The notes below the pieces were generated by a model. The model did not search any database. It saw only the letters and a list, made by a program, of their open reading frames with translations, and was not told where the DNA came from. Below are positions 1-64,000 of a DNA stretch of 64,000 bases, piece by piece. The stretch comes from Candidatus Eiseniibacteriota bacterium (lineage in GTDB: Bacteria > Orphanbacterota > Orphanbacteria > Orphanbacterales > Orphanbacteraceae), in contig JAFGGD010000059.1 of the NCBI GenBank assembly GCA_016930695.1, positions 14,286-78,285 on the forward strand, read 5' to 3'. Each line of letters opens with the position of its first letter. Within the stretch, counting starts at the first letter, position 1. The position numbers were made by a program, and so were the translations under genes.

Positions 1-222
1 CACGTACAGCATTTCGGGGTGGATCTTCATGGTGCCTTCGCCGGCGATCGCGTTCGCCACGGCCGAGTTCAGCACCTTGGTCACGATCCGGGCCCCGTTT
101 TTCTGCGTCGCCTGAAGGGTCCGTAGGGATTGCTCGACCCCCTGACCCCGGATCAGATCGACGACCAGACGGGCCTTGCGGGCCGGAATTCTGGTGTATC
201 GAGCCTGAGCCCTGGATTCCAT
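1..222 (-). CDS. rplV: 50S ribosomal protein L22 (5' part; runs off the window edge)
   Basis: Manual translation from ATG at 222: MESRAQARYTRIPARKARLVVDLIRG...VLNSAVANA, a typical L22; follows rpsS. Not in the ORF track. Confidence 0.95.
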   Translation of the reverse strand, partial: MESRAQARYTRIPARKARLVVDLIRGQGVEQSLRTLQATQKNGARIVTKVLNSAVANAIAGEGTMKIHPEMLYV

Positions 223-256
223 TTCCCTTCGTCCTCTCTATACACCGGGGAAACGA

Positions 257-538
257 CTAGCGCTTCTTCCCCTTCTCTTTTCTGCCGCTGTGCCCGCGGA
301 AGGTCCGCGTGGGCGCGAACTCGCCGAGCTTGTGGCCGACCATGTTCTCGGTGACATACACGGGGATGAACTTGTTCCCGTTGTGCACCGCCACGGTGTG
401 GCCGACGAACTCGGGCGAAATGGTGGACCGCCGCGACCAGGTCTTGAGCACCTGGCGATCGCCGCCGCGGTTCATCTTCTCGATCTTCTTCACCAAATGA
501 TCGTCGATGAAGGGACCTTTTTTCAGCGAACGAGGCAT
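257..538 (-). CDS. rpsS: 30S ribosomal protein S19
   Basis: [12 protein letters not shown]...WSRRSTI...[12 protein letters not shown]. Confidence 0.99.
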
Positions 539-559
539 ATCGTCCTCCGCGCGGCGCCG

Positions 560-1450
560 CTACTTCTTCCGCCGCCTGATGATCAACTCGTCCGACTTCT
601 TGCGCTTCTTCCGGGTCTTGTACCCCTTGGTCGGAACGCCCCAGGGGGTGACCGGATGGCGGCCGCCGGAGGTTCGGCCCTCGCCGCCGCCGTGGGGGTG
701 GTCGATCGGGTTCATCGCCACGCCGCGCACCTTGGGACGGCGGCCGAGCCAGCGGGACCGGCCCGCCTTGCCGCTCTTCTGGTTCTCATGGTCCAGGTTC
801 CCCACCTGGCCGAGGGTGGCGCGGCATTCGAGCCTGACCTTGCGGATCTCGCCGGAGGGGAGACGCAGCACCGCGTGATCCCCTTCCTTGGCCATGAGCT
901 GGGCGAAAGAGCCGGCGCTCCTCGCGATCCGACCGCCCTGCCCCGGCCGCAGCTCGATGTTGTGGATCTGGCTGCCGAGCGGGATGTCGCGGATCGCCAT
1001 CGCGTTTCCGTCGTGGATCTCGCTCTGCGACCCATCCTCGACCGGATCGCCCACATTCACGCCGTGGGGCGCGAGGATGTAACGCCGCTCCCCGTCCGCG
1101 TACAGCACCAGGGCGATGCGGGACGACCGGTTCGGATCGTACTCGATCGCCTCGACGCGCCCCGGCACCCCGCCTTTGTCCCGGCGGAAATCAATCTTGC
1201 GATAACGCCGCTTGTGGCCGCCGCCGCGACGCCGGCAGGTGATCCTGCCGTTGCTGTTCCGGCCGCCCGAACTCTTGAGAGGCTCCAGAAGCCCCTTCTC
1301 CGGTTTCTTCCTGGCGTTGGACGACTTTTTCCGTTTTCCCTTCGTCTCGGCCGCCTTCTCCGGATCGTTCTTCTTGGTCAGCTCCGAGAAATCGGAAATC
1401 GCCTTGAAACGGAGTGTCGACGTCGTCGGCCTGAACTTCCGAATCCCCAT
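560..1450 (-). CDS. rplB: 50S ribosomal protein L2
   Basis: [35 protein letters not shown] motifs; extra ~20-aa basic N-terminal insert. Confidence 0.99.
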
Positions 1451-1503
1451 GATTCCGTTCCTTCCTTACCCGTTGATCGCCGGCGTCCCGCGGACCGCCG
1501 CCG

Positions 1504-1797
1504 TTATACCTGCTCGAAGATCGGGATGCTCTCGCCCGCCTTCAAGGTCACCGCCGCCCGCTTCCGGTCCGGCGTTTTCCCTACGTACTTGCCCTGTCTG
1601 CGGTTCTTGCCCCGGGCGAACCAAGTGTGCACATCCACCACCTGCACCTTGAACACGGCCTCCACCGCTTTCTTGATCTGGATCTTGTTCGCCCGCGGAT
1701 TCACTTCGAACACGTACTTGTTCTCCGCTTCACGCATGTTCGACGATTTCTCGGTCACGATGGGCCGAACGATGATCCGTCGATGGCTCAGATTCAT
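1504..1797 (-). CDS. rplW: 50S ribosomal protein L23
   Basis: RPIVTEKS...YVFEV...[18 protein letters not shown]...KRAAVTL. Confidence 0.98.
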
Positions 1798-1800
1798 GGC

Positions 1801-2436
1801 CTACTCCGTTTCCTCGGTCGTTTCGAACGTCTTGAGCGCCTCGGCGGTGAAAACGATCCGCCCCACGTTCAGAGCGTCGTACGTGTTCAGGCCGTACACG
1901 GTGGACACGAACAACCGGGGGTGATTCCGAACCGAAAGGAAAAGGTTCTCGTCAAAACGATCAACCACCAGGAGGCACTTCTCGCCGTTTTTGGCGACGC
2001 GCTTCCACAGCTCGGCGAAAGTTTTCGTCTTGGGCGACTCCAGCGTCGGGAGCTCCTCGATGATGGTGATCGCCCCGCGGCCCGCCTTGTCGGAGAGCAC
2101 CGAGCGGAGGGCGAGGCGCCGCACCTTCTTCGGGACACGGATGGAGTGATCCCGCGGCGAGGGGCCGTGAATCCGGCCGCCGCCCACCCAGAGGGGAGAG
2201 GTCCGCGTGCCCGAGCGGGCGCGCCCGGTCCCCTTCTGGCGCCAGGGTTTGGTCCCCGAGCCCTGCACTTCGTGCCGGGTTTTCGTCGACGAAGTGCCCT
2301 GCCGCTGGTTCGCGAGCAGATACTTCACGGTTTCATAGACGGCTTGGCGATTCGGCTTCACCCCGAAGGTATCCGCCGGAAGGGCCACGGTCCCCTTCTC
2401 CTTGCCGTCGAACGTCTGAACAGCCGCTTCAGCCAT
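1801..2436 (-). CDS. rplD: 50S ribosomal protein L4
   Basis: [30 protein letters not shown]...GGGRIHGP. Start placed at ATG 2436 (GAGG 9 nt upstream); ATG 2445 is an alternative. Confidence 0.98.
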
Positions 2437-2447
2437 GGCTTGCATCC

Positions 2448-2756
<309 letters not shown>

Positions 2757-2854
2757 GCTCGTCTCCTTCGCGGCGATGATTTCCACCGCGCCTATCGGTC
2801 GTCGATAAGGCGCCTTCCCCGTCGGGCGCGCCTCGTTGCTCCCGGTTCGTTCTC

Positions 2855-4936
2855 TCAGAACCCCCGCATCCGGGAGATCATCGCCTCCGCGATTCGCGAG
2901 GGGACCTCCTCGTAACGGAGGAACTGCATCGTATGGCTCGCCCGGCCCTGGGTGAGCGAACGGAGCGCCGTCGCGTATCCGAACATCTCCACCAGGGGCA
3001 CGTGGGCGTCGATCACCTTGGCGTCCGCCCGCTGGTCGGTGCCGTTGATTTGGCCGCGCCGGCCGTTCAGGTCGCCGATCACCGCTCCGGTGTAATCCTC
3101 CGGAACGACGATCTCGACGGCCATCACCGGCTCCAGCAGGACCGGGTCCGCCTTCCGCACCGCGTCGTGAAGCGCCATCGAGGCGGCGGTGCTGAAGGCG
3201 GGCTCGGTGGAATCGGTGTCGTGATAGGAACCACCCGTCAGAACCACCCGGAGGCCGGTCAACTCGTAGCCGGCCAACGCGCCGCTCCCCATGGCGCCCC
3301 GAAGGCCGCTCTCGACCGCGGCGATGAACTCCTTCGGAATCGACTCGGGCGGCGTCTGGTTCTCGAAACGGAACACCTCTCCGTCCTCCGCCGGCGCGAT
3401 CTCGATGATCACGTGCGCGTACTGCCCGCGGCCGGCGGCCTGCCGGACGAACTTGGTTTCCGACCGAGCCGTCCCACGAATCGTCTCGCGGTACGCCACC
3501 TGCGGCTTTCCCACGTTCGCTCCGACGCCGAACTCACGAGCCATCCGGGTGGTGATGATGTCGAGGTGGAGTTCACCCATCCCGGAGATGATCGTTTGGC
3601 CCGTCTCTTCATCCACGGCGTACCGGAAGGTGGGGTCCTCCTCGGCCATGCGGGAGAGGGAATCGTTCAGCTTTTCCTCGTCCGCCCGCGTTTTCGGCTC
3701 GATGGCGACGCTGATCACCGGCTCCGGGAAGGTCATCGACTCGAGCACCACCGGCTTGTCGATCCGACAGATCGTGTCGCCGGTGAACACGTGCTTCATG
3801 CCCACCGCCGCGGCGATGTCGCCGGAGTAGACCTCCTGGACCTCCTCCCGCTTGTTGGCGTGCATGAGGAGGATCCGGCCGATCCGTTCCTTGCGGCCGG
3901 TGCGGGCGTTCACGATCTGGTCGCCGCTCTTCATCACGCCCGAATAGGCGCGGAAGTAGGTCAGCTTTCCCACGTAGGAGTCGGCCCGGACCTTGAACGC
4001 CAGCGCGCAGAATGGTTCCTTGTCGTCCGCGTGGCGCTCCACCGTCTTTTCCGTCCGCGGGTCGATCCCCTTCATCGGCGGCACGTCGAGCGGGCTGGGG
4101 AGATATTCCACCACCGCGTCGAGGAGCCTCTGCACCCCCCGGTTCTTCAGCGCCGAGCCGCACAAGACCGGGTAGACGCGCCCGGAGAGAGTTCCCGCCC
4201 GGATCGCTCGGCGCAGGTCCGCTTCGGACGGCGACTTCCCCTCGACGTACTGCTCGAGGGTCTTCTCGTCGAACTCGGCGAACGCGTCGATCATCTCGGC
4301 GCGGGCTGTCTCCGCCTCCGGCAGAAGCGCCACGGGGATCTCCTCCTCGTGGTATTCCTTGCCGAAAGTCTTGTCGTCGTTGATGACCATCTTCATCCGC
4401 ACCAGATCGACCAGACCGGTGAAACTCTCGCCGGCCCCGACCGGGATCTGAATCGGCACCGCATTGGCGCCCAGTTTTTCGCGCATCATGCGGACCGCGC
4501 GGCCGAAATCGGCGCCGACGCGGTCCATCTTGTTGACGAAGGCCAGCCGCGGAATCCGGTACCGATCGGCCTGTCGCCAGACCGTCTCGGACTGGGGTTC
4601 CACGCCCCCTACGGAACAGAAAACGCCGATCGCGCCGTCCAAGACCCGCAGGGACCGTTCGACTTCGACGGTGAAGTCGACGTGGCCTGGAGTGTCGATA
4701 ATGTTGATCCTGCTATCGTTCCAAAAGCAGGTTGTCGCGGCCGAGGTGATGGTGATCCCGCGCTCTCGCTCCAGATCCATCCAGTCCATCGTGGCTGTGC
4801 CGTCGTGGACTTCTCCCAACCGGTGAACACGACCGGTGTAGTAAAGCATCCGCTCCGTGACCGTGGTCTTCCCCGCGTCGATGTGCGCCATAATTCCGAT
4901 GTTGCGCGTTCTCTCGAGCGGAAACTGCCGACCCAT
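2855..4936 (-). CDS. fusA: Elongation factor G
   Basis: [32 protein letters not shown] motifs; start trimmed to ATG 4936. Confidence 0.99.
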
Positions 4937-5108
4937 CGCGGCCCTCACTACCACCCCTCGCCTGGCGGTATCGGGTTTGCACCCGACCTTCCGGGCTGCA
5001 CATGCGCGGAATCAGACACGCAACGTCGCGTGTCGACTCAAAAGGCGGAGGAGTGATGAAAGGTCTGTTCAATCGCAAATCGTTACCCCCGCTTCGCGGG
5101 GTCTCGGG

Positions 5109-5579
5109 CTACCAACGATAATGGGCGAAGGCCTTATTGGCTTCCGCCATCCGATGCGTGTCCTCGCGCTTCTTGATGGTCGACCCTTCCTTCTTGGAGG
5201 CGGCGAGCAATTCCCCCGCGAGCTTTTCCCGCATGGAGTGCTCGGAACGCCCCGCGGCGAAGCCGATCAACCAACGAATGGCGAGCGACGTCCTGCGCTC
5301 ATGACGAACTTCAACCGGCACCTGATAGGTGGCGCCGCCGACCCGCCGGGACTTCACCTCGAGAATCGGCTTGGCATTGGCCACGGCCGCCTTGAACACG
5401 GCCAGGCCGGGCTGCCCCGTCTTGTTCTCGATGCTGTCCAGAGCGCCGTACAGGATGCTTTCCGCCGTGCTCCGCTTCCCGCCCCCCATCAACGAATTGA
5501 TGAACTTGGTGACGAGAACGCTGCCGTGCACCGGATCGGGCATCGTTTCGTTTTTCTTGGCGTACTTCTTTCTCGGCAT
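5109..5579 (-). CDS. rpsG: 30S ribosomal protein S7
   Basis: MPRKK...[12 protein letters not shown]...[15 protein letters not shown]; real start at 5579, ORF track overextends it. Confidence 0.99.
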
Positions 5580-5580
5580 C

Positions 5581-5955
5581 TTACTTCTTCGGTCTTCTCG
5601 TTCCGTACTTGGAACGGCTCTGAGTGCGACCATCGACGCCGGAAGCGTCGAGCGCGCCCCGGATGATATGGTAACGGACACCGGGCAGGTCCTTCACTCG
5701 TCCGCCGCGAACCAGCACGAGAGAGTGCTCCTGCAAATTGTGCCCCTCACCGGGAATATAACTGGTCACCTCGATCCCGTTCGTCAGCCGAACGCGGGCC
5801 ACCTTCCGTAGCGCCGAGTTCGGCTTCTTCGGGGAGGTGGTATACACGCGCGTGCAAACGCCCCGCTTCTGCGGACACGCCTGCAGGGCCGGCGCCTTGG
5901 TTTTGTTCTTCGCCACCTTTCGGCCCTTTCGGACCAACTGACTGATCGTCGGCAA
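5581..5955 (-). CDS. rpsL: 30S ribosomal protein S12
   Basis: [12 protein letters not shown]...[10 protein letters not shown]...[12 protein letters not shown]. Confidence 0.99.
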
Positions 5956-6024
5956 CGCTCACGACCTCCCGGGCTGAAACCCGTTCCAAATTAAGGGCAT
6001 AGACGAAATAGTCTGAAGCAAGCC

Positions 6025-10203
<4,179 letters not shown>

Positions 10204-10227
10204 TGGAGACGGTGTACCGCATTCGAT

Positions 10228-13200
10228 TTACTCGGGCTTCTCCTGCTGGAGATGCACGTCGAGACCCAACGACTGGAGTTCCTTGACTAATACATTGAAG
10301 GACTCCGGAATCCCCGGCTGGGGCGGATTGTCCCCCTTGACGATCGCTTCATACACCTTGGAACGCCCGACCACGTCGTCGGACTTGACGGTGAGCAACT
10401 CTTGGAGCGTGTAAGCGGCTCCGTATGCTTCGAGGGCCCACACCTCCATCTCGCCGAACCGCTGACCGCCGAATTGGGCTTTCCCTCCGAGCGGCTGTTG
10501 GGTAACGAGCGAGTAGGGTCCGATGGACCGGGCGTGGATCTTGTCGTCCACCAGGTGGGAAAGTTTGAGCATGTAAATATATCCCACCGTCACCTTCTGC
10601 TTGAAGGGGTCGCCGGTCCGGCCGTCATACACCATCGTCTTCCCGCTGTCGGGAAGACCGGCCTCTCGGAGCTTCTCCTTGATCTCTTCTATGGTCGCGC
10701 CGTCGAAAACCGGCGACTCGGCCTTCACGCCGAGCAGCTTGCACGCCCAGCCGAGATGGGTCTCCAGAATCTGACCCAGGTTCATTCGGGAAGGGACGCC
10801 GAGCGGATTCAGCACGATTTCGACGGGCGAGCCGTCGGCGAGGTAGGGCATGTCCTCTTCGGGGAGGATCTTCGCCACCACGCCCTTGTTGCCGTGGCGT
10901 CCGGCCATCTTGTCGCCGACGGATATCTTCCGCTTCTTCGCCACGTAGACCTTCACGAGCTTGACCACGCCGGGCGCGAGTTCGTCTCCCCGCGCCAGCC
11001 TTTCCAGCTCTCGGGCCAGTTCGCGTTCCTTCTTGTCGATCGCCGCGTCGGCGGCGGTCAGGAACGCGCGCACCCGGTTGTTGATCCGCATGTCGTCGGT
11101 GAAAGGCTCGTCGGCGTCCACTTTATCGAAACCGATCTCCTCAAAGAGACGGTCGTTCCATTTCCTGCCCGCGCGGATGTGTTCATCGTTCCCGCGGTAG
11201 TAGAAGCGTGCGGTGGTCTTTTCCAGGAGCACCTCGCGGACGCGCTCGTCGCGCACGTCCCGGATCCCCCGGATTTCCTTGTTGATCTGGCGCTTGATCT
11301 CCGCGACCTTCTTCTTCTCCTCCGCCTTGGCCCGCTCGTCGCGCTCCTTGCGGGAGAACACCTTCACGTCGATCACGATCCCGTCCATCCCCGGAGGCGC
11401 CTTGAGGGAGGCGTCACGAACATCTCCCGCCTTCTCTCCGAAGATCGCCCGGAGCAGGCGCTCCTCGGGCGAAAGCTCCGTCTCTCCCTTCGGGGTTACC
11501 TTGCCGACCAGAATATCGCCGGCCCGGACATGGGCGCCGACCCGAACGATGCCGTCCTCGTCCAGGTTGCGGACCGCCTCCTCGCTCACGTTCGGAATCT
11601 CGCGCGTGATCTCCTCGACGCCCCGCTTGGTGTCCCGCACCTGCAGCTCGAACTCCTCGATGTGTATCGAGGTGAAGCGGTCTTCCTTGACCAGCTTCTC
11701 GCTGAGAAGGATGGCGTCCTCGTAGTTGTAGCCGTGCCAGGGCATGAAGGCGCAGAGCACGTTGGTGCCGAGGGCGAGCTCGCCCCCCCGCGTGCCCGGG
11801 CCGTCGGCGATCACATCTCCCTTGTTCACCTTGTCGCCCGGCTGGACCTGCGGTTTCTGGTTGATGCAGGTGTCTTGGTTGGAGCGGCGGAACTTACGCA
11901 GCTTGTGGATCTCCAAACCCTCGAAACCGGTGAAGTCGATCTCGCGCCCCTTGGAGTAGTTGATCACCACCGTGTCCGCCGAAACGCTCTCCACGGTGCC
12001 GCCGTGCTTGGCGGTGACCAGCACGCCGGAGTCCATCGCCACCCGCTCCTCCAGGCCGGTGCCGACCAGCGGCACCTCCGGACGGAGCAGCGGCACGGAC
12101 TGGCGCTGCATGTTCGATCCCATCAGCGCCCGGTTGGCGTCGTCGTGCTCTAAGAAGGGGATGAGCGCCGCGGCGGCGCTGACGAGCTGCATCGGCGAGA
12201 CGTCCATATACTCGACGCGCTCGCGGTCCACCACCGGGTAGTCGCTCCGGAAACGGGCGGTCACCCGCTTCTCGTGGATCAATCCTCCCGTATCCAACGG
12301 CGTATTCGCCTGGATGATGATCCGCTCGTCTTCCTGGTCCGCCGAAAGGTATTCGATCTTGTCCGTGACTTTTCCGTTCACCACCTTGCGGTAGGGGGTC
12401 TCCAGGAAGCCGTACTCGTTCACCCGCGCGTAGGTGGAAAGCGAACTGATGAGGCCGATGTTCGGGCCTTCCGGCGTCTCGATCGGGCACATCCGCCCAT
12501 AGTGGGTGTAGTGGACGTCCCGAACCTCGAAGCCGGCCCGCTCCCGGGTGAGTCCCCCCGGCCCGAGGGCGGAGAGGCGGCGCTTGTGCGTCAGCTCGGC
12601 GAGCGGGTTGGTCTGGTCCATGAACTGGGAGAGCTGGCTGCTTCCGAAGAAGGTCTTGATCACCGCCGAGATGGTCCGCGCGTTGATCAGGTCGTAGGGG
12701 GCGATGTTCTCGGTGTCGCCGAGGCTCATCCGCTCCTTGATGATGCGGGCCATTCGCGAGAGGCCGATGGAAAACTGGATCGACAGCAGCTCGCCCACCG
12801 ACCGAAGCCGGCGGTTCCCCAAATGGTCGATGTCGTCGGTGAAGCCGTGCCCCGCCTTGAGCCGGAGCAGGTTGTCCACGATGGCGACGAAATCGTCCTT
12901 CGTGAGGATGGTCGTCTCGCTCGGCACGTCCAGGCCGAGGCGCCGGTTCATCTTATAGCGCCCCACCATGGCCAGATCGTACCGGCGGGGATTGAAGAAG
13001 AGGCGGTCCAGGAGCGCCCGCGCCGTATCCAGGCTCGGCGGGTCGCCGGGCCGGAGAAGGTTGTAGATGCGCTTGAGCGCCTCCTCTTCGCCGGAGCTGG
13101 TGTCCTTGATCAGCGTGTTGCGGATCACCTGCGAGTCGCGCTCCGTGTCCGAAACCAGAAGCCGTATCTTGCCCGTCTTGGCGTTTCGGAAACTCTCCAG

Positions 13201-14010
13201 GTGCTGAGGGCCGATCTCGTCGTTGGCGGAAGCGAGGACCTCGCCGGTCCCCCCTTTCTCGTCCACCACGTCGGAGGCGAGGATCCGGCCGACGAGTTCG
13301 TCCTTCTTGCGATAGGAGCTGAAGTTCAGCTCTTCGACGTCGTAGAACAGCTCGAGAATCGATTCGTTGCTCGAATAACCGAGGGAGCGGAGAAGAATTG
13401 TGACCGGCAGTTTCCGCTTCCGGTCGATGTGGGCATACATGATGTCGTTGATATCGGTGGTGAACTCGACCCAAGACCCGCGGTAGGGGATGATCCGGGC
13501 GGCGAAGAGGCGTTTCCCGTTCGGGTGGATCTCCTCGTCGAAAAACACGCCCGGAGAGCGGTGCAGCTGGCTGACGATCACCCGCTCGGCGCCGTTGATA
13601 ATGAAGGTTCCCTTGTCGGTGATGGTCGGGAGTTCGCCGAGGTACACCTCCTGCTCGATGACCTCTTTGACCTTCTTCTCGCCGTCCACCGTTTCCTTCA
13701 CGAGGAGACGGAGGGTGGCCTTCAGGGGCGCCGCGAAAGTGACGTCCCGCTCCTGACACTCGTCGACATCGTATTTCGGCTCGCCGAGGCTGTACGAAAC
13801 GAACTCGAGACTGAAGTTGCCCCTCGCGTCCGAGATCGGAAAGATCTCGTTGAACACCGACTGCAGGCCCTGATTCTTCCGCTTCTCCGGCGGAAGGCTC
13901 ATCTGCAGGAAGTGCTCGAACGACTGGAGCTGGACATCGAGGAGGTTCGGGATATCCATGATGGGGGGGATCTTGGAGAAGTTTAACCTCTCGATTGATT
14001 GCTTAGCCAA
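10228..14010 (-). CDS. rpoB: RNA polymerase beta subunit
   Basis: [38 protein letters not shown]; no intein seen. Confidence 0.99.
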
Positions 14011-14118
14011 TCTTCACTCTCCCCTTCTACGAATGGGACGGCCGTGCGCGGACCCGGCGAACCGCCGGGCCCGGCACGGTGTACGGCAGAGGAACGGGTA
14101 TGGAACGAAACAGGCGTC

Positions 14119-14538
14119 CTACTTCAGGTCCACCTGGCCACCCGCCTCCTCGATCTTCGCCTTGATATCCTCGGCCTCTTCCTTCGAAGCGGCTTCCTTG
14201 ATCGCCTTCGGCGCGTTGTCGACCAAATCCTTGGCTTCCTTCAGACCCAGGCCGGTGATCTGGCGCACCACTTTGATCACCTGAATCTTCTTGTCGCCGG
14301 TAGCGGTCAAAACAACGTCGAACTCGGTCTTCTCTTCCTCGGCGGCCGCTTCGCCGCCGCCCATGCCGCCCATGGGCATCGCCATCGCCTGGGGCGCCGC
14401 GGACACGCCGAACGTGTCTTCCAGCGCCTTCACCAGCTCAGCCGCCTCGAGAACGGTTAGCTTCTCGATCGCCTTAACGACTTCCGCAATCTTAGGCGAG
14501 ATCTCGACCGCTTCTTTGGTGGTCGCTTCCTCAGCCAT
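14119..14538 (-). CDS. rplL: 50S ribosomal protein L7/L12
   Basis: [10 protein letters not shown]...[23 protein letters not shown]. Confidence 0.99.
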
Positions 14539-14687
14539 TTCTTACCTCCAGCTTCTCGGGGCGGACCATCCGCCCGGTTCCGTTTCCGTGCTCGGCCGCC
14601 CGCACGGGGCGGGGTCGATTGATAGTTTCGATTCCCGCGGACGGCGGCGGCGCCGCCATGCCGGGGGTCGAACGACCGGGACCCGTG

Positions 14688-15218
14688 TTAGGACTTGCCC
14701 GCGGCCTCTTTCTGCTTCCGGATCTCGTCCACCGCGACCGCCAGATAGGTCATCACCGCGTGAATGGAACCCGCGATGCCCTGAATCGGGGACTGGATGA
14801 GACCCATAATCTGCGCCACCAGAACCGGCTTGCTGGGAAGATCCGCGATCTTCACCACCTCTTCCGGGGAAATGACGACGCCATCGATGAAACCGCCCTT
14901 GACCTTGGGCAGGGTGTGGGTCCTGGAGAACTCCTTGATGACCCTGGCGGGAGCGGTCGGATCCGCGCTCGTCACCGCCCACCCCGTGGGCCCCTCCAGG
15001 TAAGGCTCCAGCCCCGCCATGCCGCACTCTTTGGCGGCGATGAGGCCCAAGGTGTTTTTAACGACGATGAAATCCGCGTCGTTCTTGCGGAATTCCCGCC
15101 TGAGCTGACTGATCTTTCCCACGTCGAGACCGCTGAAATCGGCCAAGACGACCGCCTGGGCGTTCGCGAGCTTCGCCCGGAGGGTCTCGACGGCCTCAAC
15201 CTTGCGCGGTGTCGGCAT
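14688..15218 (-). CDS. rplJ: 50S ribosomal protein L10
   Basis: [10 protein letters not shown]...VVKNTL...LEGPT...LPS; start at 15218 with GGGAG SD; sits between rplA and rplL. Confidence 0.97.
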
Positions 15219-15238
15219 GTTGGACTCCCTCCCGCCTA

Positions 15239-15940
15239 TTACAGGCGCAGCAATTCGCCCTGGATGTCGAGCCGGATTCCCGGCCCCATCGTGGTCGATA
15301 ATGTGACGTTCTTCCAATACGTGCCCTTCGCGACGGACGGCTTGGCGCGCTGCAGCTCCCCGATCACGGTGCGGATGTTCTCCGCGAGCCGCTCCGCGGG
15401 GAACGAAGCCCGGCCGACGGGCACGTGGATGTTACCGGTCTTGTCGGTGCGGTATTGGATCCGCCCCGCCTTCACCTCGCGGACAGCCTTGCCCACGTCG
15501 AAGGTGACCGAACCGCTCTTCGGGTTCGGCATCAGGCCGCGGGGACCCAGAACCCGCCCCAGCTTACCGACATCCTTCATCATGTCCGGCGTGGCGATGA
15601 TCGCGTCGAAATCGATCCAGCCGCCCTGGATCTTCTCCACCATGTCGGTGGAGCCGACGAAATCGGCGCCCGCCTCCTGCGCCTCCTTCTCCTTCTCCCC
15701 CTTGGCGAAGACGAGCACTCGCACCGTCTTCCCCGTTCCGTGGGGGAGAGAGATCGTTCCGCGCATCTGCTGATCGGAGTGCCGCGGATCCACGCCGAGA
15801 CGAGCTGCCAGCTCGACCGTCTCGTCGAATTTGGACGTGGCGTTCTCCTTCAGCAGTTGGAGGGCGGCTTCCATGTCGTATCGCTTCAAACGATCGACTT
15901 TGTCCACCGCCGCTCTATACCGCTTACCTGTTTTTGCCAT
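15239..15940 (-). CDS. rplA: 50S ribosomal protein L1
   Basis: KFDETVE...[12 protein letters not shown]...[11 protein letters not shown]...STTMGPG. Confidence 0.99.
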
Positions 15941-15971
15941 AGGCACACCCCTGATCTCCCGCCTCGGAGCA

Positions 15972-16406
15972 TCAGTCGATCACTTCGATCCCCATGCTCC
16001 GGGCGGTGCCTTCGACCATGCGCATTGCCATTTCCACGTCGTTCGCGTTCAGATCCTCGGTTTTCATTTCCGCGATCTCGCGAACCTGCTTCCTCGTGAC
16101 CTTCCCCACCTTGTTCCGGTTCGGTTCACCGGACGCCTTGGCGAGACCGAGCGCCTTCTTCAGAAGCACGGCCGCCGGCGGCGACTTGGTGATAAAGGTG
16201 AAGGAACGATCGGCGTAGACCGTGATGACGACGGGAATGATCAGCCCGCGGTCCTTCTCGGTACGCGCATTGAACGCCTTGCAGAATTCCATGATGCTGA
16301 CGCCATGCTGGCCGAGCGCCGGCCCTACGGGCGGCGCGGGCGTCGCAATACCGGCCGGAATCTGCAATTTCACGAGCCCGATGATTCTTTTTTTCGGTGC
16401 AGCCAT
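15972..16406 (-). CDS. rplK: 50S ribosomal protein L11
   Basis: [23 protein letters not shown]...GTARSMG; real start at 16406. Confidence 0.99.
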
Positions 16407-16447
16407 GATTCTCTTCCCGATGAGCCGAAGGCGTGGCCTCCGGCGCC

Positions 16448-17197
16448 CTACAAGCTCTTCACCTGCAGGAAATCCAACTCCACGGGGGTCGCGCGGCCGA
16501 AGATGGTCACCATCACCTTCAGCTTGCCCCTCTCCGGATTGATCTCGTCCACCACACCGGTAAAATCGGTGAAGGGGCCGTCGCTCACCTTGACGTGCTC
16601 GCCCACGTGGAACGGCACGGTGGGCGTCGGCTTTTCCCGGGTCCCCTCGATGCGGCCCAGGATCAGATCGATCTCCTCGCCCGAGATCGGTTGCGGTTCG
16701 GCGCCGACGCCGACAAAACGGGTCACGCCCGGCGTGTTCATGACGACCCGCCACGTCTCGTCTTCCATTTCCATCTCGACGAGCACGTAACTGGGGAAGA
16801 ACTTCTTGTCGCTGATCGTCTTCTTGCCGTTCTTCATCTCCGCCACGCTCTCGGTCGGAACGAGAACCCGCTTCACCTTTTCTTTCAGGCCGGCTTGGGT
16901 GACGGCCCGTTCGATGTTCTTGGAGACCCGCTCTTCGTGGCCGGCATAGGTATGGACCACGAACCATTGAAAGCGGTCGTCCTTTTCCGGCTCCTTTTCG
17001 GCGGCCGGCTCTTCCGCCTGTTCGGTTTCGGCGGCGGTCTCCTCCGTCTGTTCCGGCTCCACGGCAGCCTCCTCCGCCTGCTCGGGCCGGGCGGACTCCG
17101 GCGTCTCGGCGGCGGCCTCGGCCGCCTCCGGCGGAGCTTCTACGGTCTCCCGGGGCTCCACGGCCCCTTCTTCCCGATCTTCTCTCACATCTTCCAT
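16448..17197 (-). CDS. nusG: Transcription termination/antitermination factor NusG with acidic N-terminal extension
   Basis: [22 protein letters not shown] domain DGPFTDFTG...FGRATPVEL. Confidence 0.98.
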
Positions 17198-17221
17198 GGT
17201 TTTACACCACAGGAGGGGGGA

Positions 17222-17425
17222 CTAATGAAAGACGACGCGCATGATTCGCGAGAGGCCGAAGTCCACCACACCGATAAAGATCGCGATGAGGATTACGGCG
17301 ATGACGACCACCACCGTCGAGCTTTTCAGCTCGTTCCAATTAGGCCAGGCCACCTTCTGCAGCTCGATCCACACTTCGCGGAGGAAGTGGATCAATCTCT
17401 GTAAGGTTCCGGGCTGTTCACTCAT
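17222..17425 (-). CDS. secE: Preprotein translocase subunit SecE
   Basis: FLREVWIELQKVAWP motif plus one TM helix; between tRNA-Trp and nusG. Confidence 0.97.
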   Translation of the reverse strand: MSEQPGTLQRLIHFLREVWIELQKVAWPNWNELKSSTVVVVIAVILIAIFIGVVDFGLSRIMRVVFH

Positions 17426-17458
17426 GATTCCTTCTCCGGCGGATTGTCAGAAGAGAAA

Positions 17459-17531
17459 CAGGTCAGGCAGGGATCGAACCCGCAACCCCCGGTTTTGGAG
17501 ACCGGTGCTCTACCAATTGAGCTACTGACCT
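17459..17531 (-). tRNA. tRNA-Trp(CCA)
   Basis: AGGTCAGTAGCTCAATTGGTAGAGCACCGGTCTCCAAAACCGG...GGTTCGATCCCTGCCTGACCTG folds as a cloverleaf. Confidence 0.97.
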
Positions 17532-17550
17532 ATGCTCTCCTCTAGAGCCA

Positions 17551-17581
17551 GAAAGCGGGGGACGCGCCTCGCGCGCCCCCC
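17551..17581 (-). terminator. Possible intrinsic terminator or processing hairpin after tuf
   Basis: GGGGGCGCGC-GAG-GCGCGTCCCCC hairpin followed by GCTTTC on the minus strand; weak U tract. Confidence 0.4.
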
Positions 17582-17600
17582 GAGCGTTTTACTGTTCGCC

Positions 17601-18806
17601 TTACTCGATGATCTCGGCGATCACGCCCGCGCCGACGGTGCGCCCGCCTTCGCGGATGGCGAAGCGGAGCGTCTTTTCCATGGCGATCGGCGTGTGCAGT
17701 TCCACCGAAATTTCCACGTTATCACCGGGCATCACCATTTCGCGCCCTTCGGGCAACTTGGCCGTTCCGGTCACGTCGGTGGTCCGGAAGAAGAACTGCG
17801 GCCGGTAGCCGTCGAAGAACGGCGTGTGGCGCCCGCCCTCTTCTTTTTTCAGAATGTAGACCTCGCCGCGGAATTTGGTGTGCGGCGTGACCGAATTGGG
17901 AGCGGCGATGACCATGCCCCGCTCCAACTCCGTCTTCTCCATGCCCCGCAGGAGGAGGCCGATGTTGTCGCCGGCCTGCGCGTCGTCCATCAGCTTCCGG
18001 AACATCTCCACGCCGGTGACCACCGTGTCGCGGGTCTCTTTGATGCCGACGCGCTGCACCTTGTCGCCCACCTTCACCTTGCCGCGCTCGACACGGCCCG
18101 TTCCGACGGTGCCCCGGCCGGTGATGCTGAACACATCCTCGACGGGCATCAGGAAGGGCTTGTCGACTTCACGCTGCGGCTCGGGGATAAAGGTGTCGAT
18201 CGCGTCCATCAGCTCCTGGATGCACTTGTTGGCCTCGGGATCCTCGGGGTTGTTCATGGCGTGAAGAGCCGCGCCGCGGATCACGGGGGTTTCGTCTCCC
18301 GGGAAGTCGTAGGCGCTCAGAAGCTCTCGGACCTCCAGCTCGACGAGATCGAGGAGCTCCGGATCGTCGACGGTGTCCACCTTGTTCAGGAAGACGACGA
18401 TATAGGGCACGTTCACCTGGCGGGCGAGAAGCACATGCTCGCGGGTCTGCGGCATCGGGCCGTCGGCGGCGTCCACCACCAGGATGGCGCCGTCCATCTG
18501 CGCCGCGCCGGTGACCATGTTTTTCACGTAGTCCGCGTGACCGGGACAGTCCACGTGGGCGTAGTGCCGGTTCGCGGTTTCGTACTCGACGTGCGATGTC
18601 GCGATGGTCAGAATCTTAGTCGCGTCACGCCGCCCCTGGGATTCCGACGCCTTGGCCACTTCGTCATAGCTGATCGCCGTGGCGAATCCCTTTTTGGACT
18701 GAACCATGGTGATCGCGGAAGTGAGGGTGGTTTTCCCATGGTCCACGTGGCCGATCGTCCCCACGTTAACGTGTGGCTTCGTCCTTTGGAACTTCTCCTT
18801 CGCCAT
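17601..18806 (-). CDS. tuf: Elongation factor Tu
   Basis: [36 protein letters not shown]; non-canonical switch-I loop. Confidence 0.99.
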
Positions 18807-18865
18807 CTCTACAGATCCTCCTGATTTCCGAATGGGCGGCGAGGCGTCTGGCCCGATGCTCGGGA

Positions 18866-18941
18866 TGGAGCCCACGACCCGATTTGAACGGGTGACCTAT
18901 TGCTTACCATGCAATTGCTCTACCGACTGAGCTACGTGGGC
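18866..18941 (-). tRNA. tRNA-Thr(GGT)
   Basis: GCCCACGTAGCTCAG...ATTGC-ATGGTAA-GCAAT...GTTCAAATC...GTGGGCTCCA. Confidence 0.96.
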
Positions 18942-19027
18942 CGATTCCCTCTTGCCGCGATCTTTAGTTGCGTCGGTTCCCTGTTTTTCGTTCCGTGACG
19001 GTTGACACCGTCGCTCGCTTCCGGTAT

Positions 19028-19104
19028 TGGAGCGGGAAACGGGATTCGAACCCGCGACCCTCAGCTTGGAAGGCTGATGCTCTAGCCAGCTGAGCTATTC
19101 CCGC
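19028..19104 (-). tRNA. tRNA-Gly(TCC)
   Basis: GCGGGAATAGCTCAG...CAGCCTTCCAAGCTG...GGTTCGAATCCCGTTTCCCGCTCCA. Confidence 0.97.
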
Positions 19105-19266
19105 GCGGTCGGGCGCGCGCCGGCATTTTCCGGCGCCGCACGGATTTATTTTACACCTCACGTGGAGGCGGAAGCTGCCCTTTCCGGTTCCTGCCCCACG
19201 CGGCTTTCCATCAAAAAGCCCGCCACGCGGGATGGGATGCCGGATCGATCGATCCTCGAATCGATA

Positions 19267-19348
19267 TGGGGAGGGGAGGATTCGAACCTCCGAAGGCATC
19301 GCCGACAGATTTACAGTCTGTTCCCTTTGGCCGCTCGGGAACCTCCCC
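19267..19348 (-). tRNA. tRNA-Tyr(GTA)
   Basis: GGGGAGGTTCCCGAGCGGCCAAAGGG...CAGACTGTAAATCTG, long variable arm, GGTTCGAATCC. Confidence 0.97.
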
Positions 19349-19415
19349 ATAGAAACCAAGATCTCGGACGCGTCGCGAAGACCAATGCCTATTCTTCGCG
19401 GCTCACTTTTTGGGG

Positions 19416-19488
19416 AGCTGGCGAGAGGACTTGAACCCCCAACCACCTCATTACAAGTGAGATGCTCTACCAGTTGAGCTACGCCAGC
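19416..19488 (-). tRNA. tRNA-Thr(TGT)
   Basis: GCTGGCGTAGCTCAACTGGTAGAGC...CTCACTTGTAATGAG...GGTTCAAGTCC...CGCCAGCT. Confidence 0.97.
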
Positions 19489-19530
19489 GGGTATCGCTCA
19501 CAGAGACGCGCTCGCAGAGACAGAAGCTAC

Positions 19531-19559
19531 AAAGTAGCACCGGCTTTGCACCCTGTCAA
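19531..19559 (-). promoter_or_regulatory. Sigma70-type promoter of the tRNA-tuf operon
   Basis: TTGACA (19559-19554), 17-nt spacer, TGC-TACTTT extended -10, about 40 nt upstream of tRNA-Thr. Confidence 0.7.
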
Positions 19560-19650
19560 CGGGTTTTACCGGAAGAGTGGATAAATCCTATTTCTTTTTT
19601 CAAGGACCCTCAAAGGTTTTTTTTCAAGGGATCGCGAAGATGCAAAGCGG

Positions 19651-19680
19651 TTGCGCCCGGGGCGGCCCGGGTGCTATGAT
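19651..19680 (+). promoter_or_regulatory. Possible sigma70 promoter for the divergent glycosyltransferase genes
   Basis: TTGCGC, 18-nt spacer, TGC-TATGAT. Confidence 0.45.
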
Positions 19681-19831
19681 CCAACTCGTTGCATTTTAGG
19701 CAATTAGCGGCCATCCCCGGGGCGGGACAAAGCCGATCCGTTCGAGGAAAATACATGTATTCTTTTTCATTGCAACGCGTTCCGGAGATCTCGCCTTGCG
19801 CGGCGCTTCGGTCGGGACCGAAAGGGGACCG

Positions 19832-21883
19832 ATGAAGAACCGCGTCTATCTCTTTCTCGCCTTGATCGCCCTCGTTCCAAGGGTGTTTTTTTTCATCGAA
19901 TCGGCCGGCGCCCCCCTCTCCCAATATCCTTACCTAGACGCCGCCTCCTACGACGAGTGGGCCCGAAAGGTGGCAGGCGGAGAATGTATCGGGGAGAGGG
20001 CGTTTCACATGGCGCCCCTCTACCCCTACCTTCTCGGCGCACTCTACCGGATCGCGGGGAGAAACCTTTCGGCGGTTCACGCCGCCCAGCACATCCTCGG
20101 AATCCTCAACTTGTTGCTTGTGTTTGCGATAGCGAATCGACTCTTCGGTCGGCGGACGGCATGGCTCGCCTTCCTCCTCGCCCTCGGATACGGTCCTCTC
20201 CTGTATTTCGAAGGGCAAATCCTCGCCTCCACTCTCGGCGTAACTTTTGGCTTGTTAAGCCTTTACCTTTTCATTCGCGCTTTCGGCGCGGGGGGGAAGG
20301 GGCTGTTTACGGCGGGACTCGTTCTCGGGATCGGCTCGGTCGCCCGCCCGAATCTGATCTTCTTCGTCCCTCTCGTACTCATCTGGGCGCTCTTTGGCGA
20401 AAGGGTGGGGCTCCGCCGCACCGCGGCCGCCTTGGCGGGCGTACTGATCGCCCTCATTCCGCCTGTCGCCCATAACTACTATGTGGAAAAGGACTTCATA
20501 CCCATCTCCAGCCACGGCGGGATCAGCTTCTATCTGGGGAACGGACCCTACACGCAGGGGACTTACGCCCCGCCGCCGGAGTTCGGCGGCAATCCGGAGG
20601 CGATCGACATCATCGATTCGAGGAGGCTCGCCGAGGAGGCGGCCGGGCGGCCGCTCAAGGCGTCGGAAATCTCTAACTACTGGTATGGAAAGAGCTTCGA
20701 GTTCATGCGGGAAAATCCCCTCCGCTACACCCGGCTTCTCCTGCGGAAAATCGCGCTTTACGTGAACGCCCACGAGATCCCCCTGGACGTCAATTACGAT
20801 TTCGACCGCCGCCTCTACAGGACGCTCCGTTGGTCCCCTTTCCCGATCGGCGTTCTCTTCCCCCTCGCTTTCCTGGGAGGGCTTCTCCTGATTCGCCGGG
20901 GCGGAAGGGGGAACCTCTTGGTTCTCTTCCTTCTGGCGAACGCCGCATCGGTCATCGCCTTCTTCATTTGCGCGCGCTACCGCCAGACCGCCATGCCGGC
21001 GGCGGCGATTCTGGCCGCCTTCGCGGTGATCCGCCTGTTCGAAACGGCGCGGGCCGGGCGCTGGCGAAGTCTGGCCGCGCTCGTCGCGCTCCTCCTCCTT
21101 TTCGGCGCCGTCGTTCATCTCGATCTTTACACGGGCCGACAAACGGGTGACGCCCGCTCCGCGGTCGTTCTGGGGCGGGCGTATGCTTCCGCGGGAGACG
21201 AAGGAGAGGCGGAGAAGGCTTTCCGGGAGGCGGTCCGTATCGTCCCCGGATACGCCGACGGCTGGATGAACCTCGGCCTTCTTCTCTACCGGGGGAAACG
21301 CTTCGATGAGGCCGCGGAGGCTTTCGGCGAGGCGACGCGCGCGGCGCCCGGTTTCGCCGGCGCGTGGAACAACCTGGGGAACGCCCTTCGCGAGGGAGGA
21401 GAGACGGAACGCGCCGCCTCGGCAATCGCCGAAGCGACCCGCCGCGACCCGGGTTACGCCGGCGCATGGAGCAACCTGGCGATCACTCTGGAGCGGCTTG
21501 GACGATATAAGGAAGCGGAGGCGGCCCACCGCCGCGCGATCGAGGCGGACCCTCGAACGCTGCACTGGCGGGCGAATCTGGCCGGGTTCCTCTTCGAGCG
21601 GGGACGCCTGGAGGAGGCGAAGACGGTTTCGGAAGACGCCGCCCGCGCCCTTCCGGACGATCCCGGCGCCGCGGTTCTGGCGGAGAAGGTCCGTTTCGCG
21701 GCCGAGCGTTACCTCCTTGCGCGGGAGAGGAGCGCGGCGGGAGACCGGGAGGGAGCGCTCCGGGCGCTCGCCGAGGCGGTGCGCGCCGGTGGGGAGGGGG
21801 CGCTCCGTCTCGCCGAGAGTGACCCCGCGTTCGCCCCGCTCCGCGAGGAGAGGGGAGACACCGGAGGAGGAGAGGGGCGATGA
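19832..21883 (+). CDS. Polytopic GT-C (ArnT/PMT, GT39-like) glycosyltransferase with C-terminal TPR repeats
   Basis: Many TM segments; first loop PYLDAASYDEWA...APLYPYLLG; TPRs such as AWNNLGNAL, AWSNLAITL; start at ATG 19832. Confidence 0.8.
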   Translation: MKNRVYLFLALIALVPRVFFFIESAGAPLSQYPYLDAASYDEWARKVAGGECIGERAFHMAPLYPYLLGALYRIAGRNLSAVHAAQHILGILNLLLVFAIANRLFGRRTAWLAFLLALGYGPLLYFEGQILASTLGVTFGLLSLYLFIRAFGAGGKGLFTAGLVLGIGSVARPNLIFFVPLVLIWALFGERVGLRRTAAALAGVLIALIPPVAHNYYVEKDFIPISSHGGISFYLGNGPYTQGTYAPPPEFGGNPEAIDIIDSRRLAEEAAGRPLKASEISNYWYGKSFEFMRENPLRYTRLLLRKIALYVNAHEIPLDVNYDFDRRLYRTLRWSPFPIGVLFPLAFLGGLLLIRRGGRGNLLVLFLLANAASVIAFFICARYRQTAMPAAAILAAFAVIRLFETARAGRWRSLAALVALLLLFGAVVHLDLYTGRQTGDARSAVVLGRAYASAGDEGEAEKAFREAVRIVPGYADGWMNLGLLLYRGKRFDEAAEAFGEATRAAPGFAGAWNNLGNALREGGETERAASAIAEATRRDPGYAGAWSNLAITLERLGRYKEAEAAHRRAIEADPRTLHWRANLAGFLFERGRLEEAKTVSEDAARALPDDPGAAVLAEKVRFAAERYLLARERSAAGDREGALRALAEAVRAGGEGALRLAESDPAFAPLREERGDTGGGEGR

Positions 21884-22860
21884 GAGGGGAGAGGGTCTCG
21901 GTGGTGATTCCCGTCCGGAACGCCGAGAGAACGATCGAAGGGACCCTTCGGGCGATCGCGGCCCTGACGACCCCTCCCGACGAAGTGGTGCTCGTCGATG
22001 ATGGTTGCACCGACGGCACCATCGAGAAGGCCCGCCCCTTCGGATGCCGCGTGGTCCCCTCCCGGGAGCCCGGCGGGGTGGCCGCCGCGCGGAACACGGG
22101 CGCCGCCGAGGCGACGGGCGGGATCCTACTCTTCGTCGACGCGGACGTGGAATTGGACCCCGGCGCCCTCGACGCCGCCCTCGGGACGCTCGGCGACCCG
22201 GACGTCCATGTCGCCGTCGGCCTTCAGTCCCCCCGATCGGTCTTCCCCAACGCGGCGAGCGTCTACAAAAACCTCTGGCTCCACTACACGTACAAGGAGA
22301 GGGCCAAGAGGGTCTCGGTGATCTATTCCAGCGCCGTCGCGATCCGCCGCGAAGCATACGAGCGCGTCGGCGGTTTTGACACCAACTACAAAACCCCCAA
22401 CATCGAGGATTCGGACCTCGGCAAGCGCATCACCGAGGCGGGGTTTCGAATGGCCGTCTCCCCCGGTCTCCGCTTTCTCCATATCAAGAGGTACTCGGTC
22501 GCGTCCATGATCCGTACCGACTTCCATCGCACCGTGGGGATGATGAAAGTGCAGATCCGTGACCGTTTCCGTCGCATCTATCACGAGAACTACACCTCCA
22601 TTCCCACATCTTTCCTGATCTCCTGCCTCGCCCCTTGGACCGCCATCCCCCTCGGGGTGCTCTTCGGCGCCGCGCCCGCCCTTCTGGCCCCCCCGCTCCT
22701 GGCGCTCATTCTGAACCACCATTGGCTCCGCTTTGTCGCCGGTTCGGGAGGGACGCGCCTCGCCCTCGCCGGCGTCCCTCTCCTCTTCTTGGACATTCTG
22801 TCCGTCAATCTGGGGGCGATCTGGGGGGCTCTCGACTACCTGCGGGGCAAAACCTACTGA
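21880..22860 (+). CDS. Family 2 glycosyltransferase with C-terminal TM helices
   Basis: VSVVIPVRN, VLVDDGCTD, LLFVDAD (DxD), IEDSDL; ATGA overlap with the upstream gene. Confidence 0.9.
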   Translation: MRGERVSVVIPVRNAERTIEGTLRAIAALTTPPDEVVLVDDGCTDGTIEKARPFGCRVVPSREPGGVAAARNTGAAEATGGILLFVDADVELDPGALDAALGTLGDPDVHVAVGLQSPRSVFPNAASVYKNLWLHYTYKERAKRVSVIYSSAVAIRREAYERVGGFDTNYKTPNIEDSDLGKRITEAGFRMAVSPGLRFLHIKRYSVASMIRTDFHRTVGMMKVQIRDRFRRIYHENYTSIPTSFLISCLAPWTAIPLGVLFGAAPALLAPPLLALILNHHWLRFVAGSGGTRLALAGVPLLFLDILSVNLGAIWGALDYLRGKTY

Positions 22861-22988
22861 TCCGACCACTCCCCTCGCACCACCGCGCCCCGGCTGCGCC
22901 GGAAGAAAAAAGAAAAGCCACCCCCCTAAAGCTTTCCCGGTCTTCCTGCCGATAACGAGAGTGGAGGGATGAGGAAAGGAGTATCGCC

Positions 22989-23174
22989 GTGGAGCGCGAA
23001 ATCCTGACCGCCGAGCAAGTGGCCGATTATCTTCGGCTCAGCCGGAAATCGGTCTACCGTCTCGCACGGGCCGGCGTTCTCCCCGCCAAAAAAATCATGA
23101 ATCAGTGGCGGTTCGAGCGCAGTCAATTGAACGAGTGGATGCGGGAAAAAGAGAACGAGCCGGTCAACGTTTAA
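22989..23174 (+). CDS. Small excisionase-like helix-turn-helix DNA-binding protein (HTH_17)
   Basis: ILTAEQVADYLRLSRKSVYRLAR.G.LPAKK...WRF; AAGGAG SD. Confidence 0.88.
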   Translation: MEREILTAEQVADYLRLSRKSVYRLARAGVLPAKKIMNQWRFERSQLNEWMREKENEPVNV

Positions 23175-25303
23175 TCGGCGGCCGTCGATTCTCCGTCATC
23201 GGAATGACTGGAAGAGCGGGTCGGGGGGAAGCTCCCGGCCCCATTTCGTTCTAGAAGGTCCCGCACCACGCCGTCCTCCGGTCGCAGGACGAGATATCGC
23301 TCCAGACAGGGGATGGCTTCTTCCGCGCGGCCGGCGCGGAGGAAGAGGAATCCGAGACGGCGGAGCGCTTCCGGAAAATCGGGGTCGATCCGGAGCGCCG
23401 CGGCGTATTCACGCGCCGCCTCCGCCGGACGGTCCTCCTGCTCGAAAACCCACCCCAGTCGCACGCGGACCTGCTTGCTCTCCTCGATCCCGACAAGATC
23501 CTCCAATGCGCCGCGCGCCTCCGCGAACCGACCGACCTTTTCATAGGCCCGGGCCAGATTGTAGAGTACCTCGCGGTTGCGCGGCGCCGACGCCCGCCCG
23601 ATCTCGAGCTGCCGCACAGCCTCGTCGAGGTCGCCGCGCTGGAGAAGAAGGGCGCCCAGGTTGTTTCGGAGATCCGGATTGCGCGGCTCCCAGCGAATCG
23701 CCTTCTCCATCTCCACCTCCGCCGAATCGGTCCGTCCGTTGCGAAAATGGATCCCGGCCAGGTTCGCCCGCGCTTTGGCGTGATCCGGAGCGACGCGCAG
23801 TACCCTCTCGTAGGCGTAGCGCGCCTCCTCCTCTTCCCCCATGGCCTCCAACACCAGACCGCGGTTGTTCCAGACGTCCGGGTCGTCCGGGTTGCGCTCG
23901 AGCGCGCGGTCGTACTGCGCGAGCGCCCCGCCGAGGTCGCCCCGTTCGTCCAACCTCTTCCCTAGATGGAGTTCGACCCGAACGAGACCATTCTCGGGGA
24001 GACGAAGGGGAGTTCCGTTCAGCAGGAGAAAGAGGACCGCCGCCGTGACCGCTCCCGCCGCGCGGGGCGGGCGTTCGCGCATCCCCCGAAGAACGCCGGG
24101 AAGCGCGGAAGCGGCGAAAAGAACCAGAAGCGGGAAGACGGGCATCCGATAACGGGACGCGTAGGGGAAGAAGAGAACGGCGACGACATAGGAAAGCAGA
24201 AAGAGGAGGGGGAGATTTTCCAGCGGCCGGCGCCGGAGCGCGGAGAAGACGCCCAGAACGGCGAAGGGGAGGATCGCGCCGGCGGTGAGGAAGGGGATTC
24301 CGAGCGCCGGGCAGGCGTCGCGGAACCAACCGAAGTCCTGGCTCGTGTCCACCTCCCAACCTCCCCAGAACAGCAAGAACCGTTTGCCGATCCGGCGGAG
24401 AGCACCGGCCGGATCGGCGGCCATTTCCTCCAGCCCCTCTCGATAGTAGAAACGATCCAGGTCGGATTGACGCCCGGTCCCCACCTCGTCGGCGAGCCGT
24501 TCGATCCTCTTCCACTCGATCCCCGGCCGGACCGAAGCGAGACCGTCGGCCCCGGTGCGGTTGGCGATATAGAAGTTCATGCCGCCGTTCGACTGGATCG
24601 GCACCGGGTCGCCGATCGCCGCGTTCCGCACGGCGACGGGGGCGATCAGGGCCGCCGTTCCCGCCAGGATCGCCGCCGCGCGAAGCGCCCCCCGCGGAGC
24701 ACGGAGCCGCGCCGCCCAGAAGAGGATCGCCGGGAGGGTGACGAGCACCGTGGGACGCGTGATCGCCGAGAGCCCCGCCAACACGCCGACGGCGATCCAC
24801 GCGGCGGGGCGGGAACGACGGCGCGCCAGCTCCACCGCGATTCGGAGGAGAAGCAGATCGAGCAGGATGACCCATGTGGTCGCGAGCAGCTGCCCCTCGA
24901 ACCAGAGGAAGCGCGGGTAGAGGGCCGCGGCGAGCAGCGCGATCCACGCCGCGGTCCTCCCGCAAAGGGCGCGCGTCAGATCATAGAGGAGGAGGAGCAC
25001 CCCGAGACCGAGGAGGTGCTGGACCACGTAGGCGGCCGGCTGCGACCCTCCCGCCCTCTGCAACAGGGCGAGAAAGTAGGGATAGAAGGGACCGTGAATA
25101 TGGACGCGTTGCCAGAGCCATTCTCCCGACGCGATTCGCGTCGCCCACCCCCAGTATTCGGCCGCGTCGATGATCGGGTAGGAAAAGAAGGGGGTGTGGG
25201 AGAGTTCGCGAAGATAGAGGAGCCGGAGCGCGAAGGAGGCGAGCAGCGCGAGGGCGACCGCCGCCCCCTCCCGCCGCCCATATCCCCCGGTGCGTCCCCT
25301 CAC
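23171..25303 (-). CDS. Second GT-C (GT39-like) glycosyltransferase with TPR repeats
   Basis: PIIDAAEYWGWA...GPFYPYFLA, LSAITRPT, YASRYRMP; TPRs VWNNRGLVL, LRNNLGALL. Confidence 0.8.
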   Translation of the reverse strand: MRGRTGGYGRREGAAVALALLASFALRLLYLRELSHTPFFSYPIIDAAEYWGWATRIASGEWLWQRVHIHGPFYPYFLALLQRAGGSQPAAYVVQHLLGLGVLLLLYDLTRALCGRTAAWIALLAAALYPRFLWFEGQLLATTWVILLDLLLLRIAVELARRRSRPAAWIAVGVLAGLSAITRPTVLVTLPAILFWAARLRAPRGALRAAAILAGTAALIAPVAVRNAAIGDPVPIQSNGGMNFYIANRTGADGLASVRPGIEWKRIERLADEVGTGRQSDLDRFYYREGLEEMAADPAGALRRIGKRFLLFWGGWEVDTSQDFGWFRDACPALGIPFLTAGAILPFAVLGVFSALRRRPLENLPLLFLLSYVVAVLFFPYASRYRMPVFPLLVLFAASALPGVLRGMRERPPRAAGAVTAAVLFLLLNGTPLRLPENGLVRVELHLGKRLDERGDLGGALAQYDRALERNPDDPDVWNNRGLVLEAMGEEEEARYAYERVLRVAPDHAKARANLAGIHFRNGRTDSAEVEMEKAIRWEPRNPDLRNNLGALLLQRGDLDEAVRQLEIGRASAPRNREVLYNLARAYEKVGRFAEARGALEDLVGIEESKQVRVRLGWVFEQEDRPAEAAREYAAALRIDPDFPEALRRLGFLFLRAGRAEEAIPCLERYLVLRPEDGVVRDLLERNGAGSFPPTRSSSHSDDGESTAAD

Positions 25304-25519
25304 CGCGCGCCCCCGATCGGAACGGCGCGGCCCTCCCGCGGGCGTCGGTCGCGGGCGAGAAAATTCACCGGTCGAAGAACCGGGAGGGAGAAGGAGCGGA
25401 ACACCGGAAAAGACCTCCTCACCCCGAGGGGGCGCGCCCCCTCATTCTACCAAAAAAGGACGAAAACGGGCCGGCGGCCCGCTTCCGTCCTCCGAGGAAC
25501 GGACTGGAAACGATCGACG

Positions 25520-25642
25520 CTACTCCGTCTGCTCCACCGTCGTGGTCTGGGCGTCGTTCTGCATCTTGGAACAGCTGCAGGAGCAGTAGGGGCTCAACAA
25601 TCCGACAAGAACGGCGGCGATCACGATCACGCGAACGACCAT
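25520..25642 (-). CDS. 40-aa hypothetical exported or lipid-anchored peptide with CSCSCS motif
   Basis: Strong SD GAGGAGG 8 nt before ATG 25642; MVVRVIVIAAVLVGLLSPYCSCSCSKMQNDAQTTTVEQTE. Confidence 0.55.
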   Translation of the reverse strand: MVVRVIVIAAVLVGLLSPYCSCSCSKMQNDAQTTTVEQTE

Positions 25643-25926
25643 TAAAACAACCTCCTCGCCTGGTCCCTTCCGCCCGTCGGGCGGGGGTGTACTCGAGAGA
25701 ACGGTCCCCGCTGCACGAACGGGCGCGGCGGACCGCCGACCCACGCCCGACCCGCGCCGGACGGGGAGATTTCTTTCGGGACGGTCTTCTCCGCCCCGCA
25801 TTCCTTCCTAGATTGCCGACCGGCGGTTGTGGTTGTCCAGTAAAAAGTATACCCGGCAGGATGGCGCGGGGTCGTGCGTGGAACCGGCGGGGAGGGAAGG
25901 TCGAATCTGTGTGCGGCGGGATGGGG

Positions 25927-26346
25927 TCAGCGGGCGCCGACCGGTCCGGCGTTTTCGCGGCGGCCGTGGACACCCCGCAGAAACTCGGCCTGAATACGAT
26001 TCTCGAAGGCGCGCAGGATGTCCGTCGCGCCGAAGAAGAGGACCTTTCCCTGGCGGATGAGGTCGTAGCAGAAGTTGGGAGAGGCGTCGTTCAGGATCAC
26101 CACCCGCACGTGGGGCGTGGCGAGATCCACCGCCAACGCCTGGGCGATTTCGATCCGCTTGTCGTCGTAGCGGCTTTGCTCCACCAACGGATGCAGAAGC
26201 ACGCCCAGGTCGACGGATTCGTCCCGGTCCCGGCGGCGGCAGTGGGGCGCCGGAAATGTGTAGACGGCGGCCACATCTCCCCGCCCGGAGAAGAAACGGG
26301 CGACCCGCTCCCGTCCGGTCTCGTCGATTGCCTCTTTCCCGCTCAT
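25927..26346 (-). CDS. Minimal nucleotidyltransferase (MntA-like) fold protein with degenerate catalytic motif
   Basis: VAAVYTF...VDLGVLL...VVILNDASP...LIRQGKVLF resembles MNT/MntA, but GS and DxD are altered. Confidence 0.65.
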   Translation of the reverse strand: MSGKEAIDETGRERVARFFSGRGDVAAVYTFPAPHCRRRDRDESVDLGVLLHPLVEQSRYDDKRIEIAQALAVDLATPHVRVVILNDASPNFCYDLIRQGKVLFFGATDILRAFENRIQAEFLRGVHGRRENAGPVGAR

Positions 26347-26472
26347 GCTTTCATTATCGGCCGCGCGGGCCGGTCGGTCCAGCCTTTCCGCCCTACCTTC
26401 GATCAGTAGCGCCGTTTCCCACGATCCGCTACCATGTTCTTGTCGATTTTAATCTGTTCTTCGTAAAACGAG

Positions 26473-27567
26473 GTGTCGGCCATGAAAGACGGGATCACGA
26501 AAGAAGCGGTCTTGGATGCGCTCCGAGCCGTGAAGGACCCGGACCTGGAGAGGGACATTGTCTCCCTCGGGTTCGTTAAGAAGATCGAAACGGAGGGGGG
26601 CGCCGTGCGAGCGGCGATCGAGATCGCCACGCCCCTCTTCCCCTCCCGGGAAACATTCCGCGAAACGATCGCCGCGGCGATCGCGGCCCTCGGCGCCGAT
26701 CCGGTCGAAGTGAACCTGACCTGCTCCGTCCGCGGCCGGCGACCGGCGGAGAAGGGGGACGCCCTTCGGGAGACGCGGAACGTGGTGGCGGTGGCGAGCG
26801 GCAAGGGGGGAGTCGGCAAGTCGACGGTGGCGGTCAACCTCGCCATCGCCCTCTCCAGGGCGGGCGCGATGGTGGGGTTGATGGACGCGGACGTCTACGG
26901 CCCGAGCACCGGGATCATGCTCGGCGCCGAAGGACAGCCCGGAACCGCGGATGGGAAGAGGATGCTCCCGATCGTGGCGCAGGGGATCAAAATGATGTCG
27001 ATCCACTTCCTGGTCGACCGCGACCGCCCCCTCATCTGGCGCGGCCCGATGGTGCACAACCTCATCTCCCAGTTCCTCGACGGGGTCGACTGGGGTCCTC
27101 TCGACTACCTGGTGATCGATCTCCCTCCGGGGACGGGCGACGCCCAGCTCACGCTGAGCCAGAAGGCGCCCCTCTCCGGCGCGGTAATCGTGAGCACCCC
27201 CCAGGACGTGAGCCTCGTGGACGCGCGAAAGGGGCTGCGCATGTTCGAGCAGGTGGATGTGCCTGTCCTCGGCATCGTGGAGAACATGAGTTACTTCCTC
27301 TGCCCGCATTGCGGCGGTCGCACGGAGATTTTCGGGCACGGAGGCGCGCGGCGAACCGCCGAAGAGTTGGGGATGTCCTTTCTGGGCGAGATCCCCATCG
27401 ACCCGGAGGTGGTCGCCGGAGGCGACCGGGGGGAGCCGATCACGGCGGCGAGGCCGGAGTCGCCCGCGGCGGTCGCCTTCACGGAGACGGCGGAACGGAT
27501 CGCCGTGGAACTGGGCAGGCGCGCCATCGCCGGAGGCGGGGACGACACTTTCTTCGTGGAGTGGTAG
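26473..27567 (+). CDS. mrp: Mrp/ApbC/NBP35 iron-sulfur cluster carrier ATPase
   Basis: N-terminal DPDLERDIVSLGFV (FeS_assembly_P-like), VASGKGGVGKST, DADVYGPS, WRGPM, DLPPGTGD, CPHC. Confidence 0.95.
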   Translation: MSAMKDGITKEAVLDALRAVKDPDLERDIVSLGFVKKIETEGGAVRAAIEIATPLFPSRETFRETIAAAIAALGADPVEVNLTCSVRGRRPAEKGDALRETRNVVAVASGKGGVGKSTVAVNLAIALSRAGAMVGLMDADVYGPSTGIMLGAEGQPGTADGKRMLPIVAQGIKMMSIHFLVDRDRPLIWRGPMVHNLISQFLDGVDWGPLDYLVIDLPPGTGDAQLTLSQKAPLSGAVIVSTPQDVSLVDARKGLRMFEQVDVPVLGIVENMSYFLCPHCGGRTEIFGHGGARRTAEELGMSFLGEIPIDPEVVAGGDRGEPITAARPESPAAVAFTETAERIAVELGRRAIAGGGDDTFFVEW

Positions 27568-27570
27568 ACG

Positions 27571-27936
27571 ATGACGGAGGAAGCGGAAAGACATCCGCCG
27601 AGGCCGCGGTCGATCGAGAAGGCCGCCGAGGACCGCCTGCGGATCCTCTGGCGGGACGGGACGGTCGCGGAATACGACGTGGCGGATCTCAGGCGCGCCT
27701 GCCCCTGCGCGAGCTGCGTGGACGAGTGGACCGGCGAAAGGACCCTCGATCCCGCCGCGGTTCCGAATTCGGTCCGGCCCATTCGCGTCGAACCGGTGGG
27801 GCGTTACGCGATCCGGATCATTTGGGACGACGGTCACGACACGGGCATCTACTCCTTCGCCTACCTGCGAAGGCTCGCCGGATCGAACCCCGAACCGGAC
27901 GAGGAAAACCCCGGCTTGCACGGACGCGGAGTTTGA
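27571..27936 (+). CDS. DUF971 (gamma-butyrobetaine hydroxylase N-terminal-like) protein
   Basis: LRRACPCASC, VGRYAIRIIWDDGHDTGIYSFAYL. Confidence 0.9.
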   Translation: MTEEAERHPPRPRSIEKAAEDRLRILWRDGTVAEYDVADLRRACPCASCVDEWTGERTLDPAAVPNSVRPIRVEPVGRYAIRIIWDDGHDTGIYSFAYLRRLAGSNPEPDEENPGLHGRGV

Positions 27937-28112
27937 ATCTATACTGACCGGAGAAGGGGTTGATTCTCCTCACGGCGGCCGCCCCGCGCGTTCCTCCGGG
28001 CGGGCTCGGGACCGTTTTCCGATACAGCCGACGCGTTCCCTCGACGGGAACGGAATAAGGAAACGCATCCGATCTCCCGCCCTCGCGGGAAGGAAGAAGA
28101 GGGGACCGGCGT

Positions 28113-28457
28113 TTGAGCGCTAAAGAATTGCTTTCGGACGCGGAAATCAAGCGGATGATCGCCGAACTTCCCGCGTGGAAAAAGAACGGGAAGGAGCTGA
28201 CGAGGACCGTCGAGTTCCCGCAATACCTCGTGGCGATCGATTTCGTGCATCTCGTCGCCGAAATCGCCGAACAGATGAACCACCACCCGGACATCGAGAT
28301 CAGCCACTCCCGCGTCACGCTGCACTGCACGACTCACAGCGCGAAAGGGATCACCGCGCGGGACGTGGAGCTGGCCCAAAAGGTCGAGGAAATCTATCGC
28401 GAACAGCTGAACCTCGACGACGAGAATCTCCACGAGGAGATGGAAGAAAGGGAATAG
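28113..28457 (+). CDS. phhB: Pterin-4-alpha-carbinolamine dehydratase
   Basis: AEQMNHHPDI...THSAKGITARDVELA. Confidence 0.9.
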   Translation: MSAKELLSDAEIKRMIAELPAWKKNGKELTRTVEFPQYLVAIDFVHLVAEIAEQMNHHPDIEISHSRVTLHCTTHSAKGITARDVELAQKVEEIYREQLNLDDENLHEEMEERE

Positions 28458-28471
28458 ACCGAACCGCGGTA

Positions 28472-31400
28472 TCAGCCGCCGGCGGCGGGGGACGAAGGGT
28501 GTAGGGGGGCGCGCGCCCGCGGCGGCGGATCCTCGGCCGTGCTCTTTCGTTTGCCCGCGGCGGCGAGGATCTCCTCGTAGAACTCCACGCTCCGGCGCAC
28601 CATTCCCTCCGGATCGTACTCTTCCCGCGTCATCCTCCACGCCTCCACGCCCAGACGGAGCCGGAGCGACCGGTCCCCCGCGAGTCGCAGCATGGCGGCG
28701 GCGAGCGCTTCCGGATCGTCCGGCGGCACGAGCAGGCCGGTCTCCCCGTCCCGCACCAACCGGGCGGGCCCGCCGGCGCTGCAGGCAACCACCGGTTTCC
28801 CGTGGGCCATCGCCTCCAAATAAACGATCCCGAACGACTCGTAGCGGGAAGGAGCAACGAAGAAATCACATTCAGCATAAAGTTTTTGGAGGGCGGCGTC
28901 GCCGACCCGTCCCAGAAAACGAACCCGGTCCCTGGCGTCCGGAACGCCGCAGGATCGGAAGAAGCGCCACGCCATCGTGCGGTCCGGAATCGAGCCGGCC
29001 AAGACGAGGTGGAGGCGGGGATTCTCGGCGAGCGCCTTTCGCGCGGCGGCGAGCAGCGTGTCGATTCCCTTGCGCGGCTCGAGCCGGCCGACAAAGAGGG
29101 CGTGGATCGAACCGTCCCCCCCGGACGCCTCGTTCGCCTCCGGCCGCGCCTGCCGCGCCGTCACGCCGAAAGGAATCTCGCGGACCAAGACATCCGCGCC
29201 GCGAACACCGAAACGGTTTCGCAGCATGCCGGCTATGGTGCCGCTCGTGTCGACCCACCCGCGCGCCCGCTCCAGCATCGCCCACTCCATATCACAGGCG
29301 AGACGGACATCCTCCGTCGGCCGCCACCCCTGCGTCTCCAAAGCCACCGCCATCGGCGTGTTCAGCCGGATCACCAGCGGGAGAGATCCGTCCACGGCGG
29401 TGACGAACGCTTCGGCGTCCCAGACGGGCGCCTCGACCAAATCGATCCGCCGCTGCCGGTGCGCGCGCCGGAGGGCGCGCTGCACCGCGAAGGCGCGGGC
29501 GAGGTTCTTGCGCGACACCCGATGCGTGAGGGGGAGGCGACGCGCCTTCACCACCTCGTCGGGGACGCGGACCACCTTTACCCCATCCCTCCAAACCGTC
29601 GAGATCCGGTCCCCGCGGGCGACGACGGTGACGGCGTGCCCCGCGCCCACGAGACCGCGGGCGAGCTGCTCCGTGTAGACGCCGATCCCGCCGCAGGGGT
29701 CGGGCGGGTACTGCTGGCTGACGAGCGCCACGTGGAAACGACGCGCGCCGTATCGCGGCCGCGTGCGCCCCGCCGGCAGGAAGACGGCTCCTCCTCCGCC
29801 GGCGCGGCGCGCCAGGAAACGCCGGGGCCTCCGAAAGAACCCCTTGCCGTAGCCGAGAGCCACCCCGGCCATCCACCGGCCGAAGGAGCGAAGAAAGAGC
29901 CCGCCGCCGATCTCTCCCCTCAGGTACCAGCGCGTGAATGAGCCGAGAAGGACGAGCACGGCGCGCAGCGGTTGGAGACAATCGAAGGGGCGCGCGTACC
30001 AACGGTTGTTCTTGAAGAAAAAATAAATCGTGTTCTTGGCGACCACGCGCCAGTTCACGTCGTGCAGGGCCACCCGCACGTGGCTCTTCTCGAACTCGTG
30101 CCACACGCGCGCCTCCGGCGCGTGTACAACCCTGTGCCCGGCGCGAATCACCCGTACGCAGAGATCGCTCTCGTCGTGATAGTACTCGTAGTTTTCGTCG
30201 AAACCGCCCACATCGTCGAGCGCGCTGCGCCGGAAAGACGCGTTCGTTCCCATCATGATGTTGAAGCGGTCCCCGTCGGGCAGGTTGAAGTCGCCCGGTT
30301 CCTCGCGGATCGCCACGGGCATCCCGAAGCGGGTGATGATCCCGTTGTTGAACTGGAGGTGGTCCCCGCCGGGGCCGAACACCTTTCCCCCCACGGCGCC
30401 GACGGTGACATCCACGTAGGGTTCCGCGAGGCGATCGAGCCAGTCCGTGTCCGGCAGGGCGTCGTCGTCGAGTAAGGCGACGATTTCGCCGGCGGAAGCG
30501 GCGATCCCCAGGTTGCGCGAAACGGAGAGGTTTCTCTCCGGGTTGTCCACGCGTTTGACGCCGGGGAAGCGCGAGAGAACGGCGTCCGTCCCGTCGGTGG
30601 AGGGCCCGTTCACCACGACGATCTCGTACTCCGGGTAGTCGAGATGGCCGAGCGCCTCCAGGCACGCACCGAGTGTCCGCGCCCGGTTGTAGGTGCAGAC
30701 CACCACGGAGAAGCGGGGCGCCGGCGCCGGCTCGGCCGGAGCGGGAAGAATCCGGGTCTTTTCCAGAATATCCCGAAGCCGGGCGGTTATCGATTCTGAT
30801 GTGAACTTTTCGCTCCTGTCGAATCCCTTGCCGATGAGGTCGTCCCGGAAGGGGGGATCGAGAACGGCCCGGGCGAGCGCTTCCGCCACCGTCGCCTCCT
30901 CCCGATCGCTTAAAAGAAGAGCCGCCTCTCCCGCCGTTTCGGGGATCGCCGCCGCCCCGTAGGCGACCACCGGCACGCCGAGACGCATCGCCTCCAGGAT
31001 GGGAACGCAGAACCCTTCATGCTCGCTGAGCACCAGGAGCGCCGAGGCGACGGCGTAGTAACCGCGCACCTCGCCCGAGGAGACCTCGCCGGTCAGGACC
31101 ACGCGATTCTCGAGCCCGCGGGCGCGGATCTCTCGCCGCACCCGCCGGAGGTAGGGTTCATAGCCGCGGGTGCGGCCCACCAAGAAGAGCCGCCAATCGC
31201 CGGGGTGTTCCCTCGTCAGGTGGTCGAAGGCGCGCACCCCCTCCAGGATCCCCTTGTGCGGCGCGAGTCGGCCGATCATGAGGATGTTCCGCCCCCCCTC
31301 GTACCGCCCGACCACCGACGGCGCGGGCTCCCCCTCCATCATCGGCGACACCTGGTAAGAGACGGGAAGAACGAAGGCGTGTTCGAAACCCGCGTCTTCC

Positions 31401-31786
31401 AGCTCTCGTCGGTTGTATTCGGAAACGCCGATCCCGAAATGAAAGATCCGCGGGAGGGAGGGGAGCTGGAGCCGCCCCTTCTCGCAGAACACCCGCGTCT
31501 CCTCCATCCCGTCGAAGAAGCGGGGAGGGGTGACGTTGTGATAGACCACGCCCCGGCGGCCGGGGAATTGCGCGACCGCGCCGAGCAGCGTGGAATAACC
31601 GGCGTAATGGAAGAGGAGAAGGTCCCCCTCGGCGCCGCGGAGCTCCTCGATCGGGCGGGATATTCCCGCCAGGTCGTGATGGACATGGCGGGAGAAAATC
31701 GCCGTCTCGTGCCCCTCCCGCCGGAGCGTCTCGTCCAGCTCGAGTAGATGGCGGGTCACCGCGTCCGCCGGGTCGAGGGCGTTCAT
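28472..31786 (-). CDS. Trimodular glycosyltransferase (GT4-GT2-GT4)
   Basis: GT4 SEHEGFCVPILEAM; GT2 FSVVVCTYNR...LLDDD; second GT4 SRYESFGIVYLEAMAHG. Confidence 0.92.
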   Translation of the reverse strand: MNALDPADAVTRHLLELDETLRREGHETAIFSRHVHHDLAGISRPIEELRGAEGDLLLFHYAGYSTLLGAVAQFPGRRGVVYHNVTPPRFFDGMEETRVFCEKGRLQLPSLPRIFHFGIGVSEYNRRELEDAGFEHAFVLPVSYQVSPMMEGEPAPSVVGRYEGGRNILMIGRLAPHKGILEGVRAFDHLTREHPGDWRLFLVGRTRGYEPYLRRVRREIRARGLENRVVLTGEVSSGEVRGYYAVASALLVLSEHEGFCVPILEAMRLGVPVVAYGAAAIPETAGEAALLLSDREEATVAEALARAVLDPPFRDDLIGKGFDRSEKFTSESITARLRDILEKTRILPAPAEPAPAPRFSVVVCTYNRARTLGACLEALGHLDYPEYEIVVVNGPSTDGTDAVLSRFPGVKRVDNPERNLSVSRNLGIAASAGEIVALLDDDALPDTDWLDRLAEPYVDVTVGAVGGKVFGPGGDHLQFNNGIITRFGMPVAIREEPGDFNLPDGDRFNIMMGTNASFRRSALDDVGGFDENYEYYHDESDLCVRVIRAGHRVVHAPEARVWHEFEKSHVRVALHDVNWRVVAKNTIYFFFKNNRWYARPFDCLQPLRAVLVLLGSFTRWYLRGEIGGGLFLRSFGRWMAGVALGYGKGFFRRPRRFLARRAGGGGAVFLPAGRTRPRYGARRFHVALVSQQYPPDPCGGIGVYTEQLARGLVGAGHAVTVVARGDRISTVWRDGVKVVRVPDEVVKARRLPLTHRVSRKNLARAFAVQRALRRAHRQRRIDLVEAPVWDAEAFVTAVDGSLPLVIRLNTPMAVALETQGWRPTEDVRLACDMEWAMLERARGWVDTSGTIAGMLRNRFGVRGADVLVREIPFGVTARQARPEANEASGGDGSIHALFVGRLEPRKGIDTLLAAARKALAENPRLHLVLAGSIPDRTMAWRFFRSCGVPDARDRVRFLGRVGDAALQKLYAECDFFVAPSRYESFGIVYLEAMAHGKPVVACSAGGPARLVRDGETGLLVPPDDPEALAAAMLRLAGDRSLRLRLGVEAWRMTREEYDPEGMVRRSVEFYEEILAAAGKRKSTAEDPPPRARAPLHPSSPAAGG

Positions 31787-31800
31787 GACCTGGAAAATTC

Positions 31801-32280
31801 TCAGTTTCCCACCCCCCGTCGCGCGGAAGAGCCCGGGTCGCCCGTCGCCTCGGCCGGCGGCGGCGAGAGTTCCTTCTCCAACCGCTCCAGGCGCCCCTCC
31901 AATTCCTCCCGGTCCGTCTCCGTCCTCCGTCTCATCGACAGAAGGACGTCCCTCTGCAGATCGGCGAGGCGAACCATGTTCTGGTTGAACACGGTCTGCC
32001 GGTCGAGAATCTCGTTGATGAAGGGCTGAAAGAGAATACGGAAGGCGCGCTTCACGATTCGAACCGGCAGGCCGAGGAGGCGTCGGTGGCTGACGCCGTC
32101 ACCGCGGAGCTTGGGGTTGTGCACGCGCCAGAGTTCGGCGAGGCGGCAGAGCATCTCCCAGTCCGCCTCGTCCGCGACGCCCGCCAAGCCGTCGTCCACG
32201 TCGCCGAGCCTGGTGGAAGGTCCCAGTTCCTTCCTCACCATGCGTATCAGGTCTTCAACGGTGATTTTCGCCACGGACAC
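31801..32280 (-). CDS. Hypothetical protein with C-terminal coiled coil, in the glycan export operon
   Basis: ORF tightly packed between wzt and the GT; RQTVFNQNMVRL...ELEGRLERLEKEL heptads. Confidence 0.7.
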   Translation of the reverse strand: MSVAKITVEDLIRMVRKELGPSTRLGDVDDGLAGVADEADWEMLCRLAELWRVHNPKLRGDGVSHRRLLGLPVRIVKRAFRILFQPFINEILDRQTVFNQNMVRLADLQRDVLLSMRRRTETDREELEGRLERLEKELSPPPAEATGDPGSSARRGVGN

Positions 32281-32300
32281 TCCCGCCGGCGCCGGCCGGC

Positions 32301-33107
32301 CTATTTCTCCGCTCCCGTTTCACCCCGGCCCACCGCGACCCCTTCCCCGCCCTCGCCATTCACGTGGGAACGGTAGCGGCGGATCACCTCCGCCGGTTCG
32401 CCCCTCTCCACGATCCGCCCGTGCTCGAAGAGAAGCGCGTGATCGCAGACCCGCTCCACCGCGGCGAGATCGTGGCTGACGATCAGCATCGTTTTCCTCT
32501 TGTCTCGGAAGTCCTGGATTTTACGCCGGCACTTCCGGACGAAGGACTCGTCGCCGACGGAAAGGATCTCGTCCATCAGAAGCACGTCCGGGTCGACGTG
32601 GACGGCGATGGAGAACGCCAGTCGCATGTACATGCCCGTCGAGTAGGTGCGAACCGGCTCGTCGATGAAATCCTCCAGCTCCGAGAAGGCGACGATGTCG
32701 TCGAACCGGTTTTGAATCTCCCGTTTCGACATGCCGAGCACGATCCCGTTGAGGATCACGTTCTCCCGCCCCGAGAACTCGGGGTGGAAGCCGGCGCCCA
32801 ACTCGATCAGGCTCGCCAGTTTCCCGCGGACATGGACGTCGCCCCGGTCGGGCCGGTAGATGCCGGTGATCAGCTTGAGGAGGGTGCTCTTCCCCGACCC
32901 GTTCGGCCCGATGATGCCCCAGGCCGCGCCGCGAGGCACCTCGAAAGTAACGCCGCGGAGCGCCTCGGTATAAACCGGGGCGGGGCGGGGCGCCGAACGC
33001 CGGAGGAGGATGCTCTTCAGCGTCGTGTGTCCGCGCGCGGAACGGGTTTTACGGAACCGTTTCGACAAGTCGCGAACCGAGAGGGCGATTTCGTTGCCGT
33101 TCGTCAT
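32301..33107 (-). CDS. wzt: Wzt-type polysaccharide ABC transporter ATP-binding protein (no C-terminal CBM)
   Basis: GPNGSGKST, LIELGAGFHPEFSGREN, YSTGMYMRLAF, LLMDE. Confidence 0.93.
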   Translation of the reverse strand: MTNGNEIALSVRDLSKRFRKTRSARGHTTLKSILLRRSAPRPAPVYTEALRGVTFEVPRGAAWGIIGPNGSGKSTLLKLITGIYRPDRGDVHVRGKLASLIELGAGFHPEFSGRENVILNGIVLGMSKREIQNRFDDIVAFSELEDFIDEPVRTYSTGMYMRLAFSIAVHVDPDVLLMDEILSVGDESFVRKCRRKIQDFRDKRKTMLIVSHDLAAVERVCDHALLFEHGRIVERGEPAEVIRRYRSHVNGEGGEGVAVGRGETGAEK

Positions 33108-33109
33108 CG

Positions 33110-33892
33110 CTACAGGTACTCCGCGAAATTCTCACGGCGGGAACGGAACGCCCAGTCCCCGACCAGGAGGATCAGGACGCCGGCGGCGAGCACCAGGAGA
33201 AGAAGGCCCCAGTCGGGCGTGCGGCCGAAAAACAGAACGTCCTGATAGGCGGTGACCAGGCTTCCCATGCCGTTGACGAGAGCGACGAGCCGCAGTTTCC
33301 CCGGCACCTTCTCCAGAGGATAAAGGACGGGGCAGAGGAAGAACCAGAAGGTCAGGATGTTCCCGAGAAGGTGGTGCACATCCCGGTACTGCACGTTCAG
33401 GGAAGCGAGAAAGAGCGTGAATCCGAGGCTGAGAACGAACTGGACGAGCATGATCGCCGGGAGGAAAAGAATGGTCCAGCTCGGCGTGACCTTCATGATA
33501 AGGAAGACAAGGTAAAGCATGGGGAGGCTGAAGACGAAGTTCCAGAAGTTGACCAGCACCGCCGTCACCGGGAGGACGACCGGCGGGAACATCGCCCGGG
33601 TGATCAGGCTGCCGCTGTTCACGATCGAGGCGGTCCCGTCCGAGAGAGAGGAGGCGAACCAAAGCCAGGGGAGCAGGCCGGTAAACATGAAGGCGCCGTA
33701 GTCCTCCATCTCGAAACGCATATATATGGTGAACACCAAGCTGTAGACGGCCATCAGGAGAAGAGGGTTGAGGAAGGTCCAAAAGAAGCCGAGGACGGAC
33801 CCGCGATAGCGCGCCTGAAGCTGGCGGCTCACCAGGCTCTGGATGAGCACGCGATAACGGTAGCACTCGCGAATGCTCTGCACGATTCCCAT
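33110..33892 (-). CDS. wzm: Wzm-type polysaccharide ABC transporter permease
   Basis: ARYRGSVLGFFWTFLNPLLLM...YRDVHHL...FFLCPVLYP. Confidence 0.93.
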   Translation of the reverse strand: MGIVQSIRECYRYRVLIQSLVSRQLQARYRGSVLGFFWTFLNPLLLMAVYSLVFTIYMRFEMEDYGAFMFTGLLPWLWFASSLSDGTASIVNSGSLITRAMFPPVVLPVTAVLVNFWNFVFSLPMLYLVFLIMKVTPSWTILFLPAIMLVQFVLSLGFTLFLASLNVQYRDVHHLLGNILTFWFFLCPVLYPLEKVPGKLRLVALVNGMGSLVTAYQDVLFFGRTPDWGLLLLVLAAGVLILLVGDWAFRSRRENFAEYL

Positions 33893-34128
33893 GGGGTCCC
33901 CCGCTTGGCCGGGAAAGAAGTGCCCGAATAGTAGGGAATTGCCGGACCGGACGTCAAGGAGGGGTCCGGGGCATTGACGCCATACTCCGGGAGCGGTAGA
34001 AGGGATCTATGACGAAACACGCGCGCCGAGGGAGGGTTCCGTGTGCCGCCTGCCGGTGGGAACCCCCGGAGCGCCCCCCGCAACAGACCCGGCGGGCCGG
34101 GAATGCGTTTGGAGAGCGAGGAATGGGG

Positions 34129-35955
34129 ATGGTCGGTCGAATAGCGACGGTCGTTCGGCGGCGCAACGTCTCGGCGGCGCTGATTCCGCCGATTCTCTCT
34201 CTACTTCTACTCGCGGCCGGAAGCGGCTGCGGGCGAGACGCCCCCTTCCGCGGCCACCACGTGGTCCTGATCAACATCGAAACCTTGCGGGCCGATTGCT
34301 GCGGCGCGTACGGCGCCGAATTGGGTTGGACGCCGGAAATCGACTCGTTGGCGGCGCGCGGGATTCTCGTGGAGAGGGCATACACGGTCGCCCCCTGGAC
34401 GCGTCCCAGCGTGGCCTCTCTCTGGACGGGGCTTTATCCGTCGCAGCACGGAGTAAAGCGGATGGATCCCGATCACCGCCTGCCGGAAAAGGCGGTCACC
34501 CTGGCCGAGCGATTCGCCGGCGCGGGTTATCGGACCTTCGGCGCGGTCACCAACGCCAACCTCTCGCCTGAGTTGGGATTCGCCCAAGGATTCGAGGAGT
34601 ACCTCTATCGGATCGGGGCTCGGGCGGACACGCTCGCCGCATGGACCCTCGATTGGGTGGACCGCCAAATCGCGGGACTCGAAGAGGGGAAGAAGGGACC
34701 GCCCCTCTTCATCGCGCTTCATTTCGACGAGCCGCACGGGGCTTTCTTTCAAACCGCCTTTCGCTCGGGGGTGGACGGCAAGAGCCGAGAGGAGATGATC
34801 CGCCGGGTGGAATCGCTGGAAGAGGGGGAGAGGATCGCCGCTCTCGAAGCGTACGGAGCACGCGTGGCCGCCGTGGACAAGGCCATCGGGGAGCTCGTGC
34901 GCGATCTTCGGGCGCGTCTCGGATCCGATTGGCTCCTCGTTCTGACCGCCGACCACGGAGAAGAATGGTTCGATCACGGCGGCTTGTTTCACGGATTCAC
35001 CCTTTACGAGGAGCTGATCCGGGTGCCGCTCCTTTTCGTGTCGCCCGGGCTCGCGCCGTCGAAGCGCCCGGGGCCGATGCGCAACGTGGACGTCCTGCCG
35101 ACGCTCTCCGCCTGGACGGGGCTTCGGGAGGACGGCCCGAACGGGGGCGGTTCGGCGTTGGGGCGGGCGCTGCTCGGCCACGGTCTTTTCCCCGAAGACG
35201 TTTTCGCGGAGACCGACTATGAAAGAGCGCTGGTCTCTCGGATCGGGAAACGAGAAAAATATATATCCGATATTAATAACAACTGGGTAGAAATATACGA
35301 TGTTAATTGTGATTTGGGCGAGCGGCGAAACCTGGCAGAAGAGGGGAGGGGAGGGGAGGGCGAACACGCCGCCGCCGTCGAGGCTTGGCGCGCGAACCTG
35401 GCGGCGGGGACCATCGCGCCGGAAGACGGGGAGCCCTCCCTCGATGCGAGAAAGAGAAGCGAGCTGGAGGAAGAACTCCGCGCCATCGGATACCTCGGCG
35501 CGAAAGGGCGGGAACGCGGGACTCCGTGGCCCGCGGGAAATCGCCTGGACTGGCGAGGTCTTTACCGGCGCTTTCGGGTCTTGCGGGCCGGTGACCCTGA
35601 AATCTCCTTCGACGGAGGCGAGTGGAAAACCGGCGCATTCCCCCCACGCAGGGTCGGGTGGGCGGATGCGTCCATCACCGTGAAAGCGTCATTCCGTAAC
35701 GGATGGGCATTGCTCGGATCTCATCCTTGGAGCGGCATCGCGGAGATTGAAGTCGACGGTCGGATCGTAGAGAAGATCGATCTTTTCTCCCCGCAAGAGG
35801 GGGACCGGCAAAAAGTCCTGTCGATTCGACTCGCCGATGCGGGGCCGCACACGGTACATATTCGAGCCACTGGCGAGAAAAGCGGCGGCTCGCGGGCATC
35901 GGAACTGCTGTTCGATGGCTTCGCGATCGAGAGGGTGGACGGGGTGGGGAGGTGA
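34129..35955 (+). CDS. Exported sulfatase/alkaline-phosphatase superfamily protein with C-terminal beta-sandwich domain
   Basis: Signal/lipoprotein-like N-terminus, INIETLRAD, APWTRPSVASLWTG, TADHGEEW.DHG, ELRAIGYL; start uncertain (34123 or 34129). Confidence 0.85.
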   Translation: MVGRIATVVRRRNVSAALIPPILSLLLLAAGSGCGRDAPFRGHHVVLINIETLRADCCGAYGAELGWTPEIDSLAARGILVERAYTVAPWTRPSVASLWTGLYPSQHGVKRMDPDHRLPEKAVTLAERFAGAGYRTFGAVTNANLSPELGFAQGFEEYLYRIGARADTLAAWTLDWVDRQIAGLEEGKKGPPLFIALHFDEPHGAFFQTAFRSGVDGKSREEMIRRVESLEEGERIAALEAYGARVAAVDKAIGELVRDLRARLGSDWLLVLTADHGEEWFDHGGLFHGFTLYEELIRVPLLFVSPGLAPSKRPGPMRNVDVLPTLSAWTGLREDGPNGGGSALGRALLGHGLFPEDVFAETDYERALVSRIGKREKYISDINNNWVEIYDVNCDLGERRNLAEEGRGGEGEHAAAVEAWRANLAAGTIAPEDGEPSLDARKRSELEEELRAIGYLGAKGRERGTPWPAGNRLDWRGLYRRFRVLRAGDPEISFDGGEWKTGAFPPRRVGWADASITVKASFRNGWALLGSHPWSGIAEIEVDGRIVEKIDLFSPQEGDRQKVLSIRLADAGPHTVHIRATGEKSGGSRASELLFDGFAIERVDGVGR

Positions 35956-35969
35956 GAGGAAATCGTCCG

Positions 35970-36830
35970 CTAGCGGCGTTTCCGAGCGCCTTTTTTCGAT
36001 GATTTTTTCGCCACCGATTTTTTTGCGGTCGACTTCGTCGTTTTCTTCGTGGGTTTTCCCGCACCGGACCGCCGCGCCGGCTTTTTCGCGACGGCCGTGG
36101 AAGACGTCCGGCGACCACCCTTCTTGGCGATAGCCGGTTTCTTTCTCGGCGCCTTCTTCTTGGTCACCTTCTTGCCCGCGGTTTTCTTCCGTGAAACGCC
36201 CTTTGTTTTTTTCACGGACCCCTTCTTGCGGGCGGTTTTCTTCGTCGCGGGCTTTTTCTTGGCGTTCTTGGCGGGACGCGGAGAGGTTTTCTTGGTCTTC
36301 TTTTTCGTGGTTTTCTTGGTGGGTTTGGGCTTCGGTTTCCGGACCGTCTTCTTCATCTGTTTGGGGGGGGATTCACTGCTACCCCGTGACTTCGCCCGGG
36401 AGCCCTCCTTCTTCCCGGTGGCCGTCGCCACGGCCTCCGCGGGGGCTTTCTTCTTCTGCGATTGCGCGGCCGGCGCCTTCTTCCCGGCCTTCCCCTCTTT
36501 CGCCGCGACTTTCTCCTGCTTTTTTTTCTTCGGAGCCGGGTATACGATACGCCCGCAGAACTCGCACTGGATAACCTCGGTCCCCATTTTCTGAATAATC
36601 AGGTTGGTTTCCGGGTACTTCATTCCGCACCCCTGGCAAACCAGATCCTCGATCACCGCCAGCCCGGTTCCGCTTCTTTCTTTTCGCAGGCGATAATAAT
36701 GGAGAAGGTCGGGGTCTATCTTGTTTTCAACTCGGCGGGCCTTGGCCTTCTTCTCCTCCTTGCGCATACGCTTGCGCTCGATCTCTTCCAGTTTGAGAAG
36801 AAGCTGGACCTGTGGGTGCATGTCGATCAT
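35970..36830 (-). CDS. C4 zinc-ribbon (DUF164/CT398-like) protein fused to a ~190-aa Lys/Ala-rich histone-H1-like tail
   Basis: LLHYYRLRK...GLAVIEDLVCQGC...QCEFCGRIVY, then KKT/KKA-rich low-complexity sequence. Confidence 0.8.
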   Translation of the reverse strand: MIDMHPQVQLLLKLEEIERKRMRKEEKKAKARRVENKIDPDLLHYYRLRKERSGTGLAVIEDLVCQGCGMKYPETNLIIQKMGTEVIQCEFCGRIVYPAPKKKKQEKVAAKEGKAGKKAPAAQSQKKKAPAEAVATATGKKEGSRAKSRGSSESPPKQMKKTVRKPKPKPTKKTTKKKTKKTSPRPAKNAKKKPATKKTARKKGSVKKTKGVSRKKTAGKKVTKKKAPRKKPAIAKKGGRRTSSTAVAKKPARRSGAGKPTKKTTKSTAKKSVAKKSSKKGARKRR

Positions 36831-37052
36831 CGCTCGATTCCCGTCGAGGCCGGGGCCTGGTCAAGGATCCCCGCCGCCCCTTCGCTGTTTGGAGGCTTAC
36901 GAGATCGATCCCAGGCGACGGAGAAACAAACCAGGGTGTGGAGGGACGCCCGTAATCCGTTCTGGTAAAAAAATACCATGTTCGAGAAGGGAGAAAAGAA
37001 AAATCGACACGCGGGTTTGGCTGGGCCACACAACCAATTGTAATTAATGACG

Positions 37053-37925
37053 TTAAATTGCCTGGTCGTCTTGGGATCCGGCGAGAAGCTCCTGAAACAG
37101 TCGCTCGAATTCTTCCGTCCCGTAGTACTCGATCTCGATAACCCCGCCCGCGCCGACAGGACGGATTCGTACACGAGTCCCGAAACGGAGGCGGAGCTTT
37201 TCCTCCAAAGACTCGATCTGGGGGTCTCTTCGGGCGGGTGATCTGCTCTTTTTCTTCCGCGGCGGCCGAACACCGCGACCGAGTTCCTCGGTGCGGCGCA
37301 CCGAGAGCCCTTCTCGTAACACTCTTTTAAATAAGCCGTTGCGCGACTCTTCGTCCGCAACCTGCAGAAGCGCCCTTCCATGACCGGCCGTGATCTTCCC
37401 CTCCGCCAATGCTCTGCGAATCGGCTCGGCCAGGCGGAGAAGACGAATGGAATTCGTGATGGAGGTGCGATCCCTGCCGACCAGTTCGGAAACGGTCTCG
37501 TGCGTCAATCCCTGCTCTTCGATGAGAACGCGGAACGCCTCCGCTTCCTCCACAGGATCGAGGTCTTCCCTCTGCAGGTTCTCGATCAGCGCCCACTGCA
37601 GCATATCCTCGTCGGGGACTTCGCGTACAACCACGGGGACCTTATGCAACCCCGCCTTTTTCGCCGCCAGAAAACGTCTCTCGCCGGCAACGATTTGAAA
37701 ACCATCTCCTGTGGGCCGCACGACAATGGGTTGCAGAATCCCCTTCGCCCGAATCGATTCCGCCAGCTCTTGGATCTTTTCGGGGTCGAAACGCCTACGG
37801 GGCTGTGCTTCATTAGGAACGATCTGCTCGATCGGAGCCTCATTAACCGGTCGTGTTTTATCCAACTCAGATGGATTAGCGGAGAGCAGCGCTTCCAACC
37901 CCCTGCCCAGCACCCTTTTCGTCAT
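37053..37925 (-). CDS. parB: Chromosome partitioning protein ParB/Spo0J
   Basis: [41 protein letters not shown]. Confidence 0.97.
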
Positions 37926-38679
37926 TTTCGATCACCTCTTTGGCTAGCGCCAAGTAACACCTTGCGCCCAAACAAGTTACGTCATATAAAAGGATGGGTT
38001 TGCCGAAACTGGGCGCTTCGCTCAGGCGCACATTTCGAGGAATTACGGTCTGGTATACCTTTTGGGGGAAATATGCCCTTGCCTCTTCCGCCACCTGCCT
38101 GCACAGATTGAGGCGGCGGTCATACATGGTCAGCAACACCCCCTCGAGATTGAGGCCCGGGTTGAGGTTCTTCTGAATCAGACGAACCGTGTTGAGAAGC
38201 TGAGTCAGGCCCTCGAGAGCGTAATACTCGCATTGTATCGGGATCAGTACAGTATCCGCCGCCGCGAGAGCATTTACCGTGAGAAGGCCAAGAGAGGGAG
38301 GGCAATCAATGAAAATATAATCATAATCATCCTTTACGGCATCGAGCGCCTTTTGCAGGCGGTACTCCCTCCCCATTTCGCTGACAAGTTCGATCTCAGC
38401 GCCCACTAAATCCCGGCTGGAAGGGACAAAATCGAGAAAACGGGTCTCTGTCTGTCGAATGACCTCTCGGATCGGCGTCGACTCCAGAAGTACCTCGTAA
38501 ATAGATGCGTCCTCGTCGGAAGCCGAAATCCCCAAACCGCTCCCCGCATTGGCCTGGGGATCGATATCGACCAACAGGGTCCTTTTCTCCGCCACTGCAA
38601 TGCTGGCGGACAGGTTCAAGGCGGTGGTCGTCTTGCCGACCCCACCCTTCTGATTGGCGACTGCGATGATTCGTCCCAT
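37876..38679 (-). CDS. parA: Chromosome partitioning ATPase ParA/Soj
   Basis: [46 protein letters not shown]. Confidence 0.97.
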
Positions 38680-38693
38680 CTCTGTCCTAACGA

Positions 38694-38709
38694 CGTTTCA
38701 CGTGAAACA
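38694..38709. promoter_or_regulatory. parS: parS centromere-like site
   Basis: CGTTTCACGTGAAACA, 15/16 match to TGTTTCACGTGAAACA, 14 nt upstream of parA. Confidence 0.9.
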
Positions 38710-38871
38710 TCCAAGAGACCCTTCCTGGATCGAGATGATAGGAGACGCGAGGCGTTCTGACAAGGGGGAATCGTGATCTCCAAAAAATGGACCGGGATCC
38801 CCTTTTGACACGGAGATGAACTCCGGTCTATTCTGCAAGGAGCTTTGTTGTTTTTGAAAAGGAGAAAGAGA

Positions 38872-40287
38872 TTGGCTATTGAATTCTATTCCTGGGGAGC
38901 AGCTCTCGAAGTTACAGGTTCCAAACATTTCCTCCGGACATCGGAATCCTGCGTTCAGGTTGATTGCGGCATCTTTCAGGGGCGGCGCCAGGAAACCGAC
39001 CAGAAGAACAGAGAGTTCCCTTACGATGCAACCACCGTGGACGCCTGCGTCCTCACGCATGGGCACCTGGATCACTGTGGAAACCTCCCCTCGTTGGTCA
39101 ACCATGGATTCAAAGGACCAATATACTGCACACCGGCGACCCTGGATATTGCCCGCCTTATCTTGATGGATTCCGCCCATATTCAAGAGATGGACGCACG
39201 GTTCGCCAAGAAGCTGGCGAAGAAACAGCGACGGCGGGGTGGTTTCATCGCGGAACCTCTCTACACGCTCGCCGATGTCGAAAGAACATTGAAGCAGTTT
39301 CAGACGATGCCCTACGGCGAAGAGAGGGAGGTTGCCCCCGGGATGACTCTCTCTTTTTCCGACGCCGGACATATTCTGGGATCCGCCATGCCCCTCTTCC
39401 ATGTTCGAAACGGCAAGGAAGAGCGCCGCATTCTCTTTTCTGGGGACCTGGGGCGCAAGGGTCTTCCGATCCTCCGCGACCCCCATTTTCCGGAAAAAAC
39501 CCCCGATGTGTTTGTCTGCGAGAGCACATATGGCAACCGACTCCACGAGGATATCCTGAACGCCAAGGAAGAACTCGGCCGCATCGTTCGAGAAACATCC
39601 GCCAATGGCGGCAAGGTGATCATTCCCGCTTTTGCCGTGGAAAGGACGCAAGAGCTGATCTTCTTCCTCCATCTACTGAGTGACGAGGGGAAGATTCCGG
39701 ATATTCCGGTATTCGTCGACAGCCCGATGGCCGTTCGGGCCACTCAGATCTTCCGGAACCACCCGGATTGCTACGATGAGGAGACGCGCCAAGCTTTCTC
39801 GGATCACCACGAGAACCCCTTCGGTTTTGAGCGCCTCACCCTGGTACGCGAGGTGGAAGAGTCCAAAAAGCTAAACGCCCTTCATGGGCCGGCAATTATC
39901 ATCTCCGCCAGCGGAATGGCGGAAGCGGGCCGAATCCTGCACCACCTCATGAACCACATCGGCAACCATCGAAACACGGTGCTCATCGTGGGATATATGG
40001 CGGAACACACGCTCGGCCGCCGGCTCGCCGAGGGAAAGACCAAAGTAAAGATCTTCGGAGACGAGTATGACGTCCGTGCCCAGGTCAAGGTTATGAATGA
40101 ATTCAGCGCGCACGCGGACTATCAAGAGATCCTCGACTTCATTGAGCCTTACGACAGGGAAACCTTGCGGCAGATTTTACTCGTCCACGGCGAGGAGGAG
40201 GCGCAGACGCACATGCGGGAGGAGCTCACAAACGCGGGGTTCGGTCAGGTGGATTCCGTGCAGTACGGCGAGACATATCTTATATAA
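38872..40287 (+). CDS. MBL-fold metallo-hydrolase of the beta-CASP/RMMBL (RNA-processing) type
   Basis: GAALEVTGS, THGHLDHCG (HxHxDH), AGHILGS, ESTYG, SAHAD, LVHGE; TTG start at 38872. Confidence 0.92.
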   Translation: MAIEFYSWGAALEVTGSKHFLRTSESCVQVDCGIFQGRRQETDQKNREFPYDATTVDACVLTHGHLDHCGNLPSLVNHGFKGPIYCTPATLDIARLILMDSAHIQEMDARFAKKLAKKQRRRGGFIAEPLYTLADVERTLKQFQTMPYGEEREVAPGMTLSFSDAGHILGSAMPLFHVRNGKEERRILFSGDLGRKGLPILRDPHFPEKTPDVFVCESTYGNRLHEDILNAKEELGRIVRETSANGGKVIIPAFAVERTQELIFFLHLLSDEGKIPDIPVFVDSPMAVRATQIFRNHPDCYDEETRQAFSDHHENPFGFERLTLVREVEESKKLNALHGPAIIISASGMAEAGRILHHLMNHIGNHRNTVLIVGYMAEHTLGRRLAEGKTKVKIFGDEYDVRAQVKVMNEFSAHADYQEILDFIEPYDRETLRQILLVHGEEEAQTHMREELTNAGFGQVDSVQYGETYLI

Positions 40288-40368
40288 ATGCAATTGGTTG
40301 CGCGCCCCAAGTTGACGCCGGGTCCCGCCGCGGGTACGGTGGACCTGTCTCTCGCTGGGAGTGTTTCC

Positions 40369-41973
40369 GTGCGCCTTCGATGGTTCTTCCTTCTGTTTTT
40401 TTTCTCCCTCGCCTGTGGAGACAATTCGTCTTCCCCTCCCAATGGAACCCTTCCCGTTTGCCCGGATCAGCCTTACGCCAACGTGAATCTGCTTGCCGGG
40501 CGGCTTTCCGATCAGCTGTACGATCTGGACGTGGCGCAGGTTCTTCTTATGAAAGGCGCAACGGAGCGTTTTATTTACACCATTGCCGGGCACGATTCCA
40601 GCTTCTACCGCCAAGAGGTCTATGACCTCATGGAATCGTCCATCCGGATCGACGCCGGCGCCGACTCGATCCTCGCTCTGCTCGATGCGATCGCGACCAC
40701 ATCCGACACCCTGGACGATTATCCGGATTGGGGCCCCCTTTTTCAGGAGTGGGAGCAATCCATCGCGGAAGCGATCGACGGAGGACGCGCTCGCTTCTCC
40801 TCTCTCACCGAAAGAGCAAGGGTGCTCGGTCTGGAGATGACCGCGAATCCCTCATCGCCGGAAGCGCTCGCCATGTCCTGCCGCGCCGGGGAAATCGCGC
40901 CCCGATTCGATTCGCTCGATGAATTCATCGCGGGGGCCACCCGGGATGAGTGGCGGGACTACCTGCCCACTCTTCCCGCCTGCGCGCTCGACAAATGGCG
41001 GTCCGGCTGGTCCTCTTTTGTCCGCGCACAGGTCGACACAATGGGCGCCATCGAGAAACCGTTCTGGGGGCCGATCGGTTTGTTCCATTTAAGCGACATC
41101 CTCGGCTCGGAACCGGATTGGGAGCAGGTGGGGACGTGGGGAGGAGACGCCGGAGCTCTCGAGATCTCGTGGGAAAACACCTCCGGGGCCGGTGATGCCC
41201 TTGCCGTCCTCCTCCCCTGCGGGGATGAGCTTTCGGGGAGCTATTACCACCCCTTCCTGATGCGAAACCCGCCCCGAATCGAGCCGGTCCCCGCCGGATC
41301 CTATCGCGTGCTACTCTTTCTCTCGGGATTCCGCCCCTCGGTTTCCGACACCCTTCACGTCGATCCCGGGGAAACCACGGCCTATCAAGCGGAGCCGACA
41401 CCCCTCGATTGCACGGATTGCGTCCTCACCGGAGGGGAGGTCGATCTTTGGGTCGTCGATCCGACCAGCGACGAACACATCAACAATGATTTCAACGTCC
41501 CCTGCGACACCGAGGTATGGGAAGGGGAGATGCTCTTCCAGCTCCGATACGACCTGGACACTCTCGATCATTCCTGCATCGTGCGTGCGGCCTCCACATT
41601 TCGCTTTGAGGTGGACTGCTCCACCCGCGCCATTCAGGGGGACGGTCTCGGACCCGTCACTCTGATTCCCGAGGCGCTCGGAGATTATGTGCTGGTCGGC
41701 GCCGTCCCGGACTCGGTCCGCATCGTCGTCTCCGGTCAACGGTACCGGACCGGATTGGAAATTGAATTTCACCGCGACCCGGGTCTTTTCTCGGCCGTCG
41801 TTTTTTCTCCGACAGGAACCGAGGAGATGCGCGACGTCTCGGGCCGAGTCGTCCCCGGATACTCCACTACGCTGCAACTGGGGACGGCCCAAAGCGCGGA
41901 GACCCGGACGCCGCCGGGCGCCGACGAAACGAGCCCCTTCTTCTTTCACGCCACCATGCGGCGCGTATTTTGA
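40369..41973 (+). CDS. Hypothetical lipoprotein
   Basis: GTG start with GGGAG SD gives MRLRWFFLLFFFSLA-C lipobox; no family recognised (ORF track start 40288). Confidence 0.65.
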   Translation: MRLRWFFLLFFFSLACGDNSSSPPNGTLPVCPDQPYANVNLLAGRLSDQLYDLDVAQVLLMKGATERFIYTIAGHDSSFYRQEVYDLMESSIRIDAGADSILALLDAIATTSDTLDDYPDWGPLFQEWEQSIAEAIDGGRARFSSLTERARVLGLEMTANPSSPEALAMSCRAGEIAPRFDSLDEFIAGATRDEWRDYLPTLPACALDKWRSGWSSFVRAQVDTMGAIEKPFWGPIGLFHLSDILGSEPDWEQVGTWGGDAGALEISWENTSGAGDALAVLLPCGDELSGSYYHPFLMRNPPRIEPVPAGSYRVLLFLSGFRPSVSDTLHVDPGETTAYQAEPTPLDCTDCVLTGGEVDLWVVDPTSDEHINNDFNVPCDTEVWEGEMLFQLRYDLDTLDHSCIVRAASTFRFEVDCSTRAIQGDGLGPVTLIPEALGDYVLVGAVPDSVRIVVSGQRYRTGLEIEFHRDPGLFSAVVFSPTGTEEMRDVSGRVVPGYSTTLQLGTAQSAETRTPPGADETSPFFFHATMRRVF

Positions 41974-41986
41974 GGAGTCAATACAG

Positions 41987-42379
41987 ATGACACTAACTTT
42001 AGAGGTACAAACTTCTTCGAGAATACAAACGCTGGACATCACGCGCGAAGTGGCCTCCGCGATTCCGGAGGGAGCGAGCGGGTTGTGCGTCGTCTACACC
42101 CCCCACACGACGACGGCGATCGGCATCAACGAGGGGGCCGATCCGGACGTGAAGCGGGACATCGAGAGCAATCTCGCGCGCCTTTTCCCGGAAAGGGGAG
42201 ACTACCGTCACGCCGAGGGAAATTCGGACGCGCACCTGAAATCGGTTCTGATCGGACCCTCCGAGACGATACTCGTCGACGAGGGGAGGCTTGTTCTCGG
42301 AAGATGGCAGTCGGTCTATTTCTGTGAGTTCGACGGTCCGCGGACCCGTCGCGTTCTGGTCCGCTTCATCGCGGGATGA
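41987..42379 (+). CDS. yjbQ: YjbQ/UPF0047 family protein (secondary thiamine-phosphate synthase)
   Basis: PHTTTAIGINE, HAEGNSDAHLKS, LGRWQSVYFCEFDGPR. Confidence 0.93.
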   Translation: MTLTLEVQTSSRIQTLDITREVASAIPEGASGLCVVYTPHTTTAIGINEGADPDVKRDIESNLARLFPERGDYRHAEGNSDAHLKSVLIGPSETILVDEGRLVLGRWQSVYFCEFDGPRTRRVLVRFIAG

Positions 42380-42503
42380 GGGACGCGGAACGCCGGTCGG
42401 CCGGAGAGTACGCCTTCGCGCTCCGCCGCGGCGCAGCCCATCCTCATCGCACACACCAACCACCCCGAACGACAAACCCGCGCGCGCCGGCGATGCCGGC
42501 CGA

Positions 42504-44264
42504 TCAGGAATCCCCGCTCTTCTCGCGCCGCATCCCGCGCGCCCGCCCGTCGTTCGCCGCGCCGCCGCGGCACCCCTTCCGCTTCCCCGCTGTGGCGTCC
42601 GTCGCCCTGGAAGCGCCTCCGCCTAAACGCTCGAGTTCCTCCGGAGACAGAACACCCCTGGATTTCAGGATCTCGATCTGATCGGGGGTCAGCCCGCCCC
42701 CGTGCCGGGGACCATCCGAGGCGAAGGCCTCTTCCTTGCCGCTGCCGAACTCTTGAATCGTCTTGCTGATCCGGACGGCGCACCAGTCGTGTCCGCACAT
42801 GGCGCAGAAATCCGTGTCTACGTCCAGGTCTTCGTCGTGCAAGGCGCGGGCCGTATCCGGATCGAAGCTGGCGCCCACGTGCTTCTCCCAGTGCAGCGCC
42901 GCCCGCGCTTTGGTCAGCTCGTCGTCCCGATCCCGGGAACCGGGTATGCCGAGGGCGACATCCGCCGCGTGGGCGGCGATTTTATAGGCGATGCACCCGA
43001 GCTTCACGTCCTCGCGCTTGGGTAGCCCGAGGTGTTCCTTCGGCGTGACGTAGCAGAGCATCGCCGCGCCGTGGTACGCGGCGGCCGTGGCGCCAATGCA
43101 GCTGGTGATGTGATCGTAACCGGGAAACATGTCGGTCACCACGGGGCCGAGGACATAGAAAGGCGCGCCGTGACAGAGAGCCCTCTCGATCTTCATGTTG
43201 TATTCGATCTGGTCGAAGGGGATGTGCCCCGGTCCCTCGACCATAACCTGGACGCCTTTCGCCCAAGCGCGTTCCGTCAACTCGCCGAGGGTGTCCAGCT
43301 CCCGCATCTGCGCTTCGTCCGTCGCGTCCGCGAGCCCTCCCGGACGGAGTCCGTCGCCGAGAGAGAAACTGACGTCGTACGCGCGCATGATGTCGGCGAT
43401 TTCGTCGAACAGATCGTACATGGGGTTCTCTTTGCCGTGGCGGAGCATCCATTGCGCGAGAAGAGAGCCCCCGCGGGACACGATGCCGATCAGGCGGTTC
43501 TTTACGTACGGAAGATGCTCCCGCTTGAGTCCGGCGTGGATCGTGAAGAAGTCCACTCCTTGCCGGGCCTGCTTCTCCAGTTCCTTCAAGATGTCGTCGT
43601 GCGTGAGATCCTCGATTCGGCGGTTCACGATCATCGAGTAAAGAGGAACCGTGCCGACCGGCACCGGCGAGTTCCGAATAATCGCTTCGCGGCAAGCGTC
43701 CAGGTCGCCCCCCGTGGAGAGATCCATGACCGCATCCGCCCCCCAGCGAATCGCCCAACGCATCTTCTCCACTTCCTCGTCGAGATCGCTGCGGACCGGT
43801 GAAGCGCCCAAGTTCGCGTTGATTTTCGTGGAAGCCGCGCGCCCGATGCATATCGGGTCCAGGCCGTGGGAAAGATGCGCCCGGTTCGCGCAGATCAGCA
43901 TCCGCCCCGCCGCGATCTCGTCGCGAACGCCCTCCGGCGACAGGTGCGGTTCCCGCTCCGAGGCGCGCCGCATTTCCGGGGTGATCTCCCCGAGACGCGC
44001 CCTTTCCAGCTGCGTGATCGCCTCCCCCGCCCCCCGGGGGGCCGGGTTGAAATCCCACGCGGTCTTTTCCGATGGTCCCGGCATTCCCGGCGTATCGGGC
44101 GACGCGAAGGCGAGGGGACCGCCCAGGTCCGGTCGCGGGGTGAAACTGGGCGGCGCCGTCCCCGCCCGATCCGTCGCGGGGTGACTCCCCCCACGAAGGG
44201 GAAGAGCGAAACGGAAAGAGGGGCGCGACCCCATTCCGGGCTTTTTCGATTCTCCCTTGGACAT
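42504..44264 (-). CDS. thiC: Phosphomethylpyrimidine synthase ThiC
   Basis: KINANLGAS, MDLSTGG, SLGDGLRPG, MVEGPGH, YVTPKEHLGLP, C-terminal CAMCGHDWC; TPP riboswitch upstream; start at 44264. Confidence 0.95.
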   Translation of the reverse strand: MSKGESKKPGMGSRPSFRFALPLRGGSHPATDRAGTAPPSFTPRPDLGGPLAFASPDTPGMPGPSEKTAWDFNPAPRGAGEAITQLERARLGEITPEMRRASEREPHLSPEGVRDEIAAGRMLICANRAHLSHGLDPICIGRAASTKINANLGASPVRSDLDEEVEKMRWAIRWGADAVMDLSTGGDLDACREAIIRNSPVPVGTVPLYSMIVNRRIEDLTHDDILKELEKQARQGVDFFTIHAGLKREHLPYVKNRLIGIVSRGGSLLAQWMLRHGKENPMYDLFDEIADIMRAYDVSFSLGDGLRPGGLADATDEAQMRELDTLGELTERAWAKGVQVMVEGPGHIPFDQIEYNMKIERALCHGAPFYVLGPVVTDMFPGYDHITSCIGATAAAYHGAAMLCYVTPKEHLGLPKREDVKLGCIAYKIAAHAADVALGIPGSRDRDDELTKARAALHWEKHVGASFDPDTARALHDEDLDVDTDFCAMCGHDWCAVRISKTIQEFGSGKEEAFASDGPRHGGGLTPDQIEILKSRGVLSPEELERLGGGASRATDATAGKRKGCRGGAANDGRARGMRREKSGDS

Positions 44265-44385
44265 TTTGCGGCTCCTTCTTTTTCGCAGAGCCCGGCCGGA
44301 TCGGTGAGTGTCCAACGCGGTGAGGGTGGGGGCGGGAGCGGTGTTTACGCCGGCCTTCCCGAGGCCGGGCATCCGCGTGCCGTGT

Positions 44386-44490
44386 CGCGTTCCCTACGCC
44401 GGTCCGAACCGGATCAGGTTCGACGGGTGCTTCTCAGCGTCTCCGGAGGCCGTCGGTAACACGGCATAATCCCGGAACGCGCCCCGAGCG
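44386..44490 (-). promoter_or_regulatory. TPP riboswitch
   Basis: Minus strand GGGGCGC...GCTGAGAAGCACCCGTCGAACCTGATCCGGTTCGGACCGGCGTAGGGAA with a long P3; downstream GGCTC/GAGCC pairing could sequester the thiC SD. Confidence 0.93.
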
Positions 44491-44671
44491 AACGGTTTCA
44501 ATGTAGCACAAAACCGAGGGAGAATGAATGGAGAAGGGGGCGGGCGATGAGCGACGGTCCCCGCCGCCGCTCATCGGGAGCTGATGGGAAACCGGGGAGA
44601 CGATCCGGCGCGCGGACCTTCCCCATAGACCTTCGTCGCCCGGACGGCGACGGGCGCACATTCGTCACCCG

Positions 44672-47600
44672 TCACCGCACGATCACGCTCCTGTGAGTGC
44701 GCGTGCCTCGCGGAGATTCCAGTTTGATGAAGTAGACGCCCAGGCCGACCCGCCTGCCGGAGTCGTCGCGGCCGTCCCAGGAGAGCGCGTGGAAACCGGC
44801 CTTCCGTTCGCCGCCGACCAGGGTACGCACGTGCCGCCCGGATATGTCGTAGATACGCAGATCGACGCGCATCTGCTCGGGGAGTTCGTAGCTGATCACG
44901 CACTCGCTGTCGAAGGGGTTCGGGCGCACCGGGAAAAAGGCGAAACTGCGGCTCCCCGGTCCGCCGGGCCGATAAAACTCGATCCTCTCGATCGGGAACT
45001 GTTCCGACCCCGACGCGGCGAGATCGCCCCAGAGAAACTCGACGCTTCCGTCGTCCCCCGCCCCCTCCCAAACGAGTTCGGCCAAGTCGAGCCGGACCCC
45101 GTCGCCGAGGGAGGGCGCCGACGGTTCCAGGGTATAGAAGAGGAAGACCAGATCCCGGCCGTCCCGAACGAGCGCGGTTTGATAAGTCTCGCCGAGCGGG
45201 CGGAGCGCGACGGATTCGTTGCCGGCGGCCGCGCGACGGAGACGGACGGCGCCGGCGCGCACGCTTCCCGTCCCTTCGACGGAGAGCCGGAGCGTGTCGG
45301 AAAAGAGGCCCGCCCAGAGGACGGCGGCGTCCGACGCGCCCGCACTGCTCGTTCCCTGGCCGTCATCGAGAAGAGCCGCGCCGATCAGGCCCGGCAGCAC
45401 GCTCATGTCGCCATCGTCAACGTTGTCGTCGAAGTTCACGTCGGGCAGCCCGATCCGCACGATGGGAGACCAAAGCGGGATCGCATCGATCACATGATCC
45501 GCCAGCGCCGCCAGGTCCCGCTCGTCCAACTCGCCGTCGCCGTTGCAATCCCCGAGACGGTAGGTCTTGACTCGCAGATCCACCCAGACCGTGTCCTCCG
45601 GCGCCGCGGCGACATCGGTCTCGATTCGCACGAAACCGAGGAATTCGCCGGTTTTCAGAAGTTCCGGAAGCACATCGATCCAGAGCGTATCCTCGGCGCC
45701 GGGCGCGAGCGAACCGCCCTCCCTGTCGATTTCGATCCAAGCCTGCCCCGGGGCGGCGGTCCAGACGAAGGAGGTCTCCCCCTCGTTCCGCAGCACCACC
45801 ATGTCCGGATCGGGATCGGGCGGGCTACTGCCCACGGGGCCACCGAGCGGGTCGTGGTCGAAACCGAGGCTGCGGTTGGTGAGGTCGTACGCGCCGAGTG
45901 GTTCGCGCGTGAACTGTCTCGTCGAAGACCAATCGCCGTCGCCGCACGCCGCCTCGGCGGAGACGCGCCAGACGTAAGCGCCCGGTTCGGGGACGGAGGG
46001 GAGCGTGAAGGTCGTGGCGGTTCCGGAAACGGTTTCGTCCAAAACCGGCGCCGAGAAGAACGCATCGCGCGCCATCTGCACCCGATAAGCGTCCGCTCCG
46101 GGCACGGCTCCCCACTCGAGGGTGATCGTCACCAGCCCCTCGTAAACATGGCCCTCCGCCGGCGACAGGAGCGTCGGTGCGTCGGGCGGCTCGAGCCTTT
46201 CTCCTTCGGCGACGAGGCCCGGCGAAGAACCGCAGGGACCGACGGCGAAGAGTTCATATTCATAGAGACCGGGCGCCGGGCGATCGGCGAAACGCGTCGC
46301 GTCCGCGTCCAAGGTGGCGAGCGTCGCGCCGTCGCGGACAATCCGGAAACCGGTCTCGTCTTCGGACCGATCCGTCCAGGAAAGGATCACGCTGTCGCAA
46401 CGCGCGACGGTGACGGCGAAATCCGACGGCGGGAGGGGGGTGCCGGGAAGGATCGTGCCGGCCGCCGCTGTGGTTTTCGACCAACCACAGCCGTTCCCCG
46501 CCTCGACGGCGTACTCGTAGGAACCGGAAGAGGCGCGGTCGATCCATACCCGCGAGGCCGCCGGCAGGGAGGCCAAGGGGGCGCCGTCTCGATAGACGCG
46601 GTAGCTGTCCGCCTCGACCGACGCGGTCCACTCGAGCCGGACGAGAGAGCAACTGGTATCGCTCGCCACGAGCACGCCGGGAGAGCCGGGCGCGAAAAGA
46701 GCCCGCCCTTGGTCGCTCGCCGCCGCGGAAGTACCGCAACCGTTCTCCGCGCGGATCGCGTAGAGGCGCGCCCCGGGACCGGGTTCATCTTCGTAGGAGA
46801 GTGCGTCCGCGTCGACCGTGTCGATCGCCGAACCGTCCCGCTCGAGTATGTAGCGCTCCGACCGCTCGGCGGCTTTCCATGTGAGAAGCACGGAGCCGCA
46901 GCGATTCTCGCTCGCGGCGAAACCGACCGGCGCGCCGGGCGCCGACGGCAGCAGGCGGCCGACGTCGTCGACCTCGACCGACCAGCCGCACCGGTTTCGG
47001 GCGGCGATGGAGTAGACGTGTTCGCCGACGGCGCCGGAATCCTCCCAAGAGGTCCGCGTCGCGGGAAAGGTCGCCAGGGGCTCGCCGTCGCGAAGGATCC
47101 TGCAGCTGTCCGCGCCCGGCGGAGGCGTCCAAGAGAGGGCGACGACGGAGCAACGGTCGTCGCTCGCCGAAATCGAGAGGGGTGGGCCCGGATCGGCGGC
47201 GGACACGCTTCCCGTCGCCGTGGCCGGTTCGGAACGTCCGCATTTGTTTTTTGCAACAACCTGATATTGCCAGTCACCCGACCCGATCGCGTCCTCGAAA
47301 GTGAGGATCGTCGAGGGGAGCACGGCCACCGAAGCCCCGTCGCGGAACACCTCGTAGCTGTCCGCCGCGGCGACGGCGTTCCAGTCGAGCATCACGCCCG
47401 AACAGAGGCCGTCGCTCGCCGAGAGCCCTCCCGGCGTCTCCGGGGCGGGGAAGATCGCCCCCGCGACCACCGCGATGGACGACCAGCCAGCTTCGCCGCC
47501 GGCGCTCACGCCGTAGGTGTGCACGCCGGGGCCGGGAGAGTCGACGTAATAGGTGGTCGTCGACGGCAGAAGGGCGATGATCTCACCGCCGCGGTAGACG

Positions 47601-49612
47601 CGGAAGGAAGAAACACCCATCACCATGTTCCAGTCGAGACGGACGATCGTGCAGGAGCTGTCGCTCGCCGTGAGACCTCCGGGCGGGTTCGGCGCGGGAG
47701 GAAGAATGGTGCCCGTCGCCATCGCCGCGTCGGACCAGCCGCAGGTATTGCCGGCGCTCACGCCATAGGTATGCGTGCCCGTCGGCGACGTGTCCATCCA
47801 GAACCGAGTCGACGCGGAAAAAGCCGCGACGGCGGCACCATCCCGGTAGACCCGGTAGCTGTCCGCCTCCGCCGAGGCGCCCCAATCGAGACGGATCAGC
47901 GTCCGGCTGCTGTCGCTGGCGATCACCGGAGCCGGCGCCGCCGGAACGGGAAGCCGCGTGCCGACGACGGTCGCCGGCGAGGAGAAGCCGCATCCGTTAC
48001 CGGCAGAAATTTTATATGTATACGTTCCCGGGGTGGGCGCGTCCACGAACTCTCTCACCGACGAGGAGACGATCTTCACGACGGCGCCGTTTCGCTCGAT
48101 CCGATAGGTGTCGGCGTTCGGCGAGGCGCCCCAGGTGACCCGGATCGTCGCGCAATCGTCGTCGGTCGCCTGCGCGCCCGAGGGGGGCAGTGCGCCGACG
48201 CGAAGGCTCCCCTTCGCCTCCTCCGACCGGGCCGATTCCCCGAAGGAATTGAAGGCGAGCACCCGATAGCGATGGGTTCCCACCGGCGCCGTCCGGTCGT
48301 CGTAGAAGGTGCGATCCGCCGCCACATCTCCGAGGGGGGTGCCGTTCCGGAAAATCCGATAGCCGGTCTCCCCCGACACGTCCTTCCACTCGACCCGCAC
48401 CTTTCCGCAGAGCCCGTTGGACGCGGTTACTCCGGTCGGCATGTCGGGGGGGTCGGTGGTGTATCGGGCGATGCGATTCGCCGCGCCCGGACCGGCCCGC
48501 GTGAAACTCCCGCCCGCGATGAGACCCAGGAAGGGCCGGAGCGCGTAGATTGTGTCGTTCATCCCGCTCCGTTCGACCATCCAGGAGCGGCCGTTCCAAT
48601 AGGTGACGTTGTGGGTCGGGTTGACGCCGGCGGTGGAGATATCGCCTCCGGCGACGAGATAGTCTTCGTAGAAAGACAACGCATAAACCGTTCCGCCGAC
48701 ACCGGCGCCGAGAGGACGCCAGGCCGCGCCCGTCCATTTCGCGACGCGACGCGCCGGCGCGACCCCCGCGGTCGCGAAATCGCCGCCGGCGTATAGGATG
48801 CCGCCCTTGACGGCGAGTGCCCGCACCGCGCCGTCGACTCCGGCGCCGAGAGAGTGCCAAGCCGCGCCGTCCCACCGGGCGATGTTGGCGCAGGCGACGC
48901 CGCCGATGGACGAGAAGGATCCCGCCGCGATCAATTCACCGCCGAAGGATGCGAGGGCGTAGACGGGACCGTCCGGTCCTTCGGCTCCGAGCGCCGTCCA
49001 GGCGCCGCCGCTCAGGAGCGCCAGATTCCGCCGCGCCGGGTCCCCCCCGATATCGAAGGCGCCGCCGACGGCGAGCCCGCCCCCCCAGGCGAGGAGGGCG
49101 CGCACTCCTCCGTTGATCGGAACGGGTGATGGATTCTCCCAGCCGGAACCGGTCCAACGAGCAATCGGTTCATACTCTACGGACTTCCCGGAATTCTCGA
49201 GCAGTGAGTCCCCGCCCGCCACCAGAGCGCCGCCCCACCCCGCGAGCGCATACACCGTCCCACCCAGATCATTTCCGAAGCCGCTCCACAATGATCCGTT
49301 CCAGCGCCCGACACGGCCCGATGCCGCGCCCCCCGCGTTGCTGAAGGATCCGCCCGCGATCAGGGCGCCGTCGAAAATGGTGAGGGCATGAACGGTACCG
49401 TCCGTACCGGATCCGATCTGGCGCCAGCGCGGCATCCGCGCCGGGTCCTCCCGGCCCGTGACTGTTTCGTCGCCGCCGTCGGCCTGCGCCATCGCGGCGA
49501 TCGGCCACAAGAAGAGGGAGAGCACCAGACAGGGGAACAGGCGATTCAGACAGGAAAAAAGAGAAAACTCTCCCGGCGAGAACCGGGGCGGTTGCGTGCG
49601 GATCATCCCCAA
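44672..49612 (-). CDS. 1646-aa secreted protein: beta-propeller, 10 FN3-like domains, BACON-like domain, dockerin-like EF-hand pair, cohesin-like domain, FlgD-Ig/T9SS-like tail
   Basis: Signal peptide; W..LG.G.DG.V.AL repeats; FN3 W/Y pattern; GDCNGDGELDERD; PNPF...YDISGRHVRTL...WDGRDDSG. Confidence 0.85.
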   Translation of the reverse strand: MGMIRTQPPRFSPGEFSLFSCLNRLFPCLVLSLFLWPIAAMAQADGGDETVTGREDPARMPRWRQIGSGTDGTVHALTIFDGALIAGGSFSNAGGAASGRVGRWNGSLWSGFGNDLGGTVYALAGWGGALVAGGDSLLENSGKSVEYEPIARWTGSGWENPSPVPINGGVRALLAWGGGLAVGGAFDIGGDPARRNLALLSGGAWTALGAEGPDGPVYALASFGGELIAAGSFSSIGGVACANIARWDGAAWHSLGAGVDGAVRALAVKGGILYAGGDFATAGVAPARRVAKWTGAAWRPLGAGVGGTVYALSFYEDYLVAGGDISTAGVNPTHNVTYWNGRSWMVERSGMNDTIYALRPFLGLIAGGSFTRAGPGAANRIARYTTDPPDMPTGVTASNGLCGKVRVEWKDVSGETGYRIFRNGTPLGDVAADRTFYDDRTAPVGTHRYRVLAFNSFGESARSEEAKGSLRVGALPPSGAQATDDDCATIRVTWGASPNADTYRIERNGAVVKIVSSSVREFVDAPTPGTYTYKISAGNGCGFSSPATVVGTRLPVPAAPAPVIASDSSRTLIRLDWGASAEADSYRVYRDGAAVAAFSASTRFWMDTSPTGTHTYGVSAGNTCGWSDAAMATGTILPPAPNPPGGLTASDSSCTIVRLDWNMVMGVSSFRVYRGGEIIALLPSTTTYYVDSPGPGVHTYGVSAGGEAGWSSIAVVAGAIFPAPETPGGLSASDGLCSGVMLDWNAVAAADSYEVFRDGASVAVLPSTILTFEDAIGSGDWQYQVVAKNKCGRSEPATATGSVSAADPGPPLSISASDDRCSVVALSWTPPPGADSCRILRDGEPLATFPATRTSWEDSGAVGEHVYSIAARNRCGWSVEVDDVGRLLPSAPGAPVGFAASENRCGSVLLTWKAAERSERYILERDGSAIDTVDADALSYEDEPGPGARLYAIRAENGCGTSAAASDQGRALFAPGSPGVLVASDTSCSLVRLEWTASVEADSYRVYRDGAPLASLPAASRVWIDRASSGSYEYAVEAGNGCGWSKTTAAAGTILPGTPLPPSDFAVTVARCDSVILSWTDRSEDETGFRIVRDGATLATLDADATRFADRPAPGLYEYELFAVGPCGSSPGLVAEGERLEPPDAPTLLSPAEGHVYEGLVTITLEWGAVPGADAYRVQMARDAFFSAPVLDETVSGTATTFTLPSVPEPGAYVWRVSAEAACGDGDWSSTRQFTREPLGAYDLTNRSLGFDHDPLGGPVGSSPPDPDPDMVVLRNEGETSFVWTAAPGQAWIEIDREGGSLAPGAEDTLWIDVLPELLKTGEFLGFVRIETDVAAAPEDTVWVDLRVKTYRLGDCNGDGELDERDLAALADHVIDAIPLWSPIVRIGLPDVNFDDNVDDGDMSVLPGLIGAALLDDGQGTSSAGASDAAVLWAGLFSDTLRLSVEGTGSVRAGAVRLRRAAAGNESVALRPLGETYQTALVRDGRDLVFLFYTLEPSAPSLGDGVRLDLAELVWEGAGDDGSVEFLWGDLAASGSEQFPIERIEFYRPGGPGSRSFAFFPVRPNPFDSECVISYELPEQMRVDLRIYDISGRHVRTLVGGERKAGFHALSWDGRDDSGRRVGLGVYFIKLESPRGTRTHRSVIVR
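45900..48455 (-). repeat. Tandem array of ten ~85-aa FN3-like repeats
   Basis: Repeat consensus P..P.G..ASD..C..V.L.W....A.SYRVYRDG...D...G...Y.V.AGN.CG.S. Confidence 0.9.
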
Positions 49613-49997
49613 ACCCTCCAGCGACGGGCGGACGACGGTACATTCCGTGATGAGCAGAAATCACACGGCGTCCGAACGGAGCACCCCGAACGTTTCCGCC
49701 GGGCACCTGCCAGGGAAGGGGAGTGTCTATTCTGCCCAACGAGTTGATATTAGAGAAAATAGAAACGCCCTGCAATCGGAATCCGCAAAAAGAAGCCGGG
49801 GGGGCCATGACGCCCCCGAAAAACGGCCACCATAACGCGTTGTTTTGATTGTTGTTAAGACAACAGGTTCGGGCCGTGCCCCGAATCGCGAACCCTTCAT
49901 CTATATGGGGCGCGCCGATCGGCGGTCGGGGAGGTATTGGACGTAAAAAAAGGAACCGCGTATCGGCCTCGAATCCCGGCGCCGGCGCGCGGGAACG

Positions 49998-51002
49998 TTA
50001 GCCTTCCGCCTTGAGGGGCCGATTCATCAGACGATGAATCGCTTCGGCCGGGGGCACCCCCTGGAAGAGAACGGTGTTCACCGCTTCCGTGATCGGCATC
50101 TCGACGCCCGCGCGCGCGGCGAGGGCGATCACGCTCGCCGTGGTCGCCACCCCCTCGACGACGGAGCGGGTCGCCCCGAGCGCCTCCTCGACGGTCATCC
50201 CTTTGCCGATCGCCTCACCGAAGGAACGGTTGCGGCCTACCGGCGAGGTGCAGGTGGTGACCAAGTCCCCCACGCCGGCGAGACCGGCGAAGGTCGCGGG
50301 AAGGGCGCCGAGCGCTTCGCCCAGCCGTGTGATTTCCGCGAGCCCGCGAGAGAGGAGCGCCGCCTTGGCGTTGTGTCCGCTCCCCATCCCGTCCAGGATC
50401 CCCGCGGCGATGGCGATGACGTTCTTCGTCGCCCCCGCCAACTCGACACCGGTCAGATCGGGATTCGTGTAAACGCGAAAATAGGGGCGTGTGATCAGCG
50501 CTTGGATCCTCTCGGCGAGGGCGGGGTCCGCCGACGCGGCGGCGACCGTCGCCGGCAGATGATCGGCGATCTCCGGCGCGATGGATGGTCCGGAAAGCAC
50601 GGCGAGGCGCTCGTCGGGGATACCGAGCGTTTCCCGCAGAATCTGCGTCGGCCTGAGGAGTGTCCCGTTCTCGATCCCCTTCGCCACGGAGAAAATCGAC
50701 AGCCCGGACGGGAAGCGCTCGGCGAGCCTCGCCCAAACGGGGCGGATGAACTGCGTGGGGACCGCCGAGAGAACGATGGCCGCGTCGCCGAAGGCCTCCT
50801 CCTCCCGGCCGGTCACCCGGATCTCTTTCGGAAGCGGGTGGCCGGGGAGGAAACGGACGTTCTCACGCTCCGCCGCCATCTCCTCCGCCTGTTCCGGAAA
50901 GGCGGACCAAATGCTCACGCCATGGCCGTTCTCGGCGAGCAAGAGCGCGCACACGGTCCCCATCGCCCCGTCGCCGATCACGGCGATTCTTTCTCTCTTC
51001 AT
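49998..51002 (-). CDS. gpsA: NAD(P)H-dependent glycerol-3-phosphate dehydrogenase
   Basis: GDGAMGT, AKGIE, LSGPSIA, KNVIAIAAG, GVGDLVTTC.S..GRN. Confidence 0.96.
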   Translation of the reverse strand: MKRERIAVIGDGAMGTVCALLLAENGHGVSIWSAFPEQAEEMAAERENVRFLPGHPLPKEIRVTGREEEAFGDAAIVLSAVPTQFIRPVWARLAERFPSGLSIFSVAKGIENGTLLRPTQILRETLGIPDERLAVLSGPSIAPEIADHLPATVAAASADPALAERIQALITRPYFRVYTNPDLTGVELAGATKNVIAIAAGILDGMGSGHNAKAALLSRGLAEITRLGEALGALPATFAGLAGVGDLVTTCTSPVGRNRSFGEAIGKGMTVEEALGATRSVVEGVATTASVIALAARAGVEMPITEAVNTVLFQGVPPAEAIHRLMNRPLKAEG

Positions 51003-51255
51003 GCCCCGAGGCTACATCATCGGGTGGGGGGATGCCAACCGTTCCGGCTGGACGGCGGCTTTCGGAGAATGAAAAAGAAGAAAGGACCATCCACGAAAAC
51101 ACCACCGCGGCGCGCCCATTTCGCACCATCCCCTCAAGCCCCACTCCGACCGGCCGATGCTCGGGGGGAGGTAAAACATCCCGAGAAGCCGTTGGAACAC
51201 AACAAGATTAACCCCCCAACGCACCCCGGATGGGGGCGCTCGCGGAAGGAATAGT

Positions 51256-52095
51256 GTGGGTCAAATGGACAAGCCCCGGCAGGGCACGGAACCGCCCCGG
51301 ATCCTCTTGGTCGACGACGAGGAGATCAACCGACAGATCACGGCCCGGATACTGGAGATAGCCGGTTATCGGGTCGACCAGGCGGAGGACGGCCTTCTCG
51401 CCGTGGAAGCGGCGGGGCGTGAGCGCTATGACCTTATCTTAATGGACTGCCGGCTCCCGGGAATGGACGGGTGGACCGCGGCGAGAAAGATCCGCGAGCG
51501 GGAGGATCCGGAACTTCGGGTGCCGATTATCGCCGTCACCGCCGGCACGGGGGGAGACGATTACGCCCGCGCCTCGGACGCCGGCATGGACGGCGTTCTC
51601 CACAAACCATTTGAACCGGATGAGTTGCGCGCCGAGGTGAAGGGCCGCCTCCTCGGGTCGTCCGCTTCCGGCGGTGAGACCGGCGCCTCCGCCCCGGCCC
51701 CGGCGGATCCGGAAAGGGAACGTGTCTCCCGACGTTCCGCCCGGCACTCCGACACGGACACGCCGGTCGCCGTTTCGCGCCTCATCGAAATCTCCGGCGG
51801 CGACGCGGAGTTCATGCAAACCCTGATCGGGATTTTCCTGAATGACACCGAGCGACACATCGCCAATCTGGAAAACGCGTTGCGCGACCAAAACTCCCGA
51901 ACGATCCTCTACGAAGCGCACGCAATCAAGGGATCGAGCGGCCACGCCGGCGCCGAGGCGATGCACAGCATCGCCGGATCGATCGAGTCGATGGGGGAGG
52001 AGGGGCGGAGCGAATCGATTCCGGGGGCGATGCAGGACCTCAAGGCTGAATTCCGCCGTGTCCGGTCCTTCCTGGAACAGGTTCGCGGAGAATGA
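51256..52095 (+). CDS. Response regulator receiver plus HPt domain protein
   Basis: LLVDDE, ILMDCRLPGMDG, KPF; HPt motif AHAIKGSSGHAGA. Confidence 0.9.
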   Translation: MGQMDKPRQGTEPPRILLVDDEEINRQITARILEIAGYRVDQAEDGLLAVEAAGRERYDLILMDCRLPGMDGWTAARKIREREDPELRVPIIAVTAGTGGDDYARASDAGMDGVLHKPFEPDELRAEVKGRLLGSSASGGETGASAPAPADPERERVSRRSARHSDTDTPVAVSRLIEISGGDAEFMQTLIGIFLNDTERHIANLENALRDQNSRTILYEAHAIKGSSGHAGAEAMHSIAGSIESMGEEGRSESIPGAMQDLKAEFRRVRSFLEQVRGE

Positions 52096-52297
52096 GATAA
52101 TCGAAGGCGGCCCCTCCTTCGCCGGGACCCAGGCGGGCTAAAGCACCGGAACGATCGTTTCGCCTCCCTTGTTTGCGCCCCACCCTCCCGACCTCGTCCC
52201 TCCCGGAGAAAAGCCGACCACCCGCTCCGCCAACGTGTGGCATCCCCCCGGTACGAGCCGACGCATCATTCCGCCCCTCGCATCGGTTTACTCGTTG

Positions 52298-52306
52298 TGG
52301 TATAAT
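52298..52306 (+). promoter_or_regulatory. Extended -10 promoter element upstream of the C25 peptidase gene
   Basis: TGG-TATAAT about 100 nt before ATG 52405, rare in this GC-rich context. Confidence 0.5.
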
Positions 52307-52404
52307 GGGTTCGTCTCCCCACGCCATTTCGGGCCGCCGGGACGGTCCGATGACCGATCAACCCGCACGTTTTCCGCGGCCCCCCGCGGAAATGGAGTTA
52401 CACG

Positions 52405-55400
52405 ATGCGTCGAGGACGAATGTCTATTCTACCGATCCTCATTGTGCTTCTGCTCGCAGGCGCGGCGACGACCGCCCATGCCGACGTGCTCGAGCAGGAG
52501 ATTCGTTTCGACCGGGACGCCCTGACCATCTACGGCGATGGGGAGTACGATCGAGTCGTCCTCCGCGGCACCTCTCTCCCCTTCGATCCGGGCGCGCCCG
52601 AATTACCGGTGAGCCCGTTTCATCTCGCCCTCCCCGGCGGCGCGGTCGTGGAATCGGTCGAGCTGACCGGCGCGGAGTGGACCCTCATCCCGGGCCGTTA
52701 CACGGTCCGCCCCACCCAACCACCCGCCGTGCTTTCCTACGAGGAACTCGGCATCGATCCCCCGGAACGCGCGGAACCGCGACAGGAAATTTATGCGTCA
52801 AGCGAACCGTGGCCGGCGGAACCGATCCTCTTCTCCGGCGACGGCTACATGGCGGGCGTGCATATCGCCGGATTCCAGATCTTTCCGGTCCGCTTCCGCC
52901 CCGACGCGGGCTCGATCGAGCTGTGCGAGCGGGCGACGGTGCGCGTCGTCTATCGGATCGAGAACGACGGGCGGCGTTACGAGCCGGCCGGCGACAGGAT
53001 AGAGCGCCCCATGGGGCGGGTCGTCACCGAACTGGTGGCGAACCCGCGGGATCTGGACGGCATGGACCTGCGCGCCATCGAGCCGAGCCTCCGCCTCCGA
53101 GACGGCGAGTCCTACGATTATCTGCTCATCTGCCCCATCGCCCACGCTCCTTACTACGAGCCGTTGGTGGAGTGGAAAACGCGCAAGGGGCTCAAGGTCC
53201 GCCTGATGGACCGCGACGAGATCGACAGCCTCTACGCCGGCATCGAGGAGGCGTCGGCGCGGATCCGCCAGGCGATCATCGACGCCTACGCCAATTGGGG
53301 AATCACCTACGTGCTTCTCGGCGGCGACCCGGACCGGATCGCCTCACGCGACACATGGGCGATGGACAGCGGACAGCTCGGCGGCTACAACTACATCCAC
53401 GCCGACCTCTACTACTCCGATCTCGACGGCGACTGGAACGCCAACGTCAACGCCCGCTACGGCCAGGTCGAGGACAACGTCGATCTCTACCCGGACGTGA
53501 TCGTCGGCCGCTTCTGCGCCCGAAACACCGCCCAGGTCGAGGCCATGGTTGCGAAGCAGCTCACTTACGAGAGAACGCCTCCCGTCGATTACCAGACCGA
53601 CATGCTCTTCACCGGTGAAGTGTTGTGGAGCGACCCGCTCACCGATTCCCGCGTCAGCCTGGACGCCATCGACGAGGAATTCGTGCCGTCCCGCTTCGAC
53701 CCGATCCAAAAGCTCTACGAAACACTGGGGAACGAGAACAGGACCACGGTGCTGAACGCCATCAACTCCGGCAAGAACTTCTGGCTCCACGACGGACACG
53801 GCCACTACGACGTGATGTCCGTGGGTGGCGGCACCCTTTACGGCGATTCCATGAAGGACCTGCACAACGGGCCGCGATTCAGCATCTGCTACTCCGTGGC
53901 GTGTCTCGCCGCCGGCTTCCAGCAGGAGGCGATCGCCGAGTGGTACGTGCGGAACGCCGACGGCGGCGGAGTCGCCTTCATCGGCAACAACAGCTTCGGC
54001 TGGGGGAGCCCGGGGAACCCGAAGTTCGGCTACTCGGACCGGCTGCAGCACCGCTTCTTCAAACAGCTCTTCCTGGACGGTATGCTCGGCGTCGGCCAGA
54101 ACCTCGCCGCGGTCAAGGCGTACTACGTGCCGCAGTCGCGCACCGAAAACGTCTATCGCTGGCATCAGTACTCGGTGAACCTGCTCGGCGAGCCCGAGTT
54201 CGCCGCCTGGACCGACATCCCCGACGAGCTCGACGTGGAACACCCCGCCGACATGCCCCTCGCGCCCGGCCTCTTCACGGTCACCGTCACCACGGGCGGG
54301 TCGCCGATGGAGGGAGCGACGGTCTGCGTCACCGACGACGGCGACGTTCACGTGACCGGCGTCACCGGCGCGGGCGGCCAGGCCGTCCTCGCCGTGACCC
54401 CTCTCACGGCGGACACGCTGCACGTCACGGTGACCGCCCATGACCACCTCCCCTATGAGGGAACGGCGGCGGTCTTCCCCTCCGGTCCCTATGCGTCCCT
54501 CACCGGCGCGGCGATCGACGACGCCTCCGGCGGGAACGACAACGGCCTGCCGAACGCGGGCGAGACGATCGACCTGACGCTCACCCTGGCGAACCCGGGG
54601 ACGGACGCGGCGACCGGCGTAACCGGCACGCTCCGCTCCGACGATCCGTGGGTCGTCGTGACGGACAGCGTCGCTTCCTTCGGCGATCTGCCGGCGGGCG
54701 GAAGCGCCGGAAACGCATCCCCCTTCGTCTTCACACTGGCTACCGGCGCGCCTGCGGGTCACTCCTGCCGGTTCGACCTGACCATCGCGTCCACTTCGGG
54801 CGGGCCCTGGTCGGGTGTTTATTCTCTTGTCGTCGCCGCGCCGCGGATTCGCTTCGCAGAGCTCGGCGTCGACGACCAAACCGGCGGAGACGGCGACGGC
54901 CGCGCCGAACCGGGCGAGAGCCTCACCCTTACCGCCCGCTTCCACAACTACGGCGACGACCTCTCCGAAGGCATGATCGCGACGGCGCGAAGCTCCAGCT
55001 CCTGGCTGGTGTTCACCGACCCCATCGCTTCCGCGGCGGACATCGCCGGTGGCGCCGAAGCGAACGCCCTCTTCGACGTGAACATCCCCGCCGGCTGCCC
55101 GGACCCGCACTTCGTCCTGGTCCGTTTCGACATCGCCGACGGAAACGGATACGCCTTCGCCGAAAGCACCCTCGTCGCGATCGGCGAAACCGGCTTCGCC
55201 GACGACCTGGAGTCGGGAGGGGTCGACTGGACCCACGGCGGCTCGAACGATCTTTGGCATCTATCGCCGAATCGAACCCACAGCGGAAACGCCTCGTGGT
55301 ACGCCGGACGCCAGGACACGAGTGTCTACGATCCCGGCATGAACGCTTGGCTCGACGCGCCGTCCATCGCCCTCGATCCGGACCCGAGCCTCTCCTTCTG

Positions 55401-55992
55401 GCTCTGGCACGAGGTGGCGACCTACGGGAGCGACGGGCTCTACGTGATCCTCACCAAGGACGCGGTCCACGACACGATCGACTGGATCGCCTCGGGCGGC
55501 GCGCTCGCTCCACTCGTCATCGGCAACGACTGGATGGAGTTCCACTACGACCTCTCCTTCCGCGGTTACGAGGCGGGAGACGAGGTGCAGCTCACCTTCG
55601 CCGTGAAGACCGACGACGACGAGGACATCGCCGAGGGGTTCTACATCGACGACGTGGTGATCACGGGAACGCTGGCGGTCGCGACCGGCGTCGAGATGGC
55701 GGCCGGCGCGCCCCGGGTGACCGAGCTTCGCGGCGCATCTCCGAACCCCTTCAACCCGACCACCACCCTCCACTTCTCCACGGCGGCCGCGGGACCGGTC
55801 CGTCTCGCCGTATATGACGTGCAGGGACGGCTGGTGCGTACTCTCGTCGATCGCGCGCTCCCGGCGGGCGCCCATGAAACGGTTTGGGACGGCCGGAACG
55901 GCGCCGGAACGCCCGTTGCGAGCGGGATCTACCTCACGCGCCTCGATGCGGCGGGGGAGGCGCGCTCTTCCAAGGTGGTGCTCCTCAGATAG
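52405..55992 (+). CDS. C25 family (gingipain-like) cysteine peptidase with propeptide, Ig-like domains and FlgD-Ig tail
   Basis: Signal peptide, YVLLGGD, DLYYSDLDG, VGRF, LHDGHG (His), SVAC (Cys), NLLGEP; PNPFNP...WDGRNGAG tail. Confidence 0.9.
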   Translation: MRRGRMSILPILIVLLLAGAATTAHADVLEQEIRFDRDALTIYGDGEYDRVVLRGTSLPFDPGAPELPVSPFHLALPGGAVVESVELTGAEWTLIPGRYTVRPTQPPAVLSYEELGIDPPERAEPRQEIYASSEPWPAEPILFSGDGYMAGVHIAGFQIFPVRFRPDAGSIELCERATVRVVYRIENDGRRYEPAGDRIERPMGRVVTELVANPRDLDGMDLRAIEPSLRLRDGESYDYLLICPIAHAPYYEPLVEWKTRKGLKVRLMDRDEIDSLYAGIEEASARIRQAIIDAYANWGITYVLLGGDPDRIASRDTWAMDSGQLGGYNYIHADLYYSDLDGDWNANVNARYGQVEDNVDLYPDVIVGRFCARNTAQVEAMVAKQLTYERTPPVDYQTDMLFTGEVLWSDPLTDSRVSLDAIDEEFVPSRFDPIQKLYETLGNENRTTVLNAINSGKNFWLHDGHGHYDVMSVGGGTLYGDSMKDLHNGPRFSICYSVACLAAGFQQEAIAEWYVRNADGGGVAFIGNNSFGWGSPGNPKFGYSDRLQHRFFKQLFLDGMLGVGQNLAAVKAYYVPQSRTENVYRWHQYSVNLLGEPEFAAWTDIPDELDVEHPADMPLAPGLFTVTVTTGGSPMEGATVCVTDDGDVHVTGVTGAGGQAVLAVTPLTADTLHVTVTAHDHLPYEGTAAVFPSGPYASLTGAAIDDASGGNDNGLPNAGETIDLTLTLANPGTDAATGVTGTLRSDDPWVVVTDSVASFGDLPAGGSAGNASPFVFTLATGAPAGHSCRFDLTIASTSGGPWSGVYSLVVAAPRIRFAELGVDDQTGGDGDGRAEPGESLTLTARFHNYGDDLSEGMIATARSSSSWLVFTDPIASAADIAGGAEANALFDVNIPAGCPDPHFVLVRFDIADGNGYAFAESTLVAIGETGFADDLESGGVDWTHGGSNDLWHLSPNRTHSGNASWYAGRQDTSVYDPGMNAWLDAPSIALDPDPSLSFWLWHEVATYGSDGLYVILTKDAVHDTIDWIASGGALAPLVIGNDWMEFHYDLSFRGYEAGDEVQLTFAVKTDDDEDIAEGFYIDDVVITGTLAVATGVEMAAGAPRVTELRGASPNPFNPTTTLHFSTAAAGPVRLAVYDVQGRLVRTLVDRALPAGAHETVWDGRNGAGTPVASGIYLTRLDAAGEARSSKVVLLR

Positions 55993-56037
55993 GGGCGGCG
56001 TTTCCCGCGAGCGCCGCGCGACAACCGAACGGAGAGA

Positions 56038-56066
56038 GGCCCGGGGCGTCGTGCCCCGGGCCTTTT
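56038..56066 (+). terminator. Rho-independent terminator
   Basis: GGCCCGGGGC-GTCGT-GCCCCGGGCC-TTTT after the C25 gene. Confidence 0.8.
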
Positions 56067-56327
56067 ACGACCGGGACGATCCTCGACGGAAAGGGATTGC
56101 TTCCGCGCCTCCCGGCCGCGAACCGGCGTCCCTTCGCCTCGAGATTCGGACGGGTGGCGAAACCGCAACTCCCCATATAACCGAAGGGGGGTGCCGATCC
56201 CGTGGTTGCCCCAACACGGCCGTTTCGAAATCCGGTATAATTATGCGAAAGGATGTCGCCCCCCCCGCGGGACGCGACAACCGACTCCGCGCCCCAACAC
56301 CGGAAAAGACAACAAGAGGTCCTCGGC

Positions 56328-58121
56328 GTGCGCGCATTTCATTCCCCGTCTCCGGCGGCCCATCCTCTTCCGCGCGCCCGCCCGGCGCGCAGGCCCCGTT
56401 TCCCTCTCGCCCTCCTTCTCGTCGTCCTCGGGGCGTTCGCGACCGCGCCGAGCATCCGCGCCCAGAACGTGGAATGGGGCCGCCTGCCCGAGTCGCTGCG
56501 GCTCTTCCCCCGGGACGCATCGGACTCCTGCGCCGTCACGGTCGAGGGGACGGTTCTCGGCGGCGACTTCGACTCCGTCTCCGTCACCGTGCTCCGCGAC
56601 GACATCCCATCCCTGCGCCTTGCGGAACCACTCATATACGAAGGTGTGCGGGCGCCCTTTTCGTTTTCCCTCCCCCTGCGCGCCGAACTCGCGGAATACG
56701 ATCTTCTGGTTCATCTCGACACGGTGCTCGTCGCCGAAAGGGAGAGCCTTCTCTGCGGCGACGTGTTGTTGATCAACGGGCAGTCGAACGCCGTCGCCTA
56801 CGATTACGGCGGGGTGGTGACGAACCGCTCGGAGTGGGTCCGCTCCTTCGGCACAACCGAGGCCGATTCTTCGGCGTGCGAAGCGGACACGCTTTGGGGG
56901 CTCGCCCAGGCTCACGAGCGATACGCCCCCCTGGCGGTCGGCGTTTGGGGACTCCGGCTCGGCGAGAAGATCGCCACACGTTTCGGCGTGCCGGTCTGTC
57001 TGTTGAACGGGGCGGTCGGGTCGACCTTCATCCAACAGCACAAAAGGAAATCACCGCCCCTGGAGCGCCTCTCGACGATCTACGGCCGCCTGTTCTACCG
57101 CGCGCGGAAGGCCGGTTTGGACGGCGCCGCACGGGCGATGCTCTGGTATCAGGGGGAGGCCAACACGTCATCGCCCGCTCCCACTTACGCGGGTCATTTC
57201 GCCGAGCTTCACGCGGCATGGAAGGAGGACTATCCGGCGCTGGAGCGGATCTACGTCTTTCAGATTCGCCCCGGTTGCGGGGAAGACCACCAGGGCCTCT
57301 TGCGGGAGGTGCTGCGCCGCCTGCCCGAAGCTCACGAAGACGTGGTCGCTCTCTCCACCGCCGGCCTTCCCGGCCACGACGGCTGCCATTTTGATTCCTG
57401 CGGCTACGGCCGAATGGCCGAGTGGGCGTCCCTGTCGGTCGGCCGAGATCTTTACGGCTCAACGGATACCGCCGGCGCCCGTCCGCCGAACCCGATCGAG
57501 GCGCACTTCGCCGATTCCAACCGGGACGCGATTCTCGTCCGCTTCGACCAACCGATTGTCTGGCCGTTGGACACTCTCGGCGCGCCTCTCGAGGATTTTT
57601 TCTATCTGAACGACTCGAGCGTGTGGGTGATCGGGGGCGCCGTCACGGAGGATTCGGCCGTGCTCCGCCTCGATCTGGCCGGCACGACGGGCGCCGATTC
57701 ACTCACCTATCTTCCGGACTGTTGCTACGAGGGGTCCACGACGTCCTACAAGGGGCCGTGGATTCGGAACGGCCGAGGGATCGGAGCCTTCTCTTTTCAC
57801 AAGGTCCGCATGCGCGGCCCCCTGTCGACCGGCGTGAGCGCGGGTGAGCGGTCGATCCCTCCCGCCCTCCACTTAGAGGCCGCCCCGAATCCCTTCAACG
57901 CCTCCATTACGATCCGCGCGGACATTCCCGCGGCGGGGCCGGTTCGCCTCACCGCCTTCGACGCGCTCGGACGGCGCGCGGCGGTCCTCTTCGACGGCGA
58001 GGCGGGACCGGAGCCGTTCGTCCGCGAATGGAGCCCGGCCGATCTCCCGAGCGGCGTCTACTTCATCCGCCTGGAAAGCGGCGGCCGGAGCGCGATCCGC
58101 AAGACGATCCTGCTGAAATAG
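56328..58121 (+). CDS. Secreted SGNH/SASA (sialate O-acetylesterase/CE6-like) esterase with T9SS-like C-terminal sorting domain
   Basis: INGQSNA, WYQGEAN, DGCH; PNPFN...FDALGR...SGVYFIRL; GTG 56328 with GAGG SD (ORF track start 56253). Confidence 0.85.
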   Translation: MRAFHSPSPAAHPLPRARPARRPRFPLALLLVVLGAFATAPSIRAQNVEWGRLPESLRLFPRDASDSCAVTVEGTVLGGDFDSVSVTVLRDDIPSLRLAEPLIYEGVRAPFSFSLPLRAELAEYDLLVHLDTVLVAERESLLCGDVLLINGQSNAVAYDYGGVVTNRSEWVRSFGTTEADSSACEADTLWGLAQAHERYAPLAVGVWGLRLGEKIATRFGVPVCLLNGAVGSTFIQQHKRKSPPLERLSTIYGRLFYRARKAGLDGAARAMLWYQGEANTSSPAPTYAGHFAELHAAWKEDYPALERIYVFQIRPGCGEDHQGLLREVLRRLPEAHEDVVALSTAGLPGHDGCHFDSCGYGRMAEWASLSVGRDLYGSTDTAGARPPNPIEAHFADSNRDAILVRFDQPIVWPLDTLGAPLEDFFYLNDSSVWVIGGAVTEDSAVLRLDLAGTTGADSLTYLPDCCYEGSTTSYKGPWIRNGRGIGAFSFHKVRMRGPLSTGVSAGERSIPPALHLEAAPNPFNASITIRADIPAAGPVRLTAFDALGRRAAVLFDGEAGPEPFVREWSPADLPSGVYFIRLESGGRSAIRKTILLK

Positions 58122-58142
58122 CCGGGCGGCGCGAAAGAGAGC

Positions 58143-58175
58143 GGGTGCGGGCAAGGATCCCGCACCCCTCATTTG
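58143..58175. terminator. Hairpin terminator between convergent genes
   Basis: GGGTGCGGG-CAAGGAT-CCCGCACCC followed by CTCATTTGTTT. Confidence 0.6.
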
Positions 58176-58176
58176 T

Positions 58177-59151
58177 TTAAGCAGGAACGGCGGGGGCGAA
58201 CGCCGCGCTCGTCCGGGCGTCCCCGCGACTCCGATAAACCGGGGAGCACCAGCCGCGGTACTCCGGCTCGGCGCCGACGACGACCCGCTCGAATAGGGAG
58301 CGAAGCCGGCGGGTGATCGGTCCCGGCCGGCCGTCGCCGATGGTTCGCCGGTCCACCTCGGTCACGGGGACGATGTTCACCGCCGTTCCGCAGAGGAACG
58401 CCTCGTCGGCGGCGTAAACCTCGGAACGGTCGATGCGGCGCTCGATCACTTCCATCCCCCGGTCTCGGGCGAGACGGATGAAGGCGTCCCGGGTGATGCC
58501 CTCCAAGATTTCGTCGGCCGACGGAGGCGTATGGAGCGCGCCGTTCCGCGCGAGAAAGAGGTTCGCGGCGCTCGCCTCCGAGACGTGACCGTCGGCGGTG
58601 AGCATCAGCGCGTCGTCGAATCCGTTCTCACGCGCCTCGCTCTTGGCGAGCGCCGAGTTGACGTAGGCGCCGTTGATCTTTCCTCTCGGCGGGATGGCGT
58701 CATCGGCGACCCGCCGCCAGCTCGACACCATGAGCCGGGCCCCTTCCGGCTTATCGATGTAGGCGCCCAACGGAACGGCGAACATGGTGAAGTCGCTCCC
58801 GATCCCGTCGAGGCGAACACCGATCTTGTGGTCGGATTTGTAGGCCACGGGACGGATGTACGCATCTTCCCGGAAACTTTCGGTACGAAGGAGATCGAGC
58901 GTGGCGGCCGAGAGGCCGTCCGCGTCGAAGGGGATCTCGATCCGCAGGATACGGCATCCCCGGAGAAGACGCTCGAAGTGCTCCCGCATGCGAAAGACGT
59001 ACAGCTCCTCCCGTTCGTCGGACCAGAAGGCGCGCAAGCCTTCGAAGACGGCGGTGCCGTAGAGGAAAGCGGAGGTCATGACGCTGATCCTCGCTTCGTC
59101 GATCGGCGCTATGGTTCCGCCGAAAAACGCGTACCGGTTCTTTCCGGTCAT
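58177..59151 (-). CDS. ilvE: Branched-chain amino acid aminotransferase (class IV)
   Basis: FLYGTAVFEG, KINGAYVNS, SEASAANLF, ILEGITR, FLCGTA. Confidence 0.93.
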   Translation of the reverse strand: MTGKNRYAFFGGTIAPIDEARISVMTSAFLYGTAVFEGLRAFWSDEREELYVFRMREHFERLLRGCRILRIEIPFDADGLSAATLDLLRTESFREDAYIRPVAYKSDHKIGVRLDGIGSDFTMFAVPLGAYIDKPEGARLMVSSWRRVADDAIPPRGKINGAYVNSALAKSEARENGFDDALMLTADGHVSEASAANLFLARNGALHTPPSADEILEGITRDAFIRLARDRGMEVIERRIDRSEVYAADEAFLCGTAVNIVPVTEVDRRTIGDGRPGPITRRLRSLFERVVVGAEPEYRGWCSPVYRSRGDARTSAAFAPAVPA

Positions 59152-59249
59152 GGTTCACACCTCCTCGCCGGGCCGTCGGCCCGACCGCGTGAATCGCGGA
59201 CCACGACGAGGCGAGGAACCGGCGGAAGCCGGACGCGCGCGGTCCGCTG

Positions 59250-60737
59250 CTACAAAATCGGTTTGGTCGTCGCCTCCTCGACGGCGTCCGGCGACGGCGC
59301 CCCTCTTTCGACGCGCCGGAGGGCATCGCCGAGCCGGCGCACTCCCTCGCGGAGCCTCTCCGGCGTCTCGCCGGTGAAGGAGAGACGGACCCGATCGTGG
59401 CCGCGGCCGTCGGGATGGAAGATCTCTCCCGAAAGAATCATCACCTTCCGGTCCAGCGCCTCCCGGAGAAGACGGCGGGCGCCCACCTCGCGGGGAAGAC
59501 GGCCCCAAATGAAGAAGCCCCCTTCGGGGACGGAGAAACGGATCGTCGGGCAGTGGCGGCGGAGGGCGTCGGCCATCGCCTCCCGGTTCGCCCGGTACTC
59601 GACGCGGACACGATCGATATGGCGATCCAGCGCACCGCCGCTCCAGAATCGTTGAACCATCGCCTGGGAGAGCGCGCCGGTAAAGAGGTCGAGCCGGTAC
59701 TTCGCGGCGACCATCGGCTCCATCAGGCGGCGCGGCGCGCCGAGAACACCGACCCGCAATCCGGAGACAAGGATCTTGGAGAAGGTGGTCAGATAAATCA
59801 CGTAGCCGTGCGTGTCGAGCGCCTTCAACGACGGAACCGCGCCGCCATCGTAGCGAAGCGGCGTGTAGGGGTCGTCCTCGACGACGGGGACGCGGTATCG
59901 ATAGGCGAGTTCGAGTAGGGCACGGCGCTTCCCCAGGCTCATGGTGACGCCCGTCGGGTTCTGAAATGTGGGAACGGTGTAGATGAACTTGGGCTGCGTG
60001 CGGGCGAGCACCTCCCCCAGCATTTCCAGGTCGATGCCGTCCTCCGCGACGGGGACGCCGATCACCCGCGCCCCGGCGTCGCGGAAGATCTGCAGCGCGC
60101 CGAGATAGGTGGGCGACTCGACGACAACGAAGTCGCCTGGATCGATAAAGAGCGCGGAGACGAGGAAAAGCCCCTGCGTCGATCCGGCGAGGATCATCGT
60201 CGCGGCCGGATCGAGCCCGTCGAGGCGCTCCGCGGCGAGACGGCGAAGGGGCGGGTATCCCTCGGCGGGGCACCAATGGAGGGCGGCCCTCCCCTCCTCG
60301 GCGAACGCCGCGTTCGCCGCCTCGCGCAGATCCTCCATCGGATAGAGGTGCGGCGCCGGTAGCCCGGCCGCGAGGGAGACCAGGTCCTCCCGCGCGAAAA
60401 GACGGAAAAGCTCGCCCGACTCGGCGTCGTGGCCGCCGACCCGCGCGCCGAGGAGCATGCTCCAAGGGGGCGGAGCGACGGCGCGACGCTTCTCTCCGGC
60501 GGGGAGGCGGACCACCGTGCCGCTCCCGACGCGCCCCTCGACCAACCCCTCCGACCAAAGCCGCTGGTATGCCTGCACGACCGTGCTCCTGTTCACCCCC
60601 AACTCCGCCGCCAGGCGGCGGGTCGGCGGGAGCCTCCGGTCCTCCGGAATCGCCCCGGTGAGGATCTGCTCCCGGATCCCATTCGCGATTTGAAGATGGA
60701 TCGGTGTCGGGCTCTCTCGATCCAGCTGCATCCGCAT
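59250..60737 (-). CDS. MocR/GabR-type regulator (GntR HTH plus PLP aminotransferase-like domain)
   Basis: LPPTRRLAAELGVNRSTVVQAY, VGSGTVV, EDDPY, TFSKILVSGLRVG. Confidence 0.93.
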   Translation of the reverse strand: MRMQLDRESPTPIHLQIANGIREQILTGAIPEDRRLPPTRRLAAELGVNRSTVVQAYQRLWSEGLVEGRVGSGTVVRLPAGEKRRAVAPPPWSMLLGARVGGHDAESGELFRLFAREDLVSLAAGLPAPHLYPMEDLREAANAAFAEEGRAALHWCPAEGYPPLRRLAAERLDGLDPAATMILAGSTQGLFLVSALFIDPGDFVVVESPTYLGALQIFRDAGARVIGVPVAEDGIDLEMLGEVLARTQPKFIYTVPTFQNPTGVTMSLGKRRALLELAYRYRVPVVEDDPYTPLRYDGGAVPSLKALDTHGYVIYLTTFSKILVSGLRVGVLGAPRRLMEPMVAAKYRLDLFTGALSQAMVQRFWSGGALDRHIDRVRVEYRANREAMADALRRHCPTIRFSVPEGGFFIWGRLPREVGARRLLREALDRKVMILSGEIFHPDGRGHDRVRLSFTGETPERLREGVRRLGDALRRVERGAPSPDAVEEATTKPIL

Positions 60738-61070
60738 AAAAGCCCCCTTTGGATCGTTCCAATCCAGTTTATATAGTGGAATAACCGATAAAAACCGCCA
60801 TTGGGTCGCTATCTACACCATCCAATATGCACGATCAACATGGGACGCGGCAAGAGGGAGAAGGGGACAGGGGGGCCGGGAAAGGCTCCTAATAGACCGA
60901 CCACCTGTTACTAGAATCGGTTGGATGGCCCGAGCCAAAGGGGCCGGATGCTCGCGGACAGGCGAGAAGCCCCAAAACGGTACGCCCGGACGGCCCGGAA
61001 TTGGTCGGTGTCGCACGAAAAAAGGACGCCGCGCGGGGCGGCGCCCCTTCGAGATTCTCTGTGTGATCCC

Positions 61071-62864
61071 CTATACCCAGCTCACCCCCAGGATCAACAG
61101 CAGGGCGACGAGGACCATCATCAACCCCTCGCCGGCGATCAGGCCGGAGGCGAGGGCGGGGCCGAAGCGCTCCACCCGGTCCCCGTGCTTTCTATTATAG
61201 AGCCAGGTGAGTAGCGCCCCGAACCACATGGCGATCGAATAGAAACCGGGGACGATGAAGGCGATGCCGATCGCCACGGGCGAGGGGAGCCACTTGGCGA
61301 TGGAGCGTATCCTGTGCATCAGGGTGAGGATGATGCCGACGGCGCCTCCCACGACGGCGGCCCAGAGCGCGCTCGGCTCGAGGGAGGAAACTCCCTCGGC
61401 GAGCACTTTAGCCATCAAATGCCACGCCACGACCGCCGGCCCCGCGAAGTCCTCCCCGGGGATTTCATAGGCGGCGGTGAGGAGCCGGTAGACTCCGGCG
61501 GCCACCAGCACGCCGACGATCACGCCGATCAGCTGGGTGATCACCTGCTTGCGGATCGACACCTTCAGCATGTAACCGGCTTTCAGATCGTGCATCAGGT
61601 CGCCGGCCTGGCTCGCGCCGGCGGCGGTGATCCCCGCCGCCATCAGGTTGGTGGTGATCCGCCCCGGATCGAGAATCCCGTAGACGACCTGCGTGATCTT
61701 CCCCATCGCGCCCACCGGATTGATATCGGTTTCGCCGGTGGCGCGCACGGCGATGCTCGCCACGAAGAGGGAGAGGATCACCGCGAGCACTCCCATCCAG
61801 ACGGCGATGCCGAAGAAGATGTAAGCCATGGAAGCGGTGAGGACCGTCGCGGCGGCCATGCCGATGAACCACCACTTCATCGGGAAGGGATCGGGCGCGT
61901 CCTCCTCCTCGTCGGCGGCGGCGGCGGCGGCGGTGGCTTTGCGGAGCGAGGAGAAAGTCCGGCCGATGGTTTTATACTGTAGCCCCAGGCTTGTGAATCC
62001 GGCCGTGATCATGCACGCCACGCCGGGCCAGAGGATCCATTTCAGCGCGTCCCTGTAGATCGACGATCCGCCGCTGTATTCGATGAGCCCCATGCCGTTT
62101 AGGACAGGCGTGATGATTCCCCAGGCGATCACGGCGCCGGCGAAGAGGGACCAGCCGACCTTGGGACCGATCAGCACTCCCGCGCCGAGCATCATGGGCG
62201 AAAGGTTCATTCCTATGGTGAGCACGGCGAACCCGAGCCCCAACACGCCGATGGACGCCAGCCCGAAATCGTCTACGGAGAGGTTTTCGAGAAAGCCGAG
62301 GCCGAGCGGTTTGATCGAAAGAAGGAGTTTGAAGGCGGCCGCGAAGAGGGCGCAGTAAAAGAGAACCTTCGCCTTCTTCACCGCCTCCGCCCCGGAGGCG
62401 TACATCGCCTTGATCGTCTCCGCGGCGGCGGTGCCGGTCGGGTAGCGCAGCTTGTCCACCACGATCATTTGCCGGCGGAGAGGTACGGCGAAGAAGACGC
62501 CCAGAAACGCGATGCTGATCCCCCAGAGAACGAGCTGACCGTAGGAGAGGATCGGTTTCCCCTGTTCGCGAAGGATCAACTCGAGCGCCGGGATCGACGC
62601 GGTTAGCCCCGCCGCGGAGGCCATCGTCCCCGCCGAAGAGCCGGCGGTCGCGGTGATCAGGTTTTCCTTCGCCGAGTAGGGGCGCTTCAAAACCCCCGCG
62701 AAGGTGCGGAAGATGGCGAAGGAGATCACCGCGGCGGTGATCGACGCGCCGAAGGTCCATCCGATCTTCAGCCCGATGCAGATGTTGGAGGCGCCGATCA
62801 AACAGCCCACGAAGAGGCCGGAGATCACCGCCCGCAGTGTCAGCTCGGAGTAGTTCTCTTCCAT
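61071..62864 (-). CDS. OPT family oligopeptide transporter
   Basis: ELTLRAVISGL, ENLITATAGS, LRYPTGTAAA, MHDLKAGY, ASGLIAGEG; start at 62864 (ORF track overextends it). Confidence 0.92.
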   Translation of the reverse strand: MEENYSELTLRAVISGLFVGCLIGASNICIGLKIGWTFGASITAAVISFAIFRTFAGVLKRPYSAKENLITATAGSSAGTMASAAGLTASIPALELILREQGKPILSYGQLVLWGISIAFLGVFFAVPLRRQMIVVDKLRYPTGTAAAETIKAMYASGAEAVKKAKVLFYCALFAAAFKLLLSIKPLGLGFLENLSVDDFGLASIGVLGLGFAVLTIGMNLSPMMLGAGVLIGPKVGWSLFAGAVIAWGIITPVLNGMGLIEYSGGSSIYRDALKWILWPGVACMITAGFTSLGLQYKTIGRTFSSLRKATAAAAAADEEEDAPDPFPMKWWFIGMAAATVLTASMAYIFFGIAVWMGVLAVILSLFVASIAVRATGETDINPVGAMGKITQVVYGILDPGRITTNLMAAGITAAGASQAGDLMHDLKAGYMLKVSIRKQVITQLIGVIVGVLVAAGVYRLLTAAYEIPGEDFAGPAVVAWHLMAKVLAEGVSSLEPSALWAAVVGGAVGIILTLMHRIRSIAKWLPSPVAIGIAFIVPGFYSIAMWFGALLTWLYNRKHGDRVERFGPALASGLIAGEGLMMVLVALLLILGVSWV

Positions 62865-63232
62865 ATACGCCCTCTTGGTTGGAGTCTTCGGTGGGCTCCG
62901 CGGCCACGCGAACCGCTTTTTGTTGATTTGTAAGAGCTTATCAGAGACGGGCGCTCCGGGAAAGAGGAACGTCCTTGCCGGGGGCGCCCGCCCTTTCCGC
63001 GCCTCCCGCGCGCGCAACAAAGGGCCATCCTCGCGTCGATCGCCTTCCTTCTCCTGGCGGGCTACGCCCCCGCCCCGCCCACCACGACCCAGCTCGATAT
63101 CAACCACATGTTCGTCGCCCTGGACGCGCACATCCTGATTTAAACGACCGCGCGGCGGGGACCGCCGGCCGTGCTCTTCCCCCTTCCCTTCCCGCGCGCC
63201 GCCGCGTAACCTGGGGCGGGAGGTGAGCCCCC

Positions 63233-64000
63233 ATGCCTGATCGCAGGGCCGCCGCGGCGGCGGCGCTTCTTCTCGTATCGCTTCTCGCGGCGGAGGTTTT
63301 TTTCGCCTTCCGTCCCTCGCCGTCCTATTGGGCGTTCTCGAACGGCGCCGACCTTCCTCTTCTTTTGCGCGCGGCTTGGCTCGCCCTTCTTCCGGCCGCC
63401 GCCGCCCTCGCGCTTTATGCCGCCCGCCGTCGTCACGGCGAGCCCGGCATCTCACCAACTCTCCTGCGCGCGGGCGGCGCGCTTGGCGCCCTGGCCACCA
63501 TCATCGCGATCCTCTTTTACCTTTTTCGTTCGAGCGGCCACTTCATGGGCGACGGGTATTTGGTGCTCACCTTCCTCGAGCGGGACGCGGATCCCCTTCA
63601 GTACCGCGCCGGGTGGGGAACGCTGGTGGTGCACCGCGTCTTCTTTCGCGCGCTCCGCGCCCTCGGCGCGACGAACGGCGAAGAACTCTCTTTCGCGATT
63701 CTCTCCTCCGCCGCGGGGGGAGCCGCCGTCTTCGCGGCCGTCCGTTTCGCCCGGCGGATCGCCGGCGCGCTCCGCCCCGACCGCCCGGCGCCGGCGGCCG
63801 CGCTTCTCATCGCCCTCCTCCTCACCACCGGCGCGATGCAGCTCTTCTTCGGATATGTCGAAACCTACACGCCGGCCCAGTTATACATCCTCCTTTTCGT
63901 CGCCGGCGGCTCGGCGGCACTACTCAGCGGCGGAAACCGCGCCGCCGCGGCGGCCGCATTCCCCGCGGCGGTCTTCTTCCACACCGGCGTCGTGATCGCC
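63233..64000 (+). CDS. Polytopic membrane protein, GT-C-like (partial; runs off the window)
   Basis: Manual translation from ATG 63233 (GGGAGGTG SD), open to the edge: MPDRRAAAAAALLL...HFMGDGY...QLFFGYVETY...; not in the ORF track because it has no stop in the window. Confidence 0.7.
   Translation, partial: MPDRRAAAAAALLLVSLLAAEVFFAFRPSPSYWAFSNGADLPLLLRAAWLALLPAAAALALYAARRRHGEPGISPTLLRAGGALGALATIIAILFYLFRSSGHFMGDGYLVLTFLERDADPLQYRAGWGTLVVHRVFFRALRALGATNGEELSFAILSSAAGGAAVFAAVRFARRIAGALRPDRPAPAAALLIALLLTTGAMQLFFGYVETYTPAQLYILLFVAGGSAALLSGGNRAAAAAAFPAAVFFHTGVVIA

Follow-up and report, generated by a model that had tools for sequence, protein, structure and literature searches.

The canonical S10 operon, as in Escherichia coli, has the gene order rpsJ-rplC-rplD-rplW-rplB-rpsS-rplV-rpsC-rplP-rpmC-rpsQ, and in most bacteria the str operon is fused to its upstream end. 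Its second gene, rplC, encodes the ribosomal protein uL3, which is universal and essential and helps to shape the peptidyl-transferase centre. We know of no free-living bacterium that lacks uL3. In Cyanobacteria and plastids rpsJ closes the str operon (tufA-rpsJ), and rplC opens a separate cluster. This break implies that the link between rpsJ and rplC is not mechanistically obligatory. A literature search retrieved no description of S10 operons without the L3 gene. Here we describe such an operon in a stretch of 64,000 nucleotides from a bacterium filed as Candidatus Eiseniibacteriota (referred to as the window), and in its relatives.

Results

All genes discussed for the window are located on the minus strand, where a tRNA cluster, tuf, a tRNA, (secE), nusG, rplK, rplA, rplJ, rplL, rpoB, rpoC, rpsL, rpsG, fusA, rpsJ and rplD follow each other (the labels secE, rplJ, rpoB and rpoC are based on ORF size and position, without a Pfam match). 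The fusA gene for EF-G (2855..4954; Pfam GTP_EFTU, EFG_III, EFG_IV and EFG_C) is the last gene of the str operon, and rpsJ (uS10; Pfam Ribosomal_S10, 1.2e-39) comes next. The ORF listed for rpsJ spans 2448..2786 and starts from a GTG at 2786; judging from the sequence, the GTG at 2756, which is positioned 6 nt behind an AAGGAG and gives a protein of 102 aa as in the relatives, is more likely to be the true start. At the usual site of rplC, the rpsJ stop codon (TGA, 2450-2448) and the ATG of rplD at 2436 are separated by a spacer of 11 nt (2437..2447, GGATGCAAGCC). A GAGG at 2449-2446 that resembles a Shine-Dalgarno (SD) sequence overlaps the rpsJ stop and lies 9 nt ahead of the rplD ATG, and SD sites of similar kind are present at neighbouring genes of the operon. 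The start of rplD is conserved, since the N-terminus MAEA is common to the window, its close JGI relative L094, and the more distant relatives L002 and L003. Stop codon, start codon, their distance and the GAGG had all been reported in the initial annotation and were confirmed by reading the sequence, as was its description of the junction as well formed for translation. Because the junction is read directly from the sequence, chance is not an issue.

Downstream of the junction the gene order rplD-rplW-rplB-rpsS-rplV is kept. The rplD gene (uL4, 1801..2436) encodes 211 aa with a Pfam Ribosomal_L4 match of 1.3e-64 and is followed by rplW (uL23, 1504..1797; Ribosomal_L23, 2.6e-32), rplB (uL2, 560..1450; L2_N and L2_C), rpsS (uS19, 257..538; assigned from ORF and sequence, with S19 at the same position in relatives) and the 5' part of rplV (uL22, 1..222; assigned from the ORF and the gene order of relatives), which runs off the window. 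In the relatives the cluster goes on canonically to rplQ. Among the features of canonical gene order that we examined, a uL3 gene (PF00297) between rpsJ and rplD is missing, and all others are present. Apart from gene order, the uL2 of the window carries a Lys-rich insertion of 21 aa at residues about 27-47; it is unique to the window and absent in 9/9 aligned relatives, including the 80%-identical protein of L094.

Neither a sigma-70-like promoter nor an intrinsic terminator was found at the junction; the sole terminator-like match (1876-1859) lies inside rplD. The junction showed no unusual RNA fold (z = 0.37), and scanning positions 1-20000 of the window against Rfam at the gathering threshold revealed tRNAs only and no ribosomal-protein leader. 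As the junction has no such element and the genes have SD sites, rplD and the genes behind it most likely share a transcript with the str genes and rely on their own SD sites for translation, as far as the sequence can tell.

The initial annotation had considered that about 630 nt including rplC might have been dropped during assembly, or that the rearrangement is real. Contig L001 of the Logan collection, which was produced by a different pipeline from the source run of the window (SRR13394437), also encodes its uL4 and is 100% identical to positions 702-2570 of the window, with the junction included. In a sludge metagenome, a contig of 199 nt with about 93% identity spans window positions 2396-2552; it was the one informative junction-spanning contig from the assembled reads of four runs, which are noisy, since contigs of many different organisms match conserved genes. 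The comparison of gene order in related genomes, as proposed in the initial annotation, revealed that rplD comes directly after rpsJ in five more species-level members of the same lineage. The identity to the Logan contig and the recurrence of the adjacency refute a loss during assembly and support a real rearrangement.

The closest relatives of the window are the JGI metagenome loci L094 and L095, with 75% identity in uL4 and 92% in S10. The methionine aminopeptidase (Map) encoded in their type of cluster occurs on 17 contigs, and in two of these that extend to the junction (L174 and L175, also from JGI metagenomes) the S10 gene adjoins the L4 gene. The same arrangement is present in OFTM309 (Candidatus Eisenbacteria bacterium, GCA_029262235.1, L002/L084), where it is located on a contig of 1.3 Mb and is also found in Logan contig L085, in SS_bin_27 (labelled 'Gemmatimonadetes bacterium', JABDJQ01, L003, uL4 accession NNE07736.1), and on two long NCBI contigs, JALGYY01 (GCA_025782575.1, L181, with a Logan copy L182) and JAJRWB01 (GCA_024276995.1, L183). 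NCBI labels for these organisms are inconsistent and read Eisenbacteria, Gemmatimonadetes or Latescibacterota. The uL4 proteins share 63-84% identity within the group and no more than 53% with any sequence outside it. In a collection of 5.8 billion proteins, 25 uL4 clusters showed 65-100% identity to the uL4 of the window, followed by a gap down to 53% or less. In an IQ-TREE phylogeny of concatenated S10, L4, L23 and L2, the window, L094, L002, L003, L181 and L183 fall into a single clade, supported by 100/100 and set off by a long stem of 0.38. It is placed in an unresolved radiation of FCB type (FCB: Fibrobacterota-Chlorobiota-Bacteroidota and allied phyla), together with two canonical Eisenbacteria-like families, Zixibacteria/Ignavibacteria, Gemmatimonadota and Fibrobacterota. 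In the neighbouring lineages every uL3 gene that was examined is located in a (tuf-)rpsJ-rplC-rplD context, with tuf ahead of rpsJ wherever the contig reaches that far. Locus L007 (DATKKS010000242.1) is filed as 'Candidatus Saccharimonadales'; its ribosomal proteins are those of JGI contig L099 and fall firmly with the main-line Eisenbacteria, so that the contig was probably binned or labelled wrongly.

We compared the spacers between rpsJ and rplD within the clade. Behind its TGA stop the window has the 11 nt given above, and the JGI relatives L094 and L174 have an equally long spacer behind a TAA (GGGAGCGAATC). The spacers of L002 (GGGATCGGGAGTAAAGAACG) and L003 (GGGATCGGGAGACAAGAACG) also follow a TAA and comprise 20 nt each, and that of L183 (GGATCGGGAGAGGATTACG) follows a TAG and has 19 nt. 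The common stop followed by a GG(G)A(G/T)C motif shows that the spacer is homologous in 5/6 members and provides the SD sequence for rplD. In L181 and its copy L182 a TAG is followed by 69 nt of unrelated sequence (L181 9932-10000), which hold a short GC-rich inverted repeat (CCGGGCCGGATCC) and then a run of T. This spacer is unlike all others, which indicates that the junction was remodelled at least once; by its sequence it could be the product of such remodelling or a small attenuator element. An ATG-CAA-GCC in the spacer of the window had been suggested to be a remnant of the rplC start. In the alignment it pairs with AGC-GAA-TC of the closest relative, there is no ATG in GGGAGCGAATC, and in the other members the bases at this place are unrelated. 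The spacer alignment hence does not support a remnant, and ATG-CAA-GCC is, judged by this alignment, a variant specific to the window.

The clade shows further differences in the gene content of the cluster. The str-operon copy of tuf is missing in the window, where the gap between fusA and rpsJ is 68 nt (2787-2854), and in L094; the only visible tuf is at a tRNA-tuf-tRNA-nusG site, in the window at 17601..18875 (Pfam GTP_EFTU, D2 and D3; flanked by tRNAs; the sole EF-Tu gene of the window). The order fusA-tuf-rpsJ is kept in OFTM309, JALGYY01 and JAJRWB01, and the str operon thus lost its tuf later, in a second step within the clade. Between rpsK and rpoA, rpsD is missing in OFTM309 (L084 15047-15500) and present in the JGI relative (L174 12018-12647), and adk is missing between secY and map in both. 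The content of the ribosomal protein cluster thus varies further within the clade. Just downstream of rplQ, L174 carries genes for JAB deubiquitinase-like, UBC-like (E2) and ThiF (E1-like) proteins (16189-19634), which may, from their domains, constitute a bacterial ubiquitin-like conjugation cassette.

In order to locate a uL3 gene, the 64-kb window was searched by tblastn with the E. coli L3 sequence as query, which gave no uL3 (best E 3.2). A profile HMM was built from 69 uL3 sequences of related loci and detected its positive control with 1e-82. Applied without filters to all stop-to-stop ORFs in the six frames of the window, it also revealed no uL3 (best E 0.85). Both searches confirm that no frame of the 64 kb contains an L3-like ORF, as had been noted from the sequence before. 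The HMM found no match in about 150 kb of the relatives' loci either, and downstream of the cluster no uL3 was present in the 3.8 kb beyond rplQ of OFTM309 (L084) or in the 6.5 kb beyond rplQ of the JGI relative L174.

The search was extended to protein collections, with two uL3 sequences of Eisenbacteria type (that of L005, and P0061) as queries. A uL3 of the clade was absent among the 120 closest relatives of each query. The genomic contexts of P0039, P0005, P0146, P0198, P0125, P0021 and P0022 were all (7/7) canonical, with the order (tuf-)rpsJ-rplC-rplD. A profile of the Eisenbacteria-type uL3 run against representatives at 50% identity, together with a uL3 tree and three clusters, yielded no candidate linked to the clade, and scanning viral contigs with the uL3 alignment gave no match. 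Taken over window, flanks and similarity searches, rplC was found in none of the six members of the clade, all of which are MAGs or metagenome contigs and none of which is closed. One of the queries deserves a remark: in P0061, from a 716-nt ENA contig, the first ~130 residues are those of P0121, and the C-terminal ~90 match the uL3 family of L005 (e.g., P0053), so that it looks like a chimeric assembly when its two parts are compared.

For calibration, identities were determined for five ribosomal proteins. Within one family they amounted to 66-72% for uL3 and 68-69% for uL4, and between families to 44-56% and 42-49%, respectively. Since uL3 diverges in step with uL4, the uL3 of the clade is expected to share only about 45-52% identity with each known family, a level at which it would not be recognisable by similarity among the phyla.

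One genome per species of GTDB was scanned with the uL4 of the window as query. This yielded 80 loci, 70 of which comprised S10 and L4, and L3 was located between them in 65/70. The five without L3 were L002 and L003 of the clade described here and L034, L047 and L048. L034 and L047 are related unclassified MAGs with 47% G+C, and L048 is a 'Deltaproteobacteria' MAG that NCBI assigns to Myxococcota. Among JGI loci that held both S10 and L4, 4/48 lacked L3: L094 and L095, and the more distant L106, which is unplaced, and L160, a relative of L048. In the L3-less loci outside the clade (L034, L047, L106, L048 and L160) the spacers have 7-45 nt. In the tree L034 with L047, and L048 with L160, are separated from the clade by well-supported branches; the topology requires three state changes, and 0/200 bootstrap trees permit a single one. 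The separate positions of these groups imply that the same loss recurred independently in at least two other lineages. The rarity of exceptions to the order rpsJ-rplC-rplD-rplW-rplB had been overstated, given 5/70 loci without L3 in GTDB and 4/48 in JGI.

Discussion

Our data make it very likely that rpsJ and rplD are genuinely adjacent, as a gene order passed on vertically in a deep uncultured FCB lineage with kinship to Candidatus Eisenbacteria, and that rplC was removed in the ancestor shared by its members. The homology of the spacers, the tree and the canonical neighbours together argue for a single departure of rplC from the operon, in the ancestor of the clade. In this event rplC would have been taken out precisely between rpsJ and rplD, leaving a short spacer in which the SD-like GGGAG/GAGGA just after the rpsJ stop would now serve rplD. 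Transcription and translation would then proceed from rpsL-rpsG-fusA-(tuf)-rpsJ directly into rplD and the remaining S10 and spc genes. Because uL3 is universally essential, we infer that rplC resides at another place in the genome and is expressed separately; it may have reached its new site by transposition within the genome, followed by loss of the original copy, or a second copy may have been acquired.

The last of these routes includes a foreign rplC that was gained at another locus and made the native operon copy dispensable, which was then deleted. The precise loss of an essential gene needs a prior second functional copy, for which horizontal acquisition is one source, and the lack of a clade uL3 among the 120 closest relatives of either query would fit. 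However, this lack is expected anyway, as a vertically inherited copy would share only about 45-52% identity with any known family, and the similarity searches produced no candidate for a foreign gene. We regard such a displacement, which is a special case of rplC being encoded elsewhere, as rather unlikely. A clade that truly does without canonical uL3, with a ribosome that dispenses with it or uses an unrecognisably divergent or non-homologous substitute, would also leave window, flanks and similarity searches empty. But these searches covered only about 64 kb of this genome and about 20 kb per relative, and the general knowledge that uL3 is universal and essential, with no free-living bacterium known to lack it, makes a true loss very improbable.

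Least credible, with next to no probability in our view, is an artefact of assembly or binning by which the contig lost about 630 nt with rplC. The window does stem from a short-read sediment metagenome, and tuf, a gene that bacterial genomes commonly have in duplicate, is a frequent break point of contigs in this region. Yet an independent assembly is identical across the junction, the adjacency recurs in five other species whose sequences come from separate studies and samples and were assembled with different programs, with a homologous spacer in four of these species, and an accidental deletion would have to be gene-exact and to leave a working SD sequence behind. A genuine gene order with rplC encoded elsewhere hence remains our preferred explanation.

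The gap between rpsJ and rplD provides a clean genomic synapomorphy that is easy to score and marks a deep, uncultured and inconsistently labelled lineage. With this clade, the Myxococcota-labelled group and the L034/L047 lineage, the rpsJ-rplC-rplD link was broken independently at least three times, which bears on the stability of the ribosomal protein supercluster and on the question whether uL3 synthesis can be uncoupled from that of the rest. Phylogenomic workflows built on 16 syntenic ribosomal proteins of a single contig will consistently fail to recover uL3 in L3-less lineages. Otherwise we are dealing with an ordinary variant of gene order, for which we propose no new mechanism and which has counterparts already visible in sequenced genomes of other phyla.

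Compared to the canonical S10 operon of E. coli type, the window is alike in having rpsJ first, in the order rplD-rplW-rplB-rpsS-rplV, in its tight spacing and in its SD sites, and, as in most bacteria, the str operon is fused to it upstream. It differs by the missing second gene rplC and is otherwise canonical. In contrast to the regulatory type of E. coli, neither the E. coli-type leader nor another ribosomal-protein leader of Rfam was detected at positions 1-20000 of the window, and the window and L094 further deviate from the canonical layout by the absence of tuf from the str operon. The closest precedent is the Myxococcota-labelled L048 with its JGI relative L160, in which rplC is likewise gene-exactly absent and the spacer is short. 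Nevertheless, this was a separate event, as both groups are on opposite sides of a branch with 100/98 support and the spacers of L048 and L160 are unrelated to those of the clade. In Cyanobacteria and plastids the link between rpsJ and rplC is broken as in the window, but there rplC stays with rplD-rplW-rplB, whereas in the clade of the window rplC alone was removed and rpsJ and rplD were joined.

Follow-up and report, generated by a model that had tools for sequence, protein, structure and literature searches.

DUF164 proteins have been reported to partner with sigma-54, sigma-66 and RNA polymerase (PMC3372290, PMC6426960, bioRxiv 10.64898/2026.07.15.738315). HP0958 (FlgZ) stabilises RpoN and its ribbon cysteines are required, and the ribbon domain of this protein has been discussed as an interaction module for nucleic acid or protein (PMC3372290). 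CT398 (CdsZ) binds the sigma-54 holoenzyme according to work cited in PMC6426960, and the Waddlia homologue Wcw_1456 was reported to bind heparin, to co-localise with DNA, to give 835 ChIP peaks and to pull down RpoD (PMC6426960). In AF3 models, the ribbons of ML1638 and CT398 sit on the beta' shelf and jaw of RNA polymerase, and sigma is contacted via the coiled-coil tip (bioRxiv 10.64898/2026.07.15.738315). Lysine-rich tails resembling histone H1 have been described on other bacterial proteins. The H1-like tail of Streptomyces DdbA (SCO2075) binds and condenses DNA (PMC3643593), and the tails of PhaF and AlgP in Pseudomonas are tethers for cargo, which they attach either to the nucleoid or to polyP (PMC9239181).

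Here we describe a protein family in which a DUF164 ribbon and an H1-like tail are joined. No named or described member of this family was found in the literature and database sources searched. Both the ribbon and the tail belong to known kinds, and joining them in this way follows a principle already seen in DdbA, AlgP and PhaF. The family adds a natural example of a design that recurs, in which a small domain for docking is joined to a histone-H1-like polycation. Its practical importance is restricted by its confinement to a single small uncultured lineage and by the fact that every function ascribed to it is inferred.

The gene lies at 35970–36830 on the minus strand of the window, by which we mean the whole 64-kb stretch of DNA that was analysed. 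The open reading frame encodes 286 aa, with the stop codon at 35970–35972 included in these coordinates. In the alignments, orthologous proteins all start with MH/MNxQV, which makes M4 the likelier start codon, and the true start of the protein is probably the ATG at 36821. The distance from the parB stop codon is 222 nt to the first ATG and 231 nt to M4. Composition, structure prediction and comparison with orthologues divide the protein into a head of residues 4–99 (36534–36821, minus strand), with three short helices and a C4 zinc ribbon, and a polycationic, disordered tail of residues 100–286 (35973–36533, minus strand).

Several searches relate the head to the ribbon end of DUF164 proteins. 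In the protein search, the Pfam family Zn_ribbon_9 (PF02591) matched residues 64–96 (36543–36641, minus strand) with an E value of 2.3e-6 and 28.0 bits, and in a six-frame search of the genome the tailed gene scored 30.5 bits, above the gathering cut-off of 29.1 bits; orthologues P0001 and P0002 scored 28.9 and 22.1 bits. The NCBIfam model for CdsZ (NF047363) aligned at model positions 154–246 of 251, with a score of 29.8 against a cut-off of 275. The DUF164 motif as published, Y/F-x18-23-CxxC-x18-26-CxxC (PMC3372290), is present in the head as Y46-x18-C65QGC68-x20-C89EFC92, and the four cysteines, Y46 and G93-R94-I95 are invariant across orthologues. The C4 ribbon (CQGC...CEFC) had been noticed in the sequence-only reading and is indeed formed by C65-QG-C68 and C89-EF-C92. 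That reading had also given the head a single short N-terminal helix; AF2 instead predicted three, at residues 3–16, 21–34 and 37–50, placing ~50 aa of helices ahead of the ribbon. The AF2 model of the head had a mean pLDDT of 83.6 (85–95 for most residues) and a pTM of 0.72. When this model was used in Foldseek, the matches were 4ilo (E 3.6e-5), 3na7 (1.5e-4) and 5y05/5y06 (9e-4 for 5y06), the fold ranked next having an E value of 2.9. Its superposition on 4ilo covered 76 columns at 1.8 A. A profile built from ten orthologous heads retrieved only CT398 (4ILO, E 7e-6), MSMEG_4306 (5Y05) and HP0958 (3NA7) from the PDB, and these alignments covered the C-terminal ~80 residues of the three proteins. 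When 1.84 billion representatives were searched exhaustively with HMMER, 607 hits were obtained, mostly DUF164 proteins of ~235 aa aligned in their C-terminal part (~150–235). The coiled-coil hairpin CT398_CC (PF24481) was not found in the tailed protein by Pfam. Since the head is without the coiled coil and matches CT398, HP0958 and MSMEG_4306 solely at their ribbon ends, it is a truncated DUF164 module that has kept the ribbon and the last helices.

The structurally characterised DUF164 proteins CT398/CdsZ (4ILO), HP0958/FlgZ (3NA7) and MSMEG_4306/ML1638 (5Y05/5Y06) have the C4 motif in common with the tailed protein, Y-x18-CxxC-x20-CxxC, and in CT398, HP0958 and MSMEG_4306 the last helices and the ribbon fold alike, with query-normalised TM scores of 0.5–0.6 and rmsd values of 1.8–3.3 A. 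However, proteins of the CT398 type (PF24481 with PF02591) have an antiparallel coiled-coil hairpin of ~170 residues, which the tailed protein lacks and the canonical paralogue in the same genome has. Full-length proteins of this type are also known for binding to RpoN, to the RNA polymerase holoenzyme or to regulators of the T3SS/flagellar ATPase. The ribbon is N-terminal in the tailed protein, whereas it is C-terminal in the family of CT398, HP0958 and MSMEG_4306. A polycationic tail such as its 186-aa one was absent from all 75 further DUF164 proteins that we examined. The sequence-only reading had held that DUF164 proteins normally carry no basic tail, and this agrees with the C-terminal tails of 49 canonical and 26 mini forms, which were non-basic and at most 33 aa long.

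In a maximum-likelihood tree of 82 ribbon modules (101 alignment columns), the tailed proteins formed one clade with support of 100/99 on a long stem. We considered whether the head derives from the clade of mini-DUF164 proteins encoded next to ptsN; the tree, in which the tailed clade is monophyletic, gave this derivation no support over one from the canonical forms. Modules of ~100 aa comprising helices and ribbon were also observed at the N termini of proteins from other lineages (P0012, P0013, P0015, P0016, P0023 and P0047), where the C-terminal partners are receiver (REC-like) domains, strongly acidic tails or a carbohydrate-binding-like domain. Standing alone behind ptsN, or joined to receiver domains, to acidic tails or to the basic tail described here, the DUF164 ribbon shows that it can serve as a portable module even when the coiled coil is missing.

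The tail was estimated at about 190 aa in the sequence-only reading, with roughly one-third lysine and KKT/KKA/KKP repeats, and its measured properties are close to this: 186 aa (residues 101–286) with 33.9% K, 14.5% A, 10.2% T, 8.6% S, 7.5% P and 7.5% R, a net charge of about +72, and KKT eight times, KKA four times and KKP three times. From residue ~100 onward, AF2 run with the full-length alignment gave a pLDDT of about 45–60 and zero secondary structure. The tail is thus H1-like in the sense of a long, low-complexity, disordered basic region rich in K, A, P and T, although the Hc1 and HC2 families had zero Pfam matches in the protein at E values up to 1. Orthologous tails are 90–231 aa long and all basic (K+R 0.33–0.52, D+E at most 0.08), but they cannot be aligned with each other, and some are rich in K while others are rich in R, P and A with a proline-rich spacer. 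Two of the orthologous genes contain in-frame tandem arrays, of 51 nt x6.8 with 93% identity (L017) and of 42 nt x6.0 with 94% identity (L016), and the tail in the window has only weak two-copy repeats of 9–15 nt. The tail is fast-evolving and yet kept in every orthologue. That the tails are always basic while being unalignable, and that repeat arrays have arisen recently, indicates selection for charge and length and not for sequence. Hc2 and AlgP have been described as behaving in this way (PMC2848022, PMC9239181).

A described protein for comparison is DdbA, which likewise joins a lysine-rich H1-like segment to a small C4 zinc module of a family associated with RNA polymerase (PMC3643593), and which is likewise restricted to one lineage and found alongside tail-less paralogues. 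It differs in that its zinc module is of the DksA type, unrelated to that of DUF164, in that the domain order is reversed, and in that its basic part is ~93 aa with S/T-A-A-K-K pentapeptides. Further, the DNA binding and condensation of DdbA have been shown by experiment, whereas those of the tailed protein are predicted. AlgP and PhaF resemble the tailed protein in having a short helical N-terminal head followed by a disordered, lysine-rich repeat tail of 150–200 aa, which ties their cargo to the nucleoid or other polyanions and is a hot spot of repeat variation (PMC9239181). Their heads, however, are unrelated and without a zinc ribbon, they are not linked to parAB, and the repeats of AlgP are KPAA as opposed to the KKT/KKV/KKA type of the tailed family. 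Chlamydial Hc1 and Hc2 share with it a lysine-rich low complexity and a size that varies by in-frame tandem repeats (PMC2848022), but they have no ribbon head.

Based on these comparisons, we hypothesize that the protein is an adaptor in the manner of DdbA and AlgP, in which a polycationic DNA tether is combined with a DUF164 ribbon that docks a protein, probably RNA polymerase or a sigma factor; we give this explanation about an even chance of being correct. The tail would bind DNA non-specifically, as do the H1-like tails of Hc1/Hc2, AlgP, PhaF and DdbA, and the ribbon head would dock a partner, for which RNA polymerase or a sigma factor is the most plausible candidate because of the homology with CT398, HP0958, Wcw_1456 and ML1638. 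The partner would in this way be held or concentrated on the nucleoid, with some local compaction added, a working mode like that of DdbA with its H1-like domain and RNA polymerase-binding zinc finger. The genomic setting agrees with this adaptor in that a mini-DUF164 gene follows ptsN, the canonical DUF164 gene follows rpoD and RpoN is encoded in the genome. Should the head bind RNA polymerase, chromatin and transcription would have been coupled in a DdbA-like way for a second time and independently.

Other considerations count against the adaptor. The supposed link to RNA polymerase or sigma factors is a transfer, across about 20% identity, from full-length members of the DUF164 family, and the coiled-coil tip that is predicted to contact sigma in the AF3 models is missing from the tailed protein. 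The strict linkage to parB is left unexplained by it. Nucleic acid is an equally possible ligand of the ribbon, given that HP0958 reportedly binds flaA mRNA, and lysine tails bind RNA and polyphosphate too. The protein might be thought of as RNA-binding or ribosome-associated, with ribbon and tail both on mRNA or rRNA and a role as an RNA chaperone or in connection with translation. Disordered tails with a high lysine content are found on many proteins that bind RNA, and the HP0958 ribbon, as noted above, has been considered a nucleic-acid as well as a protein module (PMC3372290). We nevertheless regard an RNA role as improbable: the gene context contains no ribosomal or RNA-processing genes, the leader is unstructured and without an Rfam match, and the tail, in composition and repeat dynamics, fits H1-like tails that bind DNA no less well.

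The location of the gene may point to a different partner for the head. Upstream of it, on the same strand, are parB (37053–37925, minus strand), with ParB_N, HTH_ParB and ParB_C domains, and parA (37876–38679, minus strand; AAA_31/CbiA), which overlaps parB by 50 nt; both have full Pfam domain sets and are also recognised by NCBIfam. At 38694–38709, 15 nt upstream of the parA start, is the parS-like palindrome TGTTTCACGTGAAACG (not assigned to a strand), which has one mismatch to the consensus and is the only match with three or fewer mismatches in the 64-kb window. By its motifs and domain content, the locus is a genuine parS-parA-parB locus. A sigma-70-like promoter match was also seen near parS and the parA start, at 38763–38735 on the minus strand. 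There was no GC-skew switch that would place a replication origin within the window. A phage or defence origin of the tailed gene was rejected, as it had no PHROGs match.

The gene was found in 9 of 10 species of a small phylum-level lineage (Candidatus Eisenbacteria), comprising all nine genomes of one family, and in two additional metagenome contigs from ENA (L001 and L002). A scan of JGI metagenomes gave one strong match (L127), which is identical to the orthologue from genome G004 and hence not an independent family member. The only genome from the sister family has no tailed gene and carries an unrelated 278-aa gene after parB. The sequence-only reading had noted that the gene is co-oriented with parA-parB and 222 nt downstream, which is the case in the window, and had named the absence of either the tail or the parAB linkage from homologues as an outcome that would refute it. 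Both were present at every locus with readable flanks: the order parA-parB-tailed gene was seen in 8/8 other family genomes and in the two ENA contigs. The linkage is therefore real, but it was measured inside one family.

This arrangement, directly behind parA-parB in eight family genomes and two metagenome contigs while the gene 3' of the tailed gene varies by genome (sulfatase, methyltransferase/GT, Pterin_4a and others), is what would be expected of an accessory factor of ParABS, whose ribbon would dock ParB, ParA or SMC and whose tail would bridge or compact origin-proximal DNA or link the partition complex to the bulk nucleoid. The parS site at the locus is in keeping with such a role. 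So is a feature of ParB: in the family with the tailed gene, ParB continues past the dimerisation domain with a short acidic extension (37053–37080 in the window; also L015–L020 and L002), and the ParB of the sister-family genome, which lacks the tailed gene, lacks it too and ends earlier, at REQR (L113). This hints that the acidic extension may track the tailed gene, although the outgroup is a single genome (n = 1). Other observations weaken the case. The association is one of synteny in one family whose ParB proteins are 63–75% identical, and a divergent beta-CASP gene upstream of parA is equally conserved, so that the linkage could reflect inherited gene order. In its domains and its CTD, ParB is unremarkable, and we know of no DUF164 protein that binds ParB. 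The promoter-like box described below, carried by spacers of 222–376 nt, suggests separate transcription. On balance, we consider an accessory role in ParABS unlikely, while it would, if the head does bind ParB, make the protein a new component of the partition complex.

A bolder form of the same idea is that the protein is a hitherto unrecognised partition component of this candidate phylum, with the ribbon binding ParB (perhaps via the acidic extension) or ParA and the tail bridging parS-ParB to flanking DNA, thereby replacing or reinforcing condensation by ParB at the origin. We judge this to be less likely again. That ParB lacks the basic residues of its CTD and the tail compensates for them was ruled out, as the orthologous ParB proteins retain K/R in the loop.

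The spacer between parB and the tailed gene occupies 36831–37052 (222 nt, minus strand), and its counterparts at orthologous loci are 140–376 nt long. Alignment of these intergenic regions revealed a box, ATGGTAYnTTT, common to 5/9 spacers (the window, L015, L001, L019 and L020), which in the window is ATGGTATTTTTTT at 36967–36979 on the minus strand, about 140–150 nt upstream of the start of the tailed gene. The box resembles an extended -10 element or the Bacteroidota-type TAnnTTTG element and is a candidate promoter. Its conservation makes separate transcription of the tailed gene plausible. A scan for intrinsic terminators found none after parB on the minus strand of the 222-nt gap, where a weak hairpin is visible by eye. 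In terms of the adaptor proposed above, the fixed place of the gene behind parAB, with what is apparently its own promoter, may have to do with co-regulation or with origin-proximal gene dosage and not with a physical part in partition. A structured leader or riboswitch in the spacer was ruled out by a fold z-score of +1.05 and zero Rfam matches. Just before the start codon, at 36822–36850 on the minus strand, we observed a hairpin with a purine-rich loop (CTCGA-CGGGAA-TCGAG), despite which folding of the whole leader showed no significant stability. A hairpin of different sequence, GACTCG-N17-CGAGTC, is present right upstream of the start in L016, L017 and L018.

The tailed protein is not the only product of this genome with a lysine-rich segment. 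A pyruvate phosphate dikinase, PPDK (PPDK_N, PEP-utilizers and PEP-utilizers_C domains; C32:127635–130619, plus strand; L115 160–3144), has a lysine-rich C-terminal tail of ~85 aa, which is patchy in distribution, being present in some relatives (e.g., G001) and absent or interrupted by stop codons in others. A LonC/LonB-like AAA protease (C23:80235–82865, minus strand; L116 236–2866) has a lysine-rich N-terminal extension of ~70 aa. There is also a stand-alone 92-aa protein consisting almost entirely of KKKV(A/T) repeats (C32:29747–30025, plus strand; L103 1248–1526), which had zero Pfam matches and is a candidate for a dedicated H1/Hc1-like nucleoid protein. With such segments on PPDK, on a Lon-like protease and as a protein of their own, lysine tails are a habit of the lineage. 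They might then be no more specific than a generic tether to polyanions, such as polyphosphate granules, by which assorted proteins are placed on an anionic scaffold, and AlgP is indeed localised to polyP granules via such a tail (PMC9239181). We see little chance that this accounts for the tailed protein, as no polyP genes were seen in its context and its tail is universal among orthologues whereas that of PPDK is patchy. The genome also has four HU/IHF genes, and together with the gene for the 92-aa H1-like protein these rule out the tailed protein as the sole nucleoid protein.

The sequence-only reading had gone on to propose a nucleoid-condensing factor of the ParABS locus. The fusion of ribbon and tail and the linkage to parAB on which it drew have both stood, and both are conserved. 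As an account of function, it is one possible reading and not the best supported, in view of the published RNA polymerase and sigma partners of DUF164 proteins, the promoter-like box, the recurrence of lysine tails, the four HU/IHF genes and the H1-like protein.

In total, three Zn_ribbon_9 genes were found in the genome by six-frame search: the tailed gene, a canonical gene and a mini form. The canonical DUF164 gene (CT398_CC with Zn_ribbon_9) is on contig C60 (L095 910–1614 and 1566–2219), with the 3' end of rpoD on one side and an RNase H gene on the other. An arrangement of DUF164 with RNase H is known in mycobacteria, and the neighbourhood of the canonical gene echoes it. The mini-DUF164 gene encodes 114 aa and is located directly after ptsN on contig C13 (ptsN 6105–6566 and mini 5748–6092, both on the minus strand). 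The pair of ptsN (EIIA-Ntr) and mini-DUF164 (112–114 aa) seems to be undescribed and would fit the link between DUF164 and RpoN. It was observed in 22/24 loci (L028–L094), the other two being cut by contig ends, and its hosts include Krumholzibacteria, Fibrobacteraceae, KSB1, genomes labelled as Eisenbacteria and other MAGs.

Follow-up and report, generated by a model that had tools for sequence, protein, structure and literature searches.

Bacteria stiffen the stalks of their surface proteins in several ways; for example, RTX and BIg adhesins have linkers rigidified by Ca2+, and Gram-positive pilins and adhesins have intramolecular isopeptide bonds. Tandem FN3 arrays, such as fibronectin 7-10, the titin A-band and the receptor tyrosine phosphatases delta, sigma and LAR, are built of seven-strand domains laid out head to tail. 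These ordinary arrays are not known to carry a cysteine ladder; only non-covalent contacts hold neighbouring domains together. A covalent link between domains has been described in the T9SS substrate GhpA, the grappling-hook protein of Aureispira sp. CCB-QB1 (PDB 9flp, 9flv, 9flw, 9fly), in which cryo-EM revealed disulfides joining nearby Ig-like domains, e.g., Cys2988-Cys3140 (10.1101/2024.01.29.577165). The protein studied here was first noticed in a sequence-only reading, which took serial inter-domain disulfides to be a design without known precedent among bacterial FN3 adhesins. This novelty does not stand, given that GhpA is a T9SS-secreted Ig-like rod with inter-domain disulfides (10.1101/2024.01.29.577165). 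Literature searches on inter-domain disulfides with FN3 and with Eisenbacteria or T9SS returned nothing specific besides the GhpA preprint. The literature search also yielded cytophagalysin, for which a disulfide between the catalytic domain and an Ig domain is predicted.

The gene lies on the minus strand of the window, i.e., the whole 64,000-nucleotide stretch of DNA that was analysed, and encodes a protein of 1646 aa (P0001). In order, the protein comprises a predicted signal peptide and a beta-propeller, followed by ten FN3-like repeats and, after a dockerin-like motif, a T9SS-type C-terminal domain:

44672 to 49612, minus strand: whole gene, 1646 codons and a stop codon (ORF list, translation)
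49487 to 49612, minus strand: predicted Sec signal peptide, residues 1-42, with a putative cleavage site read from the sequence
48443 to 49435, minus strand: N-terminal beta-propeller, approximately residues 60-390, with GG/W blade repeats
45881 to 48439, minus strand: array of ten FN3-like repeats (Pfam, repeat HMM, AlphaFold2)
44675 to 44923, minus strand: C-terminal sorting domain of the T9SS type A / FlgD_ig kind, residues 1564-1646

The database copy of the protein (P0002) is 1644 aa long and begins at an ATG two codons downstream of the ORF start; this ATG, at 49606, is likely to be the true start of the gene. The signal-peptide region, judged by sequence reading only, has a hydrophobic core LVLSLFLWPIAAMA followed by QADGG, with an AMA-QA motif visible, and the two cysteines inside it (C21 and C28) would be removed. 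The propeller matches Pfam Rax2 PF12768 at 29.8 bits (cut-off 28.8), with a DUF5122 match under its cut-off, and the sorting domain matches PF13860 FlgD_ig at 42.2 bits (cut-off 27) and TIGR04183 Por_Secre_tail at 30.6 bits (cut-off 23). According to the repeat HMM, this is the only gene of the window to contain such repeats. In the search of genome contigs for related loci, a nine-repeat alignment offered no segment of sufficient conservation to serve as a query, and a single-protein scan returned no relative. On the contig of the ortholog P0006, a gene with Peptidase_C25 and FlgD_ig adjoins the P0006 gene.

The repeats, delimited by the repeat HMM, span the following residues:

R1 392-476, R2 477-559, R3 560-643, R4 644-726, R5 727-810
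R6 811-894, R7 895-977, R8 978-1061, R9 1062-1149, R10 1150-1244

R1-R9 are of the type ASDxxC...NxCGxS, and R10 is divergent. The FN3 assignment is given by RGI_lyase PF18370 (6.9e-20, 71.6 bits; cut-off 27.8) and fn3 PF00041 (3.9e-10, 40.2 bits; cut-off 25), and by AlphaFold2 models of R1-R5 (pLDDT 96.4, pTM 0.64) and R2-R4 (pLDDT 97.4, pTM 0.81), for which the input alignments were built from non-overlapping repeat windows. The repeats modelled are sandwiches, in each of which DSSP identified seven strands (A, B, C, C', E, F, G), and the Trp column of strand B and the Tyr columns of strands C and F are conserved across repeats. In these models, the first cysteine of a repeat lies in the turn preceding strand B (A-B) and the second in the turn of two residues that follows strand F (F-G). 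The seven-strand pattern bears out the topology on which the sequence-only reading relied, the A-B turn marking the C-terminal pole of the domain and the F-G turn the N-terminal one. By strand parity in the models, the two turns are at opposite poles within a domain and at facing poles between neighbours.

A-B cysteines are present in eight repeats (C402, C487, C654, C737, C821, C905, C988 and C1072) and absent from R3 and R10, while F-G cysteines are present in eight (C541, C624, C791, C875, C959, C1042, C1127 and C1223) and absent from R1 and R4. The cysteine positions given by the sequence-only reading were all correct on translation, as were its coordinates near 47905 and 47490 for the R3/R4 gap and its extra cysteine in R6. 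So was its central rule: the A-B cysteine of repeat n is present exactly when the F-G cysteine of repeat n+1 is, at 9/9 junctions and at both array ends. Paired in this manner, the cysteines give eight predicted disulfides, alongside three positions that depart from the pattern:

47990 to 48409, minus strand: predicted disulfide 1, C402 (R1 A-B, codon 48407-48409) to C541 (R2 F-G, codon 47990-47992), from covariation and loop assignment
47741 to 48154, minus strand: predicted disulfide 2, C487 (R2) to C624 (R3), from covariation and loop assignment
47240 to 47653, minus strand: predicted disulfide 3, C654 (R4) to C791 (R5), from covariation and loop assignment
46988 to 47404, minus strand: predicted disulfide 4, C737 (R5) to C875 (R6), from covariation
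46736 to 47152, minus strand: predicted disulfide 5, C821 (R6) to C959 (R7), from covariation
46487 to 46900, minus strand: predicted disulfide 6, C905 (R7) to C1042 (R8), from covariation
46232 to 46651, minus strand: predicted disulfide 7, C988 (R8) to C1127 (R9), from covariation
45944 to 46399, minus strand: predicted disulfide 8, C1072 (R9) to C1223 (F-G turn of the divergent R10), from positions, repeat HMM and orthologs
47489 to 47905, minus strand: junction R3/R4 without a staple, with R570 (codon 47903-47905) at the A-B position and A708 (GEAG, codon 47489-47491) at the F-G position
47102 to 47104, minus strand: odd cysteine C837 of R6 (ADSCR), in place of the conserved Tyr that opens strand C
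48242 to 48244, minus strand: F457 at the F-G position of R1 (NSFG), a Cys in orthologs

C837 has no predicted partner; P0006 carries a cysteine in the same ADSC context and P0012 does not. A final repeat with the F-G cysteine only, as in R10, is found in 5/5 proteins of the same architecture (P0001, P0006, P0012, P0018 and P0128).

With two absences among ten repeats on each side, the chance of matching absences in P0001 alone is 1/45, so the match within this one protein is only modestly improbable. The rule was followed across 64 homologous cysteine-bearing canonical proteins with 905 junctions, in which A(n) and F-G(n+1) were both present at 881, discordant at 1 and 10, and both absent at 13 (phi 0.72, Fisher p 4e-22; earlier subsets agree), counts that are not phylogenetically independent and correspond to about six independent paired-loss events. 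The reverse pairing of F-G(n) with A(n+1) was rejected (phi -0.04; corrected mutual information -0.015). When F-G status was shuffled within each of the 64 proteins, co-losses averaged 1.8 with a maximum of 7, against 13 observed, and mismatches averaged 53 with a minimum of 42, against 11 observed; 0/5000 permutations reached the observed values. A coupling analysis on homologous repeats, which the sequence-only reading had proposed as a check, ranked the pair formed by column 10 (repeat n) and column 64 (repeat n+1) first among 6724 inter-repeat pairs. Mutual information after average-product correction was 0.070 for A(n)/F-G(n+1) and -0.007 within a repeat.

These data bear directly on whether the two cysteines of one repeat bond with each other, which would leave lone thiols in R1, R3, R4 and R10. 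At first glance, the presence of both cysteines in 894/977 repeats suggests one pair per domain. However, the full same-repeat table (894 / 31 / 49 / 3) has a phi of 0.03, i.e., no association, with 80 repeats holding a single cysteine and only 3 lacking both, and the corrected mutual information of the same-repeat pair is negative. Furthermore, the AlphaFold2 strand map places the A-B and F-G cysteines at opposite poles of the domain with the full 11-residue F strand between them, which excludes intra-domain bonds on the models, and this pairing is considered extremely unlikely. Pairing between neighbouring repeats, as originally claimed, is thus upheld by the contingency tables, the mutual-information rank, the array ends and the strand map alike. 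From topology and covariation, the cysteines of A-B(n) and F-G(n+1) are expected to be in spatial contact.

A pattern of this kind could also come about without any structural coupling, through the duplication or recombination history of the repeats or by chance. Arrays do evolve by unit duplication, close relatives inherit the same gaps (P0015, P0134 and P0023), and the 1/45 match within P0001 is of little weight against such an origin. Nevertheless, paired loss can be counted separately at least six times: P0001/P0006; P0011 junction 20; P0015/P0134/P0023 junction 5; a second break in P0015/P0131/P0134/P0023; P0127 junction 1; and P0029 junction 3. None of the permutations reproduced the observed values. 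Moreover, 137 residues separate the coupled sites, and F-G(n) and A(n+1) are kept between them; no single duplication, deletion or gene-conversion tract would take away the outer two cysteines and spare the inner two. An origin in repeat history or chance is accordingly hardly tenable.

The exceptions were examined individually. About half of the 11 discordant junctions are accounted for by a cysteine relocated to the C-terminal tail of the repeat (P0160, P0210 and P0054) or by an A region left unaligned (two P0168 repeats), and the remainder are in proteins with additional cysteines (P0038, P0115 and one P0168 junction), which were treated as other cysteine subfamilies. An A window of 5-11 residues before the Trp proved too loose, admitting P0198, and was tightened for the counts; under a stricter offset window nine more apparent exceptions arose, of which six have the cysteine one residue off register and three a relocated or extra cysteine. 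No clean single loss of either cysteine was found among the homologs examined (64 proteins, 905 junctions). Array ends follow the same logic, with 15/54 arrays starting as "A only" and 25/54 ending as "F-G only". Where the first repeat has an F-G cysteine, 32/33 arrays have either a cysteine at most 110 residues upstream (24, the commonest distance to the repeat being exactly 6 residues) or an extra in-repeat cysteine (8). Where the last repeat keeps its A cysteine, 22/23 have either a cysteine at most 110 residues downstream (16) or an extra in-repeat cysteine (6).

Other cysteine arrangements exist in related FN3 arrays, which share the repeat family and the protein type of P0001. Roughly 7,000 proteins score below an E-value of 1e-10. 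Among the 250 best homologs, 167 are cysteine-free at both positions. P0169, P0164 and P0170 have a second cysteine three to five residues ahead of the F-G cysteine, at the end of strand F. In P0198 an A-strand cysteine pairs with a G-strand cysteine inside the domain, and P0144 has yet another pattern.

As is predicted for P0001, GhpA is a substrate of the T9SS, and both proteins end in a sorting domain; the GhpA stem is long and straight, composed of tandem Ig-like repeats, and its disulfide spacing is close to the 137-151 residues of the predicted P0001 staples. Unlike P0001, it is 5898 aa long, heptameric and glycosylated, with approximately 52 repeats. The GhpA repeats are only remotely similar in sequence. 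GhpA fragments gave the top TM-scores for the five-domain model (TMq 0.45-0.47), whereas Foldseek with the three-domain model showed no preference for GhpA, the best TMq being 0.69 to PTPRD FN4-6. In sequence searches GhpA was a weak match to the five-repeat profile (rank 18, E 5e-10), under titin and phosphatases, and was absent from the matches of the single-repeat profile, the P0011 search and the whole-protein profile; these profile searches gave no repeat homology to GhpA beyond generic FN3/Ig similarity. Profile and fold matches of the P0001 repeats to ordinary tandem FN3 arrays were also found, and titin has residues other than Cys at the positions aligned with both P0001 cysteines.

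The heptameric bundle of GhpA, the closest multi-domain structural match, lends some weight to a different geometry, in which disulfides join separate chains of a parallel bundle staggered by one domain, as this would give an identical n / n+1 co-occurrence. In the GhpA preprint, however, the disulfides of GhpA are called intra-molecular, and hydrogen bonds are given as its lateral contacts; furthermore, AlphaFold2 is confident about the junctions of a P0001 monomer (pTM 0.81). In addition, orthologs have a cysteine at the end of the propeller domain, 6 residues before R1, a position that fits direct neighbours within one chain. Bonds between staggered chains are very unlikely on this evidence.

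The cysteines might instead remain unoxidised in vivo, as free thiols in an anoxic habitat, as metal ligands or in some other junction chemistry. The organism is uncultured, and its relatives are candidate phyla known from metagenome assemblies, which leaves some room for this. Two thiols alone are nonetheless not a usual metal site, the repeat consensus has no conserved His, Asp or third Cys beside the pair, and cysteines kept or lost strictly as pairs are the mark of a bond whose partners do harm when left alone. Unoxidised cysteines are considered highly improbable.

The favoured explanation, to which we assign a probability of roughly 0.8 as a whole, is an exported surface protein bearing a propeller on an FN3 stalk with eight serial inter-domain disulfides. 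The cysteine positions, the co-occurrence rule, the fold and the loop assignment are established, and from them we infer the S-S bonds themselves, the site of their oxidation and a mechanical role. The protein would be exported by Sec and subsequently by a type IX-like pathway, as the C-terminal domain indicates, with the disulfides forming in the periplasm ahead of outer-membrane passage. The stalk of ten FN3 domains would keep the distal beta-propeller off the cell. At each stapled junction, the A-B turn cysteine at the C-terminal pole of domain n would bond the F-G turn cysteine at the N-terminal pole of domain n+1, giving staples 402-541, 487-624, 654-791, 737-875, 821-959, 905-1042, 988-1127 and 1072-1223. 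Each would close a loop of 137-151 residues, successive loops would overlap, and the junctions would thus be covalently fixed on top of their Pro-rich linkers. Stapling may thereby stiffen the stalk and guard it against proteolysis and forced unfolding. Calcium-rigidified and isopeptide-bonded stalks share this functional logic, in which beta-sandwich beads make a stiff, protease- and force-resistant rod; isopeptide bonds stay inside one domain and Ca2+ sites make no covalent link, whereas the P0001 bond would be covalent across each domain boundary.

The sequence-only reading had further proposed rigid segments of repeats 1-3 and 4-10 around one built-in hinge. A built-in hinge of this kind is not supported, as the R3/R4 gap recurs in only 1/4 orthologs, namely P0006, where the double loss is to Y and T; P0012, P0018 and P0128 have a complete ladder. 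A second staple present in orthologs is likewise lost from P0001; it comprises the cysteine 6 residues before R1 (in the context CDPP in four orthologs and CDAP in P0128) and the F-G cysteine of R1. The R3/R4 linker does not exceed the others in length, and AlphaFold2 has a pLDDT of 95 there, with no drop in confidence. The staple-free propeller/R1 and R3/R4 junctions are lineage-specific paired losses; that they act as hinges is possible, if rather doubtful. Less plausible still is a broader proposal, that the ladder is a distinct and widespread principle of FN3 stalks in uncultured FCB bacteria (Eisenbacteria, Latescibacterota, Calditrichota and others), with bending tuned by paired deletion of staples at gaps such as propeller/R1 and R3/R4.

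Inter-domain disulfides in surface rods are an already known kind, exemplified by GhpA, of which the predicted A-B(n)/F-G(n+1) FN3 ladder would be a variant. For annotation, the assumption of one intra-domain bond from two cysteines per repeat would mislead in such arrays. If confirmed, the ladder would provide a sequence rule for finding laddered FN3 stalks in metagenomes: an A-B cysteine in repeat n with an F-G cysteine in repeat n+1, an "A only" start and an "F-G only" end. The motif could also be tried as a means of rigidifying FN3-based scaffolds, and the paired-loss junctions and cysteine-free arrays of the family offer natural controls for the effect of one bond on stiffness and resistance to unfolding. 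If the explanation is true, disulfides would be the Gram-negative counterpart of the isopeptide bonds and Ca2+ sites in other bacterial rods.

The protein under study, P0001, is encoded on the minus strand of the window by an open reading frame of 1646 residues, and the identical database copy (P0002, 1644 residues) starts at an ATG two codons downstream of the start of that frame. Its features are as follows.

44672..49612, minus strand: open reading frame of P0001
N-terminus: hydrophobic leader ending AMA-QA, read from the sequence
After the leader: beta-propeller (Pfam Rax2 narrowly over its cut-off; DUF5122 under cut-off)
After the propeller: ten FN3-like repeats, R1-R10 (Pfam RGI_lyase PF18370, 6.9e-20; fn3, 3.9e-10)
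Between repeats and C-terminal domain: ~300-residue region in whose sequence a dockerin-like DxNxDG motif can be read
C-terminus: FlgD_ig (42.2 bits, cut-off 27) and T9SS type A sorting domain TIGR04183 (30.6 bits, cut-off 23)

A pair of dockerin-like calcium-binding motifs, DCNGDGELDERD ... DVNFDDNVDDGD, follows the stalk and precedes the C-terminal domain (residues ~1350-1400; window ~45413-45565); Pfam at E <= 0.01 returned nothing for this region of P0001, while the homolog P0009 does have PF00404. Judged from their translations, the flanking genes read like housekeeping genes, being ThiC-like (42504..44372, 622 aa) and GpsA-like (49998..51002, 334 aa). The window is regarded as core chromosome because rpoB, rpoC and fusA are also present, and a repeat search across the whole of it found no FN3 repeats of the P0001 type in other genes. 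The neighbours of the ortholog P0006, at L002 1544-5128 and 1-1435, are instead a Peptidase_C25 and FlgD_ig gene, whose domains make it PorU-like, and a SASA and FlgD_ig gene, so there is no conserved operon. An antisense frame (44693..48796, plus strand, 1367 codons) overlaps the P0001 gene; it is rich in Arg, Gly and Pro, no protein family supports it, and the 68% G+C content is its likeliest cause.

Each repeat has two cysteine positions, one in the A-B turn and one in the F-G turn. The A-B cysteines of P0001 are residues 402, 487, 654, 737, 821, 905, 988 and 1072, with R3 (R570, codon at 47905) and R10 lacking one; the F-G cysteines are 541, 624, 791, 875, 959, 1042, 1127 and 1223, with R1 (F457 in NSFG) and R4 (A708 in GEAG, codon at 47491) lacking one. 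The residue map and repeat alignment therefore reproduce the pattern claimed by the sequence-only reading, in which the A-B cysteine of repeat n matches the F-G cysteine of repeat n+1 at all nine junctions and both ends. In P0001 alone, such a match has a chance of ~1/45 and is suggestive but no more. The single extra cysteine reported for R6 was also found, as C837 (window 47102-47104). It stands where a conserved Tyr opens strand C, no partner is evident, and it may be a buried free thiol; an equivalent occurs in P0006 (ADSCL), not in the ortholog P0012.

Homologs were collected with a word index and with HMMER run exhaustively (18,200 proteins at E <= 0.001; 7,182 at E <= 1e-10), and the best 250 related multi-repeat proteins were retained, with source names including Candidatus Eisenbacteria, Latescibacterota, Calditrichaeota and Planctomycetes. 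A repeat HMM was built, arrays were split into single repeats, and cysteines were scored at both positions. Among these 250, 167 have cysteine-free arrays and 68 carry both cysteines in most repeats, besides a few other layouts. The latter, within the same FN3 family (P0169, P0164, P0170, P0236, P0198, P0144, P0162 and P0184), include a second cysteine 3-5 residues before the F-G cysteine, an intra-domain A-strand/G-strand pair, and four or more cysteines per repeat. By a crude regular expression, and with many sequences truncated, a PNPF-type C-terminal sorting motif was seen in 37/64 canonical stapled-array proteins vs 38/168 cysteine-free homologs. Coupling was measured over 905 scorable junctions, from the 987 repeats of 64 canonical proteins that carry the cysteines.

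Co-occurrence of cysteines in the coupling sample
A-B(n) with F-G(n+1): both 881, first only 1, second only 10, neither 13; phi 0.72, Fisher p 4e-22
A-B(n) with F-G(n), same repeat: both 894, first only 31, second only 49, neither 3; phi 0.03
F-G(n) with A-B(n+1): both 827, first only 45, second only 33, neither 0; phi -0.04

When F-G status was permuted inside each protein (n=5000), the observed values were reached 0 times: 13 co-losses were observed vs a permutation mean of 1.8 (maximum 7), and 11 mismatches vs a mean of 53 (minimum 42). For about half of the 11 discordant junctions the explanation is that the cysteine had moved to the C-terminal tail of the repeat (P0160, P0210, P0054) or that the A region could not be aligned (two P0168 repeats). 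The remainder (P0038, P0115, one P0168 junction) belong to proteins with additional cysteines, which were assigned to other cysteine subfamilies. A stricter window gave nine more apparent exceptions, six with the cysteine one residue out of register and three with a relocated or extra cysteine. Mutual information with average-product correction (82 x 82 columns, neighbouring repeats) placed column 10 of repeat n and column 64 of repeat n+1 first of 6724 pairs, so the coupling between homologous repeats that had been proposed as a check is borne out. For the same-repeat and reverse pairings the corrected values were negative.

Paired loss, in which a repeat with only the F-G cysteine precedes one with only the A-B cysteine, was found in at least six separate contexts (P0001 with P0006; P0011; two junctions of the P0015/P0023/P0131/P0134 group; P0127; P0029). 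Selection on the cysteine pair is the natural reading, because no duplication or conversion tract deletes sites 137 residues apart while sparing two cysteines between them. At one of the two unstapled junctions of P0015 (L004), P0131, P0134 and P0023, both flanking repeats have extra cysteines (e.g., CNQICLTW ... YCD ... GECF ... GCRR), which may form compensating intra-domain bonds.

The array ends obey the same rule. The first repeat has the A-B cysteine only in 15/54 arrays, and the last has the F-G cysteine only in 25/54. Of the 33 arrays whose first repeat carries an F-G cysteine, 32 have an upstream cysteine within 110 residues (24, usually exactly 6 residues ahead of the repeat) or an extra one inside the first repeat (8); of the 23 untruncated arrays whose last repeat carries an A-B cysteine, 22 have a downstream cysteine within 110 residues (16) or an extra one inside the last repeat (6).

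PDB sequence searches gave generic FN3 matches only (e.g., titin) and no close solved relative. AlphaFold2 models were obtained for R1-R5 (39-row alignment of non-overlapping five-repeat windows from eleven homolog loci; pLDDT 96.4, pTM 0.64) and R2-R4 (69 rows; pLDDT 97.4, pTM 0.81). DSSP assigned seven strands to each repeat, with the A-B cysteine in a turn three residues ahead of strand B and the F-G cysteine in a two-residue turn after an 11-residue F strand. With seven alternating strands, the chain leaves each modelled domain at the pole of the A-B turn and enters it at that of the F-G turn; therefore, same-repeat cysteines would lie one domain length apart, and A-B(n) would face F-G(n+1). 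Co-occurrence, mutual information, array ends and model topology thus back pairing between rather than within repeats. This inter-domain pairing is very probably right (about 0.8), and eight disulfide staples are predicted: 402-541, 487-624, 654-791, 737-875, 821-959, 905-1042, 988-1127 and 1072-1223.

The proposal of one built-in hinge at R3/R4 was not supported: the gap is common to P0006 only, and the ladder is unbroken in the orthologs P0012, P0018 and P0128. Nothing supports the hinge as a conserved design. In the repeat sequences the R3/R4 linker equals the other linkers in length, and pLDDT at this junction is 95 in the R1-R5 model (94-97 at the other junctions). The three-domain model, with its pTM of 0.81, takes in a stapled junction as well as an unstapled one. 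AlphaFold2 does not predict flexibility, and most junctions in the alignment it was given are stapled; some extra bending at R3/R4 may still occur. A hinge here is nevertheless unlikely, and in comparison with its orthologs P0001 lacks the staple at two junctions.

In a Foldseek search with the five-domain model, fragments of the Aureispira grappling-hook protein GhpA, a T9SS substrate, had the highest TM-scores (0.45-0.47); with the three-domain model GhpA was no nearer than eukaryotic FN3 tandems, and its repeats have remote sequence similarity to those of P0001. The straight, rigid GhpA stem is attributed to inter-domain disulfides such as Cys2988-Cys3140 (10.1101/2024.01.29.577165), the spacing of which (152 residues) is near the 137-151 of P0001. 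The principle, which the sequence-only reading had considered unfamiliar in bacterial adhesins, is therefore not new in bacterial surface rods, since GhpA has it; our literature search did not find the n / n+1 cysteine rule described for this FN3 family.

The second unstapled junction of P0001 lies between the propeller and R1. In P0006, P0012, P0018 and P0128 the propeller ends with a cysteine placed 6 residues ahead of R1 (CDAP in P0128, CDPP in the other three), and R1 has an F-G cysteine. P0001 has TDPP (window 48440-48460) and NSFG (F457, window 48242-48244) and has thus lost this pair too, a second paired loss by which the ladder rule reaches the propeller/R1 junction. The stalk, which we take to be roughly 35-40 nm long from typical FN3 domain lengths, would hold the propeller at a distance from the cell surface, and the predicted staples would most likely provide its covalent stiffening and protection.
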